A stretch of 43,234 nt of DNA from Thelocarpon superellum. Its lineage: Eukaryota. A program made the translations under genes and the position numbers. Positions 1 to 43,234 of the stretch are shown in pieces (position 1 is the stretch's first letter; every line of letters begins with the position of its first letter). The stretch lies in NCBI GenBank assembly GCA_026025795.1, contig JAPEUG010000009.1, forward strand, positions 62,001 through 105,234, given 5' to 3'. The notes below the pieces were generated by a model. That model saw only the letters and a program-made list of their open reading frames with translations, ran no database searches and was not told where the DNA came from.

Positions 1-425
1 TGGATCAGGGCGGGCGAGCCGTCTCTCTACTTGCTGACCACTGACGAACTCCAGCGTTCCACACATTCTTTCCTGAAGCATTGACTGCCTCTCCACATTG
101 TTCCCGATCGGACTTCCGTTCATCGCCACTCCTTCCACTCCGGCCAGCTGACGACATCGGGGCTCGCTCGGTGCTCCGCGGCGCTCCCCCGGCCCTTTCA
201 CGTTTCAGCGTGCCCACACCTCACACCGTTCGTTCGTGAACACCCTGCGAGTCCACTGGTTGGCCACGTCGCATAGTCTGCTTCATGCCTTGATGCTTGA
301 CGTTCCGACGCCAAGCCTTGATCTTCTCCTCCAACGCTTCCTCGGCCAGGCCGATAACACTGTCTTTCCCCACATCTTGGCTCTCGACTCCCCGGATCGG
401 ACGTCGAGAGCATTCCTCTATCGCC

Positions 426-2400
426 ATGGCGAGCTGGCAGCTCTGGTCGCTCTGCATCGCGGCCGCCACGCTGGTGGCCGCCGACAAGGCCACGATCGCA
501 TACAATGGATACGGCACTCGAATTACTACGGGCGCACAGGTCGCCGGCGCAACTGCGGCTAGCCAGGCGGGCGCGGCCGACCACGGCGGGCAAGAGGGTC
601 CAACGACGGCGGACATGGAGAATATGAAATACTACGTCTACCTGATGGCGGTGCTGTCGTCGACGATCGCCACGACGTTTTGCTTTCAACACCTCATGCG
701 CGGCATGCGCTACGTGCGCACCATTGCCTGTCTGAACAACGACACCCAGCGGTACTTTGTCATCCCCAACAACGCCTTGGCCCACTTCAAGCGGCATCTT
801 CTGTACGCGCCGCTCTTCCGCAAACGCCACAGCAGCGAGTTCAGCCGGGCGATCGACCTGGGCGTCCTGCCGACGCGCGTGCAATCGCTCTTCATCCTTG
901 GCTACGTGGGAACCAACGTCGCCTTTTGCCTGCTCAGCATCGACTGGTCGTCCCCATCCACTACGGTGCTGGCGGAATTCCGGAACCGAACCGGCATCTT
1001 GGCCGTCGTCAACATGGTCCCGCTGTTCATCATGGGCGGGCGGACCAACCCGCTGATCAGCCTGCTCAACATCCCGTTTGACTCCTTCAACCTGATACAT
1101 CGGTGGTTCGGCCGCATCGTCGTGGTCGAGGCTGTCTGCCACACGTGCGCCTACATCATCTCCAAGGTCCAGACGACGGGATGGCGCAGCGTAGAGGCGG
1201 CCATGAAAGAAGGCAACATGATCATGGGGGGACTGGTTGGAACGATCGCTCTGGTGGTGATCTTGCTCCAATCGTTTGCCGCCGTGCGCCACGCCTTTTA
1301 CGAAATCTTCTTGCATCTCCACCTTCTCCTAATCACCGTGGTCGTGGTTGGCCTGTGGCTTCACTTGCAAAATCTACCGCAGATGACGTTCTTGGTCGCC
1401 GGAGTGGTGATCTGGAGTCTCCTGGTATGTATCGGGGATACTTGATGGACGTGCGACCGGCTGATGATTGTAGCGATCATGGCGCGTGGTGACGCTGACT
1501 TATCGGAACTTTGGCCCCGGCAAAACTCAGGCATATGTGGAGGTGTTGCCAGGCGACGCCGTCCGCGTCACGCTCACCATGCCACGTCCTTGGCACTCTC
1601 GGCCGGGCCAACACCTGTTCCTTTACGTGCCGTCGCTCTCACTGTGGATGTCGCACCCTTTCTCGGTCGTGTGGAGTGAGCAAGAGACGGACATTGGCGG
1701 CGAGAAGGGGATTGTGATGGATCGACAAGATATTCACACGCTGCGCAAGTCGAGCGTGTCTCTCATCATCCGTCGACGCGTGGGATTCACCGAGAAGCTC
1801 TACAAGAAGGCGGCACAAGCCCCGGATCAGAAGTTCTCCGTCAGGGCCTACGTCGAGGGACCATACGGAGGGCTGCAGAGTCTCGAGTCATACGGCACGG
1901 TGATGCTATTCGCCGGAGGGGTGGGCATCACGCATCAAGTGCCTTATGTGCGACAGCTGGTGGATGGATTTGCCAATGGAACGGTAGCGGCACGCAAGGT
2001 GGTTTTGGTTTGGGTGATCCGAAGTCCCGGTATGGAAGGCAGAAGAGGGAGACGGGTGATCGACAGCGCTAACGACTCGACAGAACACCTCGAGTGGATC
2101 CGATCATGGATGACGACGATCCTGGCCATGCCGCGACGTCGCGAAGTGCTCCGCATCCTGCTCTTCGTCACGCGACCACGATCGTCGAAGGAAATCCACA
2201 GCCCGTCGGCGACGGTGCAGATGTTCCCGGGCAAACCCAACGTGCAGACTCTGATCACGATGGAATCCGAGAACCAAGTCGGCGCCATGGGCGTGAGCGT
2301 CTGCGGACCGGGCGCCTTGGCCGACGATGTCCGACGAGCCGTGCGACAACGGCAGACGATCTGCAGTGTCGATTTCCTCGAGGAGTCTTATTCATGGTGA
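426..2400 (+). CDS. Ferric/cupric-chelate reductase (FRE family), 3 exons: 426-1424, 1474-2029, 2084-2400
   Basis: Signal-peptide-like N-terminus (MASWQLWSLCIAAATLVAA). Transmembrane region with heme-ligand His motifs (NLIHRWFGR, AVCH, FYEIFLHLH). FAD-binding PGQHLFLY and HPFSV; NADPH-binding VEGPYG, LFAGGVGIT and CGPG; ends FLEESYSW. Introns GTATGT..TAG 1425-1473 and GTATGG..GCTAAC..CAG 2030-2083 give a continuous frame (SP|EHLEW). Confidence 0.93.
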
Positions 2401-2656
2401 GGAGCGCTTGACGCACGCTCTGAGGGTTATGGCGAGGAGACTGTCTCTACCGTGGTTCACAATTATCTTCATCTTCTGTTCTGCCGGGTTTCTTTTGAGG
2501 CACACTTTGAGTCTCTCTGCATAGCATTGGCATGCATTTGACTTGCCTTGACTTTACCTCTGATTCCCATTCATTCCGAGGTCGGGATCGAGCTGCATGC
2601 AAGCATGTAAGCGAGGAGTAACCAACGAGGGCTGATGGGATGGAAGGAACTGAAAC

Positions 2657-2723
2657 GGAAGGGAAGGGGAGGGAAGGGGAGGGAAGGGAAGGGACAAGAG
2701 ATAGGATAGGATAGGATAGGATA
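2657..2723. repeat. Purine-rich microsatellites (GGGAA/GGGGA)n followed by (GATAG)n
   Basis: Directly visible tandem pentamers between the convergent ferric reductase and CLU1 genes. Confidence 0.85.
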
Positions 2724-3371
2724 TACAATGAGATTTCCCATTGTACGAATCTGACATGACGTTGTAGGACCGAAGAGAAGAAAGAGTGGATAGGATAAGT
2801 GGACGGGTAGATGGATAGATGAATAGATAAGTAGATATGTGGATGAGTGGAGAAGGTCTTTCTTTCTTTCTTACTTGCTTGTGCTATGTACATTACTTAC
2901 CCACCGTTCACTGTCCACTGTCCACTATTCCCCATCTATCTAACAATCGATCTGTGCAGTCCATCCATCCATCCAGTCATCTGTCTTCTAAGGCGGTACT
3001 TAACAACAGGGTACGGTAACAGAAAGGAGAAGGAGTTGAACAACGGCCATAGGGGCGATCATGCACGCGACGCGCACACCACACCACACCACACCACACA
3101 AGCAATGCCCATGACAGGTACGACCACAAGCTTGGCTATGCAAAGGCGGTGCGAGAAACAACCAAGAATCAAAAATGATCAATGATGAACGATGAACGAT
3201 GAACGCGAGGAAAGCGAGGAGAGGACAAGATGGGATGAAGTAGAGACTGCTAGGATGCTTGGCCTAGCGCCTCTCATGCTTTCATCATCAAACGGGACTG
3301 GAGAGGAGAAGGGGAAGAGACAAGAGAGAAAGTAGATGGGATGAAAAGATTGGGCAGAGAAGTGAAGGTGT

Positions 3372-3435
3372 TGGAGTGGAGTGGAGTGGAGTGGACGGAG
3401 TGGATTGGGCGCGGAGTGGAGTGAGCGGAGTGGAG
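3372..3435. repeat. (TGGAG)n imperfect microsatellite just downstream of the CLU1 stop
   Basis: ttggagtggagtggagtggagtgga... is directly visible. Confidence 0.8.
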
Positions 3436-3442
3436 CAGATGC

Positions 3443-6400
3443 TCATGCCGCCGCACCGACCGTACTCTTCCCCGTCCCTGTCGCCGCCGCCGTACCCAAC
3501 CCACCCCTCCGTTTGGGATTTCCCCGTCCAGGTCTCTTCTTCGTACTCGACGACGTCGCACTGGATCCTGTTCCCGATCCGGTCCCAGCTCGAGATCGAC
3601 CCTCACTTCCCTCAATGAATTTCAGTAGTTCGTCGATGCTGCGCGAATCCAATAAACTGCGACGTCTGCCGCCTGTGCTGGTCGCTGTTTCTGGCACCGC
3701 ACCGACCTCCAACGCGGACTGTCCCACCGCGGGCTGGGCGCGCATACCCAACGTCACGCGGGGCGTCATAGGTCCCCGGCGGACTCGGCGCGCCTGCACG
3801 TCCTTGGCGTGTCGCGCAATTGACACCGCGTTCTGCGTCAGCTGCTCCAGCCAGTGCTCTGCTTCCTTGGTGTTCTTGTCCTGGGGCCCCAGCGTCGTCG
3901 TGTAGATGTTGAACGCTTCGCGCATCCTGCTCACAGCCCCCTTGGAATCCTGGTCCAGCGCCAGTGCTTGCGCGAGCTGGTACAGCAGCGTCGCTGTGTG
4001 CGGTGACTGCCGCCCGAACATCTGCTCGCTGATAGTCACGGACGCCTCGAACCACACTCGTGATTCGTGGTAGCATCGTAGATGTTGCAGCATCACGGCG
4101 CCATTGTTGATGGTCGTGATCGAGTCTGGGTGGTGCGCCCCGTACATCATCTTCCAAAGCTCCAGGGCATGCTGCACGTACGCCAGCGCCAGCCTCGTGT
4201 TGCCGTTGCCGTGCTCGAAGAGCGTCAGATTCAGATAGCTGAGCACCGTGTCCGCCGCATCGACGCCCAAGGTCCGTTCCGACACAATCACCGCTTTGCG
4301 TGCCAGCTCGACCGCCGCGCTCTTCTCTTCCAACTGAAAGTAGAGCATTGAGAGCTGCCCGTATACTCGCGCCACCTCGGGATGTAAAATCCCGTAGATC
4401 TGCTCGTGGAGGGACAACGATTCTAACAAGAGCTCCTGCCCCAGCTCCTTCTGGCCCTGGGCCATCGAGATGCGCCCCGCTTCCAACGCCTCCGCCGCGA
4501 GCACACTCTACGATGCGTCAGTAACGATCATGCACTCCTACGTCTCATTCACTCACTTTTGGTGCAGCGTCCTTGATCACTGGCACGACGTTGACAATGT
4601 CATCCGGCTGGACCCCGATCGAGGGACGTGGTGGCGTAGAGGACGAAGCGTCACGCGCCTTCTTCTTTTTCTTGCCTCCGCCGCCGTTGGCCGGTGCAGG
4701 CGCCGTGGCATGACCATTGGCCGCGAAATGTCCATTTGCCGTGACGGGACTGCGACCCCGGTCTGGTACGGCGTCCACGTCCGGTGACACAGGGCAGGAA
4801 TGGCCATCGAAATGGTAGTCCTTCGCCACCAGCTGCAGTCCCAGCTTCTGCGCAACCTCACGGAGCATCGGAAGGGGTGGCAGGCGTGAAGCCCAGTCGT
4901 CCGATAGCGTATACCCGTACCGTCGTCGAACCTCCTCTTCGAGGTCGTGCCGCATCGTCGGCCCGTCGACTCGGGTGAAGCCGAGCTCGGCCGTGGAGTA
5001 GAGCCGGCGCATCTCATCATCCACCACTGCCGTTGGAGCGGGATCCGCACCACGGTAGAGTAGCTGATTGAGAAGGTGTGCGGTGCATGACGCCGCAAAC
5101 GTCACGGGGAGGAAGCGAAGGTATCGGTTGGACACGTGCTTGAAGGCGCGCGCCACCATCTCACGCTCCGCCAGCGCTTGTAGCGCCAGCATCCGCGGTC
5201 CTTTGCCTCGCGCGAGCTTTGCAATGGTGCCCGAGTAGCGGACGTTGATCCCCCGCTTATGCAGCAGACGCGTGAGCGAGTCTCCATCCATGGGAAAGCC
5301 GACGTCGCCTTGGTCGAGGTCACGCATTAGCTCTGGCAGCACCTGGTCGGTGAGGAAGGCGCAAGCATCGCGGACATGGCGCTCATCACGGGCTTGTTCC
5401 TCTCGCTCCTCCGGTGTAGCAGGGTTCTGGCCATTAAAGACGTCGGGGTTCAAGGCCAGGTCGAATCCTGAGACATCCACGCGCTCCGCAGGTCGATCCG
5501 CCTCAGCAAGCTTCGTCGCCGTCGCTTTCTCCAACTCCGTTGCCGTCTCCGTTGCCGTCTCCGTTACGGCTCCACCTCCCGTCACAATTGGTTCCAACGC
5601 AGTCCCGTTTGATGAGGGAGCAGGCTCGAATACGTCATTGCCCTCCACGGCCGCTTCTTTGCGCCGGGTGAGTTCGGCATTCACAAATTCGGCAAGCTTG
5701 GATTTCCAAAAGGCGTCGACCAACTCGGGCCGCAGCACGGCCATGCGATGGGGATATCCCACGCCCCGGCTATCGCCGTTGGTCTTCACCTCACTCGATG
5801 CCTCCAGCGGGTGAGGCAGGTCGATCCAGTGCTCCTCGAGCCAGGCAATATCCAAGGGCGTGATGCGATACAGGTCCAGGGCGTACTTGCGACCGTCGGT
5901 ACCCAAGAGTCCCTTGGTCTCGACGCTGCCTTCGAGCTCATGGCGCCGGCCTTCCTTGTCCCAGACGGCGTGCTTCTTGGTGTGCAGTGCCTTGGATACG
6001 ACGCTAAAAGGCGCCACGAATTCCCCGTGTGTCGCCACCACGTCCTTCCCCTCGACGCCGCCATAGTCGATCTGGTGCTCGCCAGGCTCGCGCTGCTTGA
6101 AGATGCCAGGCACGATACTCTGGGCGACCAGTCGCCGGCCCAGGTAATCGACGACGACGGTGCCGGGGGTGAAGAGACCGGGGACGTCGAGTTGATTGAG
6201 CCTCCTCACGCCGGCAACGTCCTTACCAGTAGCGACGCGCGCCGCTGCGTCTCCCCCCTCGTGGGTGAATGTGCCGACCCCATCGGCGCCAAAGGAGAAA
6301 AAGATGTTGTTGTACACGAAGATCTGCGCGTTATCGCTCTCCGTCGGATTTAAGGGCGCCACCTCGCCCCGCGCGACCAAGATGGCGCCGCGGGCCGCGG

Positions 6401-7776
6401 CTTCGTTGTAGTCGGCAAACAGCTTCGACGTCAGACGCTCGCGAAAGACACGCTCTTGCACGGTCTCGCGCGGCAACTCGCGTGTGGACTGGAACTCCTC
6501 GTTCCAGTCACGCAGGGTCTCGGCGTTCTCGAGCCCGCCCAGGAGATAGCTCTCTTGCGTCCGGGTCAGATCGGCCTGGTGGGCGGTCAGGGTGCAGCTA
6601 GCAGGCGACACGAGCCATGGACTGGCGGGAATGGCGTTGGTGGGCTGGAAGGTGGATAAGGGATCCCGATCCTGCTGATTCGCATCCGAGAGTGCCTGGA
6701 AGGCGGCGCCAAAGGACGGCGAGATGGCGGAGAGGAGCGACAATAACGAGTGGCGCAAGAGGTCCTTGGGGGACGTGCGGGGAAAGGGGTCGAATTTGGT
6801 ATTGGAGCACTTATTCAGGTAGAAGCCCGCCACGGACGCGGTGATGTGGCACTGATCGCCCTCGAGCGTGGTCACGAGCAGATACAGGAGGTGACCGCGC
6901 TGACGTAGCGACGGCGGCGGTGGATTCCAGTGCGAGACGGTAAGCGCTTTGACGGTCTTGGGAGGCGCGGGTCGGCGTGGGGCCATCAGACATTCCCACG
7001 AGGCGGGAGCATCCAGGTTATAATCGCCAGTGCCCGAGGCGCTGGCAGCGGAGGACGTCGGGTCAGCATGTCCATTGGCACTAGGTAGGGACGTCGTCGC
7101 CGTTACAGCCAGGTCGTCATGTAGGGAGAGGCCGGCATCGATGCCGAGCAGCGTATCGGTGCGATCGCCGCCGGCGCCCAGCAGTTCTCGGACGCGGACG
7201 ACGTGCATGCGTGCATCTTTCTCCGTATACGGATCCTCCACCAAGGTCAGGGCACTTTCGGGGGTCAATCCCTCCACGTCGGAGAGTTCGATGAAGTCGT
7301 TGATGCGCCGGCCATCAAGCTCGAGATGGAAGCAGGAGTATTGCAATGTATCTGGATATTCGACAATGGTCTGGCGAATGTCTTGCATCTGCTCTTGCGT
7401 CGAAACCTTTGTTCGTGGTTAGCCCCGTCGATATCCCGCGCGCACTAGAGTCGTACCATGATCCGAATCTCGTGCGGTTCATGTGGCAGCTTGATGGTCA
7501 ATTGGAAGACTCCTGTGGGAGCCACGTCAGTCCATTGGTAGCAGCTCACGTTCGGAGTATATACCGTCATTCACCTCCGCATTCGGGATCTCCGTAGCAG
7601 GTCCCCCGCCAATTGCTGACGCGGCTCCTGGAGGGGTCGCATCATGAGGGTCCTGGGCCGAGACGACCTCTGGTGTGGAGGTCAGCAGGCGCACAGAACG
7701 AGTCGTGAATGGGGGTATGTTGGCACTGTTGCTTACCGGCATTTTCTGTCTGTGTCTCTGACGTCTCATGCCCCAT
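3443..7776 (-). CDS. CLU1: Clustered mitochondria protein CLU1/TIF31 (CLU_N, CLU, eIF3_p135 and TPR domains), 5 exons: 7776-7737, 7669-7565, 7512-7457, 7406-4557, 4507-3443
   Basis: Spliced N-terminus reads ...GVFQLTIKLPHEPHEIRIM|VSTQEQMQDIRQ. Hallmark motifs WNPPP, RDWNEEFQ, IFVYNNIFFS, VVDYLGRRLVAQSIVPGI, KGLLGTDGRKYALDLYR, LHKRGINVRY, and C-terminal TPRs (HEQIYGILHPEVA, SERTLGVD). Introns 7670-7736, 7513-7564, 7407-7456 and 4508-4556 have GT donors, branch sites and AG acceptors that preserve frame. Confidence 0.95.
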
Positions 7777-8228
7777 CCCGAGGGGTCGTGTAAGCGGCGT
7801 AGGCGATTTGGGGTGCTTGCGTGGTTTGACAGCACGCTGGCAAAAATTCGAGGTGCCCCGGTTGAGGTCGCGCACAGAAGCACCGACAGTGCAATGCGGC
7901 AGGACTAGGGCAAGGAGAGTGACCCGGGGCAAGATCAGCCGATGGGCGGCGGTTAGAATGGGCCAGGAAAGGAAGGGAAGGGACCAATGTGACCAGGTAG
8001 AGGCATGGTCGGGGATCGTAAGGGAGCGAGTGTCATGGAACGTCGAGTGGTCATGGACTTTGGCGTTTGGCGTTTGGCGTTTGGCCTCTGGACTTTTTTG
8101 GACATGCTGTAATGGCCTGGGCTAGTGCAAGCGCAGGTGCAAGGATGCCGCAAGGTGCACAAGAAGCAGCTCAGGCTTGGGAGCTAGGGAGCTCCGAGAA
8201 TTCCGGGACTCGTATGGGACTCTGTAAG

Positions 8229-9031
8229 TACGACGGACTATAACGCCGAGTGCGACACATCAGGAATTCGCGAATTCGCGTAGCGAATTTGCGATTCCCG
8301 ATTCCGAATTCCACGCAGCCAGCGACTGGGATCTGAGGTGGAGCTGCTGCATGTGCTGCTTCACCTCAGAGCTTCTCTCACTGCTGTGCCTATGGCAATC
8401 TTGCTCTTTGCTCTTAGAGGTTTGGATAGAGGCAGTGAGAGAGAAAGAAAGAGTGGTGTAGCATTGTAGAATATATATAGGTCTAGGAGCTCTATTCTGC
8501 CCCAGGGCTACCTATTACTCTTTATGAACTTGAGGACCCACCTACAGAGGACCTACCTGCAGAGGACCTGGCAGACCCTGGCCATCTCAATCCAGCAATG
8601 CACTCAACTCTTCAGAGCTGATACTATGGCTGAATGGAGGAAGAAGATGACATGGAGGTGGGAGAGGTCATCACCCAAGCTGTGCAAGAAGCTGAGGACA
8701 AGCAACAGCTCATAGTGATGAGTGGTGCCTAGGGATTATCAGTTGAGCAGCCATCTGGTGAGACTGGCTATCTCACAGAGGATTCCAAAATCAGCCTGGG
8801 CCAGGCTGAGCTGTAGATAGCAGTGCTATAGGGATTGAGAAATCTCCCTCTCATAGACTACATTCTAATCAAACCTCTCCCTTGTCTACACTGGGTGGTG
8901 CAGCATCATCTCCATCAGTTGTTGTTGTACTGCGCTGTGTGGATTCGGAATCGGGGAATCGGGAATCGCAAATTCGCGTAGCGAATTCGCAAATTCTTGA
9001 TGTGTCGCACTCGGCGTTATAGTCCGTCGTA
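8229..9031. mobile_element. Non-autonomous DNA transposon (MITE-like/deletion derivative), 803 bp, with ~90-bp imperfect TIRs (outer 34 bp perfect) and an apparent 7-bp TSD CTGTAAG
   Basis: Left end TACGACGGACTATAACGCCGAGTGCGACACATCA (8229-8262) is the exact reverse complement of 8998-9031. Similarity continues inward through GAATTC/GATTCC sub-repeats. CTGTAAG directly flanks both ends (8222-8228, 9032-9038). No intact transposase ORF inside. Confidence 0.9.
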
Positions 9032-9628
9032 CTGTAAGGTATTCCTGCGAGCTCCGACTCGCCAACTACTAGTTGACGCTATTTAGCCGGAAAATTCGGA
9101 AGATGTCGGGAGATCCAACCGAGTTGGCGGCACTTGCTGGGACGATACGGCGGGCTACTCATGCCACTATTCACGTCATTCGTGTCTACGAGCACTGAGG
9201 ACATGAGGGGCAGAGATCGATATCTGTTGATGCGCACCACGGTAACTGAATGACATATGAATCCCATGTTCACATTGACCTGATCCATACAGCCTCGTTC
9301 TGCACTACTTCAATCATACAAAGAGACGATGCTCAGCCCCTTGTAGAAGCAACCATCCGTCGCTCTAACCATCTTCTCTAGTCGTGCAGTCGTACGGCTC
9401 AGGGTGGAGTGCTACTGGACATGAGAAAAGAAGTGGCCAACGTCACGCCCCACGCCCCATCCTTGGCCAGCAAGGGTCATGGCAATTTAGGCAGGACAGA
9501 ATTCCGGCCACGGCCACCATCGCCATGAAGATAACGCCGTCCAGCACCCAGTCCCACAATGCTCCCCGTCTCCCACGCTATGCTCTCCGTCACCGGCATA
9601 CCGGAACTCTTCCAGAATCCGCAGTGGT

Positions 9629-10049
9629 TCAGCTGACGGCACAGAGCAGCTCGGCCTCGAGGATGAATTTACCCTCCTTGTACTTCTCCGAGCTCTCGTA
9701 GGCGCGGTCGTACTTCCACCCCACAGTCTCCTTGCACTGTCGGCACATGACGTCGCGCACCACGTGCCGGCCCGTCGTCATCGTCCGTTCCGCCGCTTCA
9801 CCGAGCGTAACGTTGACCACGGAGTTGAAGAGATAGGCCTTTCCATGTTGCCCGCGGAAGTTCTACCAGAGCCCGGTTAGCCAAGATACCAATCCTCAAC
9901 ACCCCCACCCATAGTCCATCAGGAGCGAGCGGGGGTGGAAACACACGCACCCGGCTGACGATGTCATCATGATCCGCGAGATGGGTCTTGCAGTTCTTGC
10001 ATCCGTAGATGCGGTTCGAATTCAGATAGACATTGTACGCTAATCCCAT
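9629..10049 (-). CDS. MOH1: Yippee-like zinc-binding protein (YPEL/Moh1), 110 aa, 2 exons: 10049-9951, 9862-9629
   Basis: Spliced product [25 protein letters not shown]...[14 protein letters not shown]...[42 protein letters not shown] has both CxxC pairs of the Yippee family. Intron 9863-9950 is GTGCGT..GCTAAC..TAG. Confidence 0.95.
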
Positions 10050-11109
10050 CGTGCCGGGTCGGCTACCTGGATCGCGGCGGGGATGGCTAGGAGGCTTGAG
10101 GACAGAATTGAGAAGAGGGAAGAGGCAGTGGGGATCTCCGCTCGACGACGTGGAAGAGAGGATAAGGAGGGAGAGAGAGGTGCGGGGAGGTAGGCTGGCG
10201 AACTCGTGCTGTTCGAGCTCGGCAGATGACTTGAGCAGAGGTCGGTGACGGTGTTTGGGGATAAGAGTGCGCAACGGGTGGTGGCGGGCAGCCGTGGGCC
10301 CGGGTCTCGGACGCAATCTCACGTCTCGTGAGGCACGTCCGATGATCGGAGACCACACCCTCACCGCGCCCGACGACGACGACAAGATGAAGATGGCCCT
10401 TCTCGGCGGCCGAGTGCAAGCCCCGGCAGCGACAGGCTTGGTGTTACAGCGGTGGTAGGAGGGAAGATGTGAAGCTGGGCGATCTCCGTGAGCGACGGGC
10501 TGGAGCACCAGATCAGGGTTGGACGTGGAGAGGGGCGTGACCGAGAGGTGGGGAAGTTCGAGGGATCGAACTACCTGTACATAGTTAAACGACAATTGGA
10601 CTGAGGCGGTGCAAGCGCCCTCCGGACGGAGCCATCGATGCCACTTAACCCCATCTCGATCTAGCGGGGCCGTCATGCCACCCGGAGTTCACCTGAACAC
10701 CCCAATACGCACGAGCGAATCGACCGAGTGGATTACTCATGCGAGACGTAACGGACAGCCGCATCGGCCCGAGAAGCAACTTCATGGCTGGACAGCAAGA
10801 TGTTCAGAAGCGTGGTCCCTACGCAGATTATTTGGACCGTAGAGATAGATATGGTATAGATTTCCACGTTTCAGATCTACCACCGTCTACACGATGACGT
10901 AGGTCTGGCCGTTCGTGTGGCGATATCGCAAGTTCAATGACTATCGCCGCAAGAGAAAAGGAGGAAACATGGAGGATAGGCGTGCGATCAGACCACAATC
11001 GAAAACCAGGTTCGAATAGGTGGGCGAGAGAGGCGCATCAAGGTCATGGCTGGGGTGGAGCGAGTTTGGTTCGAGCAAGTGGAAACGGAGGCCTGGAGAG
11101 ATTCCACCT

Positions 11110-12083
11110 CTACACGTTACCCACCCAGATAAAGGCCAGCCCCGTCACCGCCGCCGCCGTGGACCAGAGCGTGGCATACCCGATGGCGCCATTATTCTCC
11201 ACCCCTTGCACCGTAACAAAGGTCTGGACCCACGTGTTCACGCCCGTCACAAACACTAGCGTTGCCGTCCGGAGAATGACGGCTTTGGTCCGGGCGGAGT
11301 AGCCCCAGAGATTGTAGTAGACCGTCTCCCCGAACGTCGCCGTGGTGGGATTGAACGCCACTTTGCCCGTCTCACCCGTCGCGGCGGTGAAGAGGAACTC
11401 CTGCGCCGCGTAGCCGATGGGTAGGCAGGTCGCGACTAGGAGCGGGAAGGCGGGCGCATGCGCCGCCGAAATATCGCGGATGCCGTCAAAGTGCACGACC
11501 AGATAGATGGGGAGCCAGCTTTGGTAGCTGGCGTAGAGCACCGTGCCGTACACCGCCGCTCCGAGCGCGGTCGTGAGCGCCCGGATGGGGAGATCGCTGA
11601 CGATGCTGCGGCTAGCCAATGGACGGCATAGGCGGAAGGGCAGGTATGTCGTGGTCAGATCGATGACGAGCGACGTCAGCACGGTGCCGGGGTGGATCTC
11701 GTAGAAGGTCCCCAGCAGGTAGAGCGGTGGGAGATGCGCCAGCAGCGTGAGCGAGGCCAGATCGATGCCTATCATGCGCCATCCATCAGCCATCCTGCCC
11801 GAGATCCCTTGCATCGTGTTCCCCTACCATCGTATTCCATCCACCAGCCAATCCCCAGTTCCGTGGCTCGCCATGCGATCAATCCTCCCACGTCCCGCCA
11901 TTCGTTCAGGCTGCGGCTGACACTCCCAAGATCGCCGGCGGTGAAGCGGACCAGACCAGAGTAGAGCAGCGAGGACAGGACGAGACTCGTGCTGAGGAGC
12001 AGCGGGAACTGGAGGGCGGGGGGGATACGTGACGGGGCCGGTGCGGCGGCGGGTGGTGACATGAGGGACTTGCGCGACGGCAT
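11110..12083 (-). CDS. Fungal multi-pass membrane hypothetical protein, 2 exons: 12083-11828, 11768-11110
   Basis: Two hydrophobic ORFs join in frame across intron 11769-11827 (GTAGGG..GCTGAT..TAG) to give MPSRKSLM...WWMEYD|GIDLASLTLLAHLP...WVGNV. Several TM-like segments; function not recognised. Confidence 0.75.
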
Positions 12084-13880
12084 CGCGCCAGGCAACGTGC
12101 AGAAACACGAGCGACGAGTTATCGAAGAACGAGGAGGGACGCCGAGTTGCAACGAGAGAGGGGCGTGAGGCGCTGGCCTGCTCGTCGTGGTCTTTGTCCT
12201 TCTCGGAGGGGTGACGCAGTTAAGGCGACGGCTGTCGTCGAGGGTCCAGTCAACAAACGGAGAGCACCACTACTACAAGTGGTGGTGTAGGAGCTTTCCC
12301 GTCTCTGGGGAAGCGGACGCTTGCGACGGCCCGCTGATTGGCTGAGGGCCAGGTGAGGGCAGATTGCTCGCCCTTTGCCGTCCGTCCCACACGAGCGCAA
12401 GTCGCCCTCTAGCCGGAGCCCTGCCCTCCTGCACGAGTACTCATACCCATAGCGCAACATTTCTTTGTCCAACGCGATTGCCCTAGATTCCCACCACGCA
12501 TTGTTGTGGCACAACTCCATTGTTTTGTCGACGTCTCTGCCGGACGCCATGATCGGCGACCTCCGACCTGGACTCGAGCATCATCCTTCCTGTGCCAGTA
12601 GTACGAGTGCTGGTAGGGTCAAGCATCGCCATCCCACCCAAATCAAGCGATCCTCTCCATCTCATATCCAAGCGCTGCAAGTACTAGGCATGCTTCTGCC
12701 TACTATACTAGCACCAGTGGCAGCAGCAGTAGTGGTGATGATCGATCGAGACGGGCCCGTCATATGCCAAACTTCTTCACCAATTACACTAGGCTTTACT
12801 CGCACAGATGCAAGCCGTGGACAGCTCATGGCATGAACTGCAGTGGGAGATGATTCACGACGAGGCCCCTGCCTCCACTATCAGGGCAGTTGCCGCGAGC
12901 ACCTTTGCCGTGCTCGTCACTCGACGCTCGCCGTTGGAAGAGCAGTGGAGCGTCCGGGCGTTTCGTGGCCATCGAAACGCGCTAAAACGTTGCAACAAGT
13001 GTCAAACGTCACGCTTGGCGCTCGTGGGGCGAGGTTTAACGGTGGGCGGTGGTAAGTTAGTGGGCGGTGGGCGAGCCGGGGCGCGGTCGCAGGTTGGGTC
13101 GCAGGCTGGGTCAGACTGGCGGGCGGGCGCCGGGGCACCGGGCACCGGGCACCGGGTCCAGGCTGGTGAGTAGCTCGACGGTGCGAGTTCTTGGGGCGTC
13201 TGGTAGGGTATGGCCGGTCCCGGGCGAGCTTGGTGCGTGGTCGTGGTGCGTGGTGTGTCTCGTAGTCGTAGTGGGTGGTACGCGGTACGTGGAAGGGTGC
13301 CGGGCCCGGCTAAAGCTCCAATAACACAGCGGCCGCCGAAAACTTTCCAATTTCACTGGCAGCGGCACGCGCAACGCAGCTCAGTAGTCGACGGTCCATC
13401 TGCTCGCACAATATTTCACTGTCACTTCATACACACTTCCCTTCCTCCCAGACCTTGCCCCGGTCGCCCGTCCTTCTCTTCCTCTCCCCTCTCCCCTCTC
13501 CCCTCTTTCCTCCTCCGCCATCTCGTCCTTTCCCCCCTCTCTGCCTCTCTCCCGCCGTCTCCCCGCCTACCCCTCTCTCTGTCCCTTCCCCGGAGAATTA
13601 CCAGTTCCGGATTGCCAAGTACTTGACTCTGTGGTGCGGTGGTCACGAAACCGTCGAACAGGAGCTCCCCGCCCACCCAGTAAGCAGTCCCTTGGTGAAT
13701 ACTTCACGCGAGTGGCAGGCACATTCGTGTGGCCCATGTACCATGATGAACGGTGCACTGACGAGTGAAGCTTCCTTCAGCACGCCCTGACGCCGTCGTA
13801 CTCGCTCTCCGCCATCCACCGCCACCCGACTTCCGATCCGGCTGTCACATCCCCCGGCTCTCCCCTCCACCGCGTCCACC

Positions 13881-15113
13881 ATGGCATCCGAAGATCTCCG
13901 CGATGGCGGCGCCTCTAAACCGGATGACTCGTCGTTGTTCACCGAGTCCTTTAATCGCATGAGCATCGCCGACCAGCGCGCCGGTGGTGACTCGGAAAAC
14001 CGGCTGGGTCCCGATGGCGAGCCGGCTCCTCGTACCGAGGAAGAGTACGCACAGTCACAGCTGACGCTCCGCGCCATCGTGTCCTCCAAGGAGGCGGGCG
14101 TCATCATTGGAAAAGGGGGCAAGAATGTGGCGGACTTGCGTGACGAGACAGGTGTCAAGGCCGGCGTGAGCAAGGTGGTCCAAGGCGTACCGGACCGTGT
14201 TCTTACCGTTACGGGCGCGCTCGACGGACTCGCCAAGGCATATGCCATCGTGGCCAAGGGTCTCCTCGAGGGCGCTCCTATGATGGGAATGGGAGGGGTC
14301 ATTGCCACCAACGGCACGCATCGTATGTCTTTTCCTCCCTCTTTCGTGGATCGCTACATGGGGACATGGCTGACGGTGGGAGCAGCGGTGCGCCTCTTGA
14401 TCTCACACAATCAGATGGGCACCATCATCGGCCGACAGGGATTGAAAATCAAGCATATCCAGGACGTGTCTGGGGTGCGGATGGTGGCGCAAAAGGAGAT
14501 GTTACCGCAGTCCACCGAACGCGTCGTCGAAGTCCAAGGGAGCCCCGACGGGATCCAAAAGGCCGTGTGGGAGATTGGCAAATGTCTGGTCGACGACTGG
14601 CAACGTGGAACGGGCACCGTGCTCTACAACCCCGCCGTTCGCTCGCAGGGCGGCAACGCCGGTGGGCTCAACAACGGCGCCTCAGGCGCAGGTGTGGGTG
14701 GTGGCAGTGGCGGTGGCGGCGGCGGCGGTGGTGGCCGCTCTTACAACCGGACGGGCAACGGCGCCGACTTCAGTGACCCACCGGCGGGATCATACCCGCG
14801 TCGCTCGAATCCTGACGTGGCCAATCGCCTTCCCACGACGACGGAGGATGGCGAGGAGATCCAGACGCAGAACATCAGCATCCCCGCCGACATGGTCGGC
14901 TGCATCATCGGTCGCGGCGGCAGCAAGATCAGCGAGATCCGTAAGAGCTCGGGCGCGCGCATCTCCATCGCCAAGGCGCCGCATGATGAGACGGGCGAGC
15001 GCATGTTCACCATCATGGGCAGTGCCGGGGCCAACGAGAAGGCCCTCTACCTCTTGTACGAAAATCTCGAGGCGGAAAAGATGCGGCGGAGTCAGGGGAC
15101 ACCGCCCGAGTAG
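13881..15113 (+). CDS. Triple KH-domain RNA-binding protein (Rnc1/Hek2/Pbp2, hnRNP K/PCBP-like), 2 exons: 13881-14322, 14386-15113
   Basis: Three KH GxxG loops (GVIIGKGG, GTIIGRQG, GCIIGRGG) and a Gly-rich linker. Removing the 63-bp intron 14323-14385 (GTATGT..GCTGAC..CAG) gives TH|PVRLLISHNQMG. Confidence 0.93.
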   Translation: MASEDLRDGGASKPDDSSLFTESFNRMSIADQRAGGDSENRLGPDGEPAPRTEEEYAQSQLTLRAIVSSKEAGVIIGKGGKNVADLRDETGVKAGVSKVVQGVPDRVLTVTGALDGLAKAYAIVAKGLLEGAPMMGMGGVIATNGTHRMSFPPSFVDRYMGTWLTVGAAVRLLISHNQMGTIIGRQGLKIKHIQDVSGVRMVAQKEMLPQSTERVVEVQGSPDGIQKAVWEIGKCLVDDWQRGTGTVLYNPAVRSQGGNAGGLNNGASGAGVGGGSGGGGGGGGGRSYNRTGNGADFSDPPAGSYPRRSNPDVANRLPTTTEDGEEIQTQNISIPADMVGCIIGRGGSKISEIRKSSGARISIAKAPHDETGERMFTIMGSAGANEKALYLLYENLEAEKMRRSQGTPPE

Positions 15114-16109
15114 GGCGTCGTGGGAGTCTGCGTGCGTCCCGGAGGAAAGCTGTCCGACTCCACGACGAATCCAGCACGTTCGGCCTCTTGACTTGGTCCA
15201 TCTTCGCCGTCATGGTCGGCCCCAAAACTTCTGTGCGAGCTCGATCTCCTCGATCTCCTCGATCTTTCCCCTTCCCGTAGTTCAACGTCAGCGATTACGA
15301 GTCATGATTGCTTTGAGACTGCCTTTTCGCCCTGCCTCGATGATGCGCCGGGCCCCTGGCCCGGCACAGGGCAGGGGCGCATCGACATGTTAGTGCCCTC
15401 GCGGGCGATCCGCTCCCACTCATTTCCTTCCTCCTTTCTCCTTCCTCCTTCGTTCTTCCTCTCTCCTCGCTCCTCCACCCACTTCGCTACCTCGGTCGTC
15501 CTCAGATTTCATACGATTCACCATCCTTCGCCTTGAGTCACCTCGACTCGACCTTGACCTCGACCCTTCTTCCCAACATGAATATGTGTCTGTTCTGACG
15601 ATCCTCACCTGACCGCTCTCTGTGGCTGTTGACCTTGTCGACCTCAGCGTCTCCTCTACTCTCCACGCTCCCGACTACGTGTCCCCGGCACTCTTCTCTG
15701 TTCTCCGTTCTCCATTCACCATGCTCGTCACGACCATGTACTTAATTCTGCCAAGGTAGTAACGAGACAACCTACAGTCATCATCCTCGTGATCATCGAC
15801 ACACCCATACTCCCTACCTGTAGAGTCTGCTTGACAGGATGATGGAAGTTGTGCCCCATCAATGCCATGACGAGTGGTGGTGATGTAGACCGTAAGCCGA
15901 CGCTCTCGGTTGACGGGGACGATCTGACCAAATTGTCCTATCGGGCCACATCGCATCATCCAGCAAGCGTCTTCAACGACCACCACAGGATGCACCGACA
16001 CGACCTTCTTTAGATTTTTCATTCAGATTGAGCCTAGAATATCTTTCTCTACACCATACCTTTTAATTGTTATTACCACGGAGGTACTCGAATCTTCCCT
16101 CTACCCATC

Positions 16110-17555
16110 ATGGCCCGACAGAAGCAACCGACGCCGACGAAACGACAGCCCTCATCGGAGCTGATCCAGCGAATTGAGCCGGACCGCAGATTTACCCCGG
16201 TGACGACCACGAGTAATGTGGATGACACTGGGAAGGGGCACGTCGCTGTCCAGAGCGCTGGCAGCGCGATCAAGGCGACCTCAGCACGGGCGACGGCTAC
16301 CCAGGCCGGGCTGCCCGAGCTGATCATCTGCGTCGGTGGCATCTATGCTTCATTGTGAGTCGATGCCGGGAGGACCGCCCGTCTCCTTCCCCGTCTCGGA
16401 GTGGCCCGCATGCTCAAACTCCTCCTGTAGTCTCTCGTGGGCGCTGCTTCAAGAACGCATCACGACGACCTCGTACGGCTCGGGCTCATCCAGCGAGAGC
16501 AAGAGCGAGGTCTTTCAATACCCCGTCTTCCTCAACACCGTGCAATCGCTCTTCGCCGCCCTGACAGGATACGTCTACCTCTATTCCACCACGCCGCGGT
16601 CGGCGAAGGTCCCCGCCATCTTTCCCCGGCGGGCCATCCTGGCACCTATGACGCTGGTGGCCGTCACGTCCTCCCTCGCGTCTCCATTCGGCTACGCATC
16701 CCTGAAGCACATCGACTACATCACCTTCATCCTGGCCAAGTCATGCAAGCTGTTACCGGTGATGGCGCTGCATCTGACCGTTTTCCGCAAGCGCTTCCCG
16801 CTGTACAAGTACGCGGTGGTGGCGCTGGTGACAGCTGGCGTGGCGGTGTTCACCGTGCACCATCCGTCGACGTCGACGAAGAGTAAAGGACCCGAGAGCA
16901 GTAGTGTATGGGGCCTGGCACTGCTGGGGATCAATCTACTGTTTGACGGCCTGACGAACTCGACGCAAGATCATATCTTTGCGAGCTTCCAGCCCTTCTC
17001 GGGACCGCAGATGATGTGTGCACAGAACGTGCTCAATACCGTGCTGACGACAGCGTATCTCCTCGCGTCGCCCTACCTGGCCCAGACGGCCATCGGGGCG
17101 TACTTGGGACTCGAGGGGAGGACGACGACGGGAGGAGAATGGGAGGGTGAGTTCGGCGCCGCGCTGGCATTCATCAGGCGCCATCCGGCCGTTGGGAGGG
17201 ACGTGCTGGGATTTGCGGCGTGTGGTGCCATAGGGCAGGTTTTTATCTGTGCGTACCCTATCCCTTCCTCTTTTCCCCCCCTCCCCCTTCCTTTCACTCT
17301 ATCTCACTGAGAATACTGACGGCGACGGAAGTCTACACGCTATCGACGTTCTCCTCACTCTTACTAGTGACGGTGACAGTGACGAGGAAGATGCTGACGA
17401 TGATACTCTCCGTGGTCTGGTTCGGACATAGGCTGAGTTCGATGCAGTGGCTTGGGGTCGGATTGGTGTTTGGTGGTGTAGGCGCCGAGGGGGTGATTCA
17501 GAGGGTGGAGAAGAGCAAAAGTAAGAGCGACGCTCAAGAGAAGAAGGCGGTATAG
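16110..17555 (+). CDS. HUT1: UDP-galactose transporter homolog (UAA family, Hut1/SLC35B1), 3 exons: 16110-16354, 16431-17248, 17332-17555
   Basis: Motifs GIYASF|LSWALLQERI, ASPFGYASLKHIDYITFILAKSCKLLPVM, FDGLTNSTQD, GQVFI|FYTL and VTVTRKMLT; C-terminal KKxx (KKAV) ER-retrieval signal. Introns 16355-16430 and 17249-17331. Confidence 0.93.
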
Positions 17556-17712
17556 CGGTACGATACTGAGTGTAGTGTCGTCCTTCACTGTATATAGTCG
17601 TAGAACGGAATAGAGTAGAACAGGATGGGATAGGAGAGAAGGATGTGGCGATTCTGCTGTACGAGTACTGTTGACGATACGGAGGATGGGCGAGTTCCAA
17701 GGAACGACTTCG

Positions 17713-17762
17713 AGAAAGAGAGAAAGAAGGAAGGAAAGAAAGAAAGAAAGAAAGAGAGAAGG
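17713..17762. repeat. (GAAA/GAAG)n polypurine microsatellite between convergent genes
   Basis: agaaagagagaaagaaggaaggaaagaaagaaagaaagaaagagagaagg is directly visible. Confidence 0.8.
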
Positions 17763-17781
17763 AGCTCCAATCAAGTCCCGA

Positions 17782-19275
17782 CTAGGCCACCGTCACTTCT
17801 TCGTTGTGTTTCTTCCTTGGGAAGAGACCCAGTCCCACCACACCCTTCTTCCCCCCCGCCTCTGCCTTCTCTTCGCGCTTCTTCTCCTTCTCCTCCTTCT
17901 TGAGCTGCACGCCCTGCTCCACGTCCCGAATCACCTCTCCTGCGGCGACGGGCACGCCCTCGAAGCGCTTCACTTTCTTCCCCTCCTGAAACTGCATGAA
18001 TCCCGCCGCGCCGGCAACGATGCACGCTAGCGCGACGAATAGGCCCGTGCTCCAGCTGGGCCGCTGGTACCGGTTGTATCCCCACATGAATCCCGACAGG
18101 ACTGCCTGCAGCGCCGTGTTGAGGACGAAGAGCCAGATGACGTAGTCCAGCCTCCACGTCGCCGTCGGCGGCGCTCGTTCGCCCGTCAGAGGCGCGTTGG
18201 GGGCCCGGTTGACGGGGTAGGGCACGGCGACGCTGTCTTCATCGCCTTCGGGCACCGCGGTCAGCGGATCGAGCTTGTCGGAGCCGGGGAGCCGGAACCA
18301 GCCGTTGTGGACGCCGCCGAGGCGGCGGAGCGCCATCGGGTCGTGCTGAATGCGGTACTTGAGCAGGTAGTAGAAGTCGCGGAACCGCCACGGGATCAGC
18401 CCGAAGCCCGTCACGCAGAACAGCGCGTTCAAGATCTGCGAGTCGATCTCGATCCAGATCCGCCGCGGCGAGTTAATGTCGTTGCACGTCGGATAGCACA
18501 TGGCGGGCGAGGCGTTGCACAGTAACAGGAAGAGCATGCCGCCCCACGCCACCACGTTGAGCCCGTAGATGACGATCAGGAAGCCCAGCGGCGTGAGGGC
18601 GAAACGCCAGAAGCTCTTGAGCCCAATCAATGTCGCCTCGCCCCATGTGTGCTTGGGCGGGAACTTGTATCCGTTGGCGTACACGTGCTCCGTCGGGCTG
18701 GGCGTCATGGAGCTCGACACTTCTTGCTCGGCGATGCCCTTGCTGGGCTTGGCCGTCTCCACCCCGTCCGCTTCGTCCGTCGCGCTTTCGTCCAACGGTC
18801 CGCCGGGCTCTTCCTCCAGCACGCGCGACTCGGTCGCGGTGATGGCCTCCGCCTCTTGTTCCCGCTTCTCGGCCACCGAGTCTTCTGCCAGCCCACTCGA
18901 CGCTGTTCGTGCCAGGGGCCGGGGCGTCTGCGGGACGGAGGAGGTGCGCGATAATCGTCGTTCCTCGCCGCTCATGGAACTCCGTCGTCGTTGCAGCTGG
19001 CCCTCCGCGTTCCAGCCGCCGTAGCTGAAGCTCCCTTGTCGGATGGCAGCTAGCGACGGGGCCTTGGAGACCGCTTCGCCCGTCGCCGACCACATGCCCG
19101 AGGGCGGCGCGGACTCGACGAAGCGCGTGAACAGCGAGGCATTCGGCCCGGAGCCAGCGCTGACGGACGCGCGCGTGCCCGTTCGCGAGAGCTTCTCATC
19201 CCCGGCGGTGCCGGCCGAGGCAGGCGGTACGGGCGAACTCGATGAGTCCGCCGGATTGGGAGACGGACCGGACAT
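17782..19275 (-). CDS. DUF2985-like fungal membrane protein
   Basis: Disordered Ser/Pro N-terminus, then GYKFPPKHTW, TPLGFLIVIYGLNVVAWGGMLFLLL, WIEIDSQILNALFCVTGFGLIPWRFRD and WGYNRYQRPSW, which I recognise as DUF2985-type. First in-frame ATG is at 19275; the ORF-track start at 19626 is not ATG. Confidence 0.8.
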   Translation of the reverse strand: MSGPSPNPADSSSSPVPPASAGTAGDEKLSRTGTRASVSAGSGPNASLFTRFVESAPPSGMWSATGEAVSKAPSLAAIRQGSFSYGGWNAEGQLQRRRSSMSGEERRLSRTSSVPQTPRPLARTASSGLAEDSVAEKREQEAEAITATESRVLEEEPGGPLDESATDEADGVETAKPSKGIAEQEVSSSMTPSPTEHVYANGYKFPPKHTWGEATLIGLKSFWRFALTPLGFLIVIYGLNVVAWGGMLFLLLCNASPAMCYPTCNDINSPRRIWIEIDSQILNALFCVTGFGLIPWRFRDFYYLLKYRIQHDPMALRRLGGVHNGWFRLPGSDKLDPLTAVPEGDEDSVAVPYPVNRAPNAPLTGERAPPTATWRLDYVIWLFVLNTALQAVLSGFMWGYNRYQRPSWSTGLFVALACIVAGAAGFMQFQEGKKVKRFEGVPVAAGEVIRDVEQGVQLKKEEKEKKREEKAEAGGKKGVVGLGLFPRKKHNEEVTVA

Positions 19276-20180
19276 GACGGTCGAGGCGTCGATCGATGCG
19301 TCGAGACGACACCGGTCGGGCCGGTCGGTGTCGGGACGGATGAAGGCTTGGGAGACGCGAGGATCAGCGGTCGGAGATGGAAATGGCGCGTAGGATGAAT
19401 TGCGACGAGAGAAGTCGGTAATGCTCCGCACCACGTCCACGTTGTGTCGACGGGGGCCGGGACTGTGTGTAAGATAGTGGGAATAAGAATAAGGGTCGGG
19501 GCGGGTAGGTCGGGGATGGGTGGGCAGATCGGCGTCGGCGTCGGCGTCGGCGTCCGATTTGTCCTCCGATCCAAGCGTTCGAATACCTACAAGGACTCGC
19601 TTTCCCGACCGCTGTTCAGTCGACACTGTCCGTAGTACTCCGTAACCGTACTATGATACTGGTTATCGTATGATGACTAGTACGGTACGGTAATTGTGTG
19701 TGCGTAATCAGAGCGTGTCGGTGGGTCGGATGGAATAGCTTTGATGGCTTGCACTGGTATTAGGCACTGGACGCATCCAAGACGGAGCTGCCGGAGAGAG
19801 TGTTGGTGAGGAGAGCAGTGAGTGGGTGGCGCTCGTACGCATCCGCGTCCGCGTCCGCGTACAGCCAGATGGACGGTGTCGGCGGGTCGGACTAATTTCG
19901 CCGCGTGCGGAACGCGTGGATGTACAAGGAGTGGTCTGATACGAACTACAAGGTACAGTAGCTCTGCGACAGCAGATTAATTTAGTGCTGGTCTCCCAGT
20001 GGTTCGCCACATGCGCCGTGCAGGAGCAGTATCGTAGATGCGCCTGTACGATCGCTGTTGTAGTGAGGTAGTGAGGTAGGATGTTTGACACAGCGGGCCT
20101 CGATGAATAGTTATAGTGAGAGAGCCCACAGTTACAATCATGCAAAACAGCGAGTCCCGTCCAAGCTGGTCCTTCATCGG

Positions 20181-20250
20181 CCCACCTACTCGTACCCACC
20201 TACTCGTACCCACCTACTCGTACCCACCTACTCGTACCTACCTACTCAGA
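20181..20250. repeat. 14-bp minisatellite (CCCACCTACTCGTA) x4 perfect plus 1 degenerate copy
   Basis: Units start at 20181, 20195, 20209 and 20223, with the variant CCTACCTACTCAGA at 20237. Confidence 0.95.
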
Positions 20251-20812
20251 CTCGTTCACGCGACAACCCTGAACACTACGGTGCGGATGAATCCACAGCA
20301 CAGGTAAAATCGATTTGGTAAGGTGGGAGGCCCGTGACTGCCGTAACAAATTCTCTCACCACATTGACCTCGTGCACAAGCGTGATTGGGTAGACTTTGC
20401 TTGGGAAGACTTGCTTTGGCCTGGATACCCGCTGCATGTGGGTTAGCATGATCGATCCTGGTGACCTTGGACCTTGCACCCTGCGCTTGGGAATCGGCCA
20501 CGACTCGACGCCACAACGACACCCACGCCGTCATTTGAACCTGACCAGCGCCAAATGTCGAATGTGCCTTTGGCAGAGAAAGTTCTGCTTCTGCTACCAC
20601 GCCAGTGTTCCGAGAGGTACTTCGTACGTCGTCCTGCTGGTGCACATCTAGTCCGTTCTTGTGGGGCGTCGGTCGATTGAATGGAAGATTATTTCTCCGT
20701 CCCGTCCATCAGCTAGAGGTACTCTGCTCCGAGTAAGACGCATAGGATGCTCGAGGACGAGAAGCAACACACATCTTGCGTCTGAGCGGGGAAGGGTGCT
20801 TCGGGCTCTAGG

Positions 20813-21355
20813 ATGGCTATGGCTACTCCCGATGCTGGTCCAGCACTGCAACCTTCTGCCCTCTCTCAGGCCATCAAAACATCGTCACTAGAGAAGGGGT
20901 CCTCGCCACATTCTCCCCACCTCCACCACTTGACGGCGCACATACACCACAACCTCCAATACCAGCACGACTGGACTGCGCTTGACATCCACACGCACTC
21001 GGCCCTGGCGCCGTCCCATGCGCTCTCACGGCCACTGATCTCCGGGTTACCGCCACAGCGTATCTACATCCACCCCGACGAACAGATCGAGCTGCTCAAG
21101 AAGGGCGACAAGGAGGCGCAGACGGCGCCGGAGCGGGAATGGGTGCTTCCGACACACGTGCGTGAGACGTGGACGCCGCATCGGCTGATGGACATCTTTG
21201 ATGCCATGACGCCGGAGCCACCCGGGGATAATAGCCGGTCCAAGTCGACGTGGCCGCGGCGGCGGAAGAGGCTGCTTCTGGCGACGCTCAATGATGATAG
21301 CACCGTGGTTTACTACATCTTGCACGAGGGCATTGTCAAGCCGAGGCAGAACTGA
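20813..21355 (+). CDS. SEN15: tRNA-splicing endonuclease subunit Sen15
   Basis: HNLQYQHDWT, RPLISGLPPQRIYIHPDEQI, EREWVLPT and KRLLLATLNDDSTVVYYILHEGIVKPRQN match the fungal Sen15 pattern. Single exon. Confidence 0.92.
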   Translation: MAMATPDAGPALQPSALSQAIKTSSLEKGSSPHSPHLHHLTAHIHHNLQYQHDWTALDIHTHSALAPSHALSRPLISGLPPQRIYIHPDEQIELLKKGDKEAQTAPEREWVLPTHVRETWTPHRLMDIFDAMTPEPPGDNSRSKSTWPRRRKRLLLATLNDDSTVVYYILHEGIVKPRQN

Positions 21356-21391
21356 GTTGACTCGAGCCAACGTGCATTCTACCGTATTCTA

Positions 21392-23956
21392 TCACGGCGC
21401 CGAGTCCGACTCTGCTTTGCTGCCTTTGAGACTGCCCAAGCTAAAACCACCTTCGTCCTGGTGGCCTCCGCCCGCAGGCTTTGACGCGTCGTCATCGCCG
21501 TTGTCGCCGAACAAGAAGCCTGGTCGACTGCCGGCGCGGCTGTTCTTGCTCGCACTGGCGGGGGAGGGGAAGGAAGCGATGGCGCCGGGACGAGGGTCGT
21601 CCTCGCCCAGCATCCAGGCAAATGACGACTGTGCCAAGGACGACCGCGCTTGGTGAGCGCGCGCTGGCTTTGGGGTGGGACTACCCGCCGTGCGAACTGC
21701 TGCTTCGTCGGGAATACTGGTGGTGGAGCTGACGTTGGCATTGCCGGGATGGCTGGGAATGCTGGCGTTGTTGGTGTTGGCGATGGCATTGACGGTGTGA
21801 GTGGTGATGGTGGACGGCCGCGGAAGGCGCAGTGGGCGGTCTGCCACAGTGGCTAGCGGGGCTGTGGCCGTCGATGGTCGTGCCGTTGGCGTCTTGTTGT
21901 CAGCGGGTATGGATGGCCGTCGACCCGGACGTGCAGGCATTGCAGCGACGGTCAGGGGCCGCTCATCATCCGGCAAGGGTAGGGTAGAATCGTCGAGGTA
22001 GACCTGGACGAATTGCACCTTGGCCACAGCCAGGTTGAACGCGTCCGAGGGAGAGACTGTTGCGTGGTCGTCGGCGCCATCGGTGCCGTGGGCTTGCTGG
22101 GTCCACAAGTCGTCAATAGCCTCGCCCAACATCCGGCCTAGTTCCTTGTTGCGAGCCTCCAACGCCTGTACGGAGGCCTTGTCGTCCGCCTCCCCGTCCC
22201 GACCTCTCACGTACCGGCCCTCTTCCAGCGACCATCGCCCGCCATCCACGCTACGACGGGGCGAGGTGCCGGCGGATTGTAGGCCGCGCTTCACCTCCGT
22301 CACCGCCTCTCGCACGGCTCTGTTGACGCCCAGGCGCTCGCCGCGATTGTAGATTCCCTTGGCCGCGCCTTGTAACAGGGCTTCTAGGCCTCCCTGTTGT
22401 TGGATGTACTTGGCCGGTGATCCCAGCGGCGATCGCTCGCGGAAGAGCCGACCATCCACCGTCAACGACCGAGGATCCATCTCCCCGTGGGCCGCGAAGA
22501 CGTCGTCCGTCCCCGACACCGGCGCCTTCCCCGAATATGTGAAGATGACATGATGACCCCCGGCGTGCGTGAGATGATCGCGAAGGTACATGGCGTCCTG
22601 CACAAACGTCGACGGTCCATGCGGCGCCACTGGGGACGGATAGCGCAGGAGGAGCGTGAGCGCACCGGTATAGTCAGCGTCCAACACTGCGTGGCAACGT
22701 TAGTCGGAGCACCTTCCGCGCAAGCATCCACTTACACTGCCACCGCACGCGTAGCAGCATGGCTACGCAGATGAGATCAACCAGGCGCAAGGTGGGATCC
22801 TCGGCAAACAACACGTCCCAGAAGGCAAGAACCTCGACAAAGGGAAATTCGCGGCTGAAGAGGAGACGAATCCAGCGGCTACGCACGCGTCAGCCAGATC
22901 TGCCCGGACGCAGGCCGAGACGACGCACATGAGAAAGACTTGCGGCAGCACATCGACCTCGGTCAGTCGCGCCGCAAGCTCGGGATCCACCGCGGCCAGG
23001 TAGACGTGGTGAATCCGCCGGCTCTGCTGCACGATCGGGGATGTGGCGGGAGCGGGCGGGGTGGGGCTGGGTCCTGATCCCGTCGTGCCGACCGCCGCTT
23101 TCTCATGGTCCCCCAGCTCATAGAACGATATGGCACCTCGCATGACGATGGTGAAGAGGGTGTAGGCATCGTGCTCAACGTATCGTCGGTCGAGTAGCGA
23201 CTCCAGCTGCGGGTCAGCTTGGGCCTCGTCGGTCGGGTTCGGAGCGTCAGTGGCATCCTGCTCGACGACCCACAGGATGGGTGCCAGAAGCTCATGCATG
23301 CCTTGTCGATATCCCACATCGGCGTTGATCTTGCAAAAGATGAAGAGGATATCGACCATGACATCCTGCGTGTCCGGCGCCCGAAAGTAGGCAACCTCTG
23401 GCATGCATCGTTCGACATCTTGACGGATCTCGGCGCGGAGAGCCTCGTCGCGGCGCAAGACGATCCAAGGAGACTTCAGGTCTTGGTCAGACGTCAGATT
23501 GCTTGGCGGGGTGCGCGGGGCATGGGGACCTACGGCCTCGTCGTCGGCTAAGGGATCGACGGCGGATTCGATCTCGTGAGGATGGAGCAGGGTGTGCAGG
23601 TATTTGGTACGGAGATCAACGTATGCCTGCCGGGTCTGCGCCTGCTTCTCCACCCATGACGCTGGGCTGTAATCGGGAAAGAGGAGATAGGCCTGGAAGT
23701 ACCAGGTCAGTCGGCGTCGGGCGGTATTGCTCGAGCGGGGTGGATGCTCAACCTTCCAACACACGGAACGCAAGCCGGATACACACGGGCTGGCCCCGTC
23801 GCCCAGCTTGGCGGCGCCTCGGAGCGCGGATCTGGTGGGGAAATCGGCACGTAATGCTTGCCATCTCGTCCTGCGAGGGCGTCGACGGTCAGTGTGAGGC
23901 TCGGGCACGTACCCGGAGCGAAAGGACACTGACCGAGACTCCTCGAAAGATCTCAT
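21392..23956 (-). CDS. TBC-domain Rab GTPase-activating protein (TBC1D5-like), 6 exons: 23956-23934, 23870-23753, 23692-23534, 23473-22929, 22878-22736, 22686-21392
   Basis: GLRSVCWK, arginine finger IRQDVERC, glutamine finger YRQGMHELLAP, EHDAY and I|RWIRLLFSREF. Five GT-AG introns (23871-23933, 23693-23752, 23474-23533, 22879-22928, 22687-22735) keep frame. Confidence 0.92.
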
Positions 23957-26590
23957 CTTATCATTGCCAAATAGCTGTGCCTATTCTCCGCCGTCATTGC
24001 ACGGATGGATGACGTACAGGAGCCCTGTTTACCGCGCTTCGCCCATTACAATTTCAGGTAGACGCGAGACAGAAAGCCTGGTGCCACATAAGGAGGGACT
24101 CAGCCTTGGGTGCGGGAGGTACGCGTACTGGAGGCCCTCCGGTACGAGAGCTATCTTATCTGTTAAGCGCCGCAGCCCCCGTACTGCGTTAGGCGAAGCT
24201 TCATCGGAAACACCGCCAGTAATGCTGGCGCCACCGACAGTTTGTGATTCGACCTTCTACTTTTCCTCAGCCCCAACAGCAGCTTGAGCGCCGCGGAGCA
24301 GAGTGACGTGGGTGACTGTTGATGGCAATGCTGTTCCACCTGTCTTCCACACCTGACTATGTGTCCCTGAACACAGAGCCTCATGGCAATCATGGGTTTC
24401 TCCCTCGTGGCCATGCCAAGGCACTGCCTCTTCAACCTTTACCGGTCTCTCGTCCAATACATCTGACACCACTCAACCGTTATGATGTGGTCGTGCCTGA
24501 TGCTGTGCTCTATGGCGATGTCTGAGTCTCCTCCTTGCCGAGTCTCTGCCTGCTGGCCGTGCCACGTCACCGCCTCATCAATCTGGGCACTTTCAATCAC
24601 GCGTGCTTCTTCACGTGCTTTTGATTCCCTTTGGTTCCCAGTCCTGGGTTGACGTGATCCGATGGGAATGACGGAGAGGGAACTGGATGACGATTTTACT
24701 GCCAGCTTACTTATTTCACTACGGCTAATTAGTATAATCTTTTCCCGAATGCGACCATTTCCCACCAAAAAACCTCGATCATTCGCATACCTCTGGTCAT
24801 CTGTCGGATGTACTCCAAATGATACGAGGCCCGGTAATCTTCTGGTATCTAGAGAGCTTCAACACATCAGTTGACGCGATTCGATTTTGGTTATACGTTC
24901 CTGGTTTCGCCCAACGTCGCTGCTTTAGCCAACCTCTCCGCTTCCAAATTTGCCAACATCCGAGCAGCGTCAGGGTGAACTGGATTTGACGTCCAGCGAT
25001 TTGAGGTGCCCCACGAAGAAAGATCCCTAACGATGGAGCAGTGCGAATCAGCATCTTCCCAAACATTGACGGACCGTAAAGTTGGGGTAATTATTGGCCT
25101 CTTGCCCATTAGCTCTACTTAGTGAAAGGGATCAGCCTACAGTGTTGAAGAGTCTCTGCCACGAGTAAAGGAGCGGGATTCCACTGCCCTTGCCAAGCGC
25201 CGTTCGTTTGTGACAGCACAAGTAACTCAATCGCCTCGAGAAGGGTGCTGTTCGCCCCCATGGCAAGATTCTCTCGCTGGGCCAATGTCGGCGATATCGC
25301 GCTCGGTGTTAGCAAAGCCAAGGTACATCCGCGTCCGGTGATATTTGCTGTATGTAAGGCGTAAGCGGCCGCTCCAGCCTGCTCCAAACAGGGCCTTGGA
25401 TGTCATCGCACGTATGATATCCGACGTGGCCATGGAGTTCTCTCGGTCCTGGGAACCCCCTACCGAGGCCATCACCCGGTTGAGCTTGACATCGGAGATC
25501 GGGATGACGCCGTGCGGGATGTCTTTCAAGGAAAATCGGCGAATTTGGCCTCGGTCGAGACTTGCAAGATGAGAGGTAGAAGCGCTGGCCTCGGCGTTTT
25601 GTCCGCAGTGGCTGTGGATGATGATCCTGAGACGGGTTCTAGAGGCGCCGGCCCCAGGTCAGTTTCAGTGGTGGCCGTGCTCGGTGGTTTGGGGCTGATG
25701 TGAGAAGGAGAGGCTGCAATAGCCAGCGGTGACGTTTTTGCTCTGCTGAAGTCGATTTGAAGGAGCAGTGGTGGGGGAAGTGGGACAGAAAAGGAGGCTA
25801 AAGCAATTTGTTCGTATTACTACTGGTGGATAGCTCACGGGGAGATCCCCCAACATGCGCGTGTAGATATCGTACTGTGGAGGCTCTATACAGGAGCTTG
25901 AGGCTTCTGAGTAAGCTGCCTCACATGACCCACAATAGCTGTATATTAGAACAACAGATAGCTTCTGTAGAATAGACAACCCATCTCCAGTGGAACAACC
26001 GGGGTGCGTCAGTACGCGCTTTCCGTCGACTCGCCCCGCACTTGGCTCGTTACTGTTACGGCGCCCTGTGCAGCCGTGGAAGTAAAGGTACGGCACATTT
26101 GACCTCGGCTAATCCAACAACCGCACCGAAACGTTTTCAGCCCCTTGGAACCACAGTCCACCCCGGGTATGAGACCGACGTGGAGAGGACTCGCACCACC
26201 CTGGTCGAGCGTTGTTAGATAGGGGCAGGTGTAGGAGGCCTATTCCAGGGTGCATAGTAGGAAGGGCAGCGGGCTGGAACTCGTGTGACTGGACACTAGA
26301 CCAGCAGAAACTCATCGTTGGGTGGTTCGATTCATTAGCACTTTGGTTCACGAGTAGACGTAAGAAGGGAAAGGCCCGTGACGCGGGGACGCGCCTCTGC
26401 TTGTACAATAAGAAATCAGACCTAATCGTCGGGGCGTCGGGTGATCTGCCATCTCCTAGTTACCAGTTGCAGCGTCTTTCGTTGTCATGTGGTGAAGTGA
26501 TATGAAATGGCATAGGCCAGGGTTCACGGCCATGAAGACGTCACTGCGGGGAAATCCTGCTTCGGACGAGATTCGATTGGTTATGATATC

Positions 26591-28303
26591 ATGTCTGCGG
26601 ACCTGTTCGCTGCCTTTGGCCTTCCGGGCTCTACCGGAAGAGAGGTGCAGGAGGAAAAGCAGGCGTCGACAGTACCCGCATCAGCTTCACTGCCTGACCA
26701 GAGTGTAGGAGCACGCGTGGGGGTGGGCGTGGTCGGCGAGGAAGACGAGGAAGACGGATGGGGAGATTTCCAGGCCGCGCAAGACCAAGCACACGATCCC
26801 ATCGACCATGCAGCCGACATCAGGACAACGGGAGCAGATGACGATCTTTTTGGACTCTCCACAGTACATGTCACCTCGGCACCGGTTCATGATGTGGGCG
26901 AAAGCGGCGGGACGTCTAGATATACCGCCCCGCATCCCGAGCCCGTCACGTTTGTGGAGCAGGTGTCGCAAGGGGTCGAAGTTCTCTTTGACGCCACCGA
27001 TGCCAAAGACGAGGAAGTTGATGACGCCCACGACGACTATGGTGATTTTGAGAGCGGATCACCCGCCAAGGCGCAGACGCAGACCGTGATCTTACCACCG
27101 GCACCGCTACCGGCACCGACGTCGGCCTCCGTGGATTTACTCGGCATCACTCCCGTGTCCTCACCCTACCCACAGCCGCCAAAATCGCCGTCATTTCGTG
27201 AACGAAATCCATTCGGAGATCTATCCGTGGCGACGAAAGCCGACACGCCCACCAAGACCCAAAGACCAAACGATGGCGGCGACTCCGCCACGCCCGTCAC
27301 AGCCTGGCCCAGCTTCCCCTCAGCCAAACCGGACGCGGCGCAAGAGGAATGGACCGACTTCCTTGACTCGCCCTTTAGCGTTACTCCTGGCGGCAGCGGC
27401 GTCAGGTCATCTGCGGCCTCGGAATGGACGCAGTCCGTACCCACGGGTACGGATATGCCCCTGAGATTGCCATCGAGACGAGGAACGCCAGCCCTGCCGA
27501 ATCGTCCCCGACCCGTCCGACGGTCGGAGAGCCGACCGTCAGCGGCACAACGGCCATCCGCGCTCTCCATCCCATTGACGACCGATGCGGCCGTGTGCAG
27601 ACCAAGCAATATCCCTCCGCCCTCCATCCTGCTCCTCTTATTCCCGCCGTTATTTAAAAGACCTCTAAGCACTGCCGTTGCTAGCATCAAGGCAGTGTCG
27701 GCATCATCTCTGCCATCCCAGTGTGCACCCACATCCTGCGCACTGGATCTTGATGGGCACGTCCTAGCAGGCACAACGGCCGCGCGGATAATCGCGGGAC
27801 GCAAGCACCGATGGAAGCGAGACCCGATCCTGGCGCAAGCGACGAAGATTGGCCCTGCGGCCTCCTCGAGCGGTGGACGCGGCGCCGGGATGAAGCTCAC
27901 GAGCGTCGACAAGGCCGAGACGGCACGCGAAGAGCGCGAGGTGGCCGAGGTGGTGGCGGCGTGGAAATTGCACGTTGGCCGCTTGCGCTCTGCCCTTGCC
28001 TCAGCCAGCACGGCCATCAGCACGGGCAGCAACGGCCTCTCCCCGTCCAACCGTACAAAGACAGCACAAGCCCTACCGGATCTCCAGGCGACGATACCCA
28101 TTACAGTAGCGACGGTAGGTAGCGGCGGCGGCATCTCTGCCGCCCACGCGTGCGCCCTGTGCGGCCTGAAGCGCGACGAGCGCGTCGCCAAAGTGGACCA
28201 TGCCGTCGAGGATTCGTTGGGCGAGTGGTGGGCGGATTACTGGGGCCATGTGGCGTGTCGTGCTTTTTGGGAGAGGTGGAGAGGGGAGCTGCCCCAGCGA
28301 TGA
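26591..28303 (+). CDS. Hypothetical protein (570 aa), largely disordered, with [W/Y]GDF, NPF and DLL short motifs and a C-terminal CxxC...HxxC putative Zn finger
   Basis: Long single-exon ORF with coding-like composition. MSADLFAAFG start; IIAGRKHRWKRD; CALCGLKRDERV...EWWADYWGHVACRAFW. Confidence 0.85.
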   Translation: MSADLFAAFGLPGSTGREVQEEKQASTVPASASLPDQSVGARVGVGVVGEEDEEDGWGDFQAAQDQAHDPIDHAADIRTTGADDDLFGLSTVHVTSAPVHDVGESGGTSRYTAPHPEPVTFVEQVSQGVEVLFDATDAKDEEVDDAHDDYGDFESGSPAKAQTQTVILPPAPLPAPTSASVDLLGITPVSSPYPQPPKSPSFRERNPFGDLSVATKADTPTKTQRPNDGGDSATPVTAWPSFPSAKPDAAQEEWTDFLDSPFSVTPGGSGVRSSAASEWTQSVPTGTDMPLRLPSRRGTPALPNRPRPVRRSESRPSAAQRPSALSIPLTTDAAVCRPSNIPPPSILLLLFPPLFKRPLSTAVASIKAVSASSLPSQCAPTSCALDLDGHVLAGTTAARIIAGRKHRWKRDPILAQATKIGPAASSSGGRGAGMKLTSVDKAETAREEREVAEVVAAWKLHVGRLRSALASASTAISTGSNGLSPSNRTKTAQALPDLQATIPITVATVGSGGGISAAHACALCGLKRDERVAKVDHAVEDSLGEWWADYWGHVACRAFWERWRGELPQR

Positions 28304-29994
28304 TGGGACCACGTCTAGGGAGTCCCGACCCGTTTACTCGTAGCTCGGTAGCGTTGAACACCACCTGGCCCCGTCGGACTGAGCGAGGGAGGGGGATGGG
28401 AGGAAGGTGGGAATGGGGTTTATTCGTCGTTGTAGGCCATAGCCAGCCGCGTAGGCCAGCGATGTTGGAATGGACAGGAGAGCGCGCAGGAGAGCGTATC
28501 TCCGCTCTGAACGGATCGGCCGTTTTATACTAACAGAAGGAGTATATTATCGACTTTGGAGAGGTCGGGATCACCTCAAGGACCGTCTGTGCCTCTCTAA
28601 GCCTCTAGACGTATCGGCTCACTAACTAAGATACTGACATACCACTATGCTAGTGTAGTGGCTGGCAGCTTGACCGTAACGTTACAAGGCCGACTGGAAG
28701 GCAGAATCGACCGACGACCGATGAGTCACGGAAGGACCTGTACCTGTACCGACATACTGGAAGGTCGGCTAGGAATCCAGAAAGGCCATCGGAGCAAGAC
28801 GAATGTGAGCGGCGACGACGACGACAATGACGCCTTCGACTCAAGATGGAAACGTAGCTCGTGACATAGCATACGCTTACGCTGATCGGTAACATTTCGA
28901 AAGGTCAAGGGGGTGGGATCGGAAAAAGCACGCACCACGCAATGCAAAACGCCCAGCTACATACCACCAACGCTGCTTGGTAAAATAAGGTGGCGTTTAT
29001 GTTGCGCGCCATAGTATGTTATTTATTCTACTGTACGGATCAGACCTGAAAACTAACATCTACTCGTACCTGAGATGATACATGGGCTTGCACGTGACTA
29101 AATAACGTGCGCGCCCTGACGCTAATAACTGCGTTTAAGGTCCAGCACGTCGCACGAGGCGCCGCTCAGCGATGATGTGTCGATCCTTACACGCGGCTCA
29201 AGCCACACACCACGGTCTGTTTTTATCAACGCGGTTTTTGCGTACCAAGTTGCAAGGCGGTTGATTCGTCAGCTTCTTCAAGAGCGGGGCTGCCACTAGT
29301 GTCCTCATGCTGCTCCTTGGCTCCCAATGGTGCAGTTGAGGATGTTTCCAGCGCCTACATGCGCATAGCTGCTCGATCACGCGTCTTTGCATATCGTAGG
29401 ATGGATGTTAACATGACCAATTCCATGCCTTGAGTCAGATATTGTCGCTGCTCAAAGTGAGTCACTTGACAAACGTATTAATACCCTGACCAACAAACGA
29501 GTAGTGGTCGTTCAATAACGCGACGAGTCGGTGCGCATCTGCCTGCTGTAACTGCAGGAACCGCATGATCTGTGAGTAACCAGCGATTACCGTACAACTA
29601 ATTGCATGATGTTGTTCAATTCGCAGCTGCTCTCACAGCTGCACTATATCTATTTGTAGAGATGCGAGAGCTTGCACGATAGCATCAACGCATTTCCGAT
29701 TCTAGCATATCGAAGGATTGCCATCGACAGGACAAGTTTTGCGGGATTTTCTTGCAATTTCTCGCATCATTGAGCCTGGCTGGCCGTCATGGCAATAGGG
29801 CGCCATGCTTGGTTGCCGTGTGTCAAGCTGAGGTGACGGAGCGGCAGACTCGAGCTACATAAAGCGTCGTCTACAGCCCATCCCCTTCCTCTGGTCCCAC
29901 AACAAGGGTTGAGTCCGCCTGATAGCTTGGTATCTTGCCTCCCAGTTCCCATCCACCTCTTGTCTAGGTCCTGACCAGCTATTCCACGGCAGCG

Positions 29995-30402
29995 ATGACT
30001 CGTCTCGCTATCGCGCTGGCCTTGTGGCTCGGTGCCATTCAGATCAACGCAACTCCCCAGGTCAACGTGGGAGCGCAAACCTTGAAGTAAAGTCTCGGAT
30101 CGCTCGAGTTTTAGACTCATGGGCTGTGGCTGATGATATTCTTTAGTGACGTGGTAAAAGGACGTGCGCCTCGTTACGAGCAGGTCTTCCTGATAAGTCG
30201 GGCTGAAGGCCAAAGTAAAGGGCTGCAGCTAACCACACTACCCAGTAGTGATATTATTGGATCACACTGCAGTCCCCAAGACCAAGGAAATTATCAGTGT
30301 TGTTCGAACTTGATGTTTGTCTCCTGCCAAAATGGATGGTGGACATCTGGTGATCGTCAATACAACGATTGGTGTGTGGCTGCTGGGGACGCTGGGACCT
30401 GA
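29995..30402 (+). CDS. Small secreted cysteine-rich protein (~115 aa), exons 29995-30086 and 30147-30402; possibly decaying
   Basis: ATG 29995 gives the signal peptide MTRLAIALALWLGAIQINA-TP. Intron 30087-30146 (GTAAAG..GCTGAT..TAG) joins in frame to the Cys-rich ORF ending HCSPQDQGNYQCCSNLMFVSCQNGWWTSGDRQYNDWCVAAGDAGT. Confidence 0.6.
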
Positions 30403-30959
30403 CCAAGCAGGAAATGGGATGCGATCACGTCGGCCCACTGGGTCGTTCTGAGTTAGCCATACTGGTGTAAGATAGCTAGTAACAGACCTTGGGTATATGA
30501 TGACTACGACTAGTAGTCATAGTAGTTATCATATACCCAAGGTCGCTCGTCACCCTCGTCCTTCTCGTATGGTGATCTTCGCAAGCCGACCGGAATCTCC
30601 ATCACGGCAGCACGTAGTATGGTGCAGTCTCTCAGGCTCACCGCTCTCCCTGCTTGTGTCAGGACAAGTCCAGCAATCTGGTTGGGCCTGTCACATGCCA
30701 ACCAGCGTCACTGGGCAATCATTCGTTTAGCTTGTGTCCCTTGCAATGGGACGGGCCATACTACTGTACGAGTACCGGACGAATGAGGTCTGGGGGCGGT
30801 TCATTTCTCCGTACCCGGCTGCAATGGCGTATCTGTGCCTGGGGCTCCCTATCTTGCACGTAATATTGGAAGGGAAAGTTCCAACTTCTCTGTAGGCATG
30901 AAGGGACCGCCTCCGTGCGCGGACCAATGGCGCCGAGGCGGGTCCCAGCGACCGGAGAG

Positions 30960-31225
30960 TCGTCTACGTCAGTCGGGCCTAACTCCCGGCGATCAAGCCT
31001 GGCCAGTTGTGGCGGGTCGTGTGGCTGGACCGCCCACCTATGTTGCCCTTACGCACTTTTGGTCTGACGGGATTCTCTTTTGGCCATCCATCGTCGGGAT
31101 TTGACCCACACCAGGATGGGTACGGGTACCCCAGTACAGTCGCTCTTGATGGCCCGCTAGATCTCTCACACGCTCTCCTGTCCCTTCTCCCCATTGCGCA
31201 CTGGTCCCTGGCGACGGCATCTTGA
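30960..31225 (+). pseudogene. Possible degenerate HET-domain (PF06985-type) gene fragment
   Basis: YVALTHFWSDG at 31039-31071 resembles the HET start motif YVAISHVWSDG. A second frame downstream gives STVALDGPL (cf. VLVLD..L). Broken by stops and frameshifts. Confidence 0.35.
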
Positions 31226-31302
31226 CGTGATGCACGTCGCGTCGTCATCTTCTGCATCGTGATTGACCCTGTTTCGCAATCCCATTTCGCGGGTGGCCTG
31301 CC

Positions 31303-33525
31303 ATGGCACACGACGCGACCAAGGCCCAGAGCATCTCGGCGCTCCATTACTCCAAGCAGGCCGATCGACTGTCCGGCCACAGTCGCGATGCTGACGAGGT
31401 CGGCTCCACCACGGCCGTCGAGGCCAGGTTCGTGACGCCGCATGACCCGGTCATTGAGACGGCGGATGGCGGCCGACTGCCCTCGGTGCCCTTGGGCGAG
31501 GCTCAGAAGCTCAATCGACTGAAGAACGCCGCCGAGGGCAAAGACGTGCGCGGTCAGGAGCGGCAGATGGCGGCGTCGGAAGAGCCTCTGGTGCCCGCAG
31601 CGGCAGAGGACAGCGAGAGCCTGGATCCATCCCTTGAGCCCTCGGCCACCCTGCGCACCGTCGCACCTCCCTCGCGCACCAACCCGCTCTTCCCTCCCTT
31701 ACCTCTCTACGGCCCTCCATCATGGCTGCGCAACGTCCAATGCACCGGGTTTCGCGTCTCGTCCTTCTTTCTGTCCCTCACCTTCCTCGGCGTCATCGTC
31801 CTCGGCGCCGCTTTTACGAGTCTTCCTCTGATGGGCCAACACATCGGCATCCGCCTCCAAGGCCGTGATCCGAACGCCCGCCGGCCCTTCTATGAGGAGG
31901 AAGCACGGCGGAAGGCGGCCCGTCACGCGGCCGACAAGGCGTGGAAGCGCCAGACCCGGCGCCGCAACAGTGGGACGCGGCCCAGCGAGGCCCGGCTCGG
32001 CGACGACAGCGAGGAAGAGGTTGGCAAAGACGACGGGTTCGTACCGACGGAGGGCGGGAAGGATCCCATCATCTGCGACGTCGGCTACTACGCCCGACGC
32101 GTGGGGCTCGACGTCGAAGAGTACCGGGTGCAGACCGAGGATGGATTCATCCTCCAGCTCTGGCACGTCTACGATCCGCGCGAATACCGAGCTCGGAGTG
32201 CCGAGCATCGCGATCACCGGGGACCCCACCTGTTTCACGATGCCTCCGGCGAGCAGGCCACGCCCGCTCCCGGCGCGGATCTCAGCCCACTCAGCTCGCC
32301 GACGCCTACCCCGCCCTCAAAGCCGGCGCGGAAGCCCAGGTACCCGGTGTTGCTCATCCACGGCCTCTTACAGAGCGCCGGAGCCTACTGTACCAATGAT
32401 GACCAGAGCCTGGCCTTCTTTCTCTGCAAGAGCGGGTATGATGTGTGGCTGGGCAACAACCGCTGTGGCTTCGCGCCCGAGCACACCTTGCTCAAGTACT
32501 CGGATCCTCGCATGTGGGCATGGAACATCCGGCAGATGGGTGTGCTGGATCTGCCGGCGCTGATGTCGCGCGTGCTGGCGGAAACGGGCTTCGCCAAGCT
32601 GGGCCTGGTCTGCCACTCCCAAGGCACCACCGAGACCTTTGTCGCGCTCGCCAAGGGCCAGCGACCCGATCTGGGCCAGCAAATCAGCGTCTTCTGCGCT
32701 CTGGCCCCGGCGGTCTATGCCGGACCGCTGATCGGCAAGGCGTACTTCAAGTTCATGCGGGTCATCTCGCCCGGCTTCTTTCGCATCATCTTCGGCATCC
32801 ACGCCTTCATCCCCTTTATGATGGCCATGCACCGGCTGCTCCCCGGCCGGCTCTACGGGGCGCTGGGCTACCGCGTCTTTTCCTTCCTCTTCAATTGGAC
32901 CGACGATCGATGGGAGCAAGACCTGCGCGATCGGATGTTTCAATTCGCACCCGTGTACGTGAGCGCGGAGAGCATGCGCTGGTGGCTGGGCCGCGAATGT
33001 TTCGCCAAGCACAAGTGCATCCTCGCCACCAAGGAGGAGGCGCGGCAAGAAGACGAGGAAGACGCGGCCGATGGCCACGCGGACGATGAGGACGAAGACG
33101 ATCGGGACGTATCCCCGGATGCAATGCTGCCGACGAAGGGAAGTGGCGAGGGCGGGCCGGCGCCAACCCGCCTGCCTTCGTCCGAGGCGCGGGGAGCGCG
33201 GGCCTGGTATGACGAGCGAGCGCCTCCCTTCGCCCTCTGGGTGGCTGGCAATGACGCGCTGGTGGACGGCCGGCGCTTGCTGCGCCGCTTCGAGAAAGGG
33301 CGAGAGCCTCACGTGCAAGTCGTGCACGCCAAGGTCATCGAGGAGTATGAGCATCTCGACGTGCTCTGGGCCATGGATGCCATTGAGCAAGTCGGCAAAG
33401 AGGTGCGGGAGGTGCTTTGGAAGACCATCCCGCCCGAGCTGGTCGACGTGTGCCGCGTCCCGCGAGGCTGTGGCACTCTGGAGCGGGTGGTGACCCGTGA
33501 CAGCAGCGACGCATCCCCGCGGTAA
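31303..33525 (+). CDS. AB-hydrolase lipase / steryl ester hydrolase (Yeh1/Yeh2/Tgl1-like)
   Basis: VQTEDGFILQLWH, PVLLIHGLLQS, GYDVWLGNNRCG, nucleophile elbow CHSQG, candidate catalytic Asp (GNDALVD) and His (YEHLDVLW); N-terminal TM anchor. Single 740-aa ORF. Confidence 0.92.
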   Translation: MAHDATKAQSISALHYSKQADRLSGHSRDADEVGSTTAVEARFVTPHDPVIETADGGRLPSVPLGEAQKLNRLKNAAEGKDVRGQERQMAASEEPLVPAAAEDSESLDPSLEPSATLRTVAPPSRTNPLFPPLPLYGPPSWLRNVQCTGFRVSSFFLSLTFLGVIVLGAAFTSLPLMGQHIGIRLQGRDPNARRPFYEEEARRKAARHAADKAWKRQTRRRNSGTRPSEARLGDDSEEEVGKDDGFVPTEGGKDPIICDVGYYARRVGLDVEEYRVQTEDGFILQLWHVYDPREYRARSAEHRDHRGPHLFHDASGEQATPAPGADLSPLSSPTPTPPSKPARKPRYPVLLIHGLLQSAGAYCTNDDQSLAFFLCKSGYDVWLGNNRCGFAPEHTLLKYSDPRMWAWNIRQMGVLDLPALMSRVLAETGFAKLGLVCHSQGTTETFVALAKGQRPDLGQQISVFCALAPAVYAGPLIGKAYFKFMRVISPGFFRIIFGIHAFIPFMMAMHRLLPGRLYGALGYRVFSFLFNWTDDRWEQDLRDRMFQFAPVYVSAESMRWWLGRECFAKHKCILATKEEARQEDEEDAADGHADDEDEDDRDVSPDAMLPTKGSGEGGPAPTRLPSSEARGARAWYDERAPPFALWVAGNDALVDGRRLLRRFEKGREPHVQVVHAKVIEEYEHLDVLWAMDAIEQVGKEVREVLWKTIPPELVDVCRVPRGCGTLERVVTRDSSDASPR

Positions 33526-33718
33526 GCGCATGTAAGCGCATGCATCACCTCCGCTCGGTCGTGCGTCTTCGGGCCCAGGTAGGCATCAGCGACGGCGTTG
33601 TTTGGGCCTGAAGCATTGGCTAGGCGACTCCGTGATTGGCAATAGACGCAAAACTCTTAGAGAACGGTACCTTAAGACGCGACCTGGACGCTGCGTGGTG
33701 AAGTAGAGTTGGTTGGAT

Positions 33719-33731
33719 GCCAAGGGCCAAG
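33719..33731 (+). promoter_or_regulatory. Two tandem GCCAAG motifs (PacC/Rim101 consensus GCCARG) ~160 bp upstream of palC
   Basis: GCCAAG-G-GCCAAG at 33719-33724 and 33726-33731. Function is inferred only. Confidence 0.4.
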
Positions 33732-33884
33732 GACGGATCAAGGCAGAGGGTGGGGGATGGGGGTTGGGGTTGGGACTGGGGGGGTTCGGGGTCCATCATC
33801 GTATTGGCTGGCAAAAACAGTGGCGAGGAGGCGAGGAGGGGTAGCAACACCGCGCCTCGTCCCCTACCCCAATCCGTCTTGACC

Positions 33885-35330
33885 ATGCCCTTTCTCTTCA
33901 CCCTCCCCACCACCTCGCATCTGTCGTTCCCCGACTATCTGCGGAGCGACTCGCATCCATCGCTGCCCTTCGAGGCGACGATCCATCGCGGCGTGCTGCG
34001 GGATACGCTGAAACGACACAAACGGCTGGACCGGGCGGCCCAGTCGACCCACCTACCCCATGTACTCGCGGCCCTCGAGGGATATATCCCGTACCTGTGC
34101 GCGCTGGACCAGGGCCTGAGCGCGGCCAGCGTCGCGGGCGAGGAGGTCGATGTCGTGCTCGAGCAGGAGGTGAGGGTGGCATGGCGTACGTCGCTGACCT
34201 CGACCCTCCCGGGTCGCGAGCCAGCCCGGGTGTCGTTGCGCAGCGTGGAGTATGAGATCTTCTTTGTCCTATCGACCTTGGCCTATACGCACACCTTGAT
34301 GGCACGGGTGCATCTGCACGCGCTCTACACCCCTACCACGCCGTCGGCGGCGCAACGACGTACCGCCATCACGGCGGCCACGCGAGTGCTCCTCCAGGCC
34401 AGCTCCATCCATGCCTATCTCCTGCGCCGCGGCCAGGACGCCACGGTGCCGCCTCCCGTGCTCGACCTCTCGCCCGCCGTGCACCGGGCGCTGGCGGCGA
34501 TGGCGCTGGCCGATGCCACCTTGCTTGCCGTGCTGCAAGACGACCCTTACCCCGTCGTGGTGTCGCAGAGCCGCAACGAGCACGATCACGAGTGGATGAT
34601 CAAGGCCCCCGACATCCCCCGGGTGCGCGCCCATCTGTTCGCGCGCCTCTGCCTGGCCGCGAGCGAGCACGCCAGCCAGGCGGTGGCGACGCTCGCCTCA
34701 ACTAGCGGCGTCGACGACAGCCTGCGCACCTATCTGGCCGGGCTGGTCAAGACAGCGCGGGGCAAAGCGTGTCGCTTCCTCGCGCTCGACGCCGACCTGG
34801 GCGGCAAGACGGGCGAGGCGATTGGCTGGGTCCGCGGCGGGGCGAAAGAGCTGGGCTTTGGCGGGGTGGCGGCTACGGCGGGGGAAGAGGACGGCAGCCG
34901 GCGATGGGCACGGTGGCGGCGGGCGTGGGACGAGAAGCGCGAGGACAAGAGGGTCGAGCGCGGCGGCGAGTGGGGTCTCGACGGCGGCCGGCTGGAGGAA
35001 GGCCGGGTGCTGGACATGTTGGAGGCCAAGTGGGTGAAGATGAACGACACCGTCAACACGCAGACCATCCCGCCCTCGACCACGCTCCTGGCGCGCCTCC
35101 CGTCCGGCCGCGAGATCCACAACGTGCCGCCGTACCCGCCACCGAGCCTCGACGCCGACGTGCTCGCTACGATGCGGTCGCCGCTAGAACCACGGGCGCG
35201 AGAACTATACGACGCGGAACACGGGGATGACGACGACGACGACGAAGCCGACGATCGCGATGGAGCCGGCATACCCGGTGCCTTTCCTGGGGCGAGCATC
35301 CGCTCGGCGTCCGGGACTGGATACTACTAG
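33885..35330 (+). CDS. palC: pH-response regulator PalC (Bro1-like domain)
   Basis: Start MPFLFTLPTTS (ATG 33885; the upstream extension to 33717 is probably not coding). Motifs RGVLRDTLKRHKRL, YIPYL, DDPYP, EWMIKAPDIPRVRAHLFARLCLAASEHA, WVKMNDT and LPSGREI, plus the di-aromatic C-terminus (YY) characteristic of PalC. Confidence 0.93.
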   Translation: MPFLFTLPTTSHLSFPDYLRSDSHPSLPFEATIHRGVLRDTLKRHKRLDRAAQSTHLPHVLAALEGYIPYLCALDQGLSAASVAGEEVDVVLEQEVRVAWRTSLTSTLPGREPARVSLRSVEYEIFFVLSTLAYTHTLMARVHLHALYTPTTPSAAQRRTAITAATRVLLQASSIHAYLLRRGQDATVPPPVLDLSPAVHRALAAMALADATLLAVLQDDPYPVVVSQSRNEHDHEWMIKAPDIPRVRAHLFARLCLAASEHASQAVATLASTSGVDDSLRTYLAGLVKTARGKACRFLALDADLGGKTGEAIGWVRGGAKELGFGGVAATAGEEDGSRRWARWRRAWDEKREDKRVERGGEWGLDGGRLEEGRVLDMLEAKWVKMNDTVNTQTIPPSTTLLARLPSGREIHNVPPYPPPSLDADVLATMRSPLEPRARELYDAEHGDDDDDDEADDRDGAGIPGAFPGASIRSASGTGYY

Positions 35331-35597
35331 AGGAGTGACAACAGATTCGGGCATCAAATGCTAGAAGAAGAGAAAAGTGAAAGAGACGATGACACGACAT
35401 AAGTACAACCGGTCTGCGATCAAACATGTCCCACCCTGCTCCACGCCATCCGGCCTTCACGGAGCTGCGTCGAGATGAGCCTGTGCTTCCTGGTTCTTAC
35501 CGCATCGATGCGACTCCTCTGCCAGGCGCGATTCATTCTGGTCTGTCTCCGTGGTTGTATGCACCGACTCCACACACCCAGTCCGCCCGACCACCTC

Positions 35598-36362
35598 CTA
35601 CTCGCGCCAGTGGCCGTGGGGACCATCGCCGGTGTTGCGGTGTGCCGAGACGTACGAACTCGCCGGTGCTCCGGTGCCACCGCGCGCAACGATCTCCTCG
35701 CTGCGCTCTTGGTGGTGGTGACCGCCCCATGAATCACCGGGCGCCCCAGCGTCTTCGTGGTGGTCGCCGTCGCGGTGTGCCGAGACGTACGAACTCGCCG
35801 GTGCTCCGGTGCCACCGCGCGCAACGATCTCCTCGCTGCGCTCTTGGTGGTGGTCGCTGTCGCGATGTGCCGAGACGTACGAACTCGCCGGTGCTCCGGT
35901 GCCACCGCGCGCAACGATCTCGATGCTGCGTTCATCGTGATGATGACCACCGCCCCACGAAGGACCGACCACACCGTCCTCGTGGTACTCGGTATCGCGG
36001 TGGGCGGAGACGTACGAGCTCGCCGGTGCTCCGTCGCCGCCGCGCGCGGCGATCTCACTGCGCTCGTGGTGGTGGTGACCCCCCCACGAAGAACCGGGGG
36101 GCCCACCATCTTCGTGGTGGTCGTTGGCATGGATTCCAGGGCCGTACGCATCTCCGGGACCGGAAGAGCCGCGACGCTCCATCATCTCTTCCTCACTTCG
36201 CTCGTGGTGGTGATGGCCGCCGCCCCACGAGGGACCGACGACACCATCCTCGTGGTGATGGTTCCATGAGGGGCCGACGACCCCGGGGGCGGGGGCCGGA
36301 GCCGCGGCAACGAGGGCCAGCAGGGAGGAGAGGGCGACGACGGTAGAGCTCTTGACGAACAT
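35598..36362 (-). CDS. Secreted His/Gly-rich tandem-repeat precursor protein (KEP-like peptide precursor), 254 aa
   Basis: Signal peptide MFVKSSTVVALSSLLALVAA-AP, followed by repeated modules (GVVGPSW, GAPASSY, HHHxERS, IVAR|GG). Single exon. DNA repeats 35637-35719 and 35772-35854 are identical. Confidence 0.85.
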   Translation of the reverse strand: MFVKSSTVVALSSLLALVAAAPAPAPGVVGPSWNHHHEDGVVGPSWGGGHHHHERSEEEMMERRGSSGPGDAYGPGIHANDHHEDGGPPGSSWGGHHHHERSEIAARGGDGAPASSYVSAHRDTEYHEDGVVGPSWGGGHHHDERSIEIVARGGTGAPASSYVSAHRDSDHHQERSEEIVARGGTGAPASSYVSAHRDGDHHEDAGAPGDSWGGHHHQERSEEIVARGGTGAPASSYVSAHRNTGDGPHGHWRE

Positions 36363-38784
36363 GATGACGGGCTTGCGATGGGAGAAGGAAGGACGGACGG
36401 AAGGAGGAGAAGGATGTCAGTCTGACGTGAGGTGCGCCTGGGTGGAGGAAGGCTGAGGCTTCGGACCGATGGATACCAAGGTGCGATGGAGACGGAGACG
36501 GCGGGTGGTAGACAAGGTGACGGGCAGGGCGGAGCCACGTGGGGGGTATTTAACCCGAGCGAGCCATCGCGACAGGGCGACGGGCAGGATAGAATCGGAG
36601 ACGGGCATGCGGTGGGAGGCGGCCATCAAGACCGCCGGCCAGCCGGCGACATCCTTCGGACCAGGCCATCATGTCGGCTCCACGCCAGCGGAGGAGGGCA
36701 GGGTGGCCAGGAGAGTCTGACGGGTCGGTGTTTAAGCCCAAGATAGCATATGGGCATGCATCCTCCTAACCTTGGAGGTAGAAGCTGCGCACGCCGAGAT
36801 GATCACAGGCGAGAAGGTTGCTGGTGAACGAGACGCATGAGGGCAATGTGCCCTGCACTTTCCCCTTGCGGACGTCCAGGTCCTCGCGCTAGCCGTCATA
36901 ATGCGTGACCGTCCGGACGGCGAATGCGGGCACGGCGTGAACGCCCAAGCGCCCGAATCTGCTCGGCTGCCGCCGCATGAGCTCCGATGATGAGCTGACC
37001 TGTGACGGGGAGCCACGGTCAACCACGCTGTTTTGCCAGGCAGGGATCCTCCGAGGACCAGAAGGATGGCAGACGAGGGAAGGATTGGCGGCGATGCGCT
37101 CGGCGGTCCCTGTCATGCCTACCGCCACCCCGACCTAGCCGGACCGCGGTGCTGCAGCGAATGACAGGCCCACCCCAGCACTGGTTCGCGGCCACCGCGG
37201 CCCAGCCGTTGTGCGTCGGCGCCCCATGGGTCCCCGTCCCCTAGCACGGGCGCCGATCGCGACAAGTTCACAGGCCATCGCCCACAGTGTGCCGCGTCCC
37301 CTGTCCACGCCATCCTCCACCACGGACGCGAGTCTTCTCGAAGGCCCGAAGAAGGATGTCCGGGCGCCTAGCAAACACTCGCCATCAAGCCTCCGCCAGT
37401 ACCGGCGCTCGTCTACAAACTTCTCGTATGCAGCTTCCGGTCTCTTCGTGACTCGCCTGCCCAACTGCCCAGTCCGAATATTCATGCGAATCGTGCGACT
37501 TATGCGACAGACACATGATTGGCCGACCGCGACGGTGGCCGCCATCGTGGCCGGTTCACGGAGGCCGACGGTCGTCGGCATGCTGCCATGCTTGGCCGCA
37601 TGAGATCCTGGAGAAAGTCGCCAACCGCTCGAATGCCTTCGGTGCATCCCCGTCTCCACCCCTGTCGTGAGTGCTGACGCCGGGTCGCCGGGCAAGATCG
37701 CGTCGACCCTGTTGCCGGCGCCCGTGACCTGGTCCTTGCGTGCGCTGACGACGATCATGAACGGGCCGGTGGCGCATCGGATTCGGCACGGGACGAGGTG
37801 TCGGATTACGTACGCGCGCAGAGAAGTCATGCGAGTAACTGCCGCATCATGCGAGCACTCGGTTTTGTAGTCACCACGGCCAGGTCGTTCGTCGTCCCAC
37901 CCTGCTATCTCTTCGTCGTCGCACGGTGTTCACCGTCCCCTCCGTAGAGAGGCGCTCGCTCTCGCTGACGCTGAGGCGAGACCGACCGGAGCAACGGGGT
38001 GGGAGGATTCTCGCCGTAGTGGCCGAGGTGTGCAACTCCTCGGTCCGCTATCCGATACGGTCCAAGCGTGGTTCGAGCCCTGCTACTGGGAGGGTAGTAG
38101 TCCTCGTACTATCCCACCCAGGACCACCTGAGGTCTACTTGGTAGGAGCAGAGAGACATGGCGATACGCCCGTGACCGGCACACGGTGAACGTCCCTCGC
38201 CGCGTCGAGGGCGCCAATGGAGAGCCGAGCACCGGCCCCCTTCCCCCGGGGCCAGCACGAGCCACAGGCGACAAGCCTCCGCTCCCCCAGCGGCGTAGTC
38301 GGTCCATGCCAGAACGGGGCCGTGGGCCAGGACCACGATGCGATACCGACCACTTATGCCACCGCTCCACCGGACCAAGAGCGTGGATGAAGCAACTGCC
38401 ATCGATGACCCGAGAGCCTAGGGCTGATTGCGTGCACGACCATCACCCTTTCCAACACCAACGCCCGGCTTCTGCTCCCCGCCATCGTACCGTCGTCGAC
38501 GTGAGCGCCCTGGCGTCATCTACCGACACCCGACCGTCCGACCCACCTTCCTATCCCATCCGATCACCCCCACCTTGAGGGTCGTACATGATGGCGATAA
38601 AACGGGTCCATGAGCGCCGAGCTCAAGGCCCCGCTCAGAGCCGAGCTCAGGGCATATCTATTTCTACCGGTGCACGGTTGTACACCATCCTCGCCTGTCC
38701 GTCTCCATTGTTGTCCTTCTCCTTCTCTTTTGGCTTGTCCTTATCGCTCCAGTCGTCTCCCATTCCTGCTCGCGTGTCACCGTC

Positions 38785-40804
38785 ATGGCCGCTGCTCACG
38801 ATACCAACGAGATGGACCGAATCGAACAGATCGAACAGATCGACAGACGGCCATCAGGGGAGGCGGAGGCGGAGGCGGATGCGGGTACGGTGACCTCTTA
38901 TGCGAATCGGGCCATCACCAGCTTGCACGACCCCAACGTCCAGTTCGAGGAATACCTCTACTATGCCACCATCTCGCGGAGCGAGGAGCAGCGGCTCTAT
39001 GGCGCCAATACCACCTCGAATCAAGCTCGCCGTCGGTCCCGACGCTTCCTCCCGTTTGGGGGTGACGAGAAAACTCGTGCGGTCGAGACGGCCACGCGTC
39101 CCAGCAGCAACGAGACGCCGGAGAAGTCGCAGTCTGAGAAGACGGTGGTGGAAGTCAAGGCCGGGACCGAGGGCTCCTCCAGCTCCACTACCCTCCCCGT
39201 CGTCACCGACCAGGAATGGGTGCAAGCTTCGCGAGCGGCCCGGACCGCCACCTGGGGCGCGGTGTTCTATCTGATCACCACCGACATCCTCGGCCCATTT
39301 TCGGTACCGTAGGTGTCGTCTGGTCCATGTCCTGCGCTTCTTGATGACTGATGTCATGCGACAGGTGGGCCATGTCGCAATTGGGCTATGGACCGGGCAT
39401 TGCCTTGTTTACGGTCTTTGGTGCCTTGGCCGGATAGTATGTCTTTCTCCCCCTGGAAAGTTGGTCACTGTGCATGGGCTAACCTTCAACCCCTGTAGTA
39501 CCGGCTACCAGATCTGGCAGATGTTCTTGGGCCTCGACAGCGATCGCTACCCCTTGAAGAACTACGGTGATATCGCGTATCGGATCTTCGGGCAGTGGGC
39601 GCGGTACACGTGCAACGTGCTCCAGAGCTTGCAATTCTTCCTCAACGTCGCCATCTTGATCATCTCCAACGGGCAGGCCATCAGTCAGCTGTCCAAGGGC
39701 ACGCTCTGCTTCATCGTCTGCCTCGTCATCTTCGTCGTCGCTGGCTTCTCGCTCGGGCAGATCCGGACGCTGGCGAAATTCGGCTACGTTGCCAACCTCG
39801 CCGTCTGGATGAACCTGCTCGTCATCTTCTTGACCATGGGCGTCGTGGCGCATAGTTCGCCCAACTACAAGGCCGTCGCCGCCTCGTATCCCAACGTGTT
39901 GCCCGACCCGGATCATCCTGGACCCATCGTTCATACGCTGGGTACTCCGGCGAACCTGTCATTCACCAACAACATCAATGGGCTCATGCAAGCCGTCTTC
40001 TCCTATGGCGGTGCCACCCTGTTCTGCGAGTTCATGGCGGAGATGCGCAGACCGTAAGTGCCTCCGTGCTTATGGACGTCGGGGGGTCCTCGGCTCACTT
40101 GTTCGGATAGGCGTGATTTCTGGAAGGGCCTGATCTGTGCCGAGGCCGTCATCTACACGGCGTACATGATCTTTGGCCTGTTCGTCTACGCCTATCAAGG
40201 GCAGTATGCTTTTAACCCGGCCAATCAAGGCATCACGCCCTACAACTTCCAAACGGCCGGGAACGTGCTCGGCTTGATCTCGGCCTTGATCGCGGCGTGC
40301 ATGTACGGCAACATCGGGATCAAGGTGCTCTACGCCAACGTTGGTCGCGAGCTTCTTCACTTCCCCCCGCTCGAGTCGCGCGGCGGCAAGATGATCTGGA
40401 TCGGGCTGGTGCCGCTCTATTGGATCCTGGCCTTTGTGGTTGGCTCCGCCATCCCGCAGATCTCCAACTTCTCCTCGCTCGTCGGAGCGGCGTGCATCCT
40501 TCAATTCACCTACACTTTCCCGCCCATCTTGATGCTTGGGTTCAAGGCGCAGCGGGATTCCATCTTGCCCGAGGAGACATTTGATCCCCAGACCGGCCTG
40601 GTGACGCGCGTCGACAGCGGCATGGCGAGATGGATGCGCGGCCTTCGCCGTGATCTGCTCATCAATGCGTGGGATGCCTTTTTCGCCATTGGCGCGGCCG
40701 CCACGGCCACGCTGGGCATCTACGCCAGCGTCGTTCTTCTCATCCAAGGATACCAGGACAACCCGTCCCAGGCGGCGTTTTCGTGCAAGTCGCCATCGGG
40801 CTAA
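38785..40804 (+). CDS. Amino-acid permease (Aa_trans/AAAP family, Mtr-like), 4 exons: 38785-39308, 39365-39436, 39499-40053, 40111-40804
   Basis: FEEYLYYA, RTATWGAVFYLITTDILGPFSVP|WAMSQLGYGPG, VFSYGGATLFCEFMAEMRRP|RDFWK, YGNIGIKVLY and QFTYTFPP. Introns 39309-39364, 39437-39498 and 40054-40110 keep frame. Confidence 0.93.
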
Positions 40805-41161
40805 GGGTTTGGTGATGATGACGGTGTTTAGGATCGGGGTGTGGGGAGTCGCGGTGTTGAGGATCGGGTGTTGAGGATTGGGGGGTCGAGTGACCGCGGT
40901 TACTGTGACTTGCGTATTGTGGCCATCTTGGCGATCTTCATCTTCGTAATAATAGAAAGCTGTATATGATCATCGATTGCCGAATCCTACATCATTGAAT
41001 CAGGACATGAGTCGCTGGAGCAGAGGATGAAGACGTTGAGCGGGTGCAGCTCACTTCCGTAGTCGGGGTCGACAGGACGCTTAGGTAATATTGATCTCGT
41101 CCCACTATCGAAGAATGAGATCCGCAAGACTCACGAGGGGGAACCAAATCAGCGTCCAGAC

Positions 41162-43234
41162 ATGACAGCAATTGATTCAGTCAAGATGCCAAGTCTAAAG
41201 CGTGGCGCAGAGGAGGCCACCAATGGAGTCTCAAAGAGATTGAAAGCCGAGTCTCAGATCCAGGGCAGCTTTGGAGAGGGACTATTCGAGGACGAGACCC
41301 TTCAACGCCACACCCACACATATGCCAAATCGGAACCGTACGTGGTCATCGTCACGACTGCACAGGTCCACCGCTAATTCTTTCCTGCAGATTCAAACAT
41401 GGCGTCATCCCCAACCTTATCGATCCCTCCCTGCTCGCGTCCGTCCAAGGGGAGATCAAAAGTTCGCTTTCATTCACCCCCAAGGAGACAGACATCTACA
41501 AGATCCACCAGAGCGGTGATCTGGCGAACCTCGACGGGCTAGACGACGCATCTTTATCGCAACTACCATCGCTCCTGAACCTCCGCGACGCCTTGTACTC
41601 GCCGGCCTTTCGAACCTACCTCTCGACCATCACAGCCGCCGGACCGCTCTCGGGCCGGAAGACCGATATGGCGATCAATGTGTACACGCCCGGATGCCAC
41701 CTCCTGTGCCACGACGATGTCATTGGCAGTCGAAGAGTCAGCTACATTCTGTACCTGACGGATCCAGAGCATCCGTGGCGCGAGGAGTGGGGGGGTACGC
41801 TTCGACTCTATCCGACGCAGAGCGTGACGACGAGTGATGGCCGCACGACCAAGACGCCGTCGCCCGACCACAGCGTCAGTATTCCTCCGGCGTTTAACCA
41901 GCTATCCTTCTTTGCCGTTCGGCCTGGAGAGAGCTTCCACGATGTGGAGGAGGTATATGCCCCCGAAGAAAAGCAAACGGCCGAACAGAAGCAGAAGGTC
42001 GACGAGAAAGGTCGCATCCGCATGGCCATCAGTGGCTGGTATCACATCCCGCAAGAGGGCGAAGAGGGATATGTGGAAGGACTGGAGGAGCAGTTGGCGG
42101 AGAAGAGTAGCCTGGTGCAACTGCAAGGAACGGGAGACGAACTGGATCACCCGCGATCACGGGTGCAAGAGTACGTGGGGGAGGTCAGCATGGGGGAGAA
42201 GGGGGCAAAGCCGGAAGAGGATACGGAGACGGGGACACTGTTGGAGCACGACCTCGACTTTCTCTTGACCTACCTGGCCCCGACGTACCTAACCCCAGAC
42301 ACGCTAGACGAATTAGCGGAGTTGTTTTCAGAAGAGTCGTCGCTCCGACTGGACAATTTCCTGAGCAAGAAATTTGCCGCGCGAGTGCGGAAATACGTCG
42401 AGAGGGAAGAGAACACGGCGTTACCATCGACCACGGCCGACGTTGAGACCACAACGGAGTGGCGCGTGGCTCGACCTCCACATAAGCACCGATATCTCTA
42501 CCAACAGAATGCTCCACTTTCACCTCCATTGTTACCATTACCGTCACCATTGCCAATACCAGCACCATCAACAACGGGACATTCCAAGAAGCCAGCGACG
42601 CCCACCAACCCAATGCGAGAAATAACCGACAAACTCCTCCCTTCGCGCGCATTTCAAAAATGGCTCTCCCTAGCCACGGGGGTGCAGATCAAGTCGTACC
42701 AGGATCTTCTCGCGCGACGCTTTCGGCGCGGCGTCGACTACACTCTCGCCACTGGGCTCGGCGACGGGGTTGCTCGTGTTGAGATTGGACTGGGACTGAC
42801 TCCTACTTCTGGATGGGAAGGCGGAGAAGATGATGAAGACGGGGAGGGTAAAGGGGAAGGGGACGTGGAAGGGGAAGGGGAAGAAGAAAGAGGGGGAGTA
42901 GGCGGCCACGAGATCTACATGGCGAGCGACGACACTTCTTCTCATCCCACTCACCCCACGTCGTCCTCTTCTACAGGGGCAGTCGCGGACCCGGCTATCT
43001 ACAGCAGCGGCCGCAGCCGCAGCGGCACCACTGGAGGAGAAGCGGAGGACGATGACGATGATGGGATCCTGATGAGCACACCCCCAACGTGGAACAAACT
43101 AAACATCGTCCTGCGCGACCAGGGTGTGCTCAAGTTCGTCAAATACCTCAGTCGCTCTGCCCCCGGGGATCGGTTCGACTGCGTGGGCGACTTTGGGTTT
43201 GATGATTCTGCCGATTCTGACGATGTTTCTGGGT
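41162..43234 (+). CDS. TPA1: Prolyl 3,4-dihydroxylase TPA1/Ofd1 (2OG-Fe(II) dioxygenase); exons 41162-41337 and 41391->43234, truncated by the window end; start may be 41186
   Basis: Intron 41338-41390 (GTACGT..GCTAAT..CAG) gives SEP|FKHGVI. Motifs KETDIYKIHQSGDLANLDGL, HLLCHDDVIGSRRVSYILYL (HxD), SFHDVEEV and RMAISGWY, and C-terminal-domain PPHKHRYL, ARRFRRGVDYTLA, WNKLNIVLRD and LKFVKYLS. Confidence 0.95.

Follow-up and report, generated by a model that had tools for sequence, protein, structure and literature searches.

The question raised by this locus is whether a secreted, internally repetitive protein (P0001), encoded in a window of 43,234 nucleotides, is a precursor of peptides, and of which. 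In the initial annotation it was read as a new fungal precursor system of ten aromatic-terminated heptapeptides, possibly cross-linked through Trp or Tyr. That P0001 is a secreted multi-unit precursor, cut at one RR and several single Arg, was supported by its sequence as probable. Ten cross-linked heptapeptides were a weak overall reading, in which the His content had been missed. P0001 may instead work like a Kex2-processed repeat protein (KEP) that is cut mostly at single Arg and yields linear His-containing peptides, a proposal to which we give about an even chance.

Gene and genomic context

P0001 has 254 residues and a stop codon in an unbroken minus-strand frame, and its gene was found once when the genome contigs (19.2 Mb, 797 contigs) were searched with the protein and the DNA. 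The window forms the terminal part of contig C787, and the contig sequence stops 6.9 kb from the P0001 start codon. The host belongs to an isolated lineage of filamentous ascomycetes. The best four relatives of the adjacent PalC, among 120 of 1,131 matches listed, were 56–61% identical (Geoglossum, Caeruleum, Sclerophora and Trichoglossum).

The gene is flanked by PalC (33885–35330) and a lipase gene on one side and by an amino-acid transporter gene and Tpa1/Ofd1 (41176–43234) on the other. The remaining identified genes of the window were housekeeping genes by Pfam scan of 30 frames, and no protease gene adjoining the P0001 gene was found in the window frames scanned. The P0001 and transporter genes are divergent; the ~2.2 kb between them (36363–38600) holds no recognised gene, gave no Pfam match in 6 frames scanned, and may carry control elements shared by both. 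A CT-rich run lies just 5' of the P0001 ATG.

Three further observations were made in the window. An open frame of 595 residues at 26516–28303 is acidic and Pro-rich with Cys and His in its C-terminus, and had no Pfam match. A 3 kb stretch of lower GC (0.51–0.58; 28300–31300) without a long frame separates the lipase gene from an unnamed ORF. A ferric reductase-like gene (PF01794, PF08022, PF08030) was found at 294–2400; at 33 kb from the P0001 gene it is too distant to support a link with metal uptake.

Organisation of the repeat protein

The N-terminus of P0001 has the basic-hydrophobic-small layout of a signal peptide by eye, with 11-residue hydropathy up to 2.27, in agreement with the annotated signal peptide. 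Every motif listed earlier was recovered in the translation (GVVGPSW three times, GAPASSY four times, GPPGSSW, GAPGDSW, SGPGDAY and a C-terminal DGPHGHW), as were four Trp units within one residue after HED and the five spacers. The chain is free of Cys and has a single Lys, at position 4. Of its 234 mature residues, 31 (13%) are His; Thr is found only 6 times, and a hydrophobic C-terminal anchor is absent. Coordinates are given in Table 1.

Table 1. Positions of P0001 features and of neighbouring signals in the window.
Feature	Position	Strand	Basis
CDS of secreted repeat protein P0001, single exon, 254 aa	35598..36362	minus	Translation and ORF list
TATA-like box, 185 bases 5' of ATG	36547..36553	minus	Consensus likeness only
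RNA-library match, common to 3' ends of PalC (+) and P0001 gene (-)	35391..35577	undefined	One 187-base metatranscriptome contig, no mismatch
Signal peptide, residues 1-20	36303..36362	minus	Hydropathy; cut after Ala20 predicted by eye
AP-AP-AP, three X-Pro dipeptides	36285..36302	minus	Translation; Ste13-type trimming predicted by the XP/XA rule as given in PMC6339444
Trp-type GVVGPSW, copy 1	36264..36284	minus	Motif and codon comparison
Trp-type GVVGPSW, copy 2, preceded by HED, then GGGHHHHER	36225..36245	minus	Motif and codon comparison
Acidic spacer 1 SEEEMMERR, sole dibasic site	36171..36197	minus	Motif listing
Divergent Tyr-type 14-mer, residues 65-78, holding SGPGDAY, His at end	36129..36170	minus	Motif listing
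Trp-type variant GPPGSSW, then GGHHHHER	36084..36104	minus	Motif listing
Acidic spacer 2 SEIAAR	36042..36059	minus	Motif listing
Tyr-type unit GGDGAPASSYVSAH-R, residues 108-122	35997..36041	minus	Copy comparison
Trp-type GVVGPSW, copy 3, then GGGHHHDER	35955..35975	minus	Motif and codon comparison
Acidic spacer 3 SIEIVAR	35907..35927	minus	Motif listing
Tyr-type unit GGTGAPASSYVSAH-R, residues 153-167	35862..35906	minus	Copy comparison
Acidic spacer 4 SEEIVAR	35817..35837	minus	Motif listing
Tyr-type unit, residues 183-197	35772..35816	minus	Copy comparison
Trp-type variant GAPGDSW, then GGHHHQER	35727..35747	minus	Motif listing
Acidic spacer 5 SEEIVAR	35682..35702	minus	Motif listing
Tyr-type unit, residues 228-242	35637..35681	minus	Copy comparison
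C-terminal DGPHGHW-R-E, sole aromatic with Arg directly after	35601..35627	minus	Copy comparison
Span with five His-tract + ER sites (Arg 55, 101, 145, 175, 220)	35703..36215	minus	Best single-Arg Kex2 candidates

Trp-type units are laid out as (H)ED-G-x(4-5)-SW, followed by GG(G), a His tract and ER. Tyr-type units consist of an acidic spacer ending in IxAR, then GG[DT]GAPASSYVSAH-R, then a variable His/Asp stretch to HED or QER. A heptapeptide core suits the Trp type, in which GVVGPSW is invariant in 3/3 copies and removal of AP-AP-AP would expose its Gly. It does not suit the Tyr type, where conservation extends across VSAHR and is lost beyond its Arg; what is conserved is therefore a 14-mer with an internal Tyr and His-Arg at its end. 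Calling the units aromatic-terminated was a choice of unit boundary, because one must go 5 to 28 residues past each of the ten aromatics to reach an Arg. IxAR is conserved between copies as strongly as the motif behind it and does not drift as a throw-away spacer would. Internal repeats of at least 8 residues, each shorter than 100, occur at least three times, as in the KEP repeat criterion.

A single-sequence AlphaFold2 model had a mean pLDDT of 49 with no residue above 70, and showed paired strands in each of the four Tyr-type repeats; the Atlas confidence was 0.47, with no confident fold. A fold search with the model returned nothing at E <= 0.001, and its top row (amyloid FapC, E 2.9) was rejected as noise. 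The only Pfam match, DUF3678, was rejected as a composition artefact, 0 stretches passing alone.

Evidence for a real gene

Judged by variation between repeat copies, the ORF is a real gene. In the two best-aligned blocks, 11 of the 14 variable nucleotide columns are third codon positions. The Tyr block (19 codons, four copies) had a pN/pS of 0.22, and in the antisense reading the relation was reversed (pS 0.03, pN 0.10). The three GVVGPSW copies vary silently in 5/7 codon columns with 0 residue changes; the five HHxER|S copies vary silently in 4/6 columns with a residue change in 1; and the four VSAHR copies are invariant with 3/5 codons silently varied, while all 4 columns past the Arg vary in residue. 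Because the copies are few and related, these counts are indications and not formal tests. Ser-Trp/Tyr occurs 9 times against a shuffled mean of 1.3 (0/100,000 shuffles reach 9) and ERS 5 times against 0.16 (0/100,000 as many), figures that overstate the case, since repeat copies are not independent and tandem duplication alone inflates motif counts. Selection between copies is the stronger test.

That the frame is open by chance within a GC-rich tandem repeat, or is a relic that is not translated, is barely credible beside these data. Plus-strand frames are also open across much of the repeat, and the exact P0001 protein was missing from the 15-billion collection in which its neighbour was present; against this stand the silent-site bias in the P0001 frame and its lack in the antisense frame, the signal peptide, the TATA-like box, the CT-rich leader and 254 codons without a stop.

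The 187-base metatranscriptome contig (Table 1) was found in runs X1 and X2, the same contig at the same depth in both. Its interval is also the PalC 3' end, so it is no proof that the P0001 CDS is transcribed; contigs over the CDS were found in neither run, which speaks neither for nor against transcription. The two runs differ in label and year but have identical contigs and depths here, and may be a single data set deposited under two entries.

Predicted processing

In the proposed route P0001 would enter the ER and shed residues 1–20, a Ste13-type peptidase would strip AP-AP-AP to expose the Gly of the first GVVGPSW, Kex2 would cut after HHxER and after IxAR or RR to release the spacers as discard, and Kex1 would take off the terminal Arg; ring closure has no part in it. 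Cuts at ER, IxAR and RR would give six linear, His-tailed peptides of 22–37 residues with 3–7 His each and a Gly/Pro/Ser-aromatic head, and five spacers of 5–7 residues. If the weaker SAHR sites were cut also, four 14-mers GG[DT]GAPASSYVSAH and acidic His-tailed Trp peptides would result. Across all cut schemes the best reading of the sequence is that the products would be linear, Gly/His-rich and 14–37 residues long. The predicted peptides are acidic to neutral (computed pI 4.7–7.0).

Only 1 of the 16 Arg is in a dibasic site, and cutting there alone would leave a 190-residue piece. The KEP definition of Umemura requires at least 3 repeats between KR, KK, RK or RR (as worded in PMC7329392), and Le Marquer et al. 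use like dibasic logic (as outlined in PMC6339444). The initial annotation was right that KR-based screens could miss P0001, and dibasic screens would; a precursor of this kind is invisible to both large KEP surveys, as both need dibasic sites.

Candidate sites were compared with published Kex2 preferences. Outram et al. describe Arg at P1, a preference for aliphatic residues at P4, and Glu as one of the five leading alternatives at P2 (account in PMC8528282). In the matrix of Bader et al. (as presented in PMC2515848) His scores 0.73 at P4 and 1.00 at P3, and since every non-basic P2 gets 0, only RR counts in P0001; cleaved sites carry acidic or small residues on the prime side. With this matrix the P4xP3 scores were 0.20–0.73 at ER sites, 0.18–0.25 at IxAR and 0.11 at SAHR. 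The mean over all sites was 0.30 against 0.21 in shuffled sequences (923/20,000 as high), which is marginal. His, Lys or Arg was found at P1' or P2' of 0/14 Arg tested, against a shuffled mean of 4.6 (59/20,000 as low). P0001 sites thus match the motif as described in PMC8528282 and the prime-side pattern, and fail the basic-P2 rule as given in PMC2515848.

The genome encodes one Kex2-like gene, a Kex1-like membrane-anchored S10 carboxypeptidase and a Ste13-like membrane-anchored DPP IV; as such genes are general in fungi, they show only that the route exists. A further proposal, which we think quite unlikely, is that the His tract doubles as Kex2 P4/P3 element and metal-binding tail, P0001 being the first of a hidden, almost purely single-Arg precursor class. 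One gene would then release two families of metal-scavenging or metal-armed ribosomal peptides, and published KEP counts would be too low, above all in the little-sampled ascomycete lineage of the host. P0001 offers a compact test for cutting after His-His-x-Glu-Arg and Ile-x-Ala-Arg in filamentous fungi, as all product masses are predictable. Computed MH+ values include 2265.99 (residues 153–174), 3606.49, 3746.57 and 3829.63, with 1261.58 and 1275.56 in the case of SAHR cutting.

Homologues and synteny

No P0001 homologue was found by phmmer among 3,305 candidates of 139–445 residues (E <= 0.01), by a repeat-unit profile of the kind proposed in the initial annotation among 4,310 candidates of 82–2000 residues (E <= 10), or among 1.84 billion representatives (E <= 0.001). 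In metagenome contigs, 0/146 pattern matches were confirmed as P0001-like, and the best Atlas feature scores were 0.86 and 0.78 against a bar of 0.9. HMMER discounts biased composition, so these negatives are weak for P0001. Missing homologues are expected for a fast-changing precursor, and no sign of a new class, because the nearest relatives are ~60% identical in a housekeeping gene. KEPs without a homologue are common in the figures of Umemura (2,560 of 7,878, PMC7329392), and as such stand-alone KEPs are common, P0001 is ordinary in this respect.

Synteny was assessed in 80 metagenome PalC loci, 41 of them with at least 1,500 bases downstream. A P0001 match was found in 0/80, and a crude signal-plus-repeat filter returned 4 ORFs, none precursor-like. 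PalC and Tpa1/Ofd1 are linked in 3/80 loci of distant fungi (L034, L039, L046); a precursor is absent there, and other genes lie between the two or next to them. At L034 the interval holds what we take to be genes for a PEX5-like TPR protein and for a small protein resembling a complex I subunit, where the window has the precursor and transporter genes. This suggests that the latter two entered the interval later.

In text searches, five P0001 heptapeptides had no occurrence in the literature, nothing on Trp-ended ascomycete KEP signals was found in the literature since 2022, and no P0001-like precursor was found in the papers listed for His-rich Kex2 repeat proteins, judged by title and start of abstract. 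CEP and PIP are plant His-ended signal peptides; a likeness to them was dropped, as the P0001 His tails end in Glu and motif spacing differs. Term searches with six motifs found none in 3 supplements of PMC7329392 or 4 of PMC6339444, files which may not hold all precursors. Closer precursors may lie in the supplements of PMC9769878, PMC7329392 and PMC6339444.

Cross-linking enzymes and alternative products

A genome search for DUF3328 gave 3 matches, representing two genes, all on contig C130 and none on C787, so the earlier report of no DUF3328 gene in the window held for the whole contig. Tyrosinase matches were found on contigs C285 and C95; neither enzyme type is linked to the P0001 gene. 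The region at ~1450–6090 of C130 (locus L005) is a decayed dikaritin-type cluster in which a divergent pair of DUF3328 genes accompanies a small precursor-like gene in housekeeping surroundings. The precursor-like gene encodes SMWSY twice, each after an acidic stretch opening at a single Arg (one site ER), likewise without KR sites. It is interrupted by two stops and by a frame change in the signal region; no similarity to P0001 was found. With exons read by eye, DUF3328 gene one keeps both HXXHC motifs, the motif named for DUF3328 proteins (as described in PMC12048977), and has stops in its first two exons, and gene two has altered motifs and frame changes. Both look broken and no working copy was found in the genome; assembly errors or missing contigs are possible. 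The C787 end did not overlap bases 1–20000 of C130. Of the C130 ORFs, 0/71 matched the metagenome PalC loci, which gives no sign that C130 and C787 are old neighbours. Frames at ~14650–15270 of C130 (locus L006, 4655–5266) look by eye like DNA transposon remnants, presumably akin to pogo-type transposases.

These findings bear on whether P0001 is a dikaritin-type RiPP precursor whose cores are joined via Trp or Tyr by DUF3328 oxidases from other loci. Signal peptide, repeats, aromatics and ED ahead of Trp units fit such a precursor, the DUF3328-linked types of Umemura include some with HH or W+P motifs (in PMC7329392), and oxidase candidates exist on other contigs. The same source gives a mean DUF3328-precursor distance of 3.09 genes, a nearby DUF3328 gene in 22% of KEPs, and no enrichment of HH (5.7% against 3.9%) or W (20.5% against 24.5%) in DUF3328-linked KEPs. 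Neither DUF3328 nor tyrosinase genes lie on C787, and the C130 pair flanks an unrelated precursor of its own, all three genes having stops or frame changes. P0001 has an aromatic in a repeated core, with no DUF3328/UstYa gene nearby and no working oxidase found in the genome. We regard the cross-linking suggested in the initial annotation as very improbable, and P0001 is not evidence of a new cyclic-peptide or RiPP pathway. P0001 could instead remain largely uncut, as a His-rich wall or matrix protein, metal-binding or with EIVAR and SSYVSAH stacked as a beta-rich amyloid-like coat. The single dibasic site, the strand pairs modelled on four Tyr-type repeats, the undrifted IxAR and the His-rich secreted Rhizophagus proteins, proposed as metal binders (in PMC5293756), speak for it. 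The model, which keeps this alternative open and no more, stays at or below pLDDT 70 throughout and found no structural counterpart at E <= 0.001, and AlphaFold2 is known to fold repeat sequences into unreal beta-solenoids (as reported in PMC11795689). P0001 moreover lacks Cys and a hydrophobic C-terminal anchor and is poor in Thr, and Kex2 would have to pass over fifteen more Arg in contexts compatible with the enzyme; we consider an uncut protein unlikely. Trimming after Kex2 might also free linear Trp-ended heptapeptides (GVVGPSW and variants) as signals, like mushroom KEP peptides: linear GPPAPSW, QMRPPSW and QYKAPSW were detected as KEP products (in PMC9769878), GPPAPSW too comes after an acidic run, and GPPGSSW equals it at 5/7 places (301/20,000 shuffles equal, for a peptide picked post hoc). 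GVVGPSW is invariant between variable flanks, and AP-AP-AP stops exactly at its first Gly. In the mushroom precursors as described, however, Trp stands directly before Arg-Arg, as in 0/5 such Trp of P0001; an extra protease would be needed at Trp-Gly or Trp-Asn and another after HED, and the Pfam scan of the window found no protease gene beside the P0001 gene. This outcome seems improbable to us.

Possible functions of the peptides

Tracts of three to four His beside Asp or Glu suggest binding of Cu, Zn or Ni. If the His-tailed peptides are released, their tails may bind these metals extracellularly, as scavengers or in metal-dependent defence, a tentative proposal drawn from composition that is the likeliest of the uses considered yet falls somewhat short of probable. 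A role in signalling is rather doubtful and one as surface coat unlikely. The predicted pI is unlike that of cationic antimicrobial peptides, and the invariance of the aromatic motifs hints at a binding partner too. Metal binding, if real, would give a function to a peptide class with mostly undefined roles.

Comparison with known systems

Calling this a new system was too strong: for Coprinopsis precursors, published work (PMC9769878) already documents acidic spacers running to aliphatic-x-x-Arg, cleavage at single Arg, and linear ...PSW products. Like P0001, Coprinopsis cinerea KEPs 503649 and 434504 have a signal peptide, a repeated peptide and such a spacer, and they give linear products as predicted for P0001; Gly-Gly after the spacer is shared with 503649 only, and single-Arg cleavage is reported for 434504. 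Single-Arg products in Pichia are given for KEPs 490115, 497993 and 434504 (Vogt et al. 2022, PMC9769878). Unlike P0001, whose spacers open at His tract and ER, spacers of 503649 and 434504 open at RR or KR, and their peptides are basic and His-poor; the likeness is claimed without sequence homology. The Agaricomycetes KEP 447393 (GPPAPSW) and KEP 490115 (QYKAPSW) share 7-residue Pro/Ser-rich, uncyclised ...SW motifs after acidic or XP runs (as listed in PMC9769878). Their Trp right before RR ends the peptide, whereas Gly and then His follow in P0001, and the likeness between these basidiomycete proteins and an ascomycete one is of motif only.

The dikaritin precursors UstA, PhomA and AprA share a signal peptide, repeated aromatic-containing units and more than one unit type (as described in PMC7329392), and differ in that P0001 is without KR sites, linked DUF3328 or tyrosinase genes and any working DUF3328 gene found in the genome. 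Ascomycete alpha-pheromone precursors follow the Kex2/Kex1/Ste13 route proposed for P0001 and share XP dipeptides (as described in PMC6339444), which in P0001 occur once, after the signal; the Atlas feature match to such a precursor was 0.78, under the bar. P0001 lacks KR/RR with XA/XP before identical peptides: past its internal sites there is no XA/XP, there is no Cys pair or Pfam pheromone match, and its units are not identical. Ustilago maydis Rep1 is a repeat precursor of linear peptides kept outside the cell (as described in PMC8528282 and PMC3133707), as P0001 is proposed to be; the repellents are amphipathic and amyloid-forming, whereas P0001 units are hydrophilic and His-rich. Capsella shepherins I and II are Cys-free, Gly/His-rich antimicrobial peptides of 28 and 38 residues from one secreted precursor (as described in PMC4695807); that plant precursor yields two peptides and has no acidic spacers, and the analogy is in composition and size only. 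P0001 falls outside the published KEP definition yet is built like listed KEPs, and its single-Arg sites and His tails are a variant of the KEP design.
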